A stretch of 64,000 nt of DNA from Myxococcota bacterium (lineage in GTDB: Bacteria; Myxococcota_A; SURF-8), in NCBI GenBank assembly GCA_963674735.2, contig CAXXQS010000002.1:800001-864000 (forward strand), given 5' to 3'. Below, in pieces: positions 1 to 64,000 of the stretch (position 1 is the first letter of the stretch; each line of letters starts with the position of its first letter). Under the pieces are notes generated by a model. The model was not told where the DNA came from, made no database searches, and saw only the letters and a list, made by a program, of their open reading frames with translations. Position numbers and translations under genes: made by a program.

Positions 1-136
1 AGACAAGGGGTTATGCGATTTCTGACCCGAGAAAAACCTTGACAGGGCAAGGTTGGACATGCTATGAAACCGACTCAAATTTATGCATGCGTCTCACACC
101 GAAAAGGATCCGGAATTCGCAGACAGGGGAGGCGAT

Positions 137-2221
137 ATGAAATCGACTGTCAGAAGATGCGCGGCGGCCATCATTGTTGTGTGGTTAGCCTGCTTGCCTA
201 TGGCTGTTTTAGCTCAAGATGCCGAGGGAACCGCGCCGACGCCGGCTCCCGCAGCAGAAGCTCCTGCGGCTGAAACCGCCCCGGAAGGGGCCGCGCCGCC
301 TGACACGGCAGCCGCCGAGCCGCCCGCTTTTCCTTCGCCGGTTGAGCCTGTCCCGACCGATACGGCGGTCGAACCGGTGCCGACGGATGAGCAACCGGCA
401 GAAAATGTTGAGGAAGTCGGCGATATCGACATCGACAGCCTCGACGATCTGGAAGACCTCGAACAGCTTGAGGAACTCGAAGATCTCGAAGGCGCACAGC
501 TGGCCGAGCGGGAGCAATTGAAGTTCTTCGAACTCAATGGTTATCTGCGCTTGCGCGCCGATCTTTTCCATCAGCTCGACTTGGGCGTCTACAACTCCTT
601 GCGTCCGTTGGGCGATTTGGGTACCGCCGACCACACCTCGGAAGACAAGCGCAAAGACAACACCATCGGCACCGCCAACATGCGGCTGCGCCTCAACCCG
701 ACGTTGAATGTCAGCGAAGACATCAAAATCATGATGCAGGCCGACATCCTCGACAACGTCGTACTCGGCACCACCCCCGACACCTATCTGCGCGGCGGTC
801 CCGGCGGTCTCGGACCGGGTATCTCGGGCTTCGCCACCTCACAGGTCGCCCAGCAGGCCGGACGCAACAGCGATGTCGATTCCATCCAGATCAAACGCGT
901 ATGGGCCGAAGTCCGCACGCCCGTCGGTCTGCTCAAATTCGGTCGTCAGCCCTCCCATTGGGGCACCGGCATGTACATCAACGACGGCAATTGCGTCGAC
1001 TGCGATTACGGCGATACGGTCGATCGCATCCTGTTCGGCACCAAGATCTTCGAACACATCCTGTTCCTCGGCATGGACTTCGTCAACGAAGGCATCACCG
1101 ACGACACCCAGTTCGAATACGGCGGCCAGGATAAAGACGCCACCCAGCTCGACGATGTCCAGCAGATCGTTTTCGGTTTCGCGCGCAAACACACCGACGC
1201 CGAAGCGGAAGAGTTGATCGAAAACAACGACTTCGTCATCGATTACGGTTTCTACAATGTCCTGCGCTGGCAGTCCTACAGCCTGGAACAATCCGTCATC
1301 GGCGATCCCAGCAACCAAGCGGGCGATTTCGCCTCGCGCCAGAACCTGCGCGCCCAGCTCATCGAGCGTGACCTGAAGCTCTATGTCGGCGATATCTGGT
1401 TTAAATTCCTGTGGAAACGTCTCCATATCGAGCTGGAAGCCATCTGGATCACCGGATCGTTGGGCGATGCCGCCAAAGACGCCGCCGAGCAGACCTCGCT
1501 GCGCCAGAAGGGCATCACCGACAACAGCATCGACATCAACCAATATGGCGTCGTCTTCCAGATCGACTACAAATTCCTCGACGACGCCTTGTTCGTCGGC
1601 GCGGAATGGGGCCTCGCTTCGGGCGACCCCTACAACGGTCCCTACGGCAACGGTTACGACACCGGCTTCGGCGTTTATCCCTACCAGGATCGCCAGTTCG
1701 CCGACGCCAAATACCAGCGCACCAAAAACGGCCCCATGATCGAAGACCGGGCGGTCAACAACTTCCGCTTCGATCCCGATTACCACGTCGATTTGATCCT
1801 GTTCCGCGAGATCATCGGCACCGTGACCGACGCCACCTACGTCAAACCGTCCATCCAGTACAACATCACGCCGTCGATCGGTGCGCGCCTCGATGCCATC
1901 ATCAGCTTCGCGATGGAAGCCGACAGCACGCCGTCGTACTACCACATGAAATATGAAACCGTCGACGACGTCGTCGCGGGTGAATTGCCGTTGGAACGTA
2001 AAACCAATAACTATCTGGGCTCCGAGCTCGATCTGACCGTGTTTTACAAATCCTTCGACGGCTTCGGCATGCAGCTGCAATACGGCGTGTTCTTCCCCGG
2101 CGAAGCCTTCGGTTACTGGGACGGCGAATACATCAATGACAGCGGCGAACGCGAACCGACCTGGTTCTACGCCCCCAACATCGCCCAGACCGTCCAGGCC
2201 AACCTGACCGTCGAATTCTAA
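137..2221 (+). CDS. Outer-membrane beta-barrel protein, TIGR04551-like family
   Basis: Signal peptide, Pro/Ala/acidic linker, motifs FELNGYLRLRADLF and KRVWAEVRTPVGLLKFGRQPSHWG.G...NDGNC.DCDYGDTVDR, C-terminal Phe (VEF); ATG 137 follows GGAGG. Confidence 0.75.
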   Translation: MKSTVRRCAAAIIVVWLACLPMAVLAQDAEGTAPTPAPAAEAPAAETAPEGAAPPDTAAAEPPAFPSPVEPVPTDTAVEPVPTDEQPAENVEEVGDIDIDSLDDLEDLEQLEELEDLEGAQLAEREQLKFFELNGYLRLRADLFHQLDLGVYNSLRPLGDLGTADHTSEDKRKDNTIGTANMRLRLNPTLNVSEDIKIMMQADILDNVVLGTTPDTYLRGGPGGLGPGISGFATSQVAQQAGRNSDVDSIQIKRVWAEVRTPVGLLKFGRQPSHWGTGMYINDGNCVDCDYGDTVDRILFGTKIFEHILFLGMDFVNEGITDDTQFEYGGQDKDATQLDDVQQIVFGFARKHTDAEAEELIENNDFVIDYGFYNVLRWQSYSLEQSVIGDPSNQAGDFASRQNLRAQLIERDLKLYVGDIWFKFLWKRLHIELEAIWITGSLGDAAKDAAEQTSLRQKGITDNSIDINQYGVVFQIDYKFLDDALFVGAEWGLASGDPYNGPYGNGYDTGFGVYPYQDRQFADAKYQRTKNGPMIEDRAVNNFRFDPDYHVDLILFREIIGTVTDATYVKPSIQYNITPSIGARLDAIISFAMEADSTPSYYHMKYETVDDVVAGELPLERKTNNYLGSELDLTVFYKSFDGFGMQLQYGVFFPGEAFGYWDGEYINDSGEREPTWFYAPNIAQTVQANLTVEF

Positions 2222-2243
2222 ACCGCCTTTCCAAACACCTTCT

Positions 2244-2267
2244 AACCGCCCTTCGGGGCGGTTTTTT
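2244..2267 (+). terminator. Rho-independent terminator
   Basis: AACCGCCC-TTCG-GGGCGGTT followed by T-run just after the stop at 2221. Confidence 0.85.
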
Positions 2268-2412
2268 CATGAGCCGAGCAAACAGCAGCAAATAAAATAC
2301 CCAATAAAGTCAATGCTCTTCATCCAAGAGGCCGCGTCTCTCCACAGCAGCCCCCCACCCCGGAAACCGAAGCAAAAAGGCGATCGTCGCATGAATTTTG
2401 TTGTGATTTTTC

Positions 2413-2441
2413 TTGACAGAAATCGAAGCTTAGGGTATTCA
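2413..2441 (+). promoter_or_regulatory. Putative sigma70 promoter for tRNA pair
   Basis: TTGACA-17 nt-TATTCA upstream of tRNA-Gly. Confidence 0.55.
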
Positions 2442-2475
2442 TTATGTCCGTCTTTGGCGATTTGACAACTTGAAT

Positions 2476-2550
2476 GCGGGAATGACTCAGTGGTAGAGTG
2501 CGACCTTGCCAAGGTCGAAGTCGCGGGTTCAAATCCCGTTTCCCGCTCCA
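2476..2550 (+). tRNA. tRNA-Gly (GCC)
   Basis: GCGGGAA/TTCCCGC acceptor stem, anticodon arm CGACC-TTGCCAA-GGTCG, GGTTCAAATCC T arm, encoded CCA. Confidence 0.97.
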
Positions 2551-2606
2551 TTCAAAATCAAGCCGACCCGACGCATCACCATCGACGCGAAGGTTGGCTT
2601 TTTTTT

Positions 2607-2680
2607 GGCGCCGTGGCCAAGTGGTAAGGCAGAGGTCTGCAAAATCTTGATCACCGGTTCGACTCCGGTCGGCGCCTCCA
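2607..2680 (+). tRNA. tRNA-Cys (GCA)
   Basis: GGCGCCG/CGGCGCC acceptor stem, CT-GCA-AA anticodon loop, GGTTCGACTCC, U73 discriminator and CCA. Confidence 0.96.
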
Positions 2681-2857
2681 AATCGTTCATTTCAGCGGCT
2701 GCTTCGGCGGCCGCTGTCGTTTTATGCGCCTTCTTGCCATCCTGCCGCTTTCACTATTTTCCGCCCTCGCCCTTGCCCCTTTATCGAATCGTGATACAAT
2801 GAATGAAAACGCCAGCCGATCCGACAGGTTGCGCGGCATCACCAAACAGGATCGCCC

Positions 2858-3835
2858 ATGCCCGTACCATATCCAGATCAGGACGCCATCAAAGAGCGCG
2901 TCTATGCGCTGACCGGCCAAAAAGTTTACAGCAAGGTTGAAGTGGTGGAAGACACCACCCAGTTCATGAATATTACGCGTGGAAACGTACTGCGTCTGGG
3001 CGCACGCGAATTTTTCGTGTTGGGAGACATGCGCGAACCGCGCTTCGGTATGAACGATCAGCCCAAATACTGGGTCAAGCGCGTCCTCGATCTCGACGAT
3101 GACATCATTCGCTTGATCAAGCTGGTCTTCCACGAAGAATTCACCGCGCATATCGGTCCGATTCGCATGCGGTGCTGGCGTAGTCCGGAAAAAGAGGCCC
3201 GCGTTTTGGACCTCACCCAAAACGACGACCGCTTCATGCACGGCGTTTCCATGCCCGATGCCAACGGAAACGTGGTGCGCATCATCGATTTCATCGAAGG
3301 CCCCACCCTTTACGACGTCATCATGGACCTGGAGATCGATCACGAAACCTACTTTCAAACGATGTTCCCGACCGTTTTACGCAATCTGGTGCACACTATG
3401 GAGGCGATTCGCCTGCTGCATCAGCACGGGTTATGCCACGGCGATATCCGCAACGACCACATCATGATCGAGAGCGGCACCCGGCGTTATCGCTGGATCG
3501 ACTTCGATCTGACCCAACGTTTCTCCGATTTCGACGTATGGAGCTTCGGCAATGTCCTGCAATTCACCACCGGCATGGGCATGATGAGCTTCCATGAAGT
3601 GCGCGAATCCGAGCGCTTCAGCCCCGAGATCGGACGAAGCCTGTCCAGCGGCGATGCCGCCGCCTTTTACAAATACCGCATCATGAATCTGCGTAAAATT
3701 TACGGGTATATCCCGGAGCGCCTCAACCGCATTCTGATGCGCTTTTCGCTCAACACCAAAACGTATTACGAAACCATGCAACAAGTGCTGACCGACGTCG
3801 GGGAAGTCCTGGACGCCGATTTTCCTGCGACCTAA
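2858..3835 (+). CDS. Atypical Ser/Thr protein kinase-like protein
   Basis: Catalytic-loop-like LHQHGLCHGDIRNDHI, WIDFD (DFG position), DVWSFG (subdomain IX). Confidence 0.75.
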   Translation: MPVPYPDQDAIKERVYALTGQKVYSKVEVVEDTTQFMNITRGNVLRLGAREFFVLGDMREPRFGMNDQPKYWVKRVLDLDDDIIRLIKLVFHEEFTAHIGPIRMRCWRSPEKEARVLDLTQNDDRFMHGVSMPDANGNVVRIIDFIEGPTLYDVIMDLEIDHETYFQTMFPTVLRNLVHTMEAIRLLHQHGLCHGDIRNDHIMIESGTRRYRWIDFDLTQRFSDFDVWSFGNVLQFTTGMGMMSFHEVRESERFSPEIGRSLSSGDAAAFYKYRIMNLRKIYGYIPERLNRILMRFSLNTKTYYETMQQVLTDVGEVLDADFPAT

Positions 3836-3859
3836 GCGGATCAACGTCAAAGGAGCGCC

Positions 3860-5359
3860 ATGCCTTTCAAGATCGGCACGAAACTCGTTATCGCGGTGGT
3901 TTTTTTCGCCATCATGGGTATCGGTATCACGGCCGGTTTCGCCTTCGATTTCTATCGCACCGCCATCATCGAAGAAATGATCCAGGCCGGGCGTCAGCTT
4001 TCGGGGGCGGTCAAAGGCGCGCTGCGCGAAGACATGATGCATAATCGCACGGAAGGAATGCGCCAGATCATTTCCAGCGTCGGCAATCAGGCGGAGGTCA
4101 CCCGCGTACGCATGTTCAATAAAGCGGGCATTATCCGCTACAGTTCCGACGCCGAAGAAGAAAACACCAAGGTGGACAAGCGCGCGGAAGCCTGTTTGCT
4201 CTGCCACGCCAACGATGCCAGCCAGCCCCCCAAAGCCACCTTGCAACATCGTTTGTTCAACGGCGATGACAACGTTTTGTATCTGGGCATCTCCGATCCG
4301 GTTTACAACGACCGCAGTTGCTGGACCGCTCCCTGCCACGCTCACAAATCCAACGAAAGCGTGCTCGGCTTTTTGGAGGTGGATATCCCTCTCACTCAGA
4401 TGGAAAAGAAAATCCAAACAGGCCGCCTGCATACCGTTCTGTTCGCTCTGGCGGCGGTGATCGCCATTTCGTTCATCACCCTGATTTTGGTGCGTCAACT
4501 CATTCTGGTTCCGGTGGCCAAAGTGGTGGACGCCACCAACCGCGTGGGCGGCGGCGAGTGGACCAACCCCATCTACGGTGCCCGTCAGGATGAAATGGGC
4601 CAGCTTATTCATGCCTTCAACCGCATGCAGGAAAAGATGCAGGTAAGCCAGCGCCAGCTCATCATGTCCGGCAAGCTGGCCTCGGTGGGTAAGCTGGCGG
4701 CCGGTGTGGCGCACGAAATCAACAATCCCCTAACCGGGATTCTCACCTTCGCCGAAGATCTGATCGACGAATCCGATACCGACGACCCGCGCATGGAGGA
4801 TTATCAGGTGATCCGGCGCGAAACCATGCGCTGCCGTGAAATCGTGCGCAACCTACTCGACTTCGCCCGTCCCGAGAAACCCGCCATCACCTCCGTGGAC
4901 ATCCGCGACGTCATCATGAAAAGCGTCAAGTTGGTGGAACGTCTGGCACAATTCCAGAACTGCCGAATCAACGCCGACTTACAGCTGGACCTGCCGCTGG
5001 TGCGGGGCGATGAAGGCCAGCTGCAGCAGGTCTTTTTGAATCTGATCGTCAATGCCTCCGAAGCGATGCCGGACGGCGGCGAGATCCGCATCGCCTCGCG
5101 TCACGAACCCGGCGACCCGCTGATCGAGGTGATCATCAGCGATGAGGGTCTCGGTATGACCTCCGATCAGAAACAGCACATTTTCGAGCCCTTCTTCTCC
5201 ACCAAAGGAGGACGCACACAAGGCTTGGGTCTTTCGGTAAGTTGGGGTATCATTGAGCAGCACGGCGGCAGTATCGATGTGGTAACCGCCCCGGATGCGG
5301 GCACCACCTTCACGGTGCGCTTGCCGGTCGACCGTAGCGGGATGCGTTGGAAGTCTTAA
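3860..5359 (+). CDS. Membrane sensor histidine kinase (periplasmic heme-c motifs, HAMP, HisKA, HATPase)
   Basis: Two TM segments flanking CLLCH and CWTAPCH; HAMP (DEMGQLIHAFNRM); H-box VAHEINNPL; N box, DEGLG, FEPFFSTK, GLGL. Confidence 0.92.
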   Translation: MPFKIGTKLVIAVVFFAIMGIGITAGFAFDFYRTAIIEEMIQAGRQLSGAVKGALREDMMHNRTEGMRQIISSVGNQAEVTRVRMFNKAGIIRYSSDAEEENTKVDKRAEACLLCHANDASQPPKATLQHRLFNGDDNVLYLGISDPVYNDRSCWTAPCHAHKSNESVLGFLEVDIPLTQMEKKIQTGRLHTVLFALAAVIAISFITLILVRQLILVPVAKVVDATNRVGGGEWTNPIYGARQDEMGQLIHAFNRMQEKMQVSQRQLIMSGKLASVGKLAAGVAHEINNPLTGILTFAEDLIDESDTDDPRMEDYQVIRRETMRCREIVRNLLDFARPEKPAITSVDIRDVIMKSVKLVERLAQFQNCRINADLQLDLPLVRGDEGQLQQVFLNLIVNASEAMPDGGEIRIASRHEPGDPLIEVIISDEGLGMTSDQKQHIFEPFFSTKGGRTQGLGLSVSWGIIEQHGGSIDVVTAPDAGTTFTVRLPVDRSGMRWKS

Positions 5360-5385
5360 ACGACGACCCTAGAGGAGCGAAGACA

Positions 5386-6165
5386 ATGGCGGAACGAGCC
5401 AAGATTCTGGTGGTGGACGACGAAGATGTCGTGTTGCTTAGCATTCGAAAAGTTTTTAAAAGCGATGCCTTCGAACTGGATACCGTTCAATCGCCCCAAC
5501 TCGGCCTGGCTATGGTGGAGTCACGCAATTACGACGTGGTCATTACCGATCTGATGATGCCGGGCATGAACGGGCTGGAATTTCTCGACAAAGTCCGCGC
5601 CATGGACCCCGGCGTGCGCGTCATCATGATCACCGGTTATGCGACGATGCGCACCGCCCTGCAATCCATGCGACGCGGCGCGTTCGATTTTCTGGCCAAA
5701 CCCTTCACCAAGGAAGAACTGAGCAACGTCGTGCATCGCGCCATGCAGCGCGGCTCCATGACCGAAGAACCGGCCGACGCCTCACTTGCGGGAGCTTCGG
5801 AGAGCGCCGGGGCTCTGGAACCCGGACGCACCTATACCCTGCGGAATCACAGTTGGGCACGCATCGAACCCGATATGCGCGTGGTTATCGGTGTGGAACC
5901 GCATTATCTGTCCACCGTGGGCGACGTATCCGACCTCGAATTGCCCAAACCGGGCGAGGGTGTTTCGCAAGGGGGCGGCTGCGCCAAGTTGTTCACCGCC
6001 GACGGGCGCACCTACAGCCTGTGGTGCCCGCTTTCCGGGCGCGTGCTGACACTCAATACGGAGGTCATGGAAAACCCGGCGCGGCTGACGGAAAAATCGC
6101 GCGACCTGTGGTTGATCAAGATCGATCCCACCGCCATCGAACACGAAATCGAAAACCTGCTCTGA
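5386..6165 (+). CDS. Response regulator receiver fused to GcvH-like (H-protein fold) domain
   Basis: REC: ILVVDDE, TDLMMPGMNG, MITG, KPF. C-terminus HSWAR...VIGV...GDVSDLELPKPG...CPLSGRV...N...P...WLIKI follows the GcvH pattern; ATG after GAGGAG. Confidence 0.85.
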   Translation: MAERAKILVVDDEDVVLLSIRKVFKSDAFELDTVQSPQLGLAMVESRNYDVVITDLMMPGMNGLEFLDKVRAMDPGVRVIMITGYATMRTALQSMRRGAFDFLAKPFTKEELSNVVHRAMQRGSMTEEPADASLAGASESAGALEPGRTYTLRNHSWARIEPDMRVVIGVEPHYLSTVGDVSDLELPKPGEGVSQGGGCAKLFTADGRTYSLWCPLSGRVLTLNTEVMENPARLTEKSRDLWLIKIDPTAIEHEIENLL

Positions 6166-6242
6166 TCCTCTTCCTTGCCCGAATATCCCGGATGGGGCAT
6201 CCTGGCAGGGTAGGGACCGTTACGCGACGGAGAGCGCCATCT

Positions 6243-7517
6243 ATGACCTCACAGCGCATTATTTTACCCGCCTCGACAACCGCAGAAAGCTTCCGACACG
6301 CGGAAAATGTCATCAAAGAGGCCTGCCGGAATCCCGGCGCATCCCTGCGTTTTGCCTGCGCAACACCCGAGCAGGCCGGAGCGCTGGTAAGGCTCGTTCG
6401 GCTGGCCCACTCGCTGGGCGCAGCGTCGATCGAGGTCGAGCGCTCCGACTGGCTTGAAAACACAGCGAAAGTAACCCGCGCGCTCGAATTGGCCGGACTG
6501 ACCGACTGGCTCCCGTCCGACACGCCGAACACAACTGCGGCTGACCTCGAAGCCGAGCGGGCCGCCTGGTTCCGTCGTCATCCCGAACTTTTACCCCAGG
6601 ATTTCGTGCAAACCGCCAGTCGCTTGTCGAAAAACGAACAAGTGCGAGAGGCCATCATCCGGCCGGTCTACCGCTGCAACGAAAAATGCCATTTCTGCTG
6701 GATCTATCAGGAACAAGACGACCCGCCCGCCGCCACATCGGCCGAGGCGGTGGCGCGTCTGGCACGGCAAGGCTTCGATCTCCTCACGATTTCCGGTGGC
6801 GAACCCACCCTCTTTCACGGCTTGCCTGAGTTGATTCGACAAGCGAAAACCGAGGGATTCCGTTGGGTAACCTTGCAAACCAATGGGTTGCTGCTGGCAC
6901 AAGCCACCCGCGTGAAGGCTTTGGTCGAAGCGGGCTTGGATGAAGTTTTCCTGGCCCTGCATGCCGCCGATCCGGCTATCCACGACACCATCACCCAGCA
7001 TCCGGGCGCTCATGCCAAGACCTTGCAGGCCTTCGACCATCTATTGGACGCGCCACTGAAAGTCTGCATCAACGTGGTGCTGTGCCGTCCGAACCTAGCC
7101 GATTTGCCCGCTTTGGCGCAGCTTCTGGCCGAACGGGCCGAGCGGATCGGGCGTGACCTCACCCTCAATCTAGCTGTAGCGGCGCCCATGGGTCGCTACG
7201 CCGAACACTACGCCGCCTACACACCGCGCCTGACCGAGCTACAGGTGCCGTTGACCGAAGCCCTGGATATTCTGCGAAAAAGCCGGGTGCGTTACGACGG
7301 TTTTTCCTCGGCCTGCGGCGCGCCTTTATGTGCCGTCGGAAACCGACCCGACCTGTTGGCGGGAATCGCCCCGCTGCCGGATTCCGAACGCGGAGCGGAA
7401 TTCGTTCAGCCCGCCGCCTGCGAAAGCTGCCGCCTGCGCGCCGCCTGCCACGGCGTGCGCCGCGTCTATATCGAGGTTTTCGGTCCCGACGACCTGCAGC
7501 CTTTCCGTGAGTCGTAG
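6243..7517 (+). CDS. Radical SAM protein (HxsC-like C-terminal Cys cluster)
   Basis: CNEKCHFC, SGGEPT, LQTNG, C-terminal CESCRLRAACHGV...Y...FG; start inferred at ATG 6243 (longer ORF overlaps the previous gene). Confidence 0.8.
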   Translation: MTSQRIILPASTTAESFRHAENVIKEACRNPGASLRFACATPEQAGALVRLVRLAHSLGAASIEVERSDWLENTAKVTRALELAGLTDWLPSDTPNTTAADLEAERAAWFRRHPELLPQDFVQTASRLSKNEQVREAIIRPVYRCNEKCHFCWIYQEQDDPPAATSAEAVARLARQGFDLLTISGGEPTLFHGLPELIRQAKTEGFRWVTLQTNGLLLAQATRVKALVEAGLDEVFLALHAADPAIHDTITQHPGAHAKTLQAFDHLLDAPLKVCINVVLCRPNLADLPALAQLLAERAERIGRDLTLNLAVAAPMGRYAEHYAAYTPRLTELQVPLTEALDILRKSRVRYDGFSSACGAPLCAVGNRPDLLAGIAPLPDSERGAEFVQPAACESCRLRAACHGVRRVYIEVFGPDDLQPFRES

Positions 7518-7631
7518 CAGAAAACGAGCGGACCGGAAGATCGTTGTTTGTCCACCCAAAAACCTAGCCAAGCCTCTGCAATCGTGCTAGGCTGAGCCTT
7601 GGATCGCTGAATCGCGGAAAGGAGCCGACAC

Positions 7632-7913
7632 ATGCCAATCTATCCCACATCGCAACCGATCATGAAGGCGATGTTCGGGCTTGGCCATTGGGAACTGATC
7701 ATTATCCTGGTGATTATCCTGGTGGTATTCGGAGCCGGAAAGCTGCCGGGCGTGGGGTCTGCATTGGGCGAAGGCATTCGCAATTTCAAGGGCGGCCTCA
7801 AAGGCGAAAAGAAAAGTGACGATCCGCCCAAACAAATCGATGCACCCAAAACGGAAGCCGCCGAACCGCTTGAAAAGAAAGTGGAAAAAGAATCCGAAAA
7901 GGTGGAACGCTAG
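7632..7913 (+). CDS. tatA: Twin-arginine translocase TatA/E
   Basis: [36 protein letters not shown]; start could be 7671. Confidence 0.93.
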
Positions 7914-8111
7914 AGGAAACGGATCCGCCTTGGCCGATCGGCCGGATTTGCAGCTTTGACTCGCTCAACCCGACCCTGCCCGATTCCGATCCAACCCGTG
8001 ACAACATCACATTTGGGGGAAGAAACGCCACCGCGTTCCACTCGACTATCACGACCACAGCGGCCGGTTCCTCAGGCTCGGCCGATTAAACGCTATCGGG
8101 AGAATATACGC

Positions 8112-9788
8112 ATGACGGATTTCAAACTTGCGCCGCATCCGCAGTTCAAAGGCATCGACGGACCGCTTCTGCTCGTCATCCTCGACGGCGTGGGCCTGTA
8201 CAAAGGCCGCGCGGAGGGTTATGAAGGCAACGCGGTCGACCAGGCCAAAACCCCCAACCTCGATCGCCTGATCGAAGAAGCCCCCGTTTTCATGAAGCTC
8301 AAGGCGCACGGCACCGCCGTCGGGCTCCCTTCGGACGGCGATATGGGTAATTCCGAGGTCGGTCACAACGCCTTCGGAGCGGGCCGCGTCTTCGCCCAGG
8401 GAGCCAAGCTGGTAAGCGAAGCCATCGCCACGGGCGAGCTGTTCACCGGAGAAGCCTGGCGCGAATTGACCGGACACGTCAAAGAAAGCGGCGGCGCCTC
8501 CCACCTGCTCGGGCTGCTGTCCGACGGCAACGTGCATAGTCATATCGACCACTTGCTGGCGCTGCTCGACCGTCTGGCCGCCGACGGCGTCCCGCGCGTG
8601 CGAGTCCATCCGCTGGCCGATGGCCGTGATGTCGACCCGGTTTCGTTTCACGTCTACATCGAACGCCTCGAAGCAGCTCTGGCGAAGCTGCGTGCCAAAG
8701 GCTGCGACGCCGTCATCGCCAGCGGTGGCGGACGTATGGCCATCACCATGGACCGCTACAACGCCAACTGGGATATGGTGCGCAAGGGCTGGGAAACACA
8801 TGTTTTAGGACGCGGGCGAACCTTCAAATCGGCGGCCGAAGCCATCGAGACGCTGCGTGCTGAAAACCCGGAGGTCATCGACCAGGACTTGCCGCCCTTT
8901 ATCATCGCCGACGTTTCCGGAGAACCGCTGGGGACGGTCGAAGACGGCGACGCGCTGGTGTTCTTCAACTTCCGTGGCGACCGCGCCATCGAAATTTCAC
9001 GCGCCTTCACCGAAACGGACTTCAACGAATTCGACCGCGAGCGCGTCCCGGATATTCAGTACGCCGGTATGATGCAGTACGACGGCGATCTGCACATCCC
9101 GCCCCGTTTTCTGGTCAACCCGCCGGCTCTGTCGCGTACCGTATCGGAATACCTGGCGAAAAACGGCGTGGCTCAGTTCGCCACCGCCGAAACGCAGAAA
9201 TTCGGGCACGTCACCTACTTCTGGAACGGAAACAATTCCGAGAAGTTCAGCAGCGACCTCGAAACCTGGGTGGAAGTCACCTCCGACGTCATTCCCTTCG
9301 AACAGAAGCCCGAAATGAAGGCGCGCGAAGTGTGTCAAACCCTGCTCGACGCCTTAAAGAGCGGAGACTATCCTTTCCTACGCGTCAATTTCGCCAATGG
9401 CGACATGGTGGGTCACACCGGCGTGCTGTCCGCCGCCATTACCGCCATGGAAGTGGTGGATGAATGCGTGGGCAAACTGGAAGCCGCCATCAAGCAAGTC
9501 GGGGGCACGCTGGTCATCACCGCCGATCACGGCAACTCGGACCAGATGCTGGAAATCGACAAGAAAACCGGCAAGCTCAAGCTCGATAAGGGCGGAAAAC
9601 CCATCGTGAAAACCAGCCACACGCTGTCGCCGGTGCCCTGGATTTTAACCGGAGCCAAGGCCGACGCTTTCACCGCAAACTCCGCAGTCGCCGTTCCCGG
9701 ACTGGCCAACCAAGCCGCCACCGTGCTCCTGTTGCTCGGTTTCACTCCGCCCGACGACTACGAGCCGCCGTTGATTGTGTTGAAGTAG
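8112..9788 (+). CDS. gpmI: 2,3-bisphosphoglycerate-independent phosphoglycerate mutase
   Basis: ILDG, MGNSEVGH, SDGNVHSH, DGRD, NFRGDR, ANGDMVGHTG, TADHGN, TSHT motifs. Confidence 0.96.
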   Translation: MTDFKLAPHPQFKGIDGPLLLVILDGVGLYKGRAEGYEGNAVDQAKTPNLDRLIEEAPVFMKLKAHGTAVGLPSDGDMGNSEVGHNAFGAGRVFAQGAKLVSEAIATGELFTGEAWRELTGHVKESGGASHLLGLLSDGNVHSHIDHLLALLDRLAADGVPRVRVHPLADGRDVDPVSFHVYIERLEAALAKLRAKGCDAVIASGGGRMAITMDRYNANWDMVRKGWETHVLGRGRTFKSAAEAIETLRAENPEVIDQDLPPFIIADVSGEPLGTVEDGDALVFFNFRGDRAIEISRAFTETDFNEFDRERVPDIQYAGMMQYDGDLHIPPRFLVNPPALSRTVSEYLAKNGVAQFATAETQKFGHVTYFWNGNNSEKFSSDLETWVEVTSDVIPFEQKPEMKAREVCQTLLDALKSGDYPFLRVNFANGDMVGHTGVLSAAITAMEVVDECVGKLEAAIKQVGGTLVITADHGNSDQMLEIDKKTGKLKLDKGGKPIVKTSHTLSPVPWILTGAKADAFTANSAVAVPGLANQAATVLLLLGFTPPDDYEPPLIVLK

Positions 9789-9805
9789 CCGTCTGCCTGA
9801 AACAA

Positions 9806-9842
9806 ACAAACGCCCCGATCCATCGATCGAGGCGTTTTTTTT
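9806..9842. terminator. Bidirectional terminator between convergent genes
   Basis: AAACGCCcCGATC...GATCGaGGCGTTT with long T-run and upstream A-rich tract. Confidence 0.75.
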
Positions 9843-9861
9843 ATTAATCCGCAAGCATTCG

Positions 9862-10260
9862 TCAGCGCACATCCAGCCGGATCCAACGGGTGGTCTCGCG
9901 TTCGGCTACCTTGAGCAAGGCGCGAATATCCGCACCGTCGAAGGCCCACAGACGCAAGGCGTCGTCTCCCCAAGCCACCAGCACCCCGTTTTCAAGACTC
10001 CCGTTTTCCCTGCCCTTGACGATGCTCACCGTCACGCCGTCCGGCACCGTTTCGGCCTTCAAGGCTTCTTCGCCATATTGCTCGGCCGCAATTCGGGCCA
10101 GGGCGAAGGCGGTATGCTTACCCGACGAGCCCGCACCGTGCGTGATCGGTCGGACATAGGACTGCGTTTCGAGCGCCGCCTCGGGAATCAGCAAGACTCC
10201 CTTGTCCGCAAGGAAATCCAGCTCGCCGATGCTGACTATGATGTGTGTATCGTCATTCAT
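9862..10260 (-). CDS. Hypothetical protein
   Basis: 132-aa ORF with protein-like composition filling the gap downstream of the RdgC-like gene. Confidence 0.65.
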   Translation of the reverse strand: MNDDTHIIVSIGELDFLADKGVLLIPEAALETQSYVRPITHGAGSSGKHTAFALARIAAEQYGEEALKAETVPDGVTVSIVKGRENGSLENGVLVAWGDDALRLWAFDGADIRALLKVAERETTRWIRLDVR

Positions 10261-10376
10261 GAGCGATTACCCCAAAACCGGTAATTTCATCGGGAGATTA
10301 CCACGGCCAACCCGCTTGCGCCCAGCGTCCGATGCGCCACCTGCGCTCGTTGGTCGGTTTGCCGCACTCCGCATTG

Positions 10377-11543
10377 CTACTTGCTGCGACACCATTTCTG
10401 AATGGCCTCGGCGGTCTCCTTCCATTCCGTATCCAGACGCGCACGAAGGAAATGGGACAGGAGTGAATCGAACATCTGCAAACCCGATTCGACCAGATGC
10501 ATGCGTTCATAAAAAACCGCATCGCGTTCATCGCGCTCATCGGTCAGTTCGTCTTTTTCAACATGCACCTTGGGCGTCTTGTAAGATGTGAAGTGGAAGG
10601 TCTCGCCCTTGAGCGTCATTGCCCACACATCCTCGCCCTTCTCCATGTAAAGCGTCGCCTCCCCGATCGCGTGCCCCAAGCGCAAGGCGGCCCGCAACTC
10701 CTTGAATTTCTCCATCGGACCTACGTAGGTGATGCGTCGTTCGCCTTCGCCCACCGCACCGGCGGCCACCACGCGGCTGTCGGCATGTGCCACGAAACCT
10801 TCGCCTTCGAGCGCCGGACCCTCCTGGTTGATGCTGTACACCCCATCCTCTTCTTCGCTGCGGTAAATCATCCAAAGCAGAAATTCCTGCCCCAGCCAGC
10901 GGTTATCCTTGATGAGATCCACCACGTGGTCGGACGCCGCCTGGTTGTGCTGCGCCAACGCTCGATGCCGTTTGGCGGGCAGCACCCGTTGAGCTCGATA
11001 GAAGGGATACACACTCAGCAGGGACAAGCCATCGAAGGTCGAGGAAAACAGCTTCTCCACCGCATCGATCCGGTTGGTGGCCAAAGTGGACATAAAGACG
11101 GTCTTCTGCTCGACATTCCACACCACATCGAGCATCTGCGGCGTCGGCAAGGTTTTCGATAACAGCGCCTGGTGCAGCATCTCGCGCATCTCCAGCTTGC
11201 GTTCGCGCGGCACCCAATTCAGATTCGGATGCTCGGCCAGCCAGCGGCGACATTCGAGGTCGAGACGATTTTTCAGTAGCACCCGAGGCACTTTGCGTTC
11301 GTCGTGACGGAAACTCAAACACACGTAAGGCGGCCGCCAGAATCCCCGGAAATCGTCGAAATCGATGGCGTTCATGTCGTCCAGACCGGTAAAACCCTCC
11401 GATTTTTCCGCTGAAACGTCATCGATGGGACGAAAAGCCCCGCGCTTGAGTCGCGACGCCAACCAGGACTCCAGCCCGTCCTCCGGAATCTGCCCAATGA
11501 CCTGAAATTCGGCCAGGCTGACCGTATTTCCCATGATGCCCAT
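10377..11543 (-). CDS. RdgC-like recombination-associated protein (deltaproteobacterial two-domain form)
   Basis: AFRPID...SEGF, LSFRHDERKVP, LLSKTLPTP...DVVWN, LGQEFLLW motifs. Confidence 0.75.
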   Translation of the reverse strand: MGIMGNTVSLAEFQVIGQIPEDGLESWLASRLKRGAFRPIDDVSAEKSEGFTGLDDMNAIDFDDFRGFWRPPYVCLSFRHDERKVPRVLLKNRLDLECRRWLAEHPNLNWVPRERKLEMREMLHQALLSKTLPTPQMLDVVWNVEQKTVFMSTLATNRIDAVEKLFSSTFDGLSLLSVYPFYRAQRVLPAKRHRALAQHNQAASDHVVDLIKDNRWLGQEFLLWMIYRSEEEDGVYSINQEGPALEGEGFVAHADSRVVAAGAVGEGERRITYVGPMEKFKELRAALRLGHAIGEATLYMEKGEDVWAMTLKGETFHFTSYKTPKVHVEKDELTDERDERDAVFYERMHLVESGLQMFDSLLSHFLRARLDTEWKETAEAIQKWCRSK

Positions 11544-11569
11544 AGGTGCTGCTCCTCTTGCGTAATCCG

Positions 11570-13912
11570 CTAACGGCGCTTGAGCGCCGCAAAGGGGTTG
11601 TTCGAAAATCCGTCACCGCCACCCTGCGTCTTCTTGGACGACGATCGCTTAGCCGCCTTGCCCGCTTTGGCCGATCCTCGACCGGGCTCGGGGGAAGAAG
11701 CCGCAGTCGGTCGAGCCTGAGCATCGGAGCGCGGAGCGCTTTCTTTACGCGCCGACAAACCGATGCGCTTACGAGCCAGGTCCACATCGAGCACCCGCAC
11801 CTTGATGCGGTCGCCCACGGCCACCACCTCGCGCGGGTCTTTCACGAAGCGGTCGGCCAGCTCCGAAATATGCACCAAGCCGTCCTGATGGACGCCCACA
11901 TCCACAAAGGCCCCGAAAACCGTCACGTTGGTCACCACTCCTTCCAGTTCCATGCCTGCCTTCAAGTCGCCGATTTCGGTGACATCTTCCCGGAAGGCGG
12001 GCAATTCGAAGGCCTTGCGCGGATCGCGACCGGGCTTTTTCAGCTCGTCCACGATATCGCGCAACGTGGGCTCTCCCACGTCGTCCCCGACGTAACGATG
12101 GACGTCGATGCGCTCGACCAAAGCGGTATCGCCCATGAGTTCATGCAGCTTGACTCCCAGGTCCAGGGCCATGCGCTCCACCAAAGGGTAGCGTTCGGGG
12201 TGAACCGCCGAGGCGTCCAGCGGATGATCGCCGCCACGCACGCGCAGAAAACCGGCGGCCTGTTCGAAGGCGCGCGGCCCCAAGCCCGTGACCTTCAGTA
12301 GAGCTTTACGCCCGTTAAACGCGCCATTCGCATCGCGATAGGCAATGATATTTTTCGCAACCGATGGCCGCAAGCCGGCCACGCGCGCCAATAACGGCGA
12401 GCTGGCGGTATTGAGTTCGACACCCACCCGGTTAACGCAACTTTCCACCACATCATCCAACTTGCGCGCCAGAAGCGGCTGGTAGACGTCGTGCTGGTAC
12501 TGCCCGACACCGATCGCTTTGGGATCGATCTTCACCAGTTCCGCCAGCGGATCTTGCAAGCGCCGCGCAATCGATACGGCGCCGCGCACCGAGACATCCA
12601 GTTCCGGGAATTCTTCGCGTGCGATATCCGAAGCCGAATACACGCTGGCCCCCGACTCGTTGACCGGCAGCACGGCGACATCCGTAATCCCCACACTTTT
12701 CAGCGTCTCCCGCACCAGGGCTTCGGTCTCGCGCCCGGCCGTTCCGTTTCCCACCCCGATCACCTGCGAGCCATGGCGTGCCAGCGCAGCGAGTATGGCT
12801 TGGCGGGCCGACTCACGTTCGCAGGCTCCACGCGCCGGATAAATGGTGAAATGCTCCAGCAGTTTTCCGGTGGCGTCGAGCACAACGCATTTGCAGCCGG
12901 TGCGAATGCCCGGGTCGACCCCCAGAACCGGCTTTTCGCCGAGCGGAGGCGCCAAGAGCAGATCGCGCATGTTATCGGCGAACACCTCCACCGCCGCATC
13001 GTCGGAACGCATCTTGAGCTCGACGCGCACATCGCTGTCGATACTGGGAGCCACCAGCCGTTTATAGCCATCGGCGATGGCTTCGCGCATCGGCCCGGCA
13101 AAAGGCGAGCGTTCGTTCAAACCCATGATTTGCTCGATAGCGGACAAAAGCGGTTCGACAGTGAGTTCGATACGTACCCGCAGCACGTTTTCGCTTTCTC
13201 CGCGCCGAATCGCCAGATAGCGATGCGAAGGGATGCTTTGCACCGGCTCACGAAAATCGTAATACTGCTCGAATTTGGTCACCGCCTCGCGTTGATCGGG
13301 GACGACTTCCGACACCAGCATGCCTTGTCGAACGAACGCCCGGCGCACCAGACTGCGCACTTCGGCATTTTCCGCCATCGCCTCGGCCACCACGTCGCGG
13401 GCCCCGGCCAAGGCCGCCGTACTGTCGGGTACATCCAGCTCGGCATTTACAAAGGCCTCCGCCTCGCTCAGCGGATCGCCGGTATCGGGCTGTTCCAGCA
13501 CACGATCGGCCAAGGCTTGCAGGCCGCGCTCGCGGGCAATGGCGGCCCGCGTACGACGTTTGGGCTTGTAGGGCAGGTAAAGATCTTCCAAGACGGTTTT
13601 GCTGGTACAGGCGACAATCCGCGCCCGCAGGTCGTCGGTCAACTTGCCCTGATCGTCGATGGTGCCGAGAATCGTTTGACGACGATTTTCGAGATCCGTG
13701 AAATAGGCGTGACGCTCTTCGATGCTGCGAATCTGCACCTCATCGAGTCCGCCCGTGGCTTCCTTGCGATAGCGGGCGATAAACGGCACGGTATTGCCAT
13801 CGGTCAAAAGGGCAATAACCGACGCGATGGAACGCGCCGTCAGTTTCAGCTCCGCCTCTAACAGTTTAACCGCATCGAACGCGGTTTCATATCCCTTGGC
13901 GTTTCCGCTCAT
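11570..13912 (-). CDS. tex: Tex family RNA-binding transcriptional accessory protein
   Basis: GNTVPFIARYRKEATG, LEDLYLPYKPKRRTRA, DPGIRTGCK, NESGASVYSAS, RRLQDPLAELVKIDPKAIGVGQYQHD, C-terminal S1 domain. Confidence 0.95.
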   Translation of the reverse strand: MSGNAKGYETAFDAVKLLEAELKLTARSIASVIALLTDGNTVPFIARYRKEATGGLDEVQIRSIEERHAYFTDLENRRQTILGTIDDQGKLTDDLRARIVACTSKTVLEDLYLPYKPKRRTRAAIARERGLQALADRVLEQPDTGDPLSEAEAFVNAELDVPDSTAALAGARDVVAEAMAENAEVRSLVRRAFVRQGMLVSEVVPDQREAVTKFEQYYDFREPVQSIPSHRYLAIRRGESENVLRVRIELTVEPLLSAIEQIMGLNERSPFAGPMREAIADGYKRLVAPSIDSDVRVELKMRSDDAAVEVFADNMRDLLLAPPLGEKPVLGVDPGIRTGCKCVVLDATGKLLEHFTIYPARGACERESARQAILAALARHGSQVIGVGNGTAGRETEALVRETLKSVGITDVAVLPVNESGASVYSASDIAREEFPELDVSVRGAVSIARRLQDPLAELVKIDPKAIGVGQYQHDVYQPLLARKLDDVVESCVNRVGVELNTASSPLLARVAGLRPSVAKNIIAYRDANGAFNGRKALLKVTGLGPRAFEQAAGFLRVRGGDHPLDASAVHPERYPLVERMALDLGVKLHELMGDTALVERIDVHRYVGDDVGEPTLRDIVDELKKPGRDPRKAFELPAFREDVTEIGDLKAGMELEGVVTNVTVFGAFVDVGVHQDGLVHISELADRFVKDPREVVAVGDRIKVRVLDVDLARKRIGLSARKESAPRSDAQARPTAASSPEPGRGSAKAGKAAKRSSSKKTQGGGDGFSNNPFAALKRR

Positions 13913-14079
13913 CTTCAAACTCCTCAACCCCGTTGCAACGGATCCAATTCCGGAACGGCCTACTTTGCCATACTTGTTTGCGGAAGGAAAGCTTTCAATG
14001 TTAGGCTGCAGGCTCCGGCAGACGGGCGAAAAGCCCTCTGTCACGCAAGCGATTGGAATTATTCTTTTTCGAGGTTTCA

Positions 14080-14748
14080 TTGGCGAAGAACGATCTGAAA
14101 CAACTTTACGACGACGCCTTTTTCGAGCTTTGGGGCGCCCACAATCGCGACTACGTCCGCTCGGCTCGCACCGTGGCGGATTGTCTTTTCGAGCAATACC
14201 GGCCTGCGACCGTGCTGGACCTGGGTTGCGGCGCCGGCTTCCATTGCGCCCGGCTGATCGAACACGGCGTACAGGTGGTGGCCGCCGACTGGAGCGCCTG
14301 CCCGCTTGAAACCCGCGCCCCCGGCCTCGATCACATCGAAACCGTGGACCTCGGCCGCCCTTTGCCGGACGACCGTTTTCCGCAAGTCGATCTGGTTTTG
14401 TGCCTGGATGTGGCCGAGCACCTGCCACCGGAGCAATCCCAAGCCATCGTGGACAACTGCACCCGTTTTTCAGACCTGGTGGCGTTCTCGGCCGCTCCGC
14501 CGGGCCAGGGAGGCGTGGGACATGTCAACGAACAGCCGCGCCGCTACTGGTTTGAACGCTTCAACAAAGCCCGTTTTCGTCACTGTCGAAAAGAATCGGG
14601 GTGGCTGGACGTTCGTGGACTGGCTCTGCGCGACGTCATCACCCTACGCTGGATGATCACCCAGGTCGCCATTTTCCGCCGTGGACCGCGTTGGCCCTAT
14701 CCTCCCATGCGTTGTCCGGGACACCCGCCCACAGAGCTACTGGGCTGA
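14080..14748 (+). CDS. Class I SAM-dependent methyltransferase
   Basis: VLDLGCGAG, DLVLCLDVAEHL, FSAAPPGQGGVGHVNEQ; TTG start after GAGG. Confidence 0.85.
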   Translation: MAKNDLKQLYDDAFFELWGAHNRDYVRSARTVADCLFEQYRPATVLDLGCGAGFHCARLIEHGVQVVAADWSACPLETRAPGLDHIETVDLGRPLPDDRFPQVDLVLCLDVAEHLPPEQSQAIVDNCTRFSDLVAFSAAPPGQGGVGHVNEQPRRYWFERFNKARFRHCRKESGWLDVRGLALRDVITLRWMITQVAIFRRGPRWPYPPMRCPGHPPTELLG

Positions 14749-14789
14749 TTTCCGGCAATCTTGGCCCAAAAATACCTGATTCCACACAG

Positions 14790-14818
14790 AAAAACGGGAG
14801 ACCTTTCGATCTCCCGTG
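14790..14818 (-). terminator. Terminator hairpin
   Basis: ACGGGAGA...TCTCCCGT with A-run on the left, downstream of the minus-strand lipoprotein gene. Confidence 0.6.
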
Positions 14819-14849
14819 GTAGACGGATTCAGGCTCAAACCCATATGGA

Positions 14850-16052
14850 TTACAAAGCCAATTCCCCTTCGATGGCGTCCACGAGACCGCTCGGCAAACA
14901 GGCTTTGTGATCGCCGAAGAAGCTGTCCTTCACATCCTGCTCCATCAGGCCGCGATCCACCCAACTCTGCGGATCGAGGCACAATTGGCCGTCGGCCGGG
15001 CGGCAATCGCCGGTAACCTCGCACTCACGCAGACAAAGATCGACGACTTCGTAACCTTCGCCCACAAAGCCTGCATTGACGCAAAATCCCTTGATATCTT
15101 CCGTGCAAGGTGCGCAGCTCATGGCCGAACAATAACCGTTCGCCACATCGATCGTCGTTCCGCCCCCCAACAGGCTGGAGATCAGGCTGGTTGTGAGACA
15201 GAAATTGGTGGCACACTCATCGGCCTCGACACAGGCCGCTCCCGCTTCGCCATCTTCGGGCGGTGTGCCGTCTCCCACGGCCGGAGTCAGCTGAATCGTG
15301 TAGCTGTAATCACCCGACGCATCGGCGGCGAAGCTGTCCATCACGATGTAATAATCCCCGTCGGAAAGGGCGCTGAACGCCAAAATCTCCTGTTCGCCGG
15401 TCGGTTTATCGTTGACGAACTTGGAGCAGGTGACCGTGTCATCGCAACCGTTCTCCAACACATAAATCAAGGCGTCGAAGTCCGCACCGCCAAAGGCCAC
15501 CTGCAGAGTATCACCCACAACCATGGGAATCGACACCACCACTTCGGGGCCTGCACCGGACTGTAAAACCGGAGCAATTTCGCCATCGTCGTCCTGATCG
15601 CCATCCACCGTTGCATCGGTATCGCCATCGCTGGCGTCAGTCTCCAATTCCGCATCGCTATCCGCGTCCTCTACGGTTTCGGCAGACTCGGCAACCTCGG
15701 AATCTTCCACGCTTTCAGTATCTTCCGCATCGCCATCCAGACGCCAGCGCGCCGTCGGTTCGACGACGGGCACGGCACAGGCCACACCGGTTACGACGGA
15801 AGCATCACTCAACTCGCCCTCGCCTTCCATCTCCAGCGCCCGGCCGTCCGCTCCGTGAATGAACGGTTCGTCACAGCCACCGGAGCCCGTGACCGGAACA
15901 TCTCCGTCCACCGGAGCATCGCCGTCGGCACTTTCTCCGTCGCCATCCACCATGTCGGCAAATTGGCCATAGCCCTGGTAATCGCAACCACTCACCATGA
16001 ACGCCATCAGCAGCGCTACTCCGATCAACAATGTCCATTGGGCCGATTTCAT
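14850..16052 (-). CDS. Cys-rich lipoprotein with DGD-rich linkers and PPC-like beta domain
   Basis: Lipobox MVSGC; DGDGESADGDAPVDGD; FDALIYVL...GDYYIVMDSF domain; Cys-rich C-terminus. Confidence 0.75.
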   Translation of the reverse strand: MKSAQWTLLIGVALLMAFMVSGCDYQGYGQFADMVDGDGESADGDAPVDGDVPVTGSGGCDEPFIHGADGRALEMEGEGELSDASVVTGVACAVPVVEPTARWRLDGDAEDTESVEDSEVAESAETVEDADSDAELETDASDGDTDATVDGDQDDDGEIAPVLQSGAGPEVVVSIPMVVGDTLQVAFGGADFDALIYVLENGCDDTVTCSKFVNDKPTGEQEILAFSALSDGDYYIVMDSFAADASGDYSYTIQLTPAVGDGTPPEDGEAGAACVEADECATNFCLTTSLISSLLGGGTTIDVANGYCSAMSCAPCTEDIKGFCVNAGFVGEGYEVVDLCLRECEVTGDCRPADGQLCLDPQSWVDRGLMEQDVKDSFFGDHKACLPSGLVDAIEGELAL

Positions 16053-16374
16053 CCTTTTCCCCTCCTCGCCGATTCCGAACCTCCCTATTTACCGCTCGTG
16101 TTCGCGCAGAATGGCTCGGCTGTCATTTTGATTTGACGGTGCAGATCAAACGGAACGCAAGATTGCGCAACTCCGTCATGCTCGCGAGTATAGCCAAACC
16201 CGATACCCGGTGGCAAGATTTTCACGTGGTTTTTTTAATAAAATCAAAATTCTTGCAACCTTATGCCTCTCTCCCTTTCGACAGCCCAGATCTGACACGC
16301 GGTTAAAAAAGAGTGGCGAGAGTCGCTTTCACTAGGTATAATGAACCACTGTGTAGTGAGGACTGGAGAGGCGC

Positions 16375-18393
16375 ATGGCCGTAGGTTCGCAATTGGGACA
16401 AGTTCTGGTGGATGCGGGTGTCCTCGATGAGGCACAGCATGAAGGATATACTGCCCGTGCGCGACGCGAACAGAAATCACTCCCAATCCTACTGATGGAA
16501 GATGGTTTATGCTCGGATGAAGAAATTGCCAAAACCTTGAGTATCCACTTGGGCTTGCCATTCGTCCAACTCGACCAGATTCGTATCCCCGGTTACGTAG
16601 CCAAAATTCTAACGCGTGAACAATCCGAGAAATACTGGGCGATTCCGGTTTCCTTCAAACGCGAGGGCGGCCAGGATGTTTTATACGTCGCCTTCCTCGA
16701 TCCAACCAGTGACGAAATCCTGCAAGAGATTCAGCAAAGTACCCATCGCACCATCCGTCCGGTCGTCTCCACTTACGCACACATCCGTGCCGCGATCGAT
16801 CGCTATCAGGTACCGCTTAAAGGACGTAAAAGCGTGCTGCGGGCTCGGCGACAAGCCCGAGAGCTGGAAGAAGACAACCAGGCGCGTCAGCTTACCGGTC
16901 ACGGCAAACCGGTTTCCACCGAATATGGAAGCAGCGAAGAAATCGCCGCACCGCCCGTCCAGGATATCGAGGTCTATGAAGATCTGGGGTTGCCTGAAGT
17001 TCCCGGCGATCAAGCGCCACCTTCGCCGCCCCCTTCTCCGATTTCGGAAACACCCGAAATCGAGGTCGAGGCCGTCGACGAAATACCCGATGGAGCCGAT
17101 GTGGTTCCGGTGGACGCTCCTCGCACCACTCCGACCACCGGTATCGAAGTGGCGGATCCGACACAAGATGATGACGAATCGGTCGAAGCTGAAATCGATC
17201 TGGAACTCGATTTTTCCGAGGAAGATCTCGGTCTCGATGCCACTTCCGCTACCAGTGAGCCCGACACCCAGCCGGTCCCCGAGGCCAAAGCGGATATCGA
17301 CCCGATGGACGATTTCGAGCTGGAGGCCGAACTGGAAATGGATAGCCCTCCCGCTACGCAAACCGACTCCACCGAAAACAGCGGGATGATGGAGTTTTTA
17401 AGCCTCGACCTGGACAAACTCGGCGCTGAAGATAACGACATCTTGCGTCGTCAGTCCGAGGCCAAGAGTGTCCGACAACGAGTTGCGTTCGGAGTGGAGA
17501 ACCCGGATAAAAAGGAACAAGCATCCGAAAAAAGCAACGACGCGCGAGCGCAAGACGAAACGGATGCCTTCGACAATTTCGACCTGGATCTGGATTCCTC
17601 AAACGAAAAGCCCACCGACAAAGCCGATTCATGGACCGATGACATGGATCTCGACTTCGAACTCGGCGATGAAAACGACAGCAAGGTGGACCTCCACGAT
17701 TCGGGCATCACACTCGCTTCCAGCGACAAAGAAGGCTCGGAAGGCGTACACCTCGATGAGGATGAAGAAGACTTCGATGCCTTCGATTTCGATATCCCCG
17801 AAGCCCCCGAATTCGATGGAGGCTCCAGTAGTGGCAGTTTCGCCTCCGTCCAATCCGATGAACAAGAATCCGCTCCGAACTCATCCGATCAACTTGAATC
17901 CTATTCCATCGAGTTGGAAGACAGCAGCCCATCTATCCCGGCCGTAAACGGCAACAATGAAACGGATGACTGGAGCCTGGACATCGATGCCTTGATCGAA
18001 AGTCGCACGGATACCCCAATCGTCCAGGAAGAACCGGTTTCCGACTTCGAAGATGCCGCCCGTAAACTGGATTCATTGCTGTCCGATATGGACGAAGCAC
18101 CCTCTTCGGAAGTTGAGCGCGAAGAAACCCAGGTCGATCCGGCGATTATCGAACAGCTATTGAAGCTGGCACAGACTGAAACCAAGGAAGAGGGCGGTTC
18201 CGACGAAGACGTGGAATTTATCTATTCTTTTTTGAACGGGAAACTAAGCGGCGAAAGCATCGATGACCCGCGCATGCAGAAACTGCAAACCATTCTTTCC
18301 GCCATGACTCAAGCCCTGATCGAAAAGGGCGTCATCGAAGAGCCTGATTTCCTAAAGGCTTTTTTCGAAAAACAGCTGAACATCAAAGACTGA
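16375..18393 (+). CDS. MshEN/GspE N-terminal domain protein without ATPase, long acidic linker
   Basis: QLGQVLVDAGVL...LLMEDGL...LSIHLGLPFVQL...AIPV...LYVAFLDP; several hundred D/E-rich residues; C-terminal LIEKGVI motif; no Walker A. Confidence 0.8.
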   Translation: MAVGSQLGQVLVDAGVLDEAQHEGYTARARREQKSLPILLMEDGLCSDEEIAKTLSIHLGLPFVQLDQIRIPGYVAKILTREQSEKYWAIPVSFKREGGQDVLYVAFLDPTSDEILQEIQQSTHRTIRPVVSTYAHIRAAIDRYQVPLKGRKSVLRARRQARELEEDNQARQLTGHGKPVSTEYGSSEEIAAPPVQDIEVYEDLGLPEVPGDQAPPSPPPSPISETPEIEVEAVDEIPDGADVVPVDAPRTTPTTGIEVADPTQDDDESVEAEIDLELDFSEEDLGLDATSATSEPDTQPVPEAKADIDPMDDFELEAELEMDSPPATQTDSTENSGMMEFLSLDLDKLGAEDNDILRRQSEAKSVRQRVAFGVENPDKKEQASEKSNDARAQDETDAFDNFDLDLDSSNEKPTDKADSWTDDMDLDFELGDENDSKVDLHDSGITLASSDKEGSEGVHLDEDEEDFDAFDFDIPEAPEFDGGSSSGSFASVQSDEQESAPNSSDQLESYSIELEDSSPSIPAVNGNNETDDWSLDIDALIESRTDTPIVQEEPVSDFEDAARKLDSLLSDMDEAPSSEVEREETQVDPAIIEQLLKLAQTETKEEGGSDEDVEFIYSFLNGKLSGESIDDPRMQKLQTILSAMTQALIEKGVIEEPDFLKAFFEKQLNIKD

Positions 18394-18497
18394 TCTGACG
18401 CAATCCGGTTTCCCATAGGACTTTCGCCATGCTTCAAGCAAGAATCGCTTGAAGGTGCGTAACGAAGGCGGATACGGAGAATCAATCGTTTAATCGT

Positions 18498-18728
18498 TTA
18501 GTCCAACGAAACGATTTCGTGCACGGAGCCCGGACAAGCGTTTTCAAGGGTACGATGAATATCGGCGGTAAGACGTTCCAATTGGCGCGGGCAACCCTGA
18601 CAACGATTTTCCACACGCACGGCCAACACGCCGTCGGTGAAATCGACCACCTGGATACGGGCAGCCGGTTGATCCAGGTGGGTAACCCAATCACTCAGTA
18701 ATTTCTCGATGTGTTCCTGCGTTGTCAT
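18498..18728 (-). CDS. Small NifU C-terminal-like protein
   Basis: IQVVDFTDGVLAVRVENRCQGCP resembles the NifU-C CxxC motif; AGGAGG RBS. Confidence 0.6.
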   Translation of the reverse strand: MTTQEHIEKLLSDWVTHLDQPAARIQVVDFTDGVLAVRVENRCQGCPRQLERLTADIHRTLENACPGSVHEIVSLD

Positions 18729-18810
18729 TCTCGCTCCTCCTGATCCCGTTGTGGCGCGCTCACTCTACCCGCTCGCGTTTCAACATCCAATGATTTGAAT
18801 CATCCGGAGG

Positions 18811-18848
18811 AACAAAAAAAACAGGCCCAACAGACCTGTTTTATTTGT
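18811..18848 (-). terminator. Terminator-like hairpin
   Basis: AAAACAGG...CCTGTTTT flanked by A/T runs, downstream of the gene ending at 18892. Confidence 0.5.
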
Positions 18849-18891
18849 AATTACTTTAATTTGCAGGGGCCGGATCGTCACCCGAACGGAA

Positions 18892-20013
18892 TCAGTTGCC
18901 CCCCTCCGTCTCGGCAACGGCCGGAAGCAACGAAATATAATCGGCGCCGATCACATAGCCATTCGATTCGGCGGCATCGCGACCGAAAACACGCATCCGC
19001 AGCCAATGAACGCCTGCCAGAGGGTCTTCGGAGTCAAGGTCGCTGCCACTCAAGCAAACGGGCTCATACACCACTTGCGCTTCCAGGGCGGCATCGTACC
19101 CGCCGGACGGACTGCAATGCAAACTCAGCTTGGTATCGCCCCCGGTCGTTTTGAGCGGTGTGGTCTCGTCATCCAAAAACAGGGCGACCTCGCCCCAATT
19201 GGGTCCGCAGGCATAGTTGATGTAGAAGTTGTAGAGATGCGTGATGTTGATATCGACCAGAAAAGCCAGCTCTTGAAGATCGCCATTGAGGAACCCGTCT
19301 TCCGTCGCATTGAGGCGGACATAGGTATCATCTTCGAAATCGGGGTTATCGCTCGTGACAATCGCCGCCGCATCGGTGGGAGTGCTTTGTGTTTCACGGA
19401 AGAGATCTTCGGCCCGCCGCAGGATCGGCGCAATCAAGTCATCGGGATTGCCACACTGGTTGCCATCGATATCGCCGTCCGAATCATCGCCATCGGTCGT
19501 ATCGCCGTCCACATACCGGCAGTCGCCCTCGACACAGGTTTCCGAGGCATTGCAGGTTGCGTATTCCTCCCAGGAGGAGCCCAGGCGATCGCATACCATC
19601 ACGACGTTGCCCTCGCAGCGGCGTTGATCAGGCTCGCAAACCACCTCGATATCAATTTCAGGCAGGAAATCCGCATCGCCCATGCCGCAATCGGAAGGCA
19701 AAGCACAAATATTCTGGCCCAATATGCGCAGACAGCAGGAGCCTTGCAGCAGGTCGGAGCACTCGCCATCGGACGAGCATAACGTGGAGCAGAAAGCGCC
19801 GCGGTCGTCCGGCCAACAAAGTTCCGAACAGCAGTCGCCATTATCCGCACAAGTCTGGCCCACCCCCAGGCATAAGCTATCTTCGCCATCGGCATCCGAA
19901 GCTTCCTGGTCGCCATCCGTCGAGGCTTCACCATCTCCCGAACCGCAGGCCGGAATTCCGGCTATGATCAACAAGAAACCAAAGGTCAGAAGGCACACTA
20001 TCCGCATCGTCAT
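18892..20013 (-). CDS. Cys-rich lipoprotein with DGD linkers and C-terminal putative carbohydrate-binding beta-sandwich
   Basis: Lipobox IPAC; C..DCCS..C repeats; VDGDTTDGDDSDGDIDG; C-terminal domain ending GYVIGADYISL; GAGGAG RBS. Confidence 0.7.
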   Translation of the reverse strand: MTMRIVCLLTFGFLLIIAGIPACGSGDGEASTDGDQEASDADGEDSLCLGVGQTCADNGDCCSELCWPDDRGAFCSTLCSSDGECSDLLQGSCCLRILGQNICALPSDCGMGDADFLPEIDIEVVCEPDQRRCEGNVVMVCDRLGSSWEEYATCNASETCVEGDCRYVDGDTTDGDDSDGDIDGNQCGNPDDLIAPILRRAEDLFRETQSTPTDAAAIVTSDNPDFEDDTYVRLNATEDGFLNGDLQELAFLVDINITHLYNFYINYACGPNWGEVALFLDDETTPLKTTGGDTKLSLHCSPSGGYDAALEAQVVYEPVCLSGSDLDSEDPLAGVHWLRMRVFGRDAAESNGYVIGADYISLLPAVAETEGGN

Positions 20014-20348
20014 ACTCCTCGTCAAACAGCACTCAGCTATTCGAGACCTCAGCAAGAAATCGTTTCGAAATATTAGGATACTCTAAAGTTTCCCCGGATG
20101 CAACAACCCTGCAACCGTTTGCATCTTCTAGATAAAAAAACAAAAGGCCAGCTTGATTCGAGGCCACCAAACTGAACCCGTCTGCCTGCATCATGGGGTT
20201 GACATTGACGTTAGGACTGTTAAACTTGAAAGTAATGCAACTTAAGCGGAGCAAGGTGCTGAGTCGTTTGTTTTGCAGAATGTAGTGAGGATGGTTGTAA
20301 AAAGCAGGTCGCCGTTTTCGCGCAACGGCGTTACCAGAGAGGCATTCA

Positions 20349-21002
20349 ATGTCGAGCCACCCGCAAGCATTCGCTCAACTACGGGTCCGTTTGCAAGCCA
20401 AGCTGACCACTGATGGCCGTGACTACAACGTCATTCTCTCTCGAATCGGAGAAGAATCCGCTCAGATAACAACCAATTACAACTTTTCGGCCGGTAAGTC
20501 CTTTCTCCTCTCCTGTGAAATGCTGCCTGGCCATGCATTCCGGGCCGAAGGGGTGATCGGCGTCAACCACAAAGCGCCGGGTGATGTCAAGCAACAGATC
20601 ATCGATCTGCGTTTCACACGCGTACGCGCCATGGCGAAAGTGGTGCTACATGAATATTTCGGCCATACGCATAATCGCCGCAGGGAGCCCCGTCACAAAG
20701 CCGATTTCCCCATCAGGATGCTTCATCCAACCGGACTTGCCAACCTTGAGGCAGCCAATCTTTCCATGACCGGGCTGTTCGTCGTGACCGACATACCCGT
20801 TCCGGCCGAGACATTCATCCGCCTGGAACTGACCCTGGATAAGCGCTTGACCGTGATATTGGACGCACGAGTGGTGTACCTGATCGATCGCGTCATGGCA
20901 CAGAAAATCAACCGCCCGGCCGGATTCGGAGTGGAAATTCTGCACATGCAGACGATCGACAGGCAGAACCTGCAACAGCATCTCCATTCACTCGATCATT
21001 AA
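20349..21002 (+). CDS. Tandem PilZ-domain protein
   Basis: C-terminal domain has RRREPR and NLSMTG (RxxxR, D/NxSxxG) plus GFGVE; N-terminal domain is a degenerate PilZ-like copy. Confidence 0.8.
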   Translation: MSSHPQAFAQLRVRLQAKLTTDGRDYNVILSRIGEESAQITTNYNFSAGKSFLLSCEMLPGHAFRAEGVIGVNHKAPGDVKQQIIDLRFTRVRAMAKVVLHEYFGHTHNRRREPRHKADFPIRMLHPTGLANLEAANLSMTGLFVVTDIPVPAETFIRLELTLDKRLTVILDARVVYLIDRVMAQKINRPAGFGVEILHMQTIDRQNLQQHLHSLDH

Positions 21003-21026
21003 AATTGGAACGCCTCCCATAAACGA

Positions 21027-21057
21027 TGTTACGGGCGGGACTTGCCCACCCGTAACA
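21027..21057. terminator. Hairpin between convergent PilZ and hsp20 genes
   Basis: TGTTACGGGcGGG...CCCaCCCGTAACA inverted repeat. Confidence 0.7.
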
Positions 21058-21077
21058 CTCACACGGACAGAGTCTGT

Positions 21078-21515
21078 TTATCCTTCAACCGCGATTTCGC
21101 GCGGCTTGACTTCTTCCTTCTTGGGAAGGCCCACTTCCAAAACACCGTTATGGAGGTTGGCGGAAATCTGGTCGGCATTGATCCCGTCACCAACCCGGAA
21201 GGAGCGCTTGAAGCTGCCGAAATAACGTTCGCTGCAATGACATTTTCCTTCGGATTCCACCGTCTTTCCTTTGCGCTCGCCGCTGATGGTCAAGACGCCT
21301 TTGTCGAGAGAAATGGAAATATCCTTTTTCTCGACACCCGGCAGATCGATGGACAGTTCGTAAGCAGACTCGGTTTCCTGGATGTCGACGGGAGCCAACC
21401 AGTTGACCGCGCGGCTGGTACCACCGTTGAAGAAGTCCGTGAACAAGCGGTCAATGTTGTTTTCACGAAGGGAAGGCCACAATGTTTTAGGTGTGTAGTG
21501 AACCAAGCGTGTCAT
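21078..21515 (-). CDS. Small heat shock protein Hsp20/alpha-crystallin
   Basis: PVDIQET, DLPGV, LTISGER, ERYFGSFKRSF, ANLHNGVLEVGLPK; GGAGG RBS. Confidence 0.95.
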   Translation of the reverse strand: MTRLVHYTPKTLWPSLRENNIDRLFTDFFNGGTSRAVNWLAPVDIQETESAYELSIDLPGVEKKDISISLDKGVLTISGERKGKTVESEGKCHCSERYFGSFKRSFRVGDGINADQISANLHNGVLEVGLPKKEEVKPREIAVEG

Positions 21516-21763
21516 AGCATACCTCCTTGAACGAAACCGCATAGCGCGGAATATGAACGATTCAAAGTTGAGCTTGTGTTGGCCAACACGCTTTCTTCAG
21601 TTGTGCGGCGAATCCGTTTTGTCGCCGTCAAAAGAAAAATAAGATCGCTTTTCCGCCTGTCAAGACCACCCGTCGTATTTTTAAGCATTTCATTTTAACG
21701 TTGCGAACAAAAAAACGGACCCACGCAAGGGTCCGGATGTGTAGACGGTATAAGAAAAAACAA

Positions 21764-22672
21764 TCAGGCGAAGAGTTGGTTTTCTTCGAAGAAGGCAAGT
21801 TTGACTTCATCGGCGATTTCCAGGATACGCTCGGGGCTGATTTTCATGAATTCGATTTCCGGGCAGTTGACCAGATCGACGGACGGATCGGCCGCATTCC
21901 ATCCGATCCCCAACTGACGGCACAGCCGCTTCGCATAGGATACGATTGCAATGGTAACCTTGATGTCCATATCGATGTCGGTCCACAACACTTCGGGCAG
22001 GTGGCTGTGGTAGCGCACCGCCGCTTCCAGCGAAGGCGCCAGGTTCCAGTTGCGAATCAACGTACCGCCCGCATGGGTGTAAGCGAAATGGAAGGCCTCT
22101 TTTTCCAGTTCCAGCTCGTTGGCGGCAGGATCTTTTTGCTGCCGATCGTAAATGCTTTTCACGGCATCACCATCGGCGCGCAGCATGAGCGTTTTGCCCA
22201 GGTTGTGTAACAAGCCAGCGACAAAAGCCTCGTCGGTATCGGTATCCTGAAACTCCAACGAAAGAATCCGGCAGGCGATTCCCACACCGATGGCCTGCTC
22301 CCATAGCTTGATGCTGTGCGGATCGCTGGACCGATACATGCTCAGAATGGCGGTCGAGACGGCGATGTCTTTGATGGTTTTGAAACCCACCACTAAAATC
22401 GCGCGCTGAAGGGTGTTGACCTTGCGCAGCAGGCCGTAGAAACTGGAGTTGGAAATCTTGAGCAGTTTCGCCGTCAATGACTGATCGGACTGAATAACCC
22501 GTTCCAGATCGTAGGCCGTCGATTTCGGGTTTTCGATCACCTGCATGATTTTGCGAGCGATCAAGGGTAGCTGTTTCAAATCGGAGGTCTTGTTGATCAA
22601 GAGCTCCAATTCTTTCTGCCCGGTCTCGTCCAGGCTATCGATCTCGGCTAGGAAATCGTATATTTCATTCAT
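21764..22672 (-). CDS. HDOD domain protein
   Basis: LP.I...DQSLTAKLLKISNSSFYG, AILVVG, AFVAGLLHNLGK, WNL, AVRYH. Confidence 0.9.
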   Translation of the reverse strand: MNEIYDFLAEIDSLDETGQKELELLINKTSDLKQLPLIARKIMQVIENPKSTAYDLERVIQSDQSLTAKLLKISNSSFYGLLRKVNTLQRAILVVGFKTIKDIAVSTAILSMYRSSDPHSIKLWEQAIGVGIACRILSLEFQDTDTDEAFVAGLLHNLGKTLMLRADGDAVKSIYDRQQKDPAANELELEKEAFHFAYTHAGGTLIRNWNLAPSLEAAVRYHSHLPEVLWTDIDMDIKVTIAIVSYAKRLCRQLGIGWNAADPSVDLVNCPEIEFMKISPERILEIADEVKLAFFEENQLFA

Positions 22673-22796
22673 GGATCGACCCTCACCCGGCGGATGTTAT
22701 AAACACATACGATTTGAGATGGCACAACCCCACCAATCCCTAATCAGAATTGGAATTATAGCATGTTACAGTGGGTGATGACAATCAAAATGTGTT

Positions 22797-23288
22797 TCAG
22801 ACGGGGTCCTTCAGCACGCCGGTCAACTCGGGCACATCGTTGAAATGCTTCGTTTTAACGAACGCCAGATAAATCGCGATGTCCTCCAAGGCGTGGCCTT
22901 GATTCTTCAATAAGGCGGTCAATTCGATCAGTTTTTCGGCCGAGGCTTCCTCGACGGCTGTCAACTCCTGCTCGGTGATGCCGTCATCGTTTTCGATACC
23001 GAAAAAATCCAGAGCGGCTTTAAGCAGGGGACGCTGCCCGTACAGCCAAGTTTTCAGAACTTCCTCCGCCATCTGCGATTCGTTGGCGGCCGCCAGCCCA
23101 TTTCGCACGGCCAGAGCCTGAATGGCGCGGTCTTTGCCGCTTTTCAGCGAAACACGTTTGCCCTTTTTTATTTTCTTGCCGTAACTGCCTTCGAGCATGT
23201 TGCGAATCTTGCGCGAACAGGTCGAATAGATTGCGATCCATTTATCATCGTCGATACGGGTGATCAGTTCCGGGTAATCCCACGCCAT
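22797..23288 (-). CDS. Hypothetical protein
   Basis: 163-aa ORF with AGGAGG RBS; motif LKAALDFFGIENDDG. Confidence 0.75.
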   Translation of the reverse strand: MAWDYPELITRIDDDKWIAIYSTCSRKIRNMLEGSYGKKIKKGKRVSLKSGKDRAIQALAVRNGLAAANESQMAEEVLKTWLYGQRPLLKAALDFFGIENDDGITEQELTAVEEASAEKLIELTALLKNQGHALEDIAIYLAFVKTKHFNDVPELTGVLKDPV

Positions 23289-23454
23289 GCTTGTCCTCCT
23301 GCTCAGTCGACTTCAGCGTCCGAGTCTACTGTCGGCTCCGGTCGCAGGCAAGATTTATTTTGCCCCTAGCCGCCTTTTACCGGAGGATCATTGCAGCTTA
23401 CCCGATCATGGAGTAGACTTCAAACACACGAACCGTGTCTTCGAGAGAGTTGAT

Positions 23455-25209
23455 ATGCTCCGCCTGCTGGCCCCACTGATCCTGTTTTTTCTCTTCTTCA
23501 TCGCTCCGGCGTGGGCGATCGGCCCCACCGAATCCGACACCCTCTGCGTGCTTTCCGCCGATGCCGCCGGATTTTCCGTGGAGGCCTGCAAAACCATCTC
23601 ACGCGACCGGCCCAGACGACCGGGGCCGACCCGACGAAGCATGGATCTTTCCTTCCAGTTGCACCGGTCCGGCGATCCATCCGTCACGCAGGGTTGGCTT
23701 TCCGACCCCTTCACCTTGCGCGCCGCTTTCGTTGCGGCGGATGCCGCCACCCGGCATGTCCACACAACCCGAGCCGACGGTGCCGTTCTCATCCGCCTGC
23801 CCGGCCTCTACGATCCAAAGCGGTTTGTTCTTGAAATCGACGGACGCCCGGCAACGGCCGCCGCTTTTACGAAAACCGACCGCGTTCGCCCAGCCGCCGC
23901 CGCTCAGCCGGTCGAAACCCTCATCGACAACGGACCGGTGGACAACCGCCTCGACCTGGTGGTTCTCGGCGACGGCTACACGGCCGGCGAACAAGGCGCT
24001 TTTCGCCAAGACGCCCTGGCCTTGCTCGACTACTGGCTGGCGCAGGAGCCGTTTCAACGTTACGCCATCCACTACAACGTCCATCTGCTTTTTATCGAAT
24101 CCGCCGAATCGGGAGCCGATCACCCCTCGCAAGGCATACAACGCGACACCGCCTTCGATGCGTCCTTCGACTATGCCGATATCCCGCAGTTACTGGTTGT
24201 GGATGAAGCCAAGGTCTTGAGAGCGGCCTTGGCCGCCCCCGACGTCGATCAGGTGGTTGTGATCGTGAACGACGACATGTATGGCGGGTCGGGCGGATCG
24301 GTGGCGGTCGTTTCACGCCATCTGGAAGCCCCCGAAGTCATGACACACGAACTCGGTCACAGCCTGGCGAATCTGGCCGATGAATACGAAGATCCGCTGC
24401 CCGGCTATGAACCGGGCGATAGCGAGCCGAACGTCACCTTCGAAACGGAACGCGACGCGATTCCCTGGGTGGATTGGATCGAGCCCGCGATGCCGCTTCC
24501 ATCACCCGAAGAAGACGCTTACGCCGGGCAAGTGGGCCTGTTCGAAGGAGCGCGTTACCGCGAAAGCGGCATCTACCGACCCGAGCTCACCTGTCGCATG
24601 CGCGAACTCGGACGCGACTTCTGCACGATCTGCCGCGAAGCGCTGGTGGCGGCACACTATCGCCATCTCGCCCCTTCCGACGCCCTGGGCGGGGATGTCG
24701 TCGCCGATGTCGGGGAAACCCTCTTTTTCGACGCCGCCCCGGTGCAACCCGAATCGGAAACGGTGTCCGTCGTCTGGACGGTAGACGGGCTGGAACAGGA
24801 GGCGCGTGTCGAAATCCTGGAGAAAACCTTCGAAAAGGGCCTCCATACGGTTACCGCACAGGTAGTTGACAGCTCCGATTGGCTGCGTTTGCCTGCGGCT
24901 CGCGATACCGCCCACGCCGACATCACCTGGACCGTCCACGCGGGGATTGAATCGTCCGATGGCGATTCGGATGCGGAAACGGATGAAGAGTTGGAGCAAG
25001 AAAGGGACGCCGAGGCGTCAAACGAGGGGGGCGACACCGACTTGCCCGCCGAAGATGGAGATACGGAAATCAACGAAAAGGAGGGGAATAACGGCGGCGG
25101 CTGCCGATCTTTCCCGCTTCCTTCTTCCGGCTGGATTTTATTGATTTTCGCTGTCTGCGCCTATGGTCGCCGCAGGAAAAACCGACCGGCTACTCCACCC
25201 GATCGGTGA
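23455..25209 (+). CDS. Secreted M64 (IgA peptidase-like) metallopeptidase with MYXO-CTERM-like tail
   Basis: NGPVDNRLDLVVLGDGYT, YGGSGG, HELGHSLANLADEY, GLFEGA, YRP...CRMR...FCTIC; tail GGGC-hydrophobic-RRRK. Confidence 0.88.
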   Translation: MLRLLAPLILFFLFFIAPAWAIGPTESDTLCVLSADAAGFSVEACKTISRDRPRRPGPTRRSMDLSFQLHRSGDPSVTQGWLSDPFTLRAAFVAADAATRHVHTTRADGAVLIRLPGLYDPKRFVLEIDGRPATAAAFTKTDRVRPAAAAQPVETLIDNGPVDNRLDLVVLGDGYTAGEQGAFRQDALALLDYWLAQEPFQRYAIHYNVHLLFIESAESGADHPSQGIQRDTAFDASFDYADIPQLLVVDEAKVLRAALAAPDVDQVVVIVNDDMYGGSGGSVAVVSRHLEAPEVMTHELGHSLANLADEYEDPLPGYEPGDSEPNVTFETERDAIPWVDWIEPAMPLPSPEEDAYAGQVGLFEGARYRESGIYRPELTCRMRELGRDFCTICREALVAAHYRHLAPSDALGGDVVADVGETLFFDAAPVQPESETVSVVWTVDGLEQEARVEILEKTFEKGLHTVTAQVVDSSDWLRLPAARDTAHADITWTVHAGIESSDGDSDAETDEELEQERDAEASNEGGDTDLPAEDGDTEINEKEGNNGGGCRSFPLPSSGWILLIFAVCAYGRRRKNRPATPPDR

Positions 25210-25882
25210 TAAGCTGACAAATTCCGCCTTCCAGACAATCGAGCCACGCGGTGTCGTCGCAGGCCAACTCGGCGCAAGCGGCGTAATACAGGAATGTCTC
25301 ATCGGTGTAAAGAGCCGCATGAATGTTGCTGCACGCGGTTCGATTGGTCTCGGCCACGTCGGGATCGCAATCGCGCAAAAGATCGCCGACCTGGTCGCAC
25401 ACGCTGTAACGCGGTGGATCGACCGATTCGCTTTCCAGCGCTTTACGACGGCAGTAGACCTCCAGGTCGGGCGAGGTGTCGCCCAAGTCCCGGGCTTGCT
25501 CGAAATTGCTGCAACTCGTGTTGATGATACAGTTTTCCCAGCGATCCAGAATTTCCGGAATCACCTCGTAACTGCGGGCATGGCAGTCGCGGCGGCACTC
25601 TTCGATGCTGTCGAAAAGACCGCCGCAGGTATCGACCTTGTTGCACCAGGCGGAGCAGGCCACGCTGCTTTGGGGGTTGGCTTCGGCACGACGCGCATGG
25701 CAGTCCACGGGCGGCAACGTTTCTTCTTCGATATCGCTATCGCCATCCGGTGAAAGCGTATCATCATCACCGCCGCAGGCCGCCAGGCAGAACATCAAGC
25801 AAACCAGCAGACACAACCACACCCAAACGCGAGGGTCACCTGCTTTGCCGGTCATCCGTTCGCCGTTTTTCGTCGCCGCCAT
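25190..25882 (-). CDS. Cys-rich lipoprotein
   Basis: Lipobox LAAC, GGDDD...DGDSD linker, repeated CxxxC motifs; GGAGG RBS. Confidence 0.75.
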   Translation of the reverse strand: MAATKNGERMTGKAGDPRVWVWLCLLVCLMFCLAACGGDDDTLSPDGDSDIEEETLPPVDCHARRAEANPQSSVACSAWCNKVDTCGGLFDSIEECRRDCHARSYEVIPEILDRWENCIINTSCSNFEQARDLGDTSPDLEVYCRRKALESESVDPPRYSVCDQVGDLLRDCDPDVAETNRTACSNIHAALYTDETFLYYAACAELACDDTAWLDCLEGGICQLITDRVE

Positions 25883-25940
25883 CGCCACCTCCTGAATACG
25901 GGAAGCCGGGCTCCGGTCGACAGGCCGCAAGACACGCCGT

Positions 25941-27302
25941 TTATTCGGCGCTCTCGGGTTCGTCGTCCGTATCACTTTCGGGCGCGTTCGCCGGTTGGAT
26001 CGGCTTCGGGTCCACCTCTTTGATCGCCACCTTCTCGGCCAGCATTTCATTCAGACGATCCTGGCGCAAGACGTAGGTGAGGGTGTCCATTTTCTCGGGA
26101 TCCGCGTAATACTTCATGAGCTGGTCGAGGGGAAGCTGCATTTTCTCGGCCATATCGGTCATGTAGGCTTCGCGGTCTTCGTCGCTGACCGTAATGTCGA
26201 AGTCCTTGGCCAGGCGTTCCTGCAGCCACACCGATTTCAGGCTGTGCTCGGCCTCTTCCTGGGCGCGCTCGCGCATGGCGGCTTCATCCATGCCCATGCT
26301 CGCCGGATCGAGCCCGTATTGCGCCATCTGGTTGGCCTGCTCTTTCATCATTTCTTCGGTCTGCTTGGCCAAAACGGAAGGCGGCAGCGGCATCGGGTTG
26401 GCCGCGACGATCTTCTTCCACATATCGCGTTGGAACTGGCGTTTGACGCGTTCCACCTGCGCGTTTTCGAGATCCTTTTTCAGATCGGCCTTGAGTTCGT
26501 CGAGGTTCGCATACTCGCCCAGATCCTTGGCCAGCTCGTCGTCCAGCTCGGGCAACTCGCGTTCGAGGATTTCGTGCACGAAGCATTTGAACGTGATTTC
26601 CGCACCTTTGAGATGCTCAACGCGAAAATCCTCGGGGAAGGCGACGGAGAATTCCAGCGGTTCACCGATTTTCTGACCGATAATGTGCTCTTCAAAGCCC
26701 GGAATGAAGCGATCTTCACCCAGCTGGATTTCCTGTTTTTCGGCCTTGGCGTCGGGAAGCGGCTCACCCTGGATGAACCCTTCGTAATCCATGCGCACCC
26801 AGTCGTCTTTCTCGATCGTATCGCGGCCTTCGACGGTCTTCATGACGGCGGCCGACTGGCGACGACCTTCCAGGGCCTGTTCCATGGCTTCATCGCTGAC
26901 CACGACACGTTCGCGTTCGACCTCGAAACCGTCGAGCACCACGTCTTTGACGACGGGCTTGAGTTCCATGGTGAAGCTGAACACGTAATCGCCCTCGCCT
27001 TTGTAGTCGGGGCGGTTAACCTTCGGCAGCGCCAAAGGAGCCAGATCGTAACGGTTGGTGGCCTGACTGAAGCCCTCCTGGACCAGGTCGGCTTCGACGT
27101 CTTTGAGAGCCTGTTTGAAATACATCTTGCGGACCACCGACATGGGCACCTTGCCCTTGCGAAAGCCCTTGATGCTGGCGGTCTGGGCGACGTTCTTCAA
27201 AACCGCCTCCAGGCGCTCTTCCACTGCGGCTTGGGGAATCACGACCTTGATATCGCGTTCCACTTCGCTGACTTCGGTGACCTCGATTTTGTAATCCGTC
27301 AC
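25941..27302 (-). CDS. tig: Trigger factor
   Basis: GFRKGKVP ribosome-binding signature, FKBP domain (FIPGFEE, FPEDF), ELPELDDELAK; GTG start after GAGGA. Confidence 0.96.
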   Translation of the reverse strand: MTDYKIEVTEVSEVERDIKVVIPQAAVEERLEAVLKNVAQTASIKGFRKGKVPMSVVRKMYFKQALKDVEADLVQEGFSQATNRYDLAPLALPKVNRPDYKGEGDYVFSFTMELKPVVKDVVLDGFEVERERVVVSDEAMEQALEGRRQSAAVMKTVEGRDTIEKDDWVRMDYEGFIQGEPLPDAKAEKQEIQLGEDRFIPGFEEHIIGQKIGEPLEFSVAFPEDFRVEHLKGAEITFKCFVHEILERELPELDDELAKDLGEYANLDELKADLKKDLENAQVERVKRQFQRDMWKKIVAANPMPLPPSVLAKQTEEMMKEQANQMAQYGLDPASMGMDEAAMRERAQEEAEHSLKSVWLQERLAKDFDITVSDEDREAYMTDMAEKMQLPLDQLMKYYADPEKMDTLTYVLRQDRLNEMLAEKVAIKEVDPKPIQPANAPESDTDDEPESAE

Positions 27303-27335
27303 GATATTCCTCACTGCCTTAAGGGGGTCAAAAGA

Positions 27336-27420
27336 TGGTGCGAGAAGTGGGACTCGAACCCACACGGGTCGCCCCACTGGATCCTAAGTCCAGCGCGTCT
27401 GCCAATTCCGCCATTCTCGC
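27336..27420 (-). tRNA. tRNA-Leu (TAG)
   Basis: Reverse complement GCGAGAATGGCGGAATTGGCAGACGCGCTGGACTTAGGATCCAG...GGTTCGAGTCCC...CCA, long variable arm. Confidence 0.97.
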
Positions 27421-27472
27421 TTAAAACAGCTTACACAAAACTGCCGCCCAAGCGGGCGGCAGCTTATTGTAA

Positions 27473-27548
27473 TGGTAGGCCTGGAGGGAATCGAACCCTC
27501 AACCTTCGGATTAAGAGTCCGCTGCTCTGCCAATTGAGCTACAAGCCT
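27473..27548 (-). tRNA. tRNA-Lys (CTT)
   Basis: Reverse complement AGGCTTGTAGCTCAATTGGCAGAGCAGCGGACTCTTAATCCG...GGTTCGATTCCC...CCA. Confidence 0.96.
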
Positions 27549-27593
27549 GGACTACCATTCCTCAGACCGACGCCAGCGCGCCGTTCGGAGGGC

Positions 27594-27624
27594 ATCATAT
27601 ACAGCTAATCGGCCTGATTGTCAA
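27594..27624 (-). promoter_or_regulatory. Putative sigma70 promoter for tRNA-Lys/tRNA-Leu/tig
   Basis: Minus-strand TTGACA with TATATG/TATGAT 17-19 nt downstream. Confidence 0.5.
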
Positions 27625-27727
27625 GAAAAACCGGTAAGATCGCCAATATTTTGCACCGCTTAGGCAAGACCCACCTCAACTAAAGCTAAGCCGTCGAAAT
27701 AACGCCGAATTTTCGATATTTTTCAGA

Positions 27728-30700
27728 TCAAATACGACCTCGGATAAACAGGCTGACGCGCGTGGGAATGGTCTCGCCGCCCATACTTTGACCAAACAGT
27801 AGCTGACGCGGATACTGCGAGTAGCGCGGAGAGGCGATACCCGAGGCTTCCCGGTAGATGACCGAGCCGTTGTGGACCTTTTGATCGCTGAGCGAAAAGC
27901 CGTTGTTGCCGACATCCTGCCACAGGCTGGGCAGGTGCAATAAGTCCAGCAGGGCCACTCCCACTTCCATGCGTCCATCGAACAGGGTGTAGCTGGCGTT
28001 GAGATTCAGGATGAAGTAAGGATCGATGCTTTCGATGCCGTAGGTGGTGGTAGTTCCATCGGCGGATTTGGAATAAACCGCCACTGGACCCATTCCTTCG
28101 TAGCGCACCCAGTTGCCGGTCCGATCGGGATCGTAACCGAAGGTCAGAAATCGCGCCCTTGACAAGCGCGTGAGGAAATTCTTGCGAGTGGTCTCGCTGA
28201 CGAAGTGCCCGAAAATATTGGCGGAAAAACCCTTGTAATGCGTATTGAAGCCGATGTTGGCTTTGTGGGACGGGTTCTCCTTGTGTACGGTGGTGATGTC
28301 TTCCAGGCTCACGTTTTCGGTCAGGGCGTCCAGATAGGCATCTTTCGAATACTCCCCCGAGTCATCGAAGATACGGTTCGGCGTGCTTACACCGGCCGCC
28401 TCGAAATTGATTGAATCGGGCAGCGCATCGACGAAAGCTTCCTTGCGATCCACGTAATCCGACTTGAGCTGGTTGGCATTCGTCACCCAGATATGCTGGA
28501 AACTGTAGTTGACAAAGCCCCTCAGCCAGCTGGTGATGCGAAAGCGCGCCTCCACCTCGAACCCGACATTGTTGGCATCCACATCGTTGTTGAAGTTGAA
28601 GGGATCGAGGACTTCCGGATCGATGGCACCGGCGCTGAAGGGATTGAGCGCCCAGTACAACTTATCGGTATCGCCCTCGAACAGGATCAGATCGCGCACC
28701 CAGTTGAAGAAAAAATCGGCCGAAACTTCAACCCGGCGAGCGATGCGGCCGTTATAACCGAATTCGGCGGAGACCATCTTCTCCGGCTTGAGATTGGGGT
28801 TGCTTTCGAAGGCAAGCGGCGCGCGGGTATCGAGATCGGGTAGGGTGGCGTTCGGATCGAGCGCCGTGAGGATGCTCGGCGGCGTAAGCTTCGACAGCGG
28901 GGCCGAAACCGTCATGTCGGCCAACTTGACTTTCATGTTGGATTCGAAAAAGGCCGGGTTACGAAAGGAGACACCGCCCGAGACGCGCAGCGTGTGGTCT
29001 TTATGGGGGATGAACACCAGCGCCCCGCGCGGTGAAATCGAATGAATGTTGTCCACCTCGCGCCCGGGATGGTCGGGATTTTCCTCATCCACGTCCATCA
29101 GATCGTAGCGCAGTCCGGCATTGAACAAAAACCAGTCCCAAGGATACAACTCGTTCTGCAAGAAGGCCGAGTAACTGTTGCGCTGACTGCTGGAATCCAC
29201 CAGATCGGGGGAGTCGAGTAACACGAAGCGCAGATTGCCGCCGGCGGTAATGCGGTCCATCTCGGCCAGCTCGATGCTGTAGGTCAAATCCAGATCGAAG
29301 GTGTGGCCGCTCGAACGCACGCGCGGGGGATCCTGCTGGTCGATCTGCAAGGTGATGATCTCCCGGTCGCGCTCCTCGGCCCATTGTTCCGTTCCCAAAC
29401 GCCGCGAGTCGTACCACATCGGATCGGCGGCCACGAAGCCGGGGATCGGCACGTCGAAGCTGAGATCGGCCGCCAGATAGGTATAGAAAAACTGCGCCTT
29501 CAATCCCTTCCATTGACCGTTGAGCTTGGTATAGGCTTGGGTGGTGTTCACGCTGACCGGTCCGATCAGACTGAAAATCGACCCGACCTTGTCTTTTTCG
29601 GCCCCACCGGTCAACGAAAAGGAGAAATCCTTGGCAATGGAGTATTCGGCGAACAGATTGCCTTTGACCGATTCCAAGGCCAGTTCGTCCATGTCGTCAT
29701 AGGACAACAAGCGACGGTAGCTGGCCGACACCTTGTAACCCAGGTTATCCTTGACGTCGCCGAAAACCGCCGAGCCGGTGAAACCGCCGGTCCCGCCGTC
29801 GAAGGAGTAGATCAGGCCCTTGATGTCTTCGGGCTTGCGCGTGTAAATATTGACCACCCCGGAAAAGGCGTTGGCGCCGTACAGCGTGGAACCGGGCCCG
29901 CGAATCACCTCCATGCGATCGATGTCCTCGACCGGTACCGGCAGCGCCTCCCAGAAGGTGATGCCGAAGAGATCGACATACACCGAACGGCCGTCGATCA
30001 ACACCAGCATTTTGTTGGCCCCCTCGCGATTGAAGCCGCGGGTGGTCAGATTCTTGTCGGCGGAACTGATTTCCAGAAAGTCCATCCCCGGCACCGTCCG
30101 CAGAACGTCGGCGATGGAGGAGGAACCGTAATTGCGAATATCTTCGCCCGTAATAACGGTAATGGCGGAGGGCGAGTGCGAAATATCCTGCTCGACTTTG
30201 GACGCCGAAACGACCTTGGCTTCGGTCTCGAACGTGAACAAGGCGAATTCATCGGCCAGGTTCAAACTGTCGCTTTCCGTCTCCGCCTCGGGGGTTTCGT
30301 CGAGGCCCGTCTCGGACTCGCTGGCCAGGGTTCGCGGTTCCGGCAAACGAACACTTTCTTCTGGCCCGCCGGGAGTGAGGCTGTCCGAGCCCTGTTCGGG
30401 GTCCACTTCCATGGCCAGCGGCGGCGCAGGCGGCGGCGTGAAACTCGTCACCACGCGCACCATGGCCGGACTTTCTTCGTCGCGAAAGATCATCCGTTTT
30501 TTTCCGCGCTGATCGAACGCCACGGCATACAACTCGATTCCCGGATTGGAAACGTGGCGGCCCGGAATCGTGGCCGTCCAGCGTTCGCCGCTGCGTTTCT
30601 TGATGAAGACGGTTTTCCAACTGGAGCGAAGGAGGTTGCGATAGTACACCAGGGCATAGTCGATCGATGTGCCACTGGGCCGAAGTGTGAATTCCAGGGT

Positions 30701-30826
30701 CAGGGGTTTATCCACCAGCGTCTCTTCGGGCGGCTGACAATCGCAATAGATTCGCGCGGCCTGTGCACCGAAAGTCCATAGCAGGAGCCATCCGATCAGC
30801 GCCAATGTCCCTACCCGACGCGCCAT
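27728..30826 (-). CDS. TonB-dependent receptor with extra N-terminal domain
   Basis: Plug motifs VVSASK, SPSAITVIT.EDI, LRTVPG, MLVLIDGRSVY, IDRMEVIRGPGSTLYGANAFSGVVNI; barrel GLRYD, NPNLKPE; GGAGG RBS. Confidence 0.93.
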   Translation of the reverse strand: MARRVGTLALIGWLLLWTFGAQAARIYCDCQPPEETLVDKPLTLEFTLRPSGTSIDYALVYYRNLLRSSWKTVFIKKRSGERWTATIPGRHVSNPGIELYAVAFDQRGKKRMIFRDEESPAMVRVVTSFTPPPAPPLAMEVDPEQGSDSLTPGGPEESVRLPEPRTLASESETGLDETPEAETESDSLNLADEFALFTFETEAKVVSASKVEQDISHSPSAITVITGEDIRNYGSSSIADVLRTVPGMDFLEISSADKNLTTRGFNREGANKMLVLIDGRSVYVDLFGITFWEALPVPVEDIDRMEVIRGPGSTLYGANAFSGVVNIYTRKPEDIKGLIYSFDGGTGGFTGSAVFGDVKDNLGYKVSASYRRLLSYDDMDELALESVKGNLFAEYSIAKDFSFSLTGGAEKDKVGSIFSLIGPVSVNTTQAYTKLNGQWKGLKAQFFYTYLAADLSFDVPIPGFVAADPMWYDSRRLGTEQWAEERDREIITLQIDQQDPPRVRSSGHTFDLDLTYSIELAEMDRITAGGNLRFVLLDSPDLVDSSSQRNSYSAFLQNELYPWDWFLFNAGLRYDLMDVDEENPDHPGREVDNIHSISPRGALVFIPHKDHTLRVSGGVSFRNPAFFESNMKVKLADMTVSAPLSKLTPPSILTALDPNATLPDLDTRAPLAFESNPNLKPEKMVSAEFGYNGRIARRVEVSADFFFNWVRDLILFEGDTDKLYWALNPFSAGAIDPEVLDPFNFNNDVDANNVGFEVEARFRITSWLRGFVNYSFQHIWVTNANQLKSDYVDRKEAFVDALPDSINFEAAGVSTPNRIFDDSGEYSKDAYLDALTENVSLEDITTVHKENPSHKANIGFNTHYKGFSANIFGHFVSETTRKNFLTRLSRARFLTFGYDPDRTGNWVRYEGMGPVAVYSKSADGTTTTYGIESIDPYFILNLNASYTLFDGRMEVGVALLDLLHLPSLWQDVGNNGFSLSDQKVHNGSVIYREASGIASPRYSQYPRQLLFGQSMGGETIPTRVSLFIRGRI

Positions 30827-31045
30827 GCGACCACCTCCCCAAAGCCAATCGTTTTCGACGGGATCGGCAACGATGATGAGTGATGACAAATTTCCATATC
30901 CATCAATTTCTGCACCAGTATAACATTTAGAGCACGAAAAGGCAAAGTCGCGAAAGTGTGAAAATGGGTGCCGGACACCACTTTTTGCCTTGCGTCGCCC
31001 CCGCACCTTCCTTATGCTGAAGCGATAAAAATGCGAGGTGGTGCG

Positions 31046-32219
31046 ATGTCCGAACATGGATATCTATTGGCCGACAACCCGCGCAACCGGGCTTTCGAAC
31101 GCGCGATTCAGGCTCAGATCGAGCCCGGCCAGGTGGTGTGCGATTTGGGCTGTGGAACGGGAATTCTGGGGTTTATGGCCCTGCGCGCCGGAGCCGGACG
31201 CGTGATCGGCATCGAACAGGATCGCGTGATCGACGAAGCCCGCCAGTTGGCCGCCGCAAACATGTGGAGCGAGCGCACGGTCTATTTGCAGGGCCGCTCG
31301 GATGAGCTCAGCCCCCCCGAACCCGCCGACTGGATCGTGGTGGAATGGCTCAGCAGTCTGGGAGCCGACGAATGGCCCCCCTGGATTCTGGCGGATGCGC
31401 TTCAGCGCTACCTCAAGCCGGGCGGGCGCATCATTCCGGCCGCCGTCCAACACTACCTGGTTCCGGTATGCGCCCCCGAAACATGGACGGCCGCCCTGGG
31501 ACACGCGAGCGGCACGCGCTATGGAGTCGACTGGCGACCCTTGCTCGACTCCGCCTCCAAGCGCTTGTACGCATTCGACATCCCCGCCGAGAGCGCCCTC
31601 GACACGCCGCGCTGTTGGCTGGATGTGTCGCTGAGCGACGCGGAACGGCTGCGCAGCCTCAATCCCTTCGAAGGCGGCCCGCTCGCGTTCACCGTTCAAC
31701 GCGACGGGGATTGCCATGGGCTGGCGGGTTGGTTCGCCGCCGACTTAGGGTCGGGCATCACGTTGACCAATGCGCCCGAAGCCGCCCCGACGCATTGGCG
31801 ACAGACGTTTCTGCCCCTGGCCGAAACCGCTGAACGTCAAAAAGGGCGACACCCTGACGGCCCGCGTGGCCAAACGCTGGGTGGGAAACAACAGCCATCA
31901 TAGCTGGCAGGTCGAGCAGCGGCGGAACGAGACAGTCATCGCCTGCGGCGGCTCCGGCGAGACATGGGCCGACGCCCTGACTCCCGCCGAAATGGCCCGT
32001 ATCACCGCCCGTTTCATTCCCGAAGCCGGTCCCGCCGACATCCGTCTGGCGGCTTTGCTCGCCCAGGTGGACGGTCGGCGCTCCGCCGAAGACGTGGCCG
32101 ACCGGACCGCGCAGACCCGTCCGGATCTGTTCCCCACCCCGGAAGACGCCCTGAACGAACTCATCCGGCAATGGCGCAAACGGCCGCTCAAGCCGCTCAA
32201 GAAAGGATCGTCGGAATGA
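31046..32219 (+). pseudogene. PRMT-like SAM methyltransferase with C-terminal PqqD/RRE-like domain; apparent +1 frameshift near 31824 (pseudogene or sequencing error)
   Basis: DLGCGTGIL, double-E loop EWLSSLGADE, LKPGG, HGLAGWF, THWRQT; removing one A from GAAACCG joins ...FLPLAE to PLNVKKGDTL... of ORF 31770-32219. Confidence 0.8.
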
Positions 32220-33298
32220 CCGACCGGCCTGCACCCGACTACGAGGCGCTCCTGGCCAAAGTGATCGACCGCTACGCTAGCGCCAAGATTCCCCTGGCCG
32301 CCCAACTCGAACTCACCAAACGTTGCTCGCTCAACTGTGTCCATTGCTACGTGGATCATGCCGCAGCCGGAACGGAACTGACAACGGAGGAATGGATCGC
32401 CGTCCTGGACGAGCTCGCGGCCTTCGGCGTTTTGCAGGTGGTCTTCACCGGGGGCGAACCCTTCCTGCGGTCCGACATCTGGACCCTGCTCGAAGCCGCC
32501 GCCGAGCGGCAGTTTTACATCCGTCTTCTAACCTCCGGGACACGCTTCAAACCCGGCGACATCGCACGGTTGCAGGATCTTCCGCTGGCCGAATTGCATC
32601 TGTCGCTTTACAGCCACATCCCCGAACGCCACGATGCCGTCACCACCGTTCCCGGCAGTTTCGAGAAAACGCGGCACAGCCTGATCGAGGCGCGCGCCGC
32701 CGGTCTATCGGTATGGGTGAAAGCCATCGTGATGCGCGGCAACCGCACCGACATTCCCGAGGTGGCGCGTCTGGCGCGTGAGCAGGGTTGCCACCTCACG
32801 CTGGATGCCAATCTCACACCCGCCGAGAATGACGCCCGCGATCCCCTGGCTTATCGTCTGACGGAAACGGAGATGGTGGACTTTTTCGCCGATCCGCAAA
32901 ACGCCCGGCTGTTCGTCGAGGCGGACACCCTGGCGGAAGCCTGCGCCGCTCTGGCCAATCCCGCCACGAGCGGCCAAATCTGCAACGTGGGACGCGCCAC
33001 CGCCGTCATCGACGCCTACGGCAACGTGCAACCCTGCGCCCTGTATCCGCCCCTCGATTCCATTCGCAACCGATCCTTCTCCGAAATCTGGCAAAACAAC
33101 CCCGACATCGAGCGCTTGCGCAGCCTGATCTATGAAGAACAGACACAGTGTCCGGGTTGTCCGCACGTGGCCGTCTGCTCGCCTTGTCCGGCCTTGGCGC
33201 AGATCGAGAACGGCGATGCGCGGAGCTGTTCGAGCGGCGCACGTCTGCAGGCCATCGCTTTCGAGAATCTGAAAGCGAAGCTGGAAAAGCCTGAATAA
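32216..33298 (+). CDS. Radical SAM/SPASM domain protein (PqqE-like)
   Basis: ELTKRCSLNCVHCY, FTGGEP, SPASM CNVG...GNVQPC...CPGC...CSPCP...C; ATGA overlap with the upstream stop. Confidence 0.92.
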   Translation: MTDRPAPDYEALLAKVIDRYASAKIPLAAQLELTKRCSLNCVHCYVDHAAAGTELTTEEWIAVLDELAAFGVLQVVFTGGEPFLRSDIWTLLEAAAERQFYIRLLTSGTRFKPGDIARLQDLPLAELHLSLYSHIPERHDAVTTVPGSFEKTRHSLIEARAAGLSVWVKAIVMRGNRTDIPEVARLAREQGCHLTLDANLTPAENDARDPLAYRLTETEMVDFFADPQNARLFVEADTLAEACAALANPATSGQICNVGRATAVIDAYGNVQPCALYPPLDSIRNRSFSEIWQNNPDIERLRSLIYEEQTQCPGCPHVAVCSPCPALAQIENGDARSCSSGARLQAIAFENLKAKLEKPE

Positions 33299-33311
33299 TC
33301 GGGGTGAAACG

Positions 33312-33341
33312 AAAAAACGCCCCCCGATTGGGAGGGCGTTT
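33312..33341. terminator. Bidirectional terminator
   Basis: AAAAAACGCCC.CC...GG.GGGCGTTT between convergent rSAM and atpE. Confidence 0.8.
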
Positions 33342-33361
33342 CGTATGATCGCCGTTCGCGC

Positions 33362-33694
33362 TTAGACGTTCACCTTGAAGGTCAAGATGATGGTGATGAC
33401 AAACGCGTAGATGACCAGGGACTCGATCAGGGCCAGGCCGATGATCATCGGGGTCAGGATTTTACCCGACGCGCCCGGATTGCGCGCGATCCCTTCCAGA
33501 GCCGCCGCCGCCGCACGGCCCTGAGCCAGCGCGCCGCCGAAAGCCGCAATACCGATGCCCAGACCCGCCGCCAGAGCGATATAGCCCATGACGCCGTCGG
33601 CCGCCGCCGCCGCACCGTCAGCGGCAAACGCGGTCATCGAATACAAAAACGAAACCAAACCCACTAGAATCGAACCGATCAACCCTTTTTTCAT
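33362..33694 (-). CDS. atpE: ATP synthase F0 subunit c
   Basis: GxGxxAxG helix, GIARNP loop, ALIESLVIY. Confidence 0.97.
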   Translation of the reverse strand: MKKGLIGSILVGLVSFLYSMTAFAADGAAAAADGVMGYIALAAGLGIGIAAFGGALAQGRAAAAALEGIARNPGASGKILTPMIIGLALIESLVIYAFVITIILTFKVNV

Positions 33695-33753
33695 CTGTAT
33701 CTCCTTTCTAGTAACCATGAATATATCGAAACCTTAATGCCGTACTCTTTTTT

Positions 33754-34488
33754 TTAGTGATCGTGCGACACCGCCAAGGCGATGTAGATGGTGGACAGGA
33801 GCGTGAACACAAAGGCCTGAATAAAGGCCACAAACAGCCCCAGTCCGACGAAAATCATCGGCACGATCAGATAGGTCAAATCGGTAAAGATACCCAACAC
33901 CATGTGGTCGCCGGTGATGTTACCGGCCAGACGCAAGCTCAGGCTGACCGGGCGCACCAAGTGGCCGATCAATTCGATGGGCACCATCAGCCACGCCAAC
34001 CAGATGATCGGCCCGGCGAAATGTTTCAGATAGCCGATGCCGTGTTCCTTGAAACCGGCATAGTTGTAATAAAGGAAAATGGTTCCGGCACAGGCCAGAT
34101 TGGTGGCCACCGTCGAGGTCGGCGGCGGAAAGCCGGGAATGGAACCCAGCAGATTCGAAAAAAGGATGAAGATGAAGGTGACGATGAGAATCGGCACATG
34201 CTTTTCGGCGCCGTGCCCGATGACGTCGTGCACCAGCGTTTCCAGCTTTTCGATCATGAAATCGAACAGCGCGGTCAGGCCGAAACGGGAAGGCGGAACG
34301 ACATTGGCTTTGGGATCGCGATAACGCGCGCCCACGGTAAAGGCGACAAAGCTCAAAAACAGGAAAACAAGCGTCGCCGACACCATGTGCTGAGCGGTTT
34401 GCCCTTCCTCAAGCACACCCATGTGCATCAGCCACTCGTTCAGCGCTTCATAACCGGGGATCAGACCATACCAGGAAAAATGCTCCAT
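33754..34488 (-). CDS. atpB: ATP synthase F0 subunit a
   Basis: NLLGSIPG..PPT, PIELIGHLVRPVSLSLRLAGN, IQAFVFTLLSTIYI. Confidence 0.97.
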   Translation of the reverse strand: MEHFSWYGLIPGYEALNEWLMHMGVLEEGQTAQHMVSATLVFLFLSFVAFTVGARYRDPKANVVPPSRFGLTALFDFMIEKLETLVHDVIGHGAEKHVPILIVTFIFILFSNLLGSIPGFPPPTSTVATNLACAGTIFLYYNYAGFKEHGIGYLKHFAGPIIWLAWLMVPIELIGHLVRPVSLSLRLAGNITGDHMVLGIFTDLTYLIVPMIFVGLGLFVAFIQAFVFTLLSTIYIALAVSHDH

Positions 34489-34564
34489 CTTCGCCACCCT
34501 GCATGCACGCGGCCCAACTGCGGAGAAAACTTTCCTCTTCAGCAAGACTGCCGTTCACGACGCA

Positions 34565-34807
34565 CTACTGATCGTTGTCTATGTTCGAATCTGCTTTTTC
34601 GAGCCACGAGAGAATCTGCTTGATTCTCCAGAAGATGCCCAGCAGCGACCCCAAAACGCCTAGCAAGATAAAGACCGGGGGAGTTCCGAGCCAACTATCG
34701 ACGAGATAGCCGAGAATTGCCCCGCCTCCCGCCATCCCGGCGACTTCTGCACCCAGCGAAAGAAAAACGGCTGATTTTCGTAAGTTACGGTTTTTTCTGT
34801 CTTTCAT
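34565..34807 (-). CDS. AtpZ/AtpI family protein
   Basis: GAILGYLVDSWLGTPP.FILLG motif, directly upstream of atpB. Confidence 0.85.
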   Translation of the reverse strand: MKDRKNRNLRKSAVFLSLGAEVAGMAGGGAILGYLVDSWLGTPPVFILLGVLGSLLGIFWRIKQILSWLEKADSNIDNDQ

Positions 34808-34988
34808 CCCACTGTCTGCTGTGTCGTCTAGACTCTTGCAGGCCTTCCCCTCGTAGCACATTCACACAACAGAGTCAAGAAATAACATGGCTGATGGGCA
34901 AATGCCGAAGCGCGGAACGAATCTCGGCCAACAGGACGTGGCACGGATGGCAAAGCTATGTTAAACTGCGTTCTTTCGGAGGAATGGG

Positions 34989-36809
34989 ATGAGATTTTCA
35001 CGAATACTCGCGGGGCTCGGCGCAGCCCTCATCGGCTTGTGGGCCGTCTCGGCCACCTGGACTCAAGTCGGCTGTGAAGATCATTGGTGGCATATTCTGA
35101 CCGGACAGGTGATCGCCGCAAGCGGGCACATCCCCACAATCGACCTGTTCTCGTTCACCTTCCCCGGACATCCCTGGACCAACTGGGAGTGGCTGGGCAG
35201 TCTGTGGCTTTATGGCGTCCACCGGCTCGGCGGAGCCGACGGCCTGATCGTCCTGCGTATGGGCGGATTGCTCGTGCTGGGCTTGATTCTGGCTGCCCAC
35301 GGCCGTCTGCTGGCGCGTGCCGAAAATGCGCCTTCGCCGGTGGGGCGGACCCTCCTCCTGTTTCTGGTGTTGACGATCGTCTATCCGCGCGTGGCCGACC
35401 GTCCCCACACCCTGGCGTTTCCGCTGGCGGCGCTGGCTGCATACGGGGCCGACCTGGCGCGCCTGCGCGGAAAACGCTGGCCGCTCGCCGCCCTGTTCCC
35501 CCTGACGATCCTGTGGCGCAATCTGCATCCATCGTGGATCCTGTCTCCGCTCATCCTGGGCTGCAGCGGCCTGTCCGCCCTGCAAAAAGCCCGTCACCAT
35601 CTCTCCCCTTCCGAAACGGCCCGGCTTTTTCGGCACTGGCTGCTGGCCGGACTGGCGCTGCTCTCCGCGTTCCTGCTATCCCCTTACCTGGGCGACAGCG
35701 GCACGATGATCGGCACCTTGTTTACCCACAAAGTCTCCGCCGAATGGGTCTCGCTGGCCGGAGCCTTTTCCCCGCGCTACACGCCCGGATTGGTCGCTTT
35801 TTTGCTGCTCGTCGCCTTGACCGGCGGCGGCCTGCTGGCCCAATGGCGGCGCAATCGCTCCGGTTTGTTGATCGGCGACGGCCTGCTGGTCCTCTCGACG
35901 ATCGCCCTGGCGGTGCTCCATGCCCGCTTCACGGCACAAGCGGCGATTCTGGCCTATCCCGTATTGTGTCGCCTGTATGCCCCTGCGAAACGCCGCCCCG
36001 ACGAGGAAACCGGAATGTCGGGACGCCGTGCGGCACTGGGCGCGGGAGCCATGTTGCTGGCCGCCATCCTGGCCTTTGCGGCCTCGGAGCAGGTCAAACA
36101 GGTGATGGGAACCCGCGCCGGGTGGGGAGTCAATCGGCACGATAACCCGGTGGCGGCGGTGGACTACATCGAGCGCCACGATCTGCGTTTGAACCCGATC
36201 ACCAGCAGCACCGATCTGGCCGCCTACCTGTTGTTCCGCCGCTGGCCCAAACAGCGCAGTTTCATCGATGGCCGCGTGCCGACCCTGTTTCCCGTGGAGT
36301 TTATCCGGCGCTACAACGAAATGAGCGGCCCCGCCGAGTTCGACGCCCTGACCGCTCAATATGAAGTGGGCCTGGTTCTGATCGGCCACGGCCTGTTTGC
36401 TGCCGGGAATCGAAGCCTGCTCAACTACCTGACCCGTTCGCCGAAGTGGAGCCTGGTGTTTTTCGACAGCGAATCGGCCATTTTCACGGATTGTACGCAA
36501 GCCCCCCGGTCTTTTTGCGAGCGGGAAACCTTCCGCCTGCTCGATCCCTCCGATCATACGCTGCATTTCCTCACCGCACCGGGCGACCCCGACCGACGCG
36601 AACGACTCTGGGGCGAACTGGAACGAGCCGTCGCCAACCACCCGGCCGACGCGCTGGCTGCTCGCTATCTGTACCAAGCTGTGGCGCAATTGCCCGCCGA
36701 GCAACAAGCGGCCGCATTGCAACGGGCCGAACAACTGGCCGCCCGCTACCCGCAGGCCGCGTCGCTTCGGCGCGCACTGGAAGCGCTACGTGCCGATAGC
36801 GTACGATAG
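34989..36809 (+). CDS. Multi-pass membrane protein, probable GT-C fold glycosyltransferase
   Basis: DHWWHILTG...IP..DLFSFT...W...EWL luminal loop, RP, LWRNLH, EW, FIDGR motifs, many TM segments. Confidence 0.7.
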   Translation: MRFSRILAGLGAALIGLWAVSATWTQVGCEDHWWHILTGQVIAASGHIPTIDLFSFTFPGHPWTNWEWLGSLWLYGVHRLGGADGLIVLRMGGLLVLGLILAAHGRLLARAENAPSPVGRTLLLFLVLTIVYPRVADRPHTLAFPLAALAAYGADLARLRGKRWPLAALFPLTILWRNLHPSWILSPLILGCSGLSALQKARHHLSPSETARLFRHWLLAGLALLSAFLLSPYLGDSGTMIGTLFTHKVSAEWVSLAGAFSPRYTPGLVAFLLLVALTGGGLLAQWRRNRSGLLIGDGLLVLSTIALAVLHARFTAQAAILAYPVLCRLYAPAKRRPDEETGMSGRRAALGAGAMLLAAILAFAASEQVKQVMGTRAGWGVNRHDNPVAAVDYIERHDLRLNPITSSTDLAAYLLFRRWPKQRSFIDGRVPTLFPVEFIRRYNEMSGPAEFDALTAQYEVGLVLIGHGLFAAGNRSLLNYLTRSPKWSLVFFDSESAIFTDCTQAPRSFCERETFRLLDPSDHTLHFLTAPGDPDRRERLWGELERAVANHPADALAARYLYQAVAQLPAEQQAAALQRAEQLAARYPQAASLRRALEALRADSVR

Positions 36810-37194
36810 CGGAAATCGACCTACGTTGGGAGATTCAATTCTCGGGCAGACCGTGACAAAGTCGTAAACTCCTGCCTCTTGAATCGAGATGATGCTTGAT
36901 GAATGGGATGCTCTAATCTCCATTGATGGTCTGAAGCAGACCCAAAGCCACTTGCCGGAATACCCCGGTCACCGCCGCGCCGATTCCCTGGCCGTACCCG
37001 GCAGGTGTCTTTTCCCATCGAAACATTGGGTGTTTTCGATGCACATATATTTAAAATGGTTTTTTTCGGGACAGCAACAATACACTATTTATAATTCACA
37101 CCCAGATGAATTACCAAAAGAGGTATTTTGCTTGACACATATATTGTCTATCAAGTAAGTCTATGATGTAACAATAAAACAATAGGAGCTTACA

Positions 37195-38920
37195 ATGATG
37201 AAAAAGATCTGTAGCCTAGGCGTTTGTATGGTGGCAATGCTGTTTGCCTCAATAGGTCATACAGAATTGAAAAATCAATGCATCAATGGCAATGTCGATA
37301 TTGAAAGCGCCTGCATGGACGAACTCGCGAAGCAGAATACAATACGCAGTAAGTTTACTGGCTACCTGTTCACTCCCCCTTCCCCTAAAAATACTGGTGG
37401 GACACTGAGTCGAACGACAGTCTGCAACCGCACAGGATCGTATACCTATAACGACGATGTTACAATTAGTACAAATAGCACTTGTACTTGGCAAAGTGGA
37501 ACGATAACTATAAATGGGAGATTGATCGTTCCTGAGGGATCCACTTTAAACATCCAGACTAACTCCAGTTACAGTGAAACGGTAACCGTAACCGGGGTAG
37601 CTGGAGACAACGCTGCCGTATATGTGCGTGGAACCATGAATTTAACGGGACAGAACAATAATAAACACGTCACCTTATATATTGGTGCCGGAAAGCGTAT
37701 CTACTTGGAAGATTCTGGCTATCTACACGCTACGAGTAGCAAAACGGTTTCATCGCGAACCTATTTTCGTGGTTACAACAGCAACTCTTGGTACGGGATT
37801 GAAGCGGCGTGATCGTGGCATGAAAATCTCTATCGATGGTGGACTGGAGGCTTCACAAGTTCGCTTCTATAACATCGCAGGAGGGGCTAGTGCCATCAAG
37901 CATATTGGCGGTGAGAGTCTGAAAAATGCCTTGCTAGATGTAAAGGGAATGTATGTTTACAGTTCCGGAGTATCTAGTGATAAGGGGATTGTGGTCAATT
38001 GTGACGATCAGCCAAGGTCGACCCGACAGTATTATAGTGATTCGATACTTATTACGGACAGCGAGTTTGTTGGAATAGATTATCCGATATACTTCCTGAG
38101 TTGCTATGTGGATAACCCAGTCATTATCGACTCGAATGAATTTGAAAATGTTGGATCAGCAGGTGCAACATACCGCGCGATTCGACTTGAGGACTTCGAA
38201 TCTGGGTACAATATCGAGGTGATCAACAATATAATTACCGACGTTTACGGTCAAGGCATTTACTTGAATAACGTCTATTATGGATCGCTTCTAGTGGCAA
38301 GCCAGCTCAAAATAGAGCTGAATACGATTACCGGCGTGAAAGACGGGATTCTCGTCGATGATGCCTACCAGGATCGTGCGGATGGACAATGCGACATGTC
38401 TGTATCAGGTAACAGTGTCGAGGCTGTTGATGATGCTATACAAATCTTCAATATTCAAAATGAATATATAACAAATTGTCGATACGGGGATTCCGTTTAT
38501 ATCCACAACAACACTTTGGAGAAAGATGGCGACTACACAGCAGCAGACAATCACACCGGGATTTACATCAACAAATTTACAACGTATACGAGTGATGTAG
38601 ATGTTAGTTGGAACGAGATTACCGGGTTCGAGTATGGAATTGCAATCAATGAAAATTCTCAAGAGGTTAAAATTTATCAGAATGACCTCTACTTCGGTAG
38701 CGCACCTTCAGCGATCAATCCCAAACTCATACTCAGTTATGCAAATCTGACTACCATCGGCGGACCCAGTGCGAGTGACGGTAACTATTTTGGAACAAAC
38801 GGGGGTGATCCATTCAAATACCATATATACCTTTATGGTTCTAGTTGCGGTTGTAACTATAACACATTCGCAGATGCTTCTCCCAACATCAGCGGGATTG
38901 TCTGCACGAACAACCAATAA
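37195..38920 (+). pseudogene. Secreted right-handed beta-helix (pectin-lyase-like) protein, split by apparent +1 frameshift near 37806
   Basis: ORF 37195-37812 has RBS AGGAG, signal peptide and ends WYGIEAA; ORF to 38920 continues with N.I/GI.. beta-helix repeats, lacking its own signal peptide or clear RBS. Confidence 0.65.
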
Positions 38921-39024
38921 ACGAGAGCCACTAATGCGGTTTGCGTTATCCGACAAGATAACGGACAGCACGAGGGAGCCGATTTACTAAAACGGTTCAT
39001 TACGAGTATTTCATAATAATCCGC

Positions 39025-39056
39025 GGAGCGGGACGCAAATCCCGCTCCATATTTTC
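39025..39056 (+). terminator. Terminator after beta-helix gene
   Basis: GGAGCGGGA-CGCAAA-TCCCGCTCC followed by ATATTTT. Confidence 0.7.
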
Positions 39057-39359
39057 TTGAAAGATTCCCTTCCGGGCGTTTTCCGTGAATCTATAAGTGC
39101 GAAGTTCCGAATAGTATCTTTTCCGCACGGCTGTCGGACCAGCGCTACGGACCGATGGCGTGCGATAGCGGAAATCGACTTGCGTTTTTTCCTTTTCCCG
39201 AATCCCGCATCATGCTACATTCGGAAAGCCAACACGGGTTCAAAATCAGACTCGCCATTCAGACCGAATCCGGTTTCACGGGTATTAACGGTTCGTTGTA
39301 ATCAATTGCGCCTTCGGCCAAGCGGGGGGCATACCAAAATCAATCGAGGATCTGTCACA

Positions 39360-42089
39360 ATGGGTACATCGACATTTTACTGCAATCGACGACTCGGAGA
39401 AAAACCCAGCCGAATCATGGGTATCGGCTTTGCAACGCTGATTCTGCTACTGGCGACGCTGCTCCCCGCCTGCAGCAACGATTCACGGAGCCTGGAAGAC
39501 GGCGATCCGATCTGCGAGGCCGATTTCGGTTGGGACGGCGATCTGGACGACGAGCTGGCCGACTTGATCGAAACCCTGAATGAATCCTGCGACGATAGCG
39601 ACGGCGACCTGGACGACGAACTGGTGGAAATGTTGGAACAATTGGAAACAGATGGCCATAACGGGAGGTCGGGTATTGCGATCACATTCGACGATGCGTA
39701 CATCGAATCTTGGCACGCCTATCGCGCGTTGTTCGCGAAATATGGCGCACGGGCAAGTTTCATGCTTACGCGTCCCCATCTAATGACCGATCGACAGGTT
39801 CAACAGTTGCAGGAATTGCAGAGCGACGGTCATGAGATCGGCTGCCATACGCTGACGCATGTCCGACCCCGCGAATTCGTGGCCGAACACGGCATGCAGA
39901 CGTTCATCGATGAACAAATTCTTCCAGCGCTGGCCGCTATGCGAGAAAAAGGCCTCGAACCGAGAAGCTTTTCCTATCCCCAGGGAAACCGTTCCGACCA
40001 AACCGACCAGGTTCTGCTGAATTACTTCGATTTTCTTAGAACCTCCGGCTACTTGACACCGCAATACAAGGACAGGGTTTTCCATCGCTGGACACGCGAA
40101 CGGCTGACCTTCGCGGCCAACGTCGATGAAGGCAAATTCGCGTGGGAGGATCTGATGCTCGCCATGGACGAAGCCCAGCGTGAAGGGGTGGTACTCGTGG
40201 TCTACGCTCACGAAATCGCGGCTGAAAGCGAGCAGTTGCACATCAAGCCGGAAAATCTGGAAGCGCTGATGGTGGAAGCCCAGAAACGGGGATTGCATTT
40301 CTACACGCTGCCCGAATTGCAAGAGCAACCCGGGCCGGAAGTGATTTACTCCTGGATGGATGAGGGCTTTTTCGAGTATGCCGACAACATGTTGGACGAC
40401 ATCTACTTCACCGCCACGCGCTTCGAGTCGGCCAAGCTCGACTGGCCACTGACTTGGACGGAAGACCCCTATGGCGAAAAATACTGGCGCTTCATTTTCT
40501 ACAGCCTGCGCTTCACGCGCCATCTGCTCTACGCCTACCGCGTCACCGGCGACGAGGTCTACCGCGACAAACTCGTGGCGATTCTGCGCAGTTTCGTCGA
40601 CAAGGGAGAACAATCGCCCTACATCGACGACAAGCACACGGAGGCGTTTCTGGCCATGTCCCTGGTCAACTGCTACTGCAAGCTGTCGCGCGCAGACGCC
40701 CTGGACGACGACCTGAAGGAAAAACTGCAGGGCGTAATTTACCGGCGCGGTGAATTTCTCGAAAAAGAGGAGCATTTCGAGAAAAACAACAATCACGGCG
40801 TCACCGAAGCGGCGGCGTTGTTGCTGATTGCCGTCAACTTCACCGGTTTCGACAAGGCGGCCGAGTGGCGCAGCCTGGGCATCGAACGCCTGAACGTGGT
40901 CCTCGACAAAACGGTGGACGACGACGGCGTGCAGATCGAGCAGTCGCCCTTCTACCATTTCTACCAGTTCAACTTTTTCTGGGAAATTTTCCACTGGGAC
41001 CGGCAATTCGCGGTGGGCATCGGCGAGGAGTTCGAAAGCACCATCAACGGCATGCTGCGCTTCGCCTCCTACGTTTTGCTGCCCGACCGCAGCATCCCGC
41101 TGATCGGGTCGAGCAAGCCTTACGATCTGACCATCGAAAGCCCGCACATCTATTCCAAGGCCGCCGAGTACGATCCGGCCTGGCGCTACGTGTACACGCT
41201 GGGCGCGTCGGGAACGGTTCCCGCGCCCGCCAGCACCCTCTTCCCCGCAGGCGGCTGGGCCTTTCTGCGCTCATCTTTCGGCACGACCGACAGCTACACC
41301 GACCAAAGCCAGCTCATCATGGATGTCGGTCCTTTCCGCACCGGCCACAGCCACCTCGACGCCCTCAGTTTGCATTTTTACGCCCAGCACCGGGTGCTGC
41401 TGGCCGACTCGGGTCTGTACACCTACGAAGAGGGCGAAAAGCACGACTACTTCTTCGGCACGCGCGCGCACAACACCGTCACCGTCGACGGCGGCGACCA
41501 GGCCCAGGGCGATTGCACGCAAGGTCTGTTTGAAACGGGCGACGGCTGGGCCTACCAGTCGGGATCGCACGCGCTCTACGACGGGGTGACGCACAGCCGC
41601 GGCGCATTTCTCATCGGGCAGGATCTGGTGCTGGTGGTGGATGAACTGGTGGGTCTCGCCTCCCACAGCTACGAGCAGAACTGGCACCTCTCCCCCGAAG
41701 CCAAGCTGACCCTGGACGGTCTGTCGGCCTCCGTGACGGATGAAAACGACGCGCCGCTTCTGGCGATCCGGCAAGCGCTGTCCAGCGGCGTCACGCCAAA
41801 CAGCGTAAAGGGGCAGGCCTCTCCCTACGACGGCTGGGTCTCCCTCGAATACGAAGAGGACACCCCCGCCTGGCGCGTGGGCTACACCCAGGAAGGGCAG
41901 ACGGCCATCTACGCAACCCTGATCGCCGCCGGTTCCGCCGCAGCCGATCCCGCGCTTGCCATCCGGGCGGAAAAAGACGGGGAAAACTGGACCCTCGCCC
42001 TGACCGCAAACGGTCAAAGCTATTCAATCGAGGTCCACAGTCTCGCGGGAACCTCCGAAAGCGTCTCGGTGGAACAAAGCACGCGCTAG
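39360..42089 (+). CDS. Lipoprotein: NodB-type polysaccharide deacetylase fused to heparinase II/III-like domain
   Basis: Lipobox LLPAC; ITFDDA, GHEIGCHTLTH, FSYPQG; NNHG, DGVQIEQSPFYH, GHSHLDALS, DSGLYTY, TRAHNTVTVDG. Confidence 0.85.
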   Translation: MGTSTFYCNRRLGEKPSRIMGIGFATLILLLATLLPACSNDSRSLEDGDPICEADFGWDGDLDDELADLIETLNESCDDSDGDLDDELVEMLEQLETDGHNGRSGIAITFDDAYIESWHAYRALFAKYGARASFMLTRPHLMTDRQVQQLQELQSDGHEIGCHTLTHVRPREFVAEHGMQTFIDEQILPALAAMREKGLEPRSFSYPQGNRSDQTDQVLLNYFDFLRTSGYLTPQYKDRVFHRWTRERLTFAANVDEGKFAWEDLMLAMDEAQREGVVLVVYAHEIAAESEQLHIKPENLEALMVEAQKRGLHFYTLPELQEQPGPEVIYSWMDEGFFEYADNMLDDIYFTATRFESAKLDWPLTWTEDPYGEKYWRFIFYSLRFTRHLLYAYRVTGDEVYRDKLVAILRSFVDKGEQSPYIDDKHTEAFLAMSLVNCYCKLSRADALDDDLKEKLQGVIYRRGEFLEKEEHFEKNNNHGVTEAAALLLIAVNFTGFDKAAEWRSLGIERLNVVLDKTVDDDGVQIEQSPFYHFYQFNFFWEIFHWDRQFAVGIGEEFESTINGMLRFASYVLLPDRSIPLIGSSKPYDLTIESPHIYSKAAEYDPAWRYVYTLGASGTVPAPASTLFPAGGWAFLRSSFGTTDSYTDQSQLIMDVGPFRTGHSHLDALSLHFYAQHRVLLADSGLYTYEEGEKHDYFFGTRAHNTVTVDGGDQAQGDCTQGLFETGDGWAYQSGSHALYDGVTHSRGAFLIGQDLVLVVDELVGLASHSYEQNWHLSPEAKLTLDGLSASVTDENDAPLLAIRQALSSGVTPNSVKGQASPYDGWVSLEYEEDTPAWRVGYTQEGQTAIYATLIAAGSAAADPALAIRAEKDGENWTLALTANGQSYSIEVHSLAGTSESVSVEQSTR

Positions 42090-42117
42090 GATCGAGCCGA
42101 CACGCTCCAACGCAAAG

Positions 42118-42164
42118 AGACCCCCTTCCTCCTGCGGAGGACTCCCCCTTGGTAAGGGGGAGAT
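42118..42164 (+). repeat. Palindromic repeat family B, copy 1
   Basis: 44/47 identical to 45188-45234; contains CTCCCCCTT-GGT-AAGGGGGAG hairpin. Confidence 0.85.
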
Positions 42165-42199
42165 CAATGGAACAAACCGGTAAGATTAGGTAACAGGGG

Positions 42200-42227
42200 G
42201 TAGGATGGGCAACTTGTTGCCCATCTT
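42200..42227 (+). repeat. GTAG-type REP-like palindrome (end of family A element)
   Basis: GTAG-GATGGGCAAC-TT-GTTGCCCATC; near-identical at 56170 and inverted at 45125-45150. Confidence 0.85.
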
Positions 42228-42420
42228 CATGTATGCCAACACGGCACCTCTTTCAAAAATAGCATTGTCGGGCAAATGTCTTGCCCGACCCCGGCTTTCG
42301 TGTTTCAAACGCCCATCAGCGACCGGCTCGAACCTGGGGGCTGTCGGCTCCGATTGCGCCCCTTCTCGGACCGTGCTATGCTTCCGCCATCGGGCGGACG
42401 GTCCGCGAAGGAGAAACCGC

Positions 42421-43497
42421 ATGAAAATCGAAAAACTGTCGCGCGAAGAGATCCTGGCGCTTCCCAAGATCGATCTGCACGTACACCTGGACGGCTCGAT
42501 GCGCCTGTCCACCATCCTCGATCTGGCCAAGCAGGACAACATCCGACTTCCGGCGGATAACGAGGAGGATCTGGCCAAGGCCATGCGCCTGGGTGAAAAG
42601 GTCGGATCGCTCACCGAATACCTCAAAGCCTTCGACATCACCTGCTCGGTGCTGCAGGGAGACGGCAAGCTGCGCCGCGCCGCCTACGAACTGGTGGAGG
42701 ACGCCGCCGCCGAGAACGTGCGCTATATGGAAGTCCGTTTCGCACCGGTCCTGCACACCCGCGAGGGACTACCGCTGGAGGCCGTGATGGAAGCGGTGCT
42801 GGAGGGGTTGCAGGAAGGCGAGCGCAAATACGGCGTACAGTCGGGCGTGATCATCTGCGGTATCCGCAATATGAGCCCGGAAGTCAGTTACAAGCTGGCG
42901 CAACTGGCCGTCAGCTACAAAAACGCCGGGGTGGTGGGTTTCGACCTGGCCGGAGCCGAATTCAACAATCCGCCCAAAGAGCACCTGAAGGCCTTTTATC
43001 TCGTCACCAACAACAATCTGAACGTCACGCTGCACGCGGGCGAGGCCGCCGGGGCCGAGTCGATCCACCAGGCTATTCATTACAACAAAGCCAACCGCAT
43101 CGGGCACGGCACGCGCCTCTTTGAAAACGGCGACCTGATGAATTACGTCAACGACCACCGCATCGCCCTGGAAGTCTGTCTCAGTTCCAACGTGCAGACC
43201 AACGCCGTCCCCAGCCTGGAGGCGCATCCGCTGCCCATGTACTACCGCAAGGGGCTGCGCGTGACCATCAACACCGACAATCGGCTGATCACCAACACCA
43301 CCGTCACCGACGAGCTGCTGATCGCCAACCGCGAATACGGCCTCTCGATGCTCGACATCAAGAAGATCATCATGAACGGCTTCAAGTCGATGTTCCAACC
43401 CTACTCCGTGCGCAAGCGCTATCTGGCACGCATGCGCGAAGAACTGGGACTGGCCACCTACTACACCCCCGATTTCGGCATGGCCATCGATCATTAA
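42421..43497 (+). CDS. add: Adenosine deaminase
   Basis: LPKIDLHVHLDGS, YMEVRFAP, GFDLAGAE, LHAGE, RIGHG, EVCLSSN, INTDN; AGGAG RBS. Confidence 0.93.
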   Translation: MKIEKLSREEILALPKIDLHVHLDGSMRLSTILDLAKQDNIRLPADNEEDLAKAMRLGEKVGSLTEYLKAFDITCSVLQGDGKLRRAAYELVEDAAAENVRYMEVRFAPVLHTREGLPLEAVMEAVLEGLQEGERKYGVQSGVIICGIRNMSPEVSYKLAQLAVSYKNAGVVGFDLAGAEFNNPPKEHLKAFYLVTNNNLNVTLHAGEAAGAESIHQAIHYNKANRIGHGTRLFENGDLMNYVNDHRIALEVCLSSNVQTNAVPSLEAHPLPMYYRKGLRVTINTDNRLITNTTVTDELLIANREYGLSMLDIKKIIMNGFKSMFQPYSVRKRYLARMREELGLATYYTPDFGMAIDH

Positions 43498-43506
43498 GGA
43501 GTGCGC

Positions 43507-43698
43507 ATGTTCGGCCTGATTGTCCGCATTCTCGCCTACCTCTCCATCATCGGCGGCTTTTACATCGAGTTCGGCAACCTGCCCTACCGCAACCTGTCGG
43601 GCGGGTTGATTTTCGGCGGCGTCGCCCTGCTGCTGTTTCTGGCGTTTCGACGCGCCTGGAAAACCCGCGGCCGCATGACCCCGCGCGACGACGACTGA
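43507..43698 (+). CDS. Small two-TM membrane protein
   Basis: AAGGAG RBS right after the add stop; two hydrophobic segments; host-like codon usage. Confidence 0.7.
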   Translation: MFGLIVRILAYLSIIGGFYIEFGNLPYRNLSGGLIFGGVALLLFLAFRRAWKTRGRMTPRDDD

Positions 43699-43767
43699 CC
43701 GGCCGGGAGCTCGTCGGAGACGCGCGACGAGTGACCGGGACATATCCATGAAACCATGAACCGCTAA

Positions 43768-43894
43768 GGGTGCCATAGTCTCACAAACGAAGTTTGGGAG
43801 GCTGTGCTTTCCTTTTTCGATGGTATGGACATGGAGATATCGGAATGGTAAGACACACAGCCTCCCGGTTTTCAACCGTGAGACTATGCCACCC
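43768..43894. other. Nested inverted-repeat element able to fold into a four-way junction
   Basis: Outer stem 43768-43784/43878-43894 (16/17), inner stem 43796-43806/43856-43866 (11/11), side hairpins AAAC-GAA-GTTT and GGTT-TTC-AACC. Confidence 0.85.
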
Positions 43895-43953
43895 ATGAAA
43901 CACCACCACCCGCCGTGTGCCGGACGATGCCACACGCCTGAGTCACATAGGGT

Positions 43954-43982
43954 TTGACTCGTCCAAGCCAGCGTGCTAAAGT
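43954..43982 (+). promoter_or_regulatory. Putative sigma70 promoter of FGE-domain gene
   Basis: TTGACT-17 nt-TAAAGT with TG extension; GAGTCA-N9-TGACTC palindrome overlaps the -35. Confidence 0.55.
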
Positions 43983-44033
43983 TTTGTCACTTGCCACGGA
44001 ATCGATCGTCTCTCAGCTTGGGAAGGGGTTGTT

Positions 44034-44900
44034 ATGCGCCTTATTCGCCGAATGCGTCCGTTGCGCGCTTTTGCGCTATTGCCCCTGCTGCTGCTGGCCC
44101 TTGCCGCCTGCGATTCGGAGTCGGACAGCGTCGATGGCGACCAAGCAGACCCATGGGAGGAGTTGGGTATTGCCTGGGCTTCTATTCCCTCCGGAAGCTT
44201 CACCATGGGTTGTGAACCTGAGGAAATAGTTTGTATACAGCCTAGCATCGATGATTGCGAACCCGTCGAACGTTTTTATTGCAATTCGACCATGGCTCCT
44301 CCTCACAATGTCGATATTCCAGCGTTTTTCATGATGACCACGGAGGTGACCCAGACGCAGTTTGCGGCTGTTATGGGAGGACCACCTGAAGCGGTCATTG
44401 AGAACCCGGATCTGCAATCGGATTGCGACAACTGCCCGGTGGTTAGTGTGTTGTGGAGAGAAGCTCGGGATTTTTGTGCGACTATTGATGCACGTTTACC
44501 CAGCGAGTCGGAGTGGGAATACGTCGCCCAGCATTGCCCTGAAGAAGCCGTTCCGGGCTGCAGGGGATATCAGTTTGAAATCAACGACTATGAATGGACG
44601 TTTTTAACATCGGAAGACAACCTACAACCCGTCGGTCAGCTTCTACCCAATCAACTTGGTGTATACGACATATTGTCCAATGCTAAAGAATTGGTACAAG
44701 ACTGCTGGCACGATTCCTATGAAGGAGCACCCAGTGATGGCAGTGCATGGGGAAGTGCAGGGAATTGTAAAAAAGAGGTTAGTAGAGGATACGCCTTTTA
44801 TAACTATTACAAAAATATTTCTGCATACAATAGAGAGAAAGGAGCTTTCTATAGATCCTCTTCTTATCAAAGTTTCCGCTGTGCTCGAGATGGGGAGTAG
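44034..44900 (+). CDS. Lipoprotein with FGE-sulfatase (SUMF1/C-type-lectin fold) domain
   Basis: Lipobox LAAC; IPSGSFTMG, TEVTQ.QF, PVVSV.W.EA..FC, RLPSESEWEY, PN.LGVYD..N..E, FRCAR. Confidence 0.9.
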   Translation: MRLIRRMRPLRAFALLPLLLLALAACDSESDSVDGDQADPWEELGIAWASIPSGSFTMGCEPEEIVCIQPSIDDCEPVERFYCNSTMAPPHNVDIPAFFMMTTEVTQTQFAAVMGGPPEAVIENPDLQSDCDNCPVVSVLWREARDFCATIDARLPSESEWEYVAQHCPEEAVPGCRGYQFEINDYEWTFLTSEDNLQPVGQLLPNQLGVYDILSNAKELVQDCWHDSYEGAPSDGSAWGSAGNCKKEVSRGYAFYNYYKNISAYNREKGAFYRSSSYQSFRCARDGE

Positions 44901-44955
44901 ATATAGACAAAGATTTCGTTTGACACGTCCTAAGACTCTTTTTCAAACTCCCCAC

Positions 44956-45322
44956 GTTGGAGCGCATCTCCGATGGGCTCCAATTTCTAAAGAGCAGGTC
45001 AGAGACCGGCTCTAACCCAGGGAAATTTTATCGACGGCTTCCTCTATACACCCTTTTGCAAACGGCTACTCGGGATGAGCGTTACATGTTTCATCCCATC
45101 GATATGATTTGCCATTTCCTGAACGATGGGCAACAAGTTGCCCCTCCTACCTTTCTGAAACAGGAAGCAATCCTGCTCCATCAAAGAAGACCCCCTCCCT
45201 CCTGCGGAGTACTCCCCCTTGCTAAGGGGGAGATTTTTAGATCCCCTCCTTTCCAAGGAGGGGTGGATTCGCAAAGCGAAGACGGGGTGGTCGAGAGGAG
45301 CCCGTCGCAGACGCGCTCCAAC
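44956..45322. repeat. Composite REPIN/MITE-like element: inverted family C ends enclosing family A and B copies
   Basis: 44956-44980 is the reverse complement (22/25) of 45298-45322; interior 45023-45161 (family A) and 45188-45234 (family B). Confidence 0.8.
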
Positions 45323-45405
45323 CTCCTAGCGAATGGGTGAGGGTTCGACCCGCCAAGAATCCGCCGCCGCTCGGCAAAATTTTCCCCTTTCCACATCTCG
45401 ATTTT

Positions 45406-45421
45406 CGGCCCGCTGTTTGCA
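45406..45421 (+). promoter_or_regulatory. Putative sigma54 promoter of flhA operon
   Basis: CGGCCCG-CTGT-TTGCA fits the GG-N10-GC -24/-12 spacing. Confidence 0.6.
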
Positions 45422-45483
45422 TTATCAACAGGCAACCGGTTTGAACCGGCATGACGAACTACCCGGGAACAGAAGGATCACCC

Positions 45484-47556
45484 ATGTTCGATCGGCTTAA
45501 ATTCATCACGGATAACACGGACATAGCGGTAGCTGTGGCCATCGTCGGCGTCGTCGGCATGATGGTGCTGCCGGTCCCGCCGGTCTTGATGGATGTGTTT
45601 CTGGCCGTCAGCATCACGATCTCCCTTGTCATTCTGCTGACGACCATCTACATCAACAAGCCCCTGCAATTTTCCGTCTTTCCGTCCGTCTTGCTGGTTC
45701 TCACCCTGTTCCGCCTGTCTCTCAACATCGCCACCACCCGCCTGATCCTGATCAACGGCCACACCGGACCCAGCGCGGCCGGAAACGTGATCATGAGCTT
45801 CGGCCAGTTCGTCGTGGGCGGCAATTACGTGGTGGGCATCATCGTCTTCCTGATTCTCGTCATCATCAACTTCATCGTCATCACCAAGGGCGCCGGTCGT
45901 ATCGCCGAGGTGGCCGCCCGCTTCGTTTTGGATTCCATGCCCGGCAAGCAGATGAGCATCGATGCCGACCTCAACGCGGGCATCATCCGCGAGGCCGAAG
46001 CCAAGGCGCGCCGCAAGGAAATCGAGAACGAAGCCGACTTCTACGGAGCCATGGACGGTGCCAGCAAGTTCGTGCGCGGCGATGCCATCGCCGGTTTGCT
46101 CATCACCGCCATCAATATCATCGCGGGCTTTGTCATCGGCGTCGTGCAAATCGGCATGCCCGTGGCCAAAGCCGCGACAACGTACACGATTTTGACGGTT
46201 GGTGACGGTTTGGTGTCGCAAATTCCGTCTCTGATCACATCCACCGCCGCCGGTATTCTGGTCACCCGCACCGCTTCCGACACCAACCTGGGCACTGATG
46301 CCTTCAACCAGCTTTTCAAGCAATGGCGCGTCTCGGGCATGGTCGCCGTGTTTCTGGTGGGTTTCGCCATGGTACCCGGCATGCCCACCATCACCTTCCT
46401 GATGCTGGCCATTCTGCTTGGCTCGCTGGCCTTCTTCGGCCGCCGCACCGAGCAGGTCAGTCAAGTTAAACCCGTTGATTTCTCTGAAGAATCCGAAGAG
46501 CCGGAAGTCAGCGAAACCGAACGTTTGGAGTCCATGCTGCCACTCGATCTGCTGGAGTTGGAGGTCGGTTACGGCATCATCAGCCTGGTCGACAATCGTC
46601 AGGGCGGCGAGCTTCTGGAACGTATCACGGCCTTGAGAAGGCAGTTCGTCACCCAGTTCGGCATCATCGTTCCGCCGATCCACATCCGGGATAACCTGCA
46701 ACTCGAACCCAACCAGTACGGCGTCTTGCTAAAGGGCACGGAGATTGCAAGAGGCGATATCATGGCAGACCAGTTTCTTGCTATGAACCCTGGAGATGTA
46801 GAAGGCGAAATCGAAGGAGTGGATACGGTGGAGCCCGCATTCGGATTACCGGCCAAATGGATTACCAAGGAGCAACGCGAAAAAGCGGAAGCGTTGGGGT
46901 ATACCGTTGTGGATGCCTCCACCGTCATGGCCACCCACTTGTCCGAAATCCTCAAAGACAGCGCCGCCGACCTGATCGGGCGGCCCGAATTGCAGAACCT
47001 GCTGGATGTCTTCGCCAAGAGCAACCCGAAGATCGTGGAAGACCTCATTCCCGGCTTGTTGTCGCTGGGGGAAGTCCTGCGCGTGATCAAAAACCTGCTG
47101 GTCGAGCAAGTCTCGGTGCGCGACCTGCGCACGATCCTCGAAACCCTGGCCGATCTGGCTCCCCAGACCAAAAACAGCGAGGTGCTTTCGGAAATCGTGC
47201 GTCAGAAGCTGGGTAAGTCGATCACGAGCCGCTTCACCACCCCCGAAAACAACATCTATGCCATCATGTTCGAGCGGTCGGTCGAGGAAATGTTCCGCAA
47301 TTCCCAGCGGGTCATGGACGACGAGATCCAGGTTGCGGTCAATCCGGAGCAGGCGAAAACGATCCTGAAAGGACTCGAAGCCCAGGTCGGCGAAGCCGCC
47401 GCCCAGGTCATTCAACCGGTCCTGCTGGTTCCACCGGAAATTCGCAAAGCCATCTACAATTTCATCAGACGTGTCATGCCGGATCTACCGGTCGTGTCGC
47501 ATCGCGAGATCGACCCGACCGTCAACATCCAGTTGATCGGCACCGTAGGCGCGTAG
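45484..47556 (+). CDS. flhA: Flagellar biosynthesis protein FlhA
   Basis: FSVFPSVLL.LTLFRLSLN, RIAEVAARF.LDSMPGKQMSIDADLNAG, FYGAMDGASKFVRGDAIAG; followed by flhF. Confidence 0.96.
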   Translation: MFDRLKFITDNTDIAVAVAIVGVVGMMVLPVPPVLMDVFLAVSITISLVILLTTIYINKPLQFSVFPSVLLVLTLFRLSLNIATTRLILINGHTGPSAAGNVIMSFGQFVVGGNYVVGIIVFLILVIINFIVITKGAGRIAEVAARFVLDSMPGKQMSIDADLNAGIIREAEAKARRKEIENEADFYGAMDGASKFVRGDAIAGLLITAINIIAGFVIGVVQIGMPVAKAATTYTILTVGDGLVSQIPSLITSTAAGILVTRTASDTNLGTDAFNQLFKQWRVSGMVAVFLVGFAMVPGMPTITFLMLAILLGSLAFFGRRTEQVSQVKPVDFSEESEEPEVSETERLESMLPLDLLELEVGYGIISLVDNRQGGELLERITALRRQFVTQFGIIVPPIHIRDNLQLEPNQYGVLLKGTEIARGDIMADQFLAMNPGDVEGEIEGVDTVEPAFGLPAKWITKEQREKAEALGYTVVDASTVMATHLSEILKDSAADLIGRPELQNLLDVFAKSNPKIVEDLIPGLLSLGEVLRVIKNLLVEQVSVRDLRTILETLADLAPQTKNSEVLSEIVRQKLGKSITSRFTTPENNIYAIMFERSVEEMFRNSQRVMDDEIQVAVNPEQAKTILKGLEAQVGEAAAQVIQPVLLVPPEIRKAIYNFIRRVMPDLPVVSHREIDPTVNIQLIGTVGA

Positions 47557-47574
47557 GGCAAAGGAGCGAGACAG

Positions 47575-48792
47575 ATGGACGTACATCGATATGAATCAAA
47601 CAGTGTCGCCGAAGGCATGCTGAGGGTACGCCGCGAACTGGGCACCGATGCCGAGATCCTGTCGGTGGAGCAAACCCGCAATCCCGGACGAAGAGGAAGG
47701 ATTCGCATTACCGCCCGAGCGACCACGTCGACCCCCCAAATGCCCGATGCCGCCGCTGCCTCCTATCGCAGCAATCCGCCCGAAACCGACGATGGCGCCA
47801 TCGCGTTCGACGGTCAGAAAATTCTGGCCGACATCTACGCCGCGCAGTCACGGAAAGCCAAAGTGGAACCCCCCAAGACGAAAAGTCGCGTGAAGAATTC
47901 CTATGCCCTGATCGACGATGCGCCCAGCTATACCCCATCCGCCGACACGAGCACCTTCGATCAAATCCTGACCACCGAACCGCCGTCAGCACCCGCCGGC
48001 GGCATCACCGACGAACTTCCCCAGGAAGTGACCTCGCTCTATTTCTACCTGCTGGACATCGGCATCGACCCCGAGATCGCCGAAGAAATCATCGAACGCC
48101 TGTGCCACCGCTTCGACCCCAATCGCGGCTGGCAGCCCGAACGCGTGCACGACTTCCTGAGCAATCTGGTCGCCGGAAACATCCGCGTGGGCGGCACGCT
48201 GGGTCACGGTCGCAAAAAGCGCGTCGTGGCGCTGGTCGGTCCCACCGGCGTGGGAAAAACCACCACCATCGCCAAATTGGCCACCCGCCTGGCCAGCCGC
48301 AACATCAGCGTGGGCCTGATTACGGTCGATAACTTCCGCGTCGGCGCGGTCGATCAGTTGCGTAAATTCGCCAGCGCCCTTTCGCAGCCGCTTTTGGTGG
48401 CCACCAACCCCAAGGAATTCGTCTCTTCCCTGCGCGCCTTCCGCACCCGCCAGGTGGTCCTGGTGGATACGGCCGGACAAAACCCGCGCGACCCGGGCGT
48501 TTTGGATCGCCTCAACGGCACCTTGAATGCCGCCGAGGGCATCGAACGCCACCTGGTTCTGGCGGCGACAACCAAAGAACGCGACCTCAAAGCCTATGCC
48601 GATCTGTACCGCTCGGTGGGTTTCGAGTATCTGCTGTTTTCCAAACTGGATGAAACCGCCACGTATGGCGGCTTGCTCAATACCCATTTTTCTTGCGAAA
48701 AACCGTTCTCGTATTTCACCACCGGGCAGCGTGTCCCGGACGATATTGAAGAAGCGGATGCCGATCGACTCAATGGGCTGCTGTTCAATTAA
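47575..48792 (+). CDS. flhF: Flagellar SRP-like GTPase FlhF
   Basis: N-terminal VRRELGTDAEILS, GPTGVGKTTTIAKLA, DTAG, KLDE, GQRVPDDI. Confidence 0.94.
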   Translation: MDVHRYESNSVAEGMLRVRRELGTDAEILSVEQTRNPGRRGRIRITARATTSTPQMPDAAAASYRSNPPETDDGAIAFDGQKILADIYAAQSRKAKVEPPKTKSRVKNSYALIDDAPSYTPSADTSTFDQILTTEPPSAPAGGITDELPQEVTSLYFYLLDIGIDPEIAEEIIERLCHRFDPNRGWQPERVHDFLSNLVAGNIRVGGTLGHGRKKRVVALVGPTGVGKTTTIAKLATRLASRNISVGLITVDNFRVGAVDQLRKFASALSQPLLVATNPKEFVSSLRAFRTRQVVLVDTAGQNPRDPGVLDRLNGTLNAAEGIERHLVLAATTKERDLKAYADLYRSVGFEYLLFSKLDETATYGGLLNTHFSCEKPFSYFTTGQRVPDDIEEADADRLNGLLFN

Positions 48793-48858
48793 TTGTGGAT
48801 GTCACCCACTTGAATCCCGTTCCGGTGATCGTTCGATAGCAGGGAGGCTTGAAACGAA

Positions 48859-49683
48859 ATGACCAAACCCACAACCCGACGTCGAGGTTTTTCACCGCTT
48901 TTGATAGCGGTTACGTCCGGCAAGGGCGGCGTCGGAAAAACCACCCTGTCGGTCAATCTGGCCGTCACCTTTGCGGCGAAGGGTCGACGCGTGCTGGTGG
49001 TGGACGGCGATCTGGGCTTGGCAAACGTCGACATCATGTTCGGCGTCAAGCCTAAATACAACTTTCATCACCTGATCAACGGCGATAAATCGCTCGAAGA
49101 CATCATCGTGCGCGGTCCGGGCGGCATCGATCTGATGCCCGCCTCGTCGGGAATCAGTTCCCTGGCCAATCTCGACGCCGACCAGCAAATGGTGGTGCTG
49201 GGCCAGCTCGAAACCTTGAAAAACCGCTACGACGTCATCCTGATCGATACGGCGGCCGGTATCGGCTCCAACGTGTTGCATTTCGCCGCGTCGGCGATGT
49301 ACGTCCTGGTCGTGGTCACCCACGAACCCACGTCTCTGGCCGATTCTTACGCCATCATCAAAGTGCTGCGCCAGAATTACAACGTCCACCGTTTCCAGCT
49401 GGTGGTCAACTCGGCTTACAACGAAAAAGCCGCCCTGCGCGTTTATCAAACCTTGTCGGATATTGCCGACAATTTCATCGATGTTGTGATAGACTATATG
49501 GGGATGATCCCGAAGGATGAAAAAATCAGCAGCTCGATTCTGTCGCAGCGGCCCTTTGTCGAAATGTTTCCTTCGGCACCCTGCTCGATTGCTTTGAACA
49601 AGTTGTCGGATGCACTTCTGGCAAAACGCGCACACGCGCAAGGAGATGACCAGCCGATCCTATGGTCGCGCATAATCGAATGA
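48859..49683 (+). CDS. flhG: MinD-like flagellar number regulator FlhG/FleN
   Basis: TSGKGGVGKT, D.DLGLANVD, IDTAAGI, EPTSLADSYAIIK; between flhF and fliA. Confidence 0.93.
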   Translation: MTKPTTRRRGFSPLLIAVTSGKGGVGKTTLSVNLAVTFAAKGRRVLVVDGDLGLANVDIMFGVKPKYNFHHLINGDKSLEDIIVRGPGGIDLMPASSGISSLANLDADQQMVVLGQLETLKNRYDVILIDTAAGIGSNVLHFAASAMYVLVVVTHEPTSLADSYAIIKVLRQNYNVHRFQLVVNSAYNEKAALRVYQTLSDIADNFIDVVIDYMGMIPKDEKISSSILSQRPFVEMFPSAPCSIALNKLSDALLAKRAHAQGDDQPILWSRIIE

Positions 49684-49692
49684 GGAATGTGC

Positions 49693-50472
49693 ATGTCGTA
49701 TTCGGAGACCGGAACTACAAACAGCCAGCAGCCGGAGGCCATTAAACGGCCGACGACGAAGGCGGAACGGGATCGACTGATCATCGATTTCGCTCCGTTG
49801 GTTAAACGCACGGCTTACCGCATCGCCTCGCGCCTGCCCGACAGCATCCAGGTGGACGACCTGATTTCCATCGGCACTGTCGGGTTGATCGATGCGGTGG
49901 ACAAGTTCAACCCCGAAAAGGGCAAAGGCTTCCGCGCCTACGCCGAACTGCGTATCAAGGGCGCCATCCTCGATGAATTGCGCGGCTACGACAACCTCTC
50001 ACGCGCCAACCGTCGCCGCGCCAACGAACTGGGCCAAGCCGTTCAGGAACTTGAACACAAACTCGGCCGTTCTCCCCGCGACGAGGAAATCGCCGAAATC
50101 CTCGACATCGACATGGAGGAACTCCACGGCATCCGCTCGGCCACCCGTTCGCTGGTCTTTCTGGATATCGACGAACTGACCTACGTGACGGAATCCGAAC
50201 CCGATTCGAACAGTTCGGGACACAACGCCAGTTTGGATTTCGAACCCTTCCGCGCTCTCTCGGCGAAAACCCTGAAAGAAAATCTGGCCGACTGCATCGA
50301 CCGCCTGCCTGAAAAGCTCAAGCTGGTTCTATCGCTGTATTATTTTTCCGAATTGAATTACAAGGAAATCGGAGCCGTGCTCGACCTCTCGGAATCGCGC
50401 ATCTCGCAACTGCACACCAAGGCGATTCTCAAGCTGCGTAAGATGTTCAAAAGCCAAGATACCGAAATCTGA
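49693..50472 (+). CDS. fliA: RNA polymerase sigma-28 FliA/WhiG
   Basis: DLISIGTVGLIDAVDKF, YAELRIKGAILDELR, LSLYY.ELNYKEIG.VL.LSESRISQLH. Confidence 0.95.
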   Translation: MSYSETGTTNSQQPEAIKRPTTKAERDRLIIDFAPLVKRTAYRIASRLPDSIQVDDLISIGTVGLIDAVDKFNPEKGKGFRAYAELRIKGAILDELRGYDNLSRANRRRANELGQAVQELEHKLGRSPRDEEIAEILDIDMEELHGIRSATRSLVFLDIDELTYVTESEPDSNSSGHNASLDFEPFRALSAKTLKENLADCIDRLPEKLKLVLSLYYFSELNYKEIGAVLDLSESRISQLHTKAILKLRKMFKSQDTEI

Positions 50473-50478
50473 CCCCTG

Positions 50479-52149
50479 CTAAAAACGACTGCGCGTCTCC
50501 TCGTCCTCGGCCAGTTGACCTTTTTTACGCAGGTGTTTTTCGTAGCCGCGCTTGATACGCCGCCGCAACAGCAACCAACCCACCAGCAGCAACACCGACA
50601 GCAACCGCCAATCCAGTTCGGGCAATCCCCATCCGTCTTCGTCTTCGCCGCGTGCGTAGGCTGCCTGTGCGAAATTGTCGGGAAGGGGCTCACCCATGGC
50701 CACAACGCGCGGCGGCGGATCGAATGCGGGATCGAGGTCTTCCACGCAACGACCGTTTCGGCACACGCGGCCGGTCGTACAGACCGATTCCCGGCAGGGA
50801 TCGTCGAGTTGCGGAGCACTCAAGGTGGCGCGGATGAAGGGCAAAAGCCCGTCGCTGTCCACCTCTTCGATGGCCACGCCGGTGGGACGTCCGGAGTAGG
50901 CATTGGACGAAAAGGTGACGTGGGAGGGCGACAAACGCAGGCCGCGCGGGGCCGGAAGCAGCGCATCGCCGCTACGGAAAAAGTCGGCGGGATCCTCCCG
51001 CTTCAAGCGATACTGCAGATCGAAACGCCGATCGGCCTGCACCTGCATCAGAAACGGTCGCCAACGACGACAGTTGGGACAATCGAGGACGGTACGGATG
51101 AAGCCGTGTTCGCCCGCGGTCGGCAGACGGTCGAGATTGACATGCAAAACGGACAACCCCGGCGCGCCGATCTGACGATCGTAGGGCCCGATCGGCTGGC
51201 GGTTTTCGACGAGAAAATATTCGCGGCCCGATCCCAGCTTGAACGCCTTGCCCCTGGCCGTGGGCGGAATCAAGCGGGTCTGCGTGCCGGAAATCGCTTC
51301 GACGTCCAGCCAGCCGATCTGCATGCGCGAGAAGGCATCGAGCAGCGGCACGGCGCGCGCGTCGTACTTCCACGAACCCATGGCCGAGTAGGGCAGGCCC
51401 TCGGTCACGCGCCATTCGTCGTAAAGATCGGCGAAGCCCAAAAGGTGGCCGTATTCGTGAATCGCCATGGGCAAGGCGCGCCGCCCGGAACTCAAGGCCG
51501 CCATATTCACCTTCACCCCGTCGAATTCGAGCGTGAAGCGCGCATCGAAAATACCGAACGGCAGGGCGACGCCGAACCACCCGCCGTTCATCACGATCAC
51601 CACGCCGTCGCACCAGCCGTCGGGACGTCCGGCCGGACCGTTGCGGTCGTAGTCGGCGAAATCGAGGTCGTTTTCCGCAACCGCGCGGCGCATCACCTCC
51701 TGCACCAGCGGAATACCGTAAGCCAGAGCCGTGAAATCGCGTCGCGTCGGGGTGCAGGTATCGGACGAAACCGGCAAGGGACAGCGGCGAAAGACCACCG
51801 GCGGCACCACGTCGGCGGTGACGACGAAACGTCCGCCCGAGTTGAGACGCCAGAAACCGGGGAAGCTGAGACGCTCGTCACGCGCGCGCGAGTCGGGGTT
51901 GGAATCGACGAAAAAACGACGAATGCGCGGCAGGTCGGGCGGCGGCAGGCGGCGCGCATCGAGTTGCACGGGGATCACCAGAATATGGCTGTGACCCCGA
52001 TGCGGCGCTTTCGCCGGGCCCACATCGTCGCGGCGCGCGAAGTGGTCCACGAAACCCGCATCAGCGGGAGACGGAAAAAGCGGCGACGTTGCGAGAAACA
52101 ACGCCGCCGCCCAGATGATCGTTCGGAGAAGAATCGTGCTGCGCATCAT
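50479..52149 (-). CDS. Secreted/anchored M6 (immune inhibitor A-like) metallopeptidase
   Basis: Signal peptide, DFADYDRNG...DG, HEYGHLLGFADLYD, SAMG, EYFLVENRQ, C-terminal TM plus basic tail. Confidence 0.85.
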   Translation of the reverse strand: MMRSTILLRTIIWAAALFLATSPLFPSPADAGFVDHFARRDDVGPAKAPHRGHSHILVIPVQLDARRLPPPDLPRIRRFFVDSNPDSRARDERLSFPGFWRLNSGGRFVVTADVVPPVVFRRCPLPVSSDTCTPTRRDFTALAYGIPLVQEVMRRAVAENDLDFADYDRNGPAGRPDGWCDGVVIVMNGGWFGVALPFGIFDARFTLEFDGVKVNMAALSSGRRALPMAIHEYGHLLGFADLYDEWRVTEGLPYSAMGSWKYDARAVPLLDAFSRMQIGWLDVEAISGTQTRLIPPTARGKAFKLGSGREYFLVENRQPIGPYDRQIGAPGLSVLHVNLDRLPTAGEHGFIRTVLDCPNCRRWRPFLMQVQADRRFDLQYRLKREDPADFFRSGDALLPAPRGLRLSPSHVTFSSNAYSGRPTGVAIEEVDSDGLLPFIRATLSAPQLDDPCRESVCTTGRVCRNGRCVEDLDPAFDPPPRVVAMGEPLPDNFAQAAYARGEDEDGWGLPELDWRLLSVLLLVGWLLLRRRIKRGYEKHLRKKGQLAEDEETRSRF

Positions 52150-52179
52150 GGTGCCTCCACCCGCCGAGCGGGGGTCGTC

Positions 52180-53682
52180 TCAGACGGTCGGATCGACCAG
52201 TTCCAGCAGCGTGGCGACGCCCACACCGGAGCCGCCCTTGGGCAGGTGGCCCACTTCGCCGGTATGGAAAGCCGGACCCGCAATGTCCAGATGCGCCCAG
52301 CGGCCCGTCTCGACGAACTCCTGCAAAAACAATCCGGCCGTAATCGCGCCGCCCCAACGACTGCCGACGTTTTTCAGGTCGGCGATGGGCGATTTTAAAA
52401 GCGGTTTCAGGCGTTTGTTGAGTGGTAAGCGCCACGCATCTTCACCCGCGCGGTCGAACGCGCCGTTTAGTTGGTCGGCGGTTTCGTCATCCGAGGCGAA
52501 CAACCCCACCGTTTCTTCGCCCAGCGCCACCACGCAAGCGCCCGTCAAAGTCGCCAGATCGACGGTCAGTTCGGGTTTGAAGCTCATGGCGTAGGTGAGG
52601 GCGTCGGCGAGCGTCAGGCGGCCTTCGGCGTCGGTGTTCATCACCTCGACCGTTTTGCCGTTCATGCCGGTAAACACATCCCCCACGCGATACGCGCCGG
52701 AGCCGATCATGTTTTCGCAGGCGGCCACGATGCCGATGACCTTGCGTTTCACACCCAGGCGAGCGATGGCGGTCATGGCGCCCAGAACGGCCGCCGATCC
52801 GGCCATATCGCACTTCATGGTTTCCATGCCGCTCGACGGCTTGAGCGAGTAGCCGCCCGAATCATACATCAAACCCTTGCCCACCAGCACGATGGGCTTG
52901 CCCTTGGCGCCCGCCGGGGCATGGGTGAAGGTCAGCAGGCGCGGCGGAATTTTGGAGCCACGCGCCACCGCCATGAACAACCCCATTTTGCGCCGCGCGA
53001 TCTGTTTTTCGTTTTCCACCTTGCAGGTGAAGCCGTAAAGCTTGGCCAGCGCTTTGGCCCGCTCGGCGTACTCCAGCGGCGTCATCGTTTCGGCGGGTTC
53101 GTTGACCAGGTCGCGGGCGATGTTGATGCCTTCGCCGATGATCTGGCCGCGTTCGATGGCCTTTTTCGCCGCCGCCGGGGCCAGGGCCTTGGAGCCGTCA
53201 CCAAAGAAGGTGAGGCGCGTCAGGTCGGCTTTGGCCAGATTCTTGCGGTCTTTCGTGATGTACCGATCGAAGCGATAGGCGGCGCAGGTGGCCCCCTGGG
53301 AAAGCTTGGACAACACCCGTTTGGGGTCGAGGCCGTCGGGGAAATCGACCAGCAGGCCCAGTTGTTTCACCGCCGGGGAGCGCAGCGTTTTGAGCGCCTT
53401 GTGCATCAGATCCCACAGATCCTCCGCCGTCAGCGCCTTGCCGTCTCCCAGGCCCCACAACACCACGCGCCCCACCTTGAGGCGTCCCAGCGTCGGCAGA
53501 ACGAAAGCCGATCCGGCCTTCGCCTCGAAGCCGTCCGCCTTGGCCAGCTTGATCAGTTTCTTTTTGAACGACGCGTCGAGCGCCTTCACCAGCGCCGACT
53601 TGGTCCAGTCGGACGTCACCGGCACCATCAAGGCATCGCCGCCGAACGCCAGCGGGTTGGCTCTGCTGTAGCTCATCTGCAT
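52180..53682 (-). CDS. pepA: Leucyl aminopeptidase (M17)
   Basis: VGKGLMYDSGGYSLK, MKCDMAG, NTDAEGRL, ATLTGA, WAHLDIAG. Confidence 0.95.
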   Translation of the reverse strand: MQMSYSRANPLAFGGDALMVPVTSDWTKSALVKALDASFKKKLIKLAKADGFEAKAGSAFVLPTLGRLKVGRVVLWGLGDGKALTAEDLWDLMHKALKTLRSPAVKQLGLLVDFPDGLDPKRVLSKLSQGATCAAYRFDRYITKDRKNLAKADLTRLTFFGDGSKALAPAAAKKAIERGQIIGEGINIARDLVNEPAETMTPLEYAERAKALAKLYGFTCKVENEKQIARRKMGLFMAVARGSKIPPRLLTFTHAPAGAKGKPIVLVGKGLMYDSGGYSLKPSSGMETMKCDMAGSAAVLGAMTAIARLGVKRKVIGIVAACENMIGSGAYRVGDVFTGMNGKTVEVMNTDAEGRLTLADALTYAMSFKPELTVDLATLTGACVVALGEETVGLFASDDETADQLNGAFDRAGEDAWRLPLNKRLKPLLKSPIADLKNVGSRWGGAITAGLFLQEFVETGRWAHLDIAGPAFHTGEVGHLPKGGSGVGVATLLELVDPTV

Positions 53683-53925
53683 CTATGACCTCTCTTTCAT
53701 TGATTGACCGAATCAATATGCGTCATCTTCATGTGCCTTCAACCTTAACCAAGGCTCGACGCTTTCGCAAACGTTTTCGCCGATTTCCCGGTATACACGA
53801 GGTTTCTTGACACGCGATTCCAATCCCGCTAACCTGATAGATGACGCGCAGTCGATTCGACAATATGAGGGAAACGATTCGGAACCGCATCCGGAGAGGT
53901 GCGAGTTTGCCCAAAGGAGACGCCC

Positions 53926-55647
53926 ATGCCGCAACGGGGAATCGAAGAACAAGGCCTGGACCGCGAGACCATCGATAATCTCAGCGCTGCGCAGCGCATG
54001 CCGGGGCTTTCGCCCGCAGATCTGAAGCTGACCAACTTCGATCGTCTCTGGATCGATCGTGTCGCCGATCACGGCGACCGCCCCTACCTCACGTTCATCG
54101 ATGACGACGCGGGTATCGAACGGCGCTACAACTACGCCGAATTCAACGCGAAAATCAACCGCGCCGCCAACATTCTGCAGAACAATCTAGGCGTCAGACG
54201 CGGCGACCGGGTCGGCACCATGATGGTGGCCGATGACGACACAGTGGCCCTGTATTTCGCCTGCTGGAAAATCGGCGCGGCCGTCGCGCCCGTCAATGTG
54301 TCGGAAGACGACAACCGCATCGCCTTTACCTTTGAAAACGCCGAAGTCAAGGTGGTGGCCGTTCTGGCCTCCTATCTGCCGCGCCTGCAAAGCCTGCGGA
54401 ACCGGATTCCGACCCTCAACCACATCCTGGTGATGGGCGGCGGCGCTGCGGGCGACCACCTGCACGATTATAACTTTCTCGCCAAAAACGCGTCCGATAT
54501 TTTCGTCCCGGCCGAAAAAGCCGAGCCGGAAGACGAAGCGCTTCTCATTTACACCTCCGGCACCACGGGAAATCCCAAGGGCGTGGTCATGGGCCAGCGC
54601 AACCTGATGGTCGATCCCGACGCCATCGCCCGCTGGCACGGCGTGGACGGCGGCACCACCATGATGTGTGTCTTGCCCATCCACCATGTCAACGGCATCG
54701 TGGTCACCCTGCTCACGCCCTTCTGGGCGGGCGGGTCGACCGTTTTGAACCGACGCTTCACCAGCCGCGGTTTCTGGGAGAAAGTGGCGCGCGAAAAGGT
54801 GCAGATCGTCTCGGTGGTCCCCACCCTGCTGCAGTTCCTTTACGAAGCGCAGGCCGACTTGTCGCAACTCGACCTCTCGGGCTTTCGGCATTTCATCTGC
54901 GGAGCGGGCACCCTGGCGGTGAGCGTCGCCAAAAACTTCGAAGAGCGTTTCGGCTTCCGCGTCATTCACGGCTACGGACTCTCCGAAACCACCTGCTACG
55001 ACTGCTTTCTGCCCGTCGATCTCAGCGACGCGGAACACGCCCATTGGATGCGCGATCACGGCTACCCCTCCATCGGCTGCCCGGTTCACGCCAACGAAAT
55101 GGCCATCCACGACGAACAGGGCCGGGCCCTCGAACCGGGCGAGCGCGGCGAAATCGTGGTGCGCGGGCCGCTGGTGATGAAGTACTACCACAAACGCCCC
55201 GACGCCAACCGCGAAACCTTCAAACACGGCTGGTTCCGTTCGGGCGACGAAGGCTTCCATCTGATCGATGAAAAAGGCCGCCGCTTTTTCTTCATCACCG
55301 GACGCATAAAAGAGCTGATCATTCGCGGCGGCGTCAACCTGTCGCCTTTCGAAATCGAAGAAATCCTCAACGAGATGCCGGGCGTGAAAACCGGTTTGGC
55401 GGTGGCGTTCCTCAATGATTATTACAGCGAAGAGGTGGGCGCCTATGTGGTGGTCGAGGAAGGCGCCACGCTGAGTGAAGACGACATCATCCGTTATTGC
55501 ATGGAGCGCCTGCCCTGGCCCAAAGTCCCCAAGGTAATCAAGTTCGGCACGGAGGTGCCCGTCACCTCCACCGGCAAATACCAGCGTTTGAAGTTGAAAA
55601 GCCTGTTCGACGGCTACTCCTCGGTGCAGTTTAAAAAACCGAAATAA
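53926..55647 (+). CDS. Acyl-CoA synthetase / AMP-binding enzyme
   Basis: YTSGTTGNPKGV, GYGLSET, GWFRSGD, GRIKELIIRGG, TSTGK; AAGGAG RBS. Confidence 0.93.
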   Translation: MPQRGIEEQGLDRETIDNLSAAQRMPGLSPADLKLTNFDRLWIDRVADHGDRPYLTFIDDDAGIERRYNYAEFNAKINRAANILQNNLGVRRGDRVGTMMVADDDTVALYFACWKIGAAVAPVNVSEDDNRIAFTFENAEVKVVAVLASYLPRLQSLRNRIPTLNHILVMGGGAAGDHLHDYNFLAKNASDIFVPAEKAEPEDEALLIYTSGTTGNPKGVVMGQRNLMVDPDAIARWHGVDGGTTMMCVLPIHHVNGIVVTLLTPFWAGGSTVLNRRFTSRGFWEKVAREKVQIVSVVPTLLQFLYEAQADLSQLDLSGFRHFICGAGTLAVSVAKNFEERFGFRVIHGYGLSETTCYDCFLPVDLSDAEHAHWMRDHGYPSIGCPVHANEMAIHDEQGRALEPGERGEIVVRGPLVMKYYHKRPDANRETFKHGWFRSGDEGFHLIDEKGRRFFFITGRIKELIIRGGVNLSPFEIEEILNEMPGVKTGLAVAFLNDYYSEEVGAYVVVEEGATLSEDDIIRYCMERLPWPKVPKVIKFGTEVPVTSTGKYQRLKLKSLFDGYSSVQFKKPK

Positions 55648-55700
55648 GCGTTTCCGCGCTTCGCGAGCCTATGACCGGCTCTATCGAGCTTGGAGCCCGT

Positions 55701-56311
55701 ATTTCGCGAAGCGACATTTATCGAAGGCTCCCTCGATACGCCGTTTTCCAAACGGCCTCTCGGGATGCGCGATTCATGCTTCATTGCGTCGATATGAATA
55801 GGCCATCCTACTATTTTCTGCCATATTTTGGCTGATCGCCCCTCTTCCACCCCGTGTTCGCCGACGGGGCCGGGCGGTGGAAAAAGCGCGAGGACTGTCT
55901 GAGCCGGACTTAGTCCGGCGAGTTCCGCAGCGCCCGCCGAACGGTCACGGGGACGTTGGAAAACGGCCGAGGCGAACCCCGGGCGTCCTTTCTTTCGGTT
56001 CCCTTTCTTTGGACGCGCAAAGAAAGGGGACAAAACGAATCGCATCAACGAGTGCAATCTCGGGAGCCCGTCGGAGACGCGCTCCAGCACGGGGCAAAAC
56101 AAATGGAACCCGTCGGGAGATACGCTCCAGCGTGAAAGATGAATGTCAAATTGTATGGGTTTCAGAAAAGTAGGATGGGCAACTCGTTGCCCATCTTTCG
56201 GGCAACGGCGAAATCATATCCGCAATATGAAACATAATCCGCTCATCCCGAGTAGCCGTTTGCAAAACGGTGTATCGAGGGAGCCGTCGAACCAATTTCG
56301 CTACGCGAAAT
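55701..56311. repeat. Intergenic repeat mosaic: inverted family A copies enclosing a structured core and two family C copies
   Basis: 55701-55820 is an internally deleted inverted copy of 56159-56311; family C at 56063-56088 and 56105-56131. Confidence 0.85.
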
Positions 56312-56339
56312 CATTCAGGCTTTGCGGGGGGATACGCCA

Positions 56340-57188
56340 TCATCCTATCGTTACGTCCCCGATGTTGGCGCGCGTCTCCCGGCAGACTTGCACGGCGGCG
56401 CGCACGAAGTTGGCGGCGTTGAAATGGAAGGTGCAGAACAGGCTGGTTCGCCAGTCCTCGCGAATGCCGAGTTGCCGCATGATGGCGGCGGGGGAGTCCA
56501 TCCCGTTTTCCACGAGGGGACGGATGCGACCGACCCAGTCCTCCAGGAACTGCAGCTTGGCACGCAGGTGGGCCGGGCCCTCGTGCAACTGCGGCCGATG
56601 GGCACAGAAGAGGGACTCGAAATCGTAGCGGAGGACGCGGCGCAGGCTGGCGATCATGTCGCCCAGGTTTTCATCCACCCGCATGAAGCGCTGGTGATCG
56701 CCCAGGTAGAGGTCGCCCGAAAACAGCCAGCCCCGTTCGCGCACGAGGTAGGCGGTGTGGTCGGGACTATGGCCGGGGGTGGCGATGGGCTCGAAGGTCA
56801 GTCCGTTCAGGCTGAACGGCTGCGACAGCGGTTTGGCGGAAAAGGGAGCAAACGCGCCCCACACCCAATGTTGATAGGGTCTGAGACGCAGCCGGGTCTG
56901 CAGCCGGGCGACGGTGTCCGCCCCCGCCCAAACGGGAAGACCCGTCCGTTTCTGTAGCGCCCCGGCGTTCCCGGCATGGTCTTCGTGGTGGTGCGTGAGC
57001 AGCAAGGCCTCGGGCTTCTGCGTCATCGCCCAAGCGAGATAGGCGCGCTGTTGATGGGGCTGGCTGCTGTCGATCAGCACGCCGCCGGCCGCATAGGCGA
57101 AGACCGTCATCAGCGGACGCCCCACCGGACCGAAGCCCAGTTCGATGGCTTTTACATCGCCGAAATCGTGCAGGCGTCGAGTACGCAT
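56340..57188 (-). CDS. Metallo-beta-lactamase fold hydrolase
   Basis: THHHEDHAG, TPGHSPDH, LFSGD, CAH motifs. Confidence 0.92.
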   Translation of the reverse strand: MRTRRLHDFGDVKAIELGFGPVGRPLMTVFAYAAGGVLIDSSQPHQQRAYLAWAMTQKPEALLLTHHHEDHAGNAGALQKRTGLPVWAGADTVARLQTRLRLRPYQHWVWGAFAPFSAKPLSQPFSLNGLTFEPIATPGHSPDHTAYLVRERGWLFSGDLYLGDHQRFMRVDENLGDMIASLRRVLRYDFESLFCAHRPQLHEGPAHLRAKLQFLEDWVGRIRPLVENGMDSPAAIMRQLGIREDWRTSLFCTFHFNAANFVRAAVQVCRETRANIGDVTIG

Positions 57189-57190
57189 CC

Positions 57191-59185
57191 TTATTTATAC
57201 ACGACCGGGTGACTGTTGAGGCGGCGCGCCTGAGCCAGAGCTTCGTCCCCGCTTCCGTAGAAGACGTACACGCGCCAGAAATCCCCGTTTTCGGGATCGG
57301 CGGTTTCGTCGATCAACTGCACCACCGGCTCGTCGGCGGTGACGCCGATGCGCGGAGCCAGATGCACCTGGCGGCAGTCCTTGATCAGCCAGGTATCGTC
57401 GCCCAGCGCGATCAGGCCGTTGGCCAGGGGCAGGTAGATTTCAGGCTTTTGAAAGGTAAAATCGCTGAAGGCATATTCCACGAGCGTTCCGTCCATCAGC
57501 GCCGGAGAGTACGCGATGAGATCCTCGCTGCGCGGGAACGAAAGCGTGACCTTGGCATTTTCGGCCTCTTTTCCGGTGGGATCGGAGCTGGGCCCGAAGG
57601 TCAGCTGGGCTTCGTAAAGCGTGTCGTCGTACGTGAACCAGTCGAGCGTGGCCGTGCGGCTGGGCGCATCGACCGTCACCGCCAGCGGTGCCTCCGCCGC
57701 GTCGGGGGCTTCGGGCAGGGGGATGTCGTCGAGACGTTCGGCCGTCCCCGCTTCGAGATCGATCAGGGCGTGCGGCCAATCGAGCGCCGTCAGCAGATCG
57801 GCCTGAACCCCCTCGATCAGCGCCAGCGCGGCGGCGTTGTTGTCGACGCCGTAGTTGAACTCGCCGTGCCAGGGCGTGATGCCGGTGGCGTCGGAGACCA
57901 TCGACATCAGCAGGTGACGCGCGGCCTGGTCCAGATCGGTCTGGGCGGTGGCGCTGTCGAGCGCGGCGGTTTCGGCGGCGGCCAGCAGCGCTTCGGCGGC
58001 GGCCAGTTCGGTGGACACGCGGTAGTTTCCGCTGCGGATCAGGTTGTCGCGTTCGTGGTTGTTGTAAGGCGCGAGCGAACGCCCGCCCATCCAGCGCAGC
58101 ACGGAATCGGTGCTGGTGGGCTGCCAGGTGCCGTCGATCACCGGCGGGAGTTGGGGTTGCTCGATCTCTTGCGCCTTGAGGTGGCGCACGTAATCGGCGA
58201 TACCGGTGATCTTGAAGCCGTCTTCTTCGAGCGCCGTAAGCTTCGCTTCATACTCCACCAGCCGTTCCGGGTCGTGGCCGCCCAAAAACGCGAAGTAGGG
58301 ATCTTCGGGAACCATCAGCAGCTCGCCGTCGTCGAAAAACGGCCAGTTGACTTCGATGCCGGAGTCCGGGTCGACGCCGATGGGTCCGACCACCACATCC
58401 ACGCCCTTGTCGGTATAATAGGGCCACACCGCCTCTTCAAAGCGCACGTAGCGGTACAGGTTTTTGGGAAAGACGCTGATCCCGTAACATTCATCGGCCA
58501 TCAGCGCATGCTTGCCTTCGCCGGCCTGCCCCTCCTGGTTGAACACGACCTTCGACAGCGGGACGTCGTAGTCGGCAAACAGTTGCTTGGTGATGGCGAT
58601 CGAGCGGTGCAGATCCCGCTCGGGGAAAGCCACGAAAAGCTGGTCGGACCAATGGAAGCTGACCACCTCCACCTGACCGCTCTTGGCGGCGTCACGCAGT
58701 TTCGAAAGAATCTCGGGATGACGTTCGTGCATGGCTTCGAGCATCATCGACTGCATTTCGAAGGTGACGCGCCAGCCGGGATGGGCGATGTAGAAATCGA
58801 GCACCGGCTCGAAGGTTTCGACGATGATCCAGTCCTGCACCTTTTCGTCGGTCCAGCCGACACACAGGGAACCGCACATGGGCATGGATTCGCCATCCCA
58901 GGTGGTTTCGAGTCCGCCCGCGACGTACTGCACGTTGAAATGGAACATGGTCAGCGCGAATTTCTTCTGTTCCAAATCGGGCTCGTCCATGGGGACGTCC
59001 GCGAAAACAGCACAGACATCGGGTTCGTCGCCGTCGGGTTCGTCACCATCCGGTTCGTCGTTGTCACCGTCGGCGGGTTGATCCACGTCGCCATCGACAT
59101 TCGTCGTATCGGAATCGCCGCAGGCCACCAGCCCCGCCACCATCAAAAACAGAATCCAGATCATCCATGGTTTCGCTATGCGCAT
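57191..59185 (-). CDS. Lipoprotein with DGD(EP) repeats and GH57-like/deacetylase-barrel domain
   Basis: Lipobox LVAC; DGDNDEPDGDEPDGDEPD; FHFNVQY, TFEMQ..MLE, GQVEVV, NQE, DDGE, SDATG pattern reminiscent of GH57. Confidence 0.6.
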   Translation of the reverse strand: MRIAKPWMIWILFLMVAGLVACGDSDTTNVDGDVDQPADGDNDEPDGDEPDGDEPDVCAVFADVPMDEPDLEQKKFALTMFHFNVQYVAGGLETTWDGESMPMCGSLCVGWTDEKVQDWIIVETFEPVLDFYIAHPGWRVTFEMQSMMLEAMHERHPEILSKLRDAAKSGQVEVVSFHWSDQLFVAFPERDLHRSIAITKQLFADYDVPLSKVVFNQEGQAGEGKHALMADECYGISVFPKNLYRYVRFEEAVWPYYTDKGVDVVVGPIGVDPDSGIEVNWPFFDDGELLMVPEDPYFAFLGGHDPERLVEYEAKLTALEEDGFKITGIADYVRHLKAQEIEQPQLPPVIDGTWQPTSTDSVLRWMGGRSLAPYNNHERDNLIRSGNYRVSTELAAAEALLAAAETAALDSATAQTDLDQAARHLLMSMVSDATGITPWHGEFNYGVDNNAAALALIEGVQADLLTALDWPHALIDLEAGTAERLDDIPLPEAPDAAEAPLAVTVDAPSRTATLDWFTYDDTLYEAQLTFGPSSDPTGKEAENAKVTLSFPRSEDLIAYSPALMDGTLVEYAFSDFTFQKPEIYLPLANGLIALGDDTWLIKDCRQVHLAPRIGVTADEPVVQLIDETADPENGDFWRVYVFYGSGDEALAQARRLNSHPVVYK

Positions 59186-59284
59186 GAGAAACTCCCGATC
59201 TAAACGGATAAAGATGCGTCATCTGTCTGACAAGCAAACGCCCCCTTGGGTAAAGGGGGCGGGATCAAGCTTGTATGGTAAAAA

Positions 59285-59743
59285 TCAACTCCCCAGCAGT
59301 TCGGTGGCCAGCGTCTTGACAAGCTGGGCATCCACCTTGCCCTTGTGGTCCTTCATGATCGCGCCCATCAGGCGGCCGATCTGCTTGTCATCGGCGATGC
59401 CCAACTCGGTGATCTTCGCCGAAACCAATTGGCGCGTCTGGTCGGCGTCCATCAGCTGCGGCAGAAACTGCTTGAGATAGTCGACTTCATAGCGGATCTG
59501 CGCAATCTTGTCCGCCCCGCGCGGACCGACTTTTTCGAATTCCACCCGAGCTTTTTCCTGCTGCTTGACGTAAGCGGCGATCACGGCCAGGGCGGCTTCA
59601 TCCGTCAGGGTGGGGTCGCCTTTTTCGGCCATTTTTTTCTGAAAGCCGGTTTTGACCATGCGCAACAGGGCCACTTCCTGGGCTTCCTTGCGCTTCATCG
59701 CGCTTTTGAGCCGGTCGTTGAATTCGTTGATCAAAGGCATCAC
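59285..59743 (-). CDS. GatB/YqeY domain protein
   Basis: LKSAMK, LRMVK, E...L..FLPQLM, IGRLMGAIMK..KGKVD. Confidence 0.92.
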   Translation of the reverse strand: MMPLINEFNDRLKSAMKRKEAQEVALLRMVKTGFQKKMAEKGDPTLTDEAALAVIAAYVKQQEKARVEFEKVGPRGADKIAQIRYEVDYLKQFLPQLMDADQTRQLVSAKITELGIADDKQIGRLMGAIMKDHKGKVDAQLVKTLATELLGS

Positions 59744-59774
59744 TTGGGGTCTCCTCTTGCCCGCCGTTCCGGGC

Positions 59775-60338
59775 TTATTCGTCTTGGGCGCCGCAGTCCT
59801 GTCCGGTGGTGACGAAGGTCAGCTGCTCACTGACGGTTTCGAAAGCCTGGCTGTAGCCGCCGGTTGCGGTATCGAGAATGTTGTAACCGAACAGCGCTCC
59901 GGCGGGCTCGTAATCCTGATCGAAGAAGTGCAGCCGGATGCCCGCCGCGCCCAGCAGATCGGGGTCGCCTTCGGGGGTGTAGGTCTGGCTTTCGTCGCCG
60001 TCGAGATAGGCGTACACGAGAATTTCCGTGCGCCGGGTGACGCCGTCGCCTTCGACCACCCAGGAAAGCGTTTCCGGCGGGAAGCTGTCGAAGGTGAGCG
60101 TGTAGCTGGCTTCGAACGGATCGACGGCCGCCGAGGACAACTCGATGAGCTGCTCGTCGCCGGTGAATCCCATGGCCCCGACGCGGATGTTCTGGGTGGC
60201 GTTTTCGATATGGCAGCCACCCACATTGCCCGAAAGAAGACGGGCCGTGATTTCGTCGTCGCCGTCATCGCCGCAACCGGCCAGTAACGCAAGAATCGCC
60301 AAAAGCATCACCATGGTTCGCCACATTGACTGGGTCAT
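59775..60338 (-). CDS. Hypothetical lipoprotein
   Basis: Lipobox LAGC then GDDGDD; YLDGDES Ca-loop-like motif; AGGAG RBS. Confidence 0.75.
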   Translation of the reverse strand: MTQSMWRTMVMLLAILALLAGCGDDGDDEITARLLSGNVGGCHIENATQNIRVGAMGFTGDEQLIELSSAAVDPFEASYTLTFDSFPPETLSWVVEGDGVTRRTEILVYAYLDGDESQTYTPEGDPDLLGAAGIRLHFFDQDYEPAGALFGYNILDTATGGYSQAFETVSEQLTFVTTGQDCGAQDE

Positions 60339-60408
60339 TTTAAGTTCTCCTGAAAGTCGTTGGTTTGGTTGATCGAACTCGACCTTAGTCCCTTACCCCG
60401 ACGGATCG

Positions 60409-61182
60409 TTAGCGGGATAGGGTACGTTTGTACAATTCCTCAGCCATGGCCGCCATCATGACCGCCCCTTTGCCGTTGGGGTCGTATTCCCAGATCGTCT
60501 GGCCGAAGCTCTGCGCTTCGTCGAGCTTGACGTTGAAGCCGAGAATGGTCTTGGAAATACGATCGGGAAAATGATGGGCCAGCTTGGCCACGATTTCGTT
60601 GGCCAGGCGCGTTGGACGATAGAGCGTCGGGATAACCATCTTCAGCTCGGTCCGCGCGCTCTTGTGGCGTTCGCGCACCTGGGCGATCGAGCGCACCACT
60701 TCGGCGCAGCCGTCCAGCGCCAGATAGGTAAGCGCCACCGGAACGACGACATCGGTGGAGGCCGTCAGCACGTTCGAGGTCACAAGCCCGACCGACGGCG
60801 GCGAATCGATGAATGCCACGTCGTAACGCCGGGACACTTTCTTGAGCGCTTTTTGCAACAATAACTCGCGGTCGGCCTGGCCCGCCACGGTTTCGGGAAA
60901 ATCGGCCAGGCGCTTGTTGGAGCCCAGCAAATGCAAGCGCGGAATGTTCGTTTCCACCACGGCGTCGCCGGGATCCAGGCTCGAATCGGTCAAGACATCG
61001 AAGATATCGTAGTCGAGATCGTGGACCGCCAGCCCCAGCGATTTTCCCGCGTGCCCCTGGGAATCGAGGTCGACCAGCAGGACGTTTTTCTTTTTTTTCA
61101 GCGCCATATAGGCGGCGAAGTTAACAGCGAACGTGGTTTTGCACGTCCCGCCTTTTTCGTTGATGAAGGAAATAACCTTCAC
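60409..61182 (-). CDS. Orphan ParA/Soj family ATPase
   Basis: NEKGGTCKTT, LLVDLDSQG, IDSPPS, NVKLDEAQSFG; no parB adjacent. Confidence 0.92.
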   Translation of the reverse strand: MKVISFINEKGGTCKTTFAVNFAAYMALKKKKNVLLVDLDSQGHAGKSLGLAVHDLDYDIFDVLTDSSLDPGDAVVETNIPRLHLLGSNKRLADFPETVAGQADRELLLQKALKKVSRRYDVAFIDSPPSVGLVTSNVLTASTDVVVPVALTYLALDGCAEVVRSIAQVRERHKSARTELKMVIPTLYRPTRLANEIVAKLAHHFPDRISKTILGFNVKLDEAQSFGQTIWEYDPNGKGAVMMAAMAEELYKRTLSR

Positions 61183-61185
61183 GCC

Positions 61186-61593
61186 TTAAACCTCCGTGCC
61201 GAGAGAAGAACGATCGGCGGCCGTTTTGGATGCACCCGATCCCGCCGTTTTCACTCGCTTTTTCGATGTTTTCGCGCGTTTCGGGGATTCGTTTGCCGCC
61301 GCCAGCAGGCTTTGCAGGCGCTCGATCTGGGCTTCGATGGCAAACAGCCGATCCTCCAAATCCTGTTGGCCCTGTTCGAGGCGCGCGAAGTCGTCGCGCG
61401 TGGGCAGATTCAACTGCGTGAGGGCGGTCTGAATCGCCTTTTGCATGAAGTCGCGAAACTCCAGCGAGGCCTGCAGCATTTTTTGAATGCCCATGATAAA
61501 GCGTTCGTTGTTCAGTAAAACCGCCAAGGCATCGCCCGCGCGAACGCCGTAAAGATGCAGAATATCTTCAAAAAACTGCCGTTTCCCACTCAT
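61186..61593 (-). CDS. Phasin/PhaE-like coiled-coil protein with basic C-terminal tail
   Basis: QLNLPTRDDFARLE...LEDRL..IE heptads; tail SPKRAKTSKKRVK; stop 3 nt before the ParA start. Confidence 0.6.
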   Translation of the reverse strand: MSGKRQFFEDILHLYGVRAGDALAVLLNNERFIMGIQKMLQASLEFRDFMQKAIQTALTQLNLPTRDDFARLEQGQQDLEDRLFAIEAQIERLQSLLAAANESPKRAKTSKKRVKTAGSGASKTAADRSSLGTEV

Positions 61594-62850
61594 GTCGCAC
61601 CGTCTGGATGAAGAGATGAACGCCCGCCGGAAAGCCCGCCGCATTCCGGCTTCGGGTGAGGGCAGTATGGCATATGCCGCCGAGCCAGACAAGAGAAAAG
61701 GGGCGGTGCAAAAGCGGCGCTCCGATGCATTAAAATAGGGCCATCGAAACGGTGGCGGAAGTCGAAATTGACTCCCTTTTGAGACATTACCCGCTGTCGG
61801 CACCGGCCTTCCCGCAGACACGAAAGCCCACAGCCCGCCGCCTTGCCCTCCATGCCGCCCCTGGCCGGTTTTTTCTCGCCCCTGCCTTCGCAACGCGTGA
61901 TTATAACAGGAGAAAAGCGCGGTTTTCACGCCTGTTGTCCCGCGCATATCGAGGCCAGCCGAGCCATTTGAAAATAGCCCTGTTATATCAGGCACTTAAC
62001 AACACGCCCCATAATTAGATTTACTATATTATATTTAGTATATCACAAAAACAGCCTTTCAAGCCGCGCGACGCACCCGTGTTGGACGGAGAAGCGACAG
62101 GGTTGGAATTTTCTATCTGACTGATATCAATTGGTAATCGTCGTTCCCGATCCGCTTCGCGGTAACGGCCCGCCGGGCATGGGAACCGGGTTTCTGTCGA
62201 CCGGATGTGACGTATTACGACCAACCCGGAAAATCCCTGGGAAAGCTTCTTTTACCCGAAACAAAAGGCCGAAAAACCCAATGATTTCGCGAAAAGCAAA
62301 AAATGGCTTCGTAAAACGGCGCAGCGAGCGCAGGGAGCGCATTTCCACCTGAAGGGGCAAAGCGGCCAAATTCAAGGCTGTCTCGCCGAAAGGGTCGTTT
62401 GCGCGAAATCCGCGCGTCACGGCAAACGGACGAAAGGACGCACCAAGCGAACCGGCCCATCTGCAGAGAGCGTTCGGGAGGCCGGACTTCGCCGTTTCGC
62501 TCAACCTTGCGCGATCCGATATTCATTCAAAATTTGCATTGCAGCCGACGGCGGACCGGCGGCACGGGCTAAACCGTCAGGTTTGCCCGTGAAAACAGCA
62601 TGGGCAAGCCAAAGGCTTGGCCTATGGCACCCCGCGAATCGAATGATATGGGGTGGAAAACGGTGAAAAGCTTAGAATGGAATCGCCTTGGCAACGCAGG
62701 TTATTTTCTTGCAAATGAGGTAACTATTTGTTATGGATCTTATGAGTCTCATGTTTTAATAGTGATCTCAACAGTATCACTGGTTTTTCGGCCGACCAGG
62801 CGTATCGCAGGCTGAAGGCCGGTCTGGCTTCATCGAAAGAGGTTCATCCG

Positions 62851-63930
62851 ATACAGCCGGAATACACGGAAACAACAAGCGGAACGCAACGAGACGCCTT
62901 TTTCGACCATGCCAAAGCGCTCTTGATCTTCCTGGTGGTTCTCGGCCACGCCATCGAACTGGTGTGGGGCGGCAAACCCCTGCTGCGGGCGGTTTGGCAG
63001 TGGATTTATGTCTTCCACATGCCGCTGTTCGTTTTCATCTGCGGTTACTACACGCGCGGTCAACTCAACGGCGAGCGCCTGCTGACCCTGGCTTGCCGAT
63101 TGATCGCACCGTATTTCATTTTCCTGTTTTTATACCGCCTGTTCTTTTTTTATATGCAGGGGAAAACCCGGCTCGAACTCGATCTCTTTCATTCCTACGA
63201 TCTGTTGTGGTTTCTCCCGGCCTTGTTTTTCTGGCGTCTGCTTCAACCGATCCTCATCCGCTGCCGGTTCCCGCTGCTGCTGGCACTGGTCTTGGGGCTG
63301 CTCATCAGTTTCAATCCCTTCATCAGCGGGGTAATGGGGCTCAATCAAACCTTTTCCTTCCTGCCGTATTTCACGCTCGGACTGCTGGCGCAGCAACGAA
63401 ATCTGCAGTTCCTGCACGCCACGCCCATCCGGATCGTCTCGGCGCTGGTTCTCGTCGCCGGGTTCTTCCTGCTCTATCACGTCGGTTCCGAATTCGACAC
63501 CAAGTGGTTGCGCTACACGATGTATAAGGATGTGGGGCACCGCGAGTGGAACGCCTTTGTTTATCGTCTGGCGGTCTATGCCGCCGCGCTGCTGAGCGGC
63601 ACAGCCTTTTTGTCGCTGATGCCGCAACGGGAAAGCCGCCTCAGCCGCCTGGGTCGCTACACGCTCTATCCCTACTTGCTGCACTACTTCGTGATAAAAG
63701 GACTCGCGCTCAGCGGATTGCTCAAAGGGCTGCCTTCCGGCCTGCCGGCGGGCGTCTGGCTGGCTATTCTGCTGGCTTTATCGGCGGGGATCGTCTGGAT
63801 CACCGCCAGTCGTCCTTCCCGCCGCCTGTTTGGTCCCCTCATTCAGGTGAACCCGTACTTGGTTCGCCGCTACCTGGTTTTCGCCGTGATCGCCGGGTAT
63901 GCCTTTTGTGTGCACGTCAACTGGAATTAG
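62851..63930 (+). CDS. Acyltransferase family 3 (polysaccharide O-acetyltransferase-like); start uncertain
   Basis: RDAFFDHAKALLIFLVVLGH, IYVFHMPLFVFICGY, LWFL, LGRYTLYPYLLH; first standard start (TTG 62923) cuts the N-terminal motif. Confidence 0.88.
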   Translation: MQPEYTETTSGTQRDAFFDHAKALLIFLVVLGHAIELVWGGKPLLRAVWQWIYVFHMPLFVFICGYYTRGQLNGERLLTLACRLIAPYFIFLFLYRLFFFYMQGKTRLELDLFHSYDLLWFLPALFFWRLLQPILIRCRFPLLLALVLGLLISFNPFISGVMGLNQTFSFLPYFTLGLLAQQRNLQFLHATPIRIVSALVLVAGFFLLYHVGSEFDTKWLRYTMYKDVGHREWNAFVYRLAVYAAALLSGTAFLSLMPQRESRLSRLGRYTLYPYLLHYFVIKGLALSGLLKGLPSGLPAGVWLAILLALSAGIVWITASRPSRRLFGPLIQVNPYLVRRYLVFAVIAGYAFCVHVNWN

Positions 63931-64000
63931 CCCGCCCGTTTTTACGAAACCCGCCCAAAAGCCTCGTCCCGGTATCGGGCGACGGTGAATCGCCATTCAG

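Follow-up and report, generated by a model that had tools for sequence, protein, structure and literature searches.

As a protein mark, methylation of the arginine guanidino group by PRMT-type enzymes is known from eukaryotes, and structural work on protein arginine methyltransferases (PRMTs) has established that their double-E and THW residues hold the guanidinium group. On the side of peptide maturation, SynChlorMet (TIGR04248-04251, with the HprK-related ScmC, the PqqD-related ScmD, and the rSAM/SPASM proteins ScmE and ScmF) and GeoRSP are predicted, uncharacterized cassettes. Our literature searches turned up no publication on PRMT-type RiPP enzymes, and none on SynChlorMet (full-text search) or on an HPr-kinase/rSAM/PqqD peptide system. 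Furthermore, arginine methylation of lasso peptides is not listed in the passages on methyltransferases and methylation in PMC12710340 and PMC13352647. The window, i.e., the whole stretch of 64,000 nucleotides of myxococcotal DNA that was analyzed, contains a predicted PRMT-fold methyltransferase gene that is directly followed by a radical SAM (rSAM)/SPASM gene, with the following features:

31046..32219, + strand: gene of the PRMT-fold methyltransferase including its C-terminal tail, 390 aa read in one frame
31142..31168, + strand: motif I DLGCGTGIL (SAM binding), residues 33-41
31343..31372, + strand: double-E loop E100-WLSSLGAD-E109, 8 residues between the glutamates
31790..31798, + strand: THW loop T249 H250 W251 in the sequence THWRQT
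31824..31826, + strand: AAA run with one extra A that splits the methyltransferase gene in the assembly
32031..32180, + strand: predicted three-helix tail domain (half-RRE or winged-helix-like), from an AlphaFold model and structural match
32216..33298, + strand: rSAM/SPASM enzyme gene, 360 aa, whose start overlaps the methyltransferase stop (ATGA)
32324..32347, + strand: CxxxCxxC radical SAM motif, C37 SLN C41 VH C44
32981..33260, + strand: SPASM region with seven Cys, residues 256-347 (SPASM match at 256-316)
33314..33342, no strand assigned: GC-rich hairpin with T-runs, terminator-like, separating the rSAM gene from the convergent atpE

The methyltransferase gene starts with an ATG that carries GAGGTGG 6-12 nt upstream, and all of the motifs that had been named in the earlier note (motif I, the double-E loop, THWRQT, the N-terminal helix, and the tail segment) were found in place. 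The sequence VCDLGCGTGIL comprises residues 31-41 and conforms to the class I SAM-binding motif I, whereby the homologue alignments show complete or almost complete conservation of D33, G35, G37, and G39. The two glutamates of the double-E loop show the PRMT spacing and are aligned with the E..E of PRMT6 in the family profile alignment, and the solved PRMT6 chain carries THW in the stretch that matches the THW loop of the window enzyme. The N-terminal helix has the pattern H4..LL..D10..R13. Pfam PRMT_C (PF22528) scores 32.8 bits at a cut-off of 27 on the first frame alone and 52.3 bits on the intact orthologue of G036, a genome of the same family; Pfam PrmA and Methyltransf_25 also match the window methyltransferase. 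In the comparison of the family profile with solved structures, all of the best 60 chains were PRMTs, with PRMT6 on top (2e-58). In the structural comparison with PRMT1 that the earlier note had suggested, Foldseek superposed a model of the intact orthologue on PRMT6, CARM1, and PRMT1 with E-values between 1e-29 and 1e-27; its TMt to PRMT6, CARM1, PRMT1, and Hmt1 is 0.72-0.85. Since PRMT_C lies above its cut-off, the profile matches PRMTs, and the model superposes on PRMTs, the PRMT motifs go beyond chance. Sequence and model comparisons support a eukaryote-like type I PRMT fold with intact catalytic loops for the window methyltransferase.

The family shares with the eukaryotic type I PRMTs (PRMT6, PRMT1, PRMT3, PRMT8, PRMT2, and CARM1) the Rossmann plus beta-barrel fold, motif I, the 8-residue double-E loop, THW, and an N-terminal H..ML.D..R helix (profile E 2e-58 to 1e-50, Foldseek E 1e-29 to 1e-27, 24-29% identity). 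It differs from them in being bacterial, in a helical tail of ~90 residues that is unmatched in solved PRMTs, which cover profile positions 4-288 only, and in the translational coupling to an rSAM/SPASM enzyme. Moreover, the presumed substrate of the window enzyme would be a small ribosomal peptide, whereas PRMTs act on RGG-type proteins.

In the assembly, the methyltransferase gene does not run through in a single frame. However, the Logan contigs of three out of three public runs omit one letter at 31824 and are otherwise identical there, whereby these contigs come from three runs of two samples from one study, possibly the source sample. Homologues read LAEP at the split site. Because the extra base is omitted in all three sets of contigs and the homologues agree, the single frame ...FLPLAEPLNVKKGD... 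is taken as the true reading, and an error of the assembly probably accounts for the frameshift at 31824. A pseudogene or a programmed frameshift was rejected, as the extra base is absent from the contigs of all three runs.

The methyltransferase TGA (32217-32219) overlaps the ATG of the rSAM gene (32216-32218), which is the ATGA coupling that the earlier note had described. The rSAM gene product matches Pfam Radical_SAM (PF04055) with 81.4 bits and SPASM (PF13186) with 36 bits, whereby the Cys residues outside the SPASM match were read from the translation. The closest solved structures are PqqE and SkfB. None of the named NCBIfam rSAM/SPASM families (NirJ2, TIGR04053, AhbD, MftC, PqqE, ScmE, and GeoRSP) reaches its cut-off: NirJ2, TIGR04053, AhbD, and NirJ score highest (120-126 bits at cut-offs of 395-515), with a best score of 126.5 bits at a cut-off of 500. 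The pairing with the methyltransferase recurs in two other genomes. In G036, the methyltransferase and the rSAM enzyme are 43 and 47% identical to those of the window, respectively, and their genes overlap; in G272, which belongs to another family, a tailed methyltransferase gene is located directly before an rSAM/SPASM gene. Methyltransferase/rSAM overlaps (ATGA or 11 nt) are seen in two genera, and the methyltransferase clade of the window adjoins an rSAM/SPASM gene in three of four genomes. Orthologues of the rSAM gene also occur without the methyltransferase (G024, G030, and G042), and thus the methyltransferase is dispensable for the system.

Tailed homologues, with which the window methyltransferase aligns over its full length, are located in lasso peptide clusters (PqqD, Transglut_core3, Asn_synthase, HprK-like, and NTP_transf_5) and, in the case of G272, in one rSAM RiPP-type cluster, so that the link of such homologues to peptide maturases expected in the earlier note was indeed found. 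The lasso-cluster methyltransferases (L004, L007, L009, L013, L018, and L019) have the same fold, a homologous tail, and the association with HprK-like and PqqD genes. They carry D...(D/E) where the window enzyme has E-x8-E and I/L-x-R-R where it has THW, and they adjoin lasso cyclase and protease genes, whereas the window pair does not. Most tailed homologues have lost E-x8-E and THW, but the small clade of the window keeps the arginine motifs, with both glutamates and THW present in the window enzyme as well as in the G036, G272, and G012 orthologues. This clade is set apart by scores of 416-630 bits, followed by a gap down to 283 bits; in two of its representatives, THW is replaced by TCW. 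Of 149 representatives compared, 24 are tailed and have intact motifs. No lasso cyclase (Asn_synthase-like), B2 protease (Transglut_core3), or B1 PqqD gene was found beside the window pair. A lasso cluster in the window’s genome was rejected as well, since the search for Transglut_core3 gave no match above the cut-off (24.9 vs. 26 bits). Among the 80 loci listed in a profile scan of genome contigs, only L022 has an rSAM/SPASM gene (~1.6 kb away) near a tail-less PRMT-like gene, and among the 80 matches listed in a metagenome scan with the clade alignment, there was no tail match and no rSAM/SPASM neighbor.

The tail segment LLAQVDGRRSAEDVAD...DLFPTPEDAL is encoded in the second frame of the window gene and had been described as RRE-like in the earlier note. 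An AlphaFold model of 31950-32216 predicts helices at residues 28-37, 46-56, and 64-77 (pLDDT 93-97) and no beta-strands, so that only the helical half of a PqqD-like wing fold is modeled. The top match of this model in VIA-align was PqqD 3g2b (Z 5.9, rmsd 2.4 Å, 52 residues; residues 37-88 of 3g2b), which was rank 1 of 48,161 but tied with generic winged-helix domains (Z 5.0-5.3); region 207-284 of the LanB protein MibB (5ehk), which is its RRE region, ranks 17. What the three helices match is thus the helical half of 3g2b, whereas PqqD proteins and RREs have a three-stranded sheet of their own, which is not predicted for the window tail. Foldseek of the tail model against the PDB gave no match at E<=0.001; its top row was the Mycobacterium tuberculosis methyltransferase Rv2067c (E 0.82), and PqqD 5sxy came at rank 32 (E 3.7). 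Pfam PqqD (PF05402) did not match the window tail at E<=10 and gave weak matches to two of nine tails (E 0.15-0.16, 12.8-12.9 bits at a cut-off of 23.4), which cover profile positions 20-66. An hhalign comparison of the tails with four PqqD proteins yielded a probability of 4.7%, whereby merely the register was as expected. In the ESM Atlas, the named clusters nearest to the tail carry PF21782 (PKMT C-terminal winged helix) at a score of 0.88, which is below the trusted level. Along its whole length the tail is homologous to the tails of the lasso-cluster enzymes, with the shared pattern (L/V)xxxDGxR(T/S)xxE(I/V)...HPxLFPS. Thus, what stands of the RRE claim is that PqqD is the best structural match; the tied Z score, the missing sheet, and the lack of a PF05402 match for the window tail weaken the rest. 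Judged by its model, the tail would be half RRE-like at most, and it is not demonstrably an RRE. It need not bind a leader, since the system includes a complete PqqD gene of its own.

We agree with the earlier note that there is no precursor ORF beside the window pair, as the small ORFs in 30750-31100 are without support. However, a candidate precursor family of ~50 residues was found. Its leader reads KPxVxSxKIYERLxLxC, and its core, which is short, contains at least two Cys and usually ends at or near Ser. Small ORFs of the window genome (G000), G012, and G272 align with one another, and a seven-sequence profile of the peptide gave matches at E<=1e-3 in 38 of the 401 genomes sampled from the phylum. 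In the window genome, the precursor gene has a kinase-like gene as its neighbor and a PqqD gene close by. This locus and the window are on the same chromosome piece, ~860 kb apart, as would fit a peptide that is not encoded beside the pair:

G000:C2:1685555-1694679: PqqD, candidate precursor, and kinase-like genes of the window genome
G000:C2:1693644-1693802: candidate precursor gene within this locus

A PF05402 scan of this genome matched just one other gene. G000, G036, G024, and G054 share the gene order PqqD - giant gene - precursor - kinase-like. As judged by eye, a homologue of the window rSAM gene is located within 6 kb of the precursor on the same contig in 21 of the 38 genomes. A kinase-like gene is found directly upstream in 12 of 14 rSAM loci. 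Homologues of the rSAM enzyme at 30-37% identity adjoin the precursor and/or the RRE gene in many genomes of the phylum and also in G272, where the cluster consists of genes for the precursor, a B12-rSAM, the kinase-like protein, the methyltransferase, the rSAM/SPASM enzyme, PqqD, and an ABC component. In G012, a tailed, motif-intact methyltransferase gene directly follows the small ORF and a kinase-like gene. Since neither the window pair nor that of G036 has a precursor, PqqD, or kinase-like gene beside it, the link between precursor and pair rests on relatives. All four precursors from methyltransferase-bearing genomes contain, by eye, one Arg after the first conserved Cys. However, of 25 precursor cores whose loci lack the methyltransferase, 9 contain Arg by eye as well, and the genomes are related, so that Arg tracks the methyltransferase only loosely.

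With HprK-like, small PqqD, and rSAM/SPASM proteins, the parts list is the same as in SynChlorMet and GeoRSP. The kinase-like protein matches ScmC with 3e-7 (30.1 bits, cut-off 125), the PqqD protein matches ScmD with 8e-8 (32.4 bits, cut-off 100) and the GeoRSP PqqD with 9e-8, and the rSAM enzyme matches ScmE with 1.5e-27 (96.5 bits, cut-off 400) and the GeoRSP rSAM with 8e-27. As all of these scores are far below the family cut-offs, the window system is not a SynChlorMet member. It also differs from SynChlorMet in that a precursor family can be identified, the cassette is split over the chromosome, and a PRMT-fold enzyme is added. The candidate new RiPP system of the earlier note is supported with respect to the PRMT-fold enzyme in a maturase context, whereas the parts list as such is that of SynChlorMet-type cassettes.

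Judging from sequence comparisons, it is fairly likely that the window pair represents the tailoring enzyme and the core maturase of a scattered RiPP-type system, in which the tailoring enzyme would act on a core Arg. The cassette across the phylum would consist of a discrete PqqD chaperone, the ~50-residue precursor, an HprK-like P-loop kinase-like protein, and the rSAM/SPASM enzyme; in the window genome, the rSAM/SPASM gene would have been relocated ~860 kb from the PqqD/precursor/kinase-like locus and coupled to the methyltransferase gene. PqqD, perhaps aided by the helical tail of the methyltransferase, may hold the precursor leader, the rSAM/SPASM enzyme may crosslink or otherwise modify the Cys-containing core, and the kinase-like protein may act on the C-terminal Ser. 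From the conserved motifs we infer that the methyltransferase would put methyl on the guanidino group of the single core Arg (CRTP in the window genome). A more far-reaching version, namely that this is the first PRMT-type RiPP enzyme and that it methylates, by means of a cut-down RRE-like tail, the Arg of a Cys-crosslinked and maybe Ser-phosphorylated peptide of an undescribed class with scattered genes, is put forward only tentatively.

If true, a bacterial PRMT with its catalytic loops that is tied to peptide maturation would constitute a new RiPP tailoring reaction and give a simple model of PRMT substrate recognition. The peptide family in the sampled genomes has a recognizable leader and kinase-like and rSAM/SPASM partners, and with these identified, the predicted, unstudied HprK-like/PqqD/rSAM cassettes become directly testable. 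As the genes are split across the chromosome, cluster-based genome mining would miss such systems.

The methyltransferase might also tailor the same peptide at a nucleophile other than arginine, as its lasso-linked relatives would do; candidates are Lys, the amino terminus, a carboxylate, or a residue that has been phosphorylated or crosslinked. This would agree with the tailed relatives that reside within peptide clusters although most of them lack E-x8-E and THW, with the TCW of two clade representatives, and with the occurrence of Arg in precursors of genomes without the methyltransferase. Nevertheless, a non-arginine target seems rather unlikely to us, since both glutamates and THW are retained in the window enzyme and the three orthologues (G036, G272, and G012), and each of the four associated cores has exactly one Arg. 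A general PRMT that modifies ribosomal or other abundant cellular proteins, with the rSAM coupling reflecting shared regulation and the tail being a generic winged helix of the kind that certain bacterial protein methyltransferases carry at their C-terminus, would fit the tail-less PRMT-like genes with intact motifs, which occur widely in the phylum (85 of 401 genomes have matches at E<=1e-15), as well as Rv2067c as the top Foldseek row of the tail and, as a lead only, the PF21782 clusters of the ESM Atlas. The homology of the tail to those of the lasso-cluster enzymes, the position of the methyltransferase gene inside the RiPP-type cluster of G272 and, in G012, directly behind the genes for the precursor and the kinase-like protein, and the overlaps with the rSAM gene in two genera all argue against such a general function, and we regard it as distinctly improbable.

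The pair would not be peptide-directed at all if the rSAM enzyme acted on a tetrapyrrole or cofactor, in the manner of NirJ or AhbD, and the methyltransferase on a small molecule. The families with the best NCBIfam scores point in this direction, and a relative with 36% identity is annotated by one source as “AdoMet-dependent heme synthase”. Those scores are far under the cut-offs, though, and in many genomes the rSAM homologues come directly after the genes for the precursor and the kinase-like protein and have PqqD in their vicinity, which makes this explanation very hard to sustain. The preferred reading of a peptide-maturing pair also agrees with the closest solved relatives of the rSAM enzyme, as PqqE and SkfB are both peptide-modifying.

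The methyltransferase and rSAM/SPASM genes of the window comprise the following features, whereby residue numbers refer to the first frame of the methyltransferase:

5' of the methyltransferase ATG: GAGGTGG
30968/31046–31903 (+): methyltransferase ORF, first frame, with N-terminal helix, motif I, double-E loop and THW loop
first-frame N-terminal helix: H4..LL..D10..R13
first-frame residues 31–41: motif I, VCDLGCGTGIL
first-frame double-E loop: E100-WLSSLGAD-E109
first-frame THW loop: T249-H250-W251-RQTFLPL
31770–32219 (+): methyltransferase ORF, second frame, with KKGDTLTARV and the tail IRLAALLAQVDGRRSAEDVADRTAQTRPDLFPTPEDALNELIRQW
32216–33298 (+): rSAM/SPASM ORF, directly after the methyltransferase
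33314–33342: terminator-like hairpin 3' of the rSAM gene

The break between the two methyltransferase frames is located in the A-run 31824–31826. When it was read through with a one-base step, the resulting 390-residue product aligned end to end with 27 homologues (358–393 residues), and thus the two ORFs represent one gene. Three public runs span this stretch (two from one sample and the third from another sample of one study, depths 5–11, possibly derived from the window's own source sample); in the Logan contigs of each (3/3), one letter is absent at 31824 and the sequence is otherwise identical. Thus, the gene is most likely intact, reading ...LPLAEPLNVKK... like its homologues, and the frameshift most likely arose as a mistake when the window was assembled. 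The pair is flanked by housekeeping genes, namely those for trigger factor, a divergent TonB-dependent receptor and convergent ATP synthase a, c and gene 1. A 286-aa ORF at 25190–26050 (-), without a Pfam match at 1e-5, shares ~110 nt with the start region of the trigger-factor gene (25941–27377, -); this could reflect a mis-set start or a single-base assembly error like that at 31824. The 1010-aa product of 39057–42089 (+) has both heparinase II/III domains, N- and C-terminal, joined to a polysaccharide deacetylase domain.

The earlier note had recognized a protein arginine methyltransferase (PRMT) from its motifs, and both profile and structure comparisons bear this out. Pfam PRMT_C is matched by the first frame alone with 32.8 bits (cut-off 27) and by the intact orthologue from G036, a genome of the window's family, with 52.3 bits. 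When a 34-member family profile was compared with solved chains, the best 60 were PRMTs only, led by PRMT6 (2e-58) and followed by PRMT1, 3, 8, 2 and CARM1. These matches span at most positions 4–288 of the 379 profile positions, so the tail has no sequence match among solved chains. For the G036 orthologue, standing in for the window's protein, an AlphaFold model (mean pLDDT 87.9) matched PRMT6, CARM1, PRMT3, PRMT1 and Hmt1 with Foldseek E values of 1e-29 to 1e-27 (TMt 0.72–0.85). The window methyltransferase thus has the type-I PRMT fold, and its catalytic loops are intact.

Its closest matches among 5.8 billion clustered proteins reach only 38–39% identity. Homologues fall into two length classes, one of ~290–320 residues and one of ~372–393 residues that carries the tail. 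In named genomes, the tailed homologues sit in lasso-peptide clusters (loci L004, L007, L009, L013, L018 and L019) alongside genes for PqqD, Transglut_core3, Asn_synthase, NTP_transf_5 and an HprK-like protein; the genomes belong to Acidobacteria, Nitrospira, 'Deltaproteobacteria', Acidimicrobiia and Pseudomonadota. The second glutamate and THW are missing from these enzymes, whereas the window enzyme keeps both. A search of 1.84 billion representatives yielded six proteins at 416–630 bits, with the next at 283, and the window methyltransferase belongs to a small separate clade, whose members of known context have the tail and keep E-x8-E and THW. Among the best 149 representatives, tail, E..E and HW occur together in 24, tail and E..E with W only in 27, and a tail but none of these residues in 39, while 28 are tail-less with intact motifs; motif-intact tailed enzymes thus also occur outside the window's clade. 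PRMT-like genes that lack the tail but have E-x8-E and THW intact are widespread in the phylum (loci L115–L140); 85 of 401 sampled genomes gave matches at E<=1e-15, several of them 2–4 each.

The suggestion that the tail resembles a RiPP recognition element (RRE) held in part. In the full-length model of the G036 orthologue, the tail forms a short helix plus helices 331–342, 349–359 and 367–378 (pLDDT 90–97), and the window's own tail, modelled in isolation, adopted the identical three-helix arrangement. Compared with 48,161 representative chains, its top match was Xanthomonas PqqD 3g2b (Z 5.9, rmsd 2.4 A over 52 residues), whereby the matched residues 37–88 are PqqD's helical half. However, strands are absent, generic winged-helix domains follow at Z 5.0–5.3, within tie range, and the RRE region of MibB ranked 17. 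Foldseek gave no match for the tail at E<=0.001 (PqqD 5sxy at rank 32, E 3.7), and the window's tail did not match Pfam PqqD at E<=10; two of nine tails matched it weakly (E 0.15–0.16, profile positions 20–66). Alignment of tails with four PqqD proteins by hhalign gave a probability of 4.7% with the register as expected. The Foldseek top row for the tail (31950–32216) was the M. tuberculosis methyltransferase Rv2067c (E 0.82, 45 columns, 33% identity), and among named ESM Atlas clusters those closest to it (0.88, lead only) have PF21782 WHD_PKMT, a winged-helix domain found at the C-terminus of PKMT; both leads, weak but independent, point to winged-helix domains at the C-terminus of bacterial protein methyltransferases. 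We regard the tail as a winged-helix-type three-helix module that may be a cut-down RRE.

The earlier note had based coupling to the rSAM/SPASM gene on an ATGA, which lies at 32216–32219 and contains both the stop codon of the methyltransferase and the start codon of the rSAM gene. The pairing recurs in relatives, whose genes were simple ORF picks. In G036, the methyltransferase (43% identical) has an 11-nt overlap with an rSAM/SPASM gene 47% identical to the window's. G272, from another family, has a RiPP-type row of B12-rSAM, HprK-like gene, methyltransferase, rSAM/SPASM, PqqD and ABC transporter, so that here, as in the lasso clusters, tailed homologues are linked to peptide maturases. G012, from the window's order, has a small ORF, an HprK-like gene and the methyltransferase in a row, with the rSAM orthologue (36% identical) 2.46 Mb away. 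On an uncultured delta proteobacterium contig (L022:9450–11449), convergent HprK-like P-loop and rSAM/SPASM genes are found ~1.6 kb from a PRMT-like gene without a tail, the rSAM/SPASM product being 31% identical to the window's. The association may be older than the tail. P0083, a 490-aa rSAM/SPASM relative (32% identity), carries a fused Transglut_core3 domain of the lasso leader protease type, which again ties this family to peptide processing. In two genomes of one genus, a 520–530 aa protein that begins like a signal peptide, contains a long acidic stretch of low complexity and matches no Pfam family is encoded directly upstream of the rSAM orthologue (40% identical; L107:3781–5349 in G042, L108:1179–2780 in G030); the window's own genome, G000, has a weak homologue at C1:2655144–2656154.

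In G000, a single homologue of the G012 and G272 HprK-like proteins is encoded at C2:1693825–1694679, 8 kb from that genome's sole Pfam PqqD gene. Directly upstream of this homologue lies a small ORF, reading from its Met MSDRTKTTEQEVRSSKKPYKKPEVESAKIYERLSLACGKATQPPCRTPLKSA, which can be aligned with the G012 ORF before the kinase-like gene and the G272 ORF before the B12-rSAM gene; P22, I29, E31, A36, C37, K39 and C45 are invariant. This candidate precursor fits the earlier proposal of a peptide encoded elsewhere. The peptide is also followed by the kinase-like gene in G036, G054, G024 and G030, while PqqD, a giant FG-GAP/Ig-like gene of about 2500 aa, the peptide and the kinase-like gene follow one another in this order in G000, G036, G024 and G054. 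In G000, the giant gene with FG-GAP and bacterial Ig-like domains lies outside the window at C2:1685973–1693475 (L223:5974–13476). A seven-sequence profile found the peptide in 38 of 401 phylum genomes at E<=1e-3, and in 21 of these 38 matches a homologue of the window's rSAM/SPASM lies <=6 kb off on the same contig, usually in the order precursor, kinase-like, rSAM/SPASM, with PqqD upstream in some. Starting from the rSAM query alone, the kinase-like gene was directly upstream in 12 of 14 loci (L090–L103); these co-location counts were made by eye from tables of matches. The peptides share the leader (R/K)(R/K)PY.KP.(V/F)..S..(Y/F)E(R/T).(A/S)L.C, and their cores contain more Cys and most often terminate at or near Ser (e.g., ...QS, ...NS, ...SS, ...KSA). 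No NCBIfam model was matched by the peptide; twelve unnamed small proteins are on record. The kinase-like protein matches ScmC (3e-7) and the PqqD protein lasso PqqD, ScmD and GeoRSP PqqD, all below NCBIfam cut-offs.

The window's rSAM/SPASM enzyme would be the maturase of this candidate precursor family, its gene separated from the remaining cassette in the window's order, at distances of 861 kb (G000), 623 kb (G036), 1.07 Mb (G024) and 2.46 Mb (G012). Its matches to PqqE, SkfB, StsB, AlbA and PapB suggest thioether-type crosslinking, a chemistry predicted from family resemblance. The PRMT-fold enzyme probably has an accessory, tailoring role: G000, G036, G012 and G272 have it, and a phylum-wide search with the methyltransferase query did not find it in G024, G030, G042 and G054. 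All four cores from methyltransferase genomes contain exactly one Arg past the first conserved Cys (CRTP, CRPP, STRSG, SGRIS). Given this residue and the intact double-E and THW loops, the most likely target is arginine. Since Arg also occurs in 9 of 25 cores lacking the enzyme (by eye) and the genomes are kin, this is only suggestive.

The PRMT fold family is already known, and the lasso-linked tailed relatives are uncharacterized. SynChlorMet and GeoRSP are predicted HprK-like/PqqD/rSAM cassettes with the same kind of parts, on which, as far as our searches reach, we found no study in the literature. Nor did these searches, whose scope left out bioRxiv supplements and subscription journals, yield any publication in which a PRMT-type enzyme takes part in making a RiPP. 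The system predicted here is RiPP-type, with a PRMT-type tailoring enzyme keeping its arginine machinery and with genes dispersed over the chromosome. By analogy with lasso-peptide kinases, phosphorylation of the precursor's C-terminal Ser would be a possible role for the kinase-like protein.
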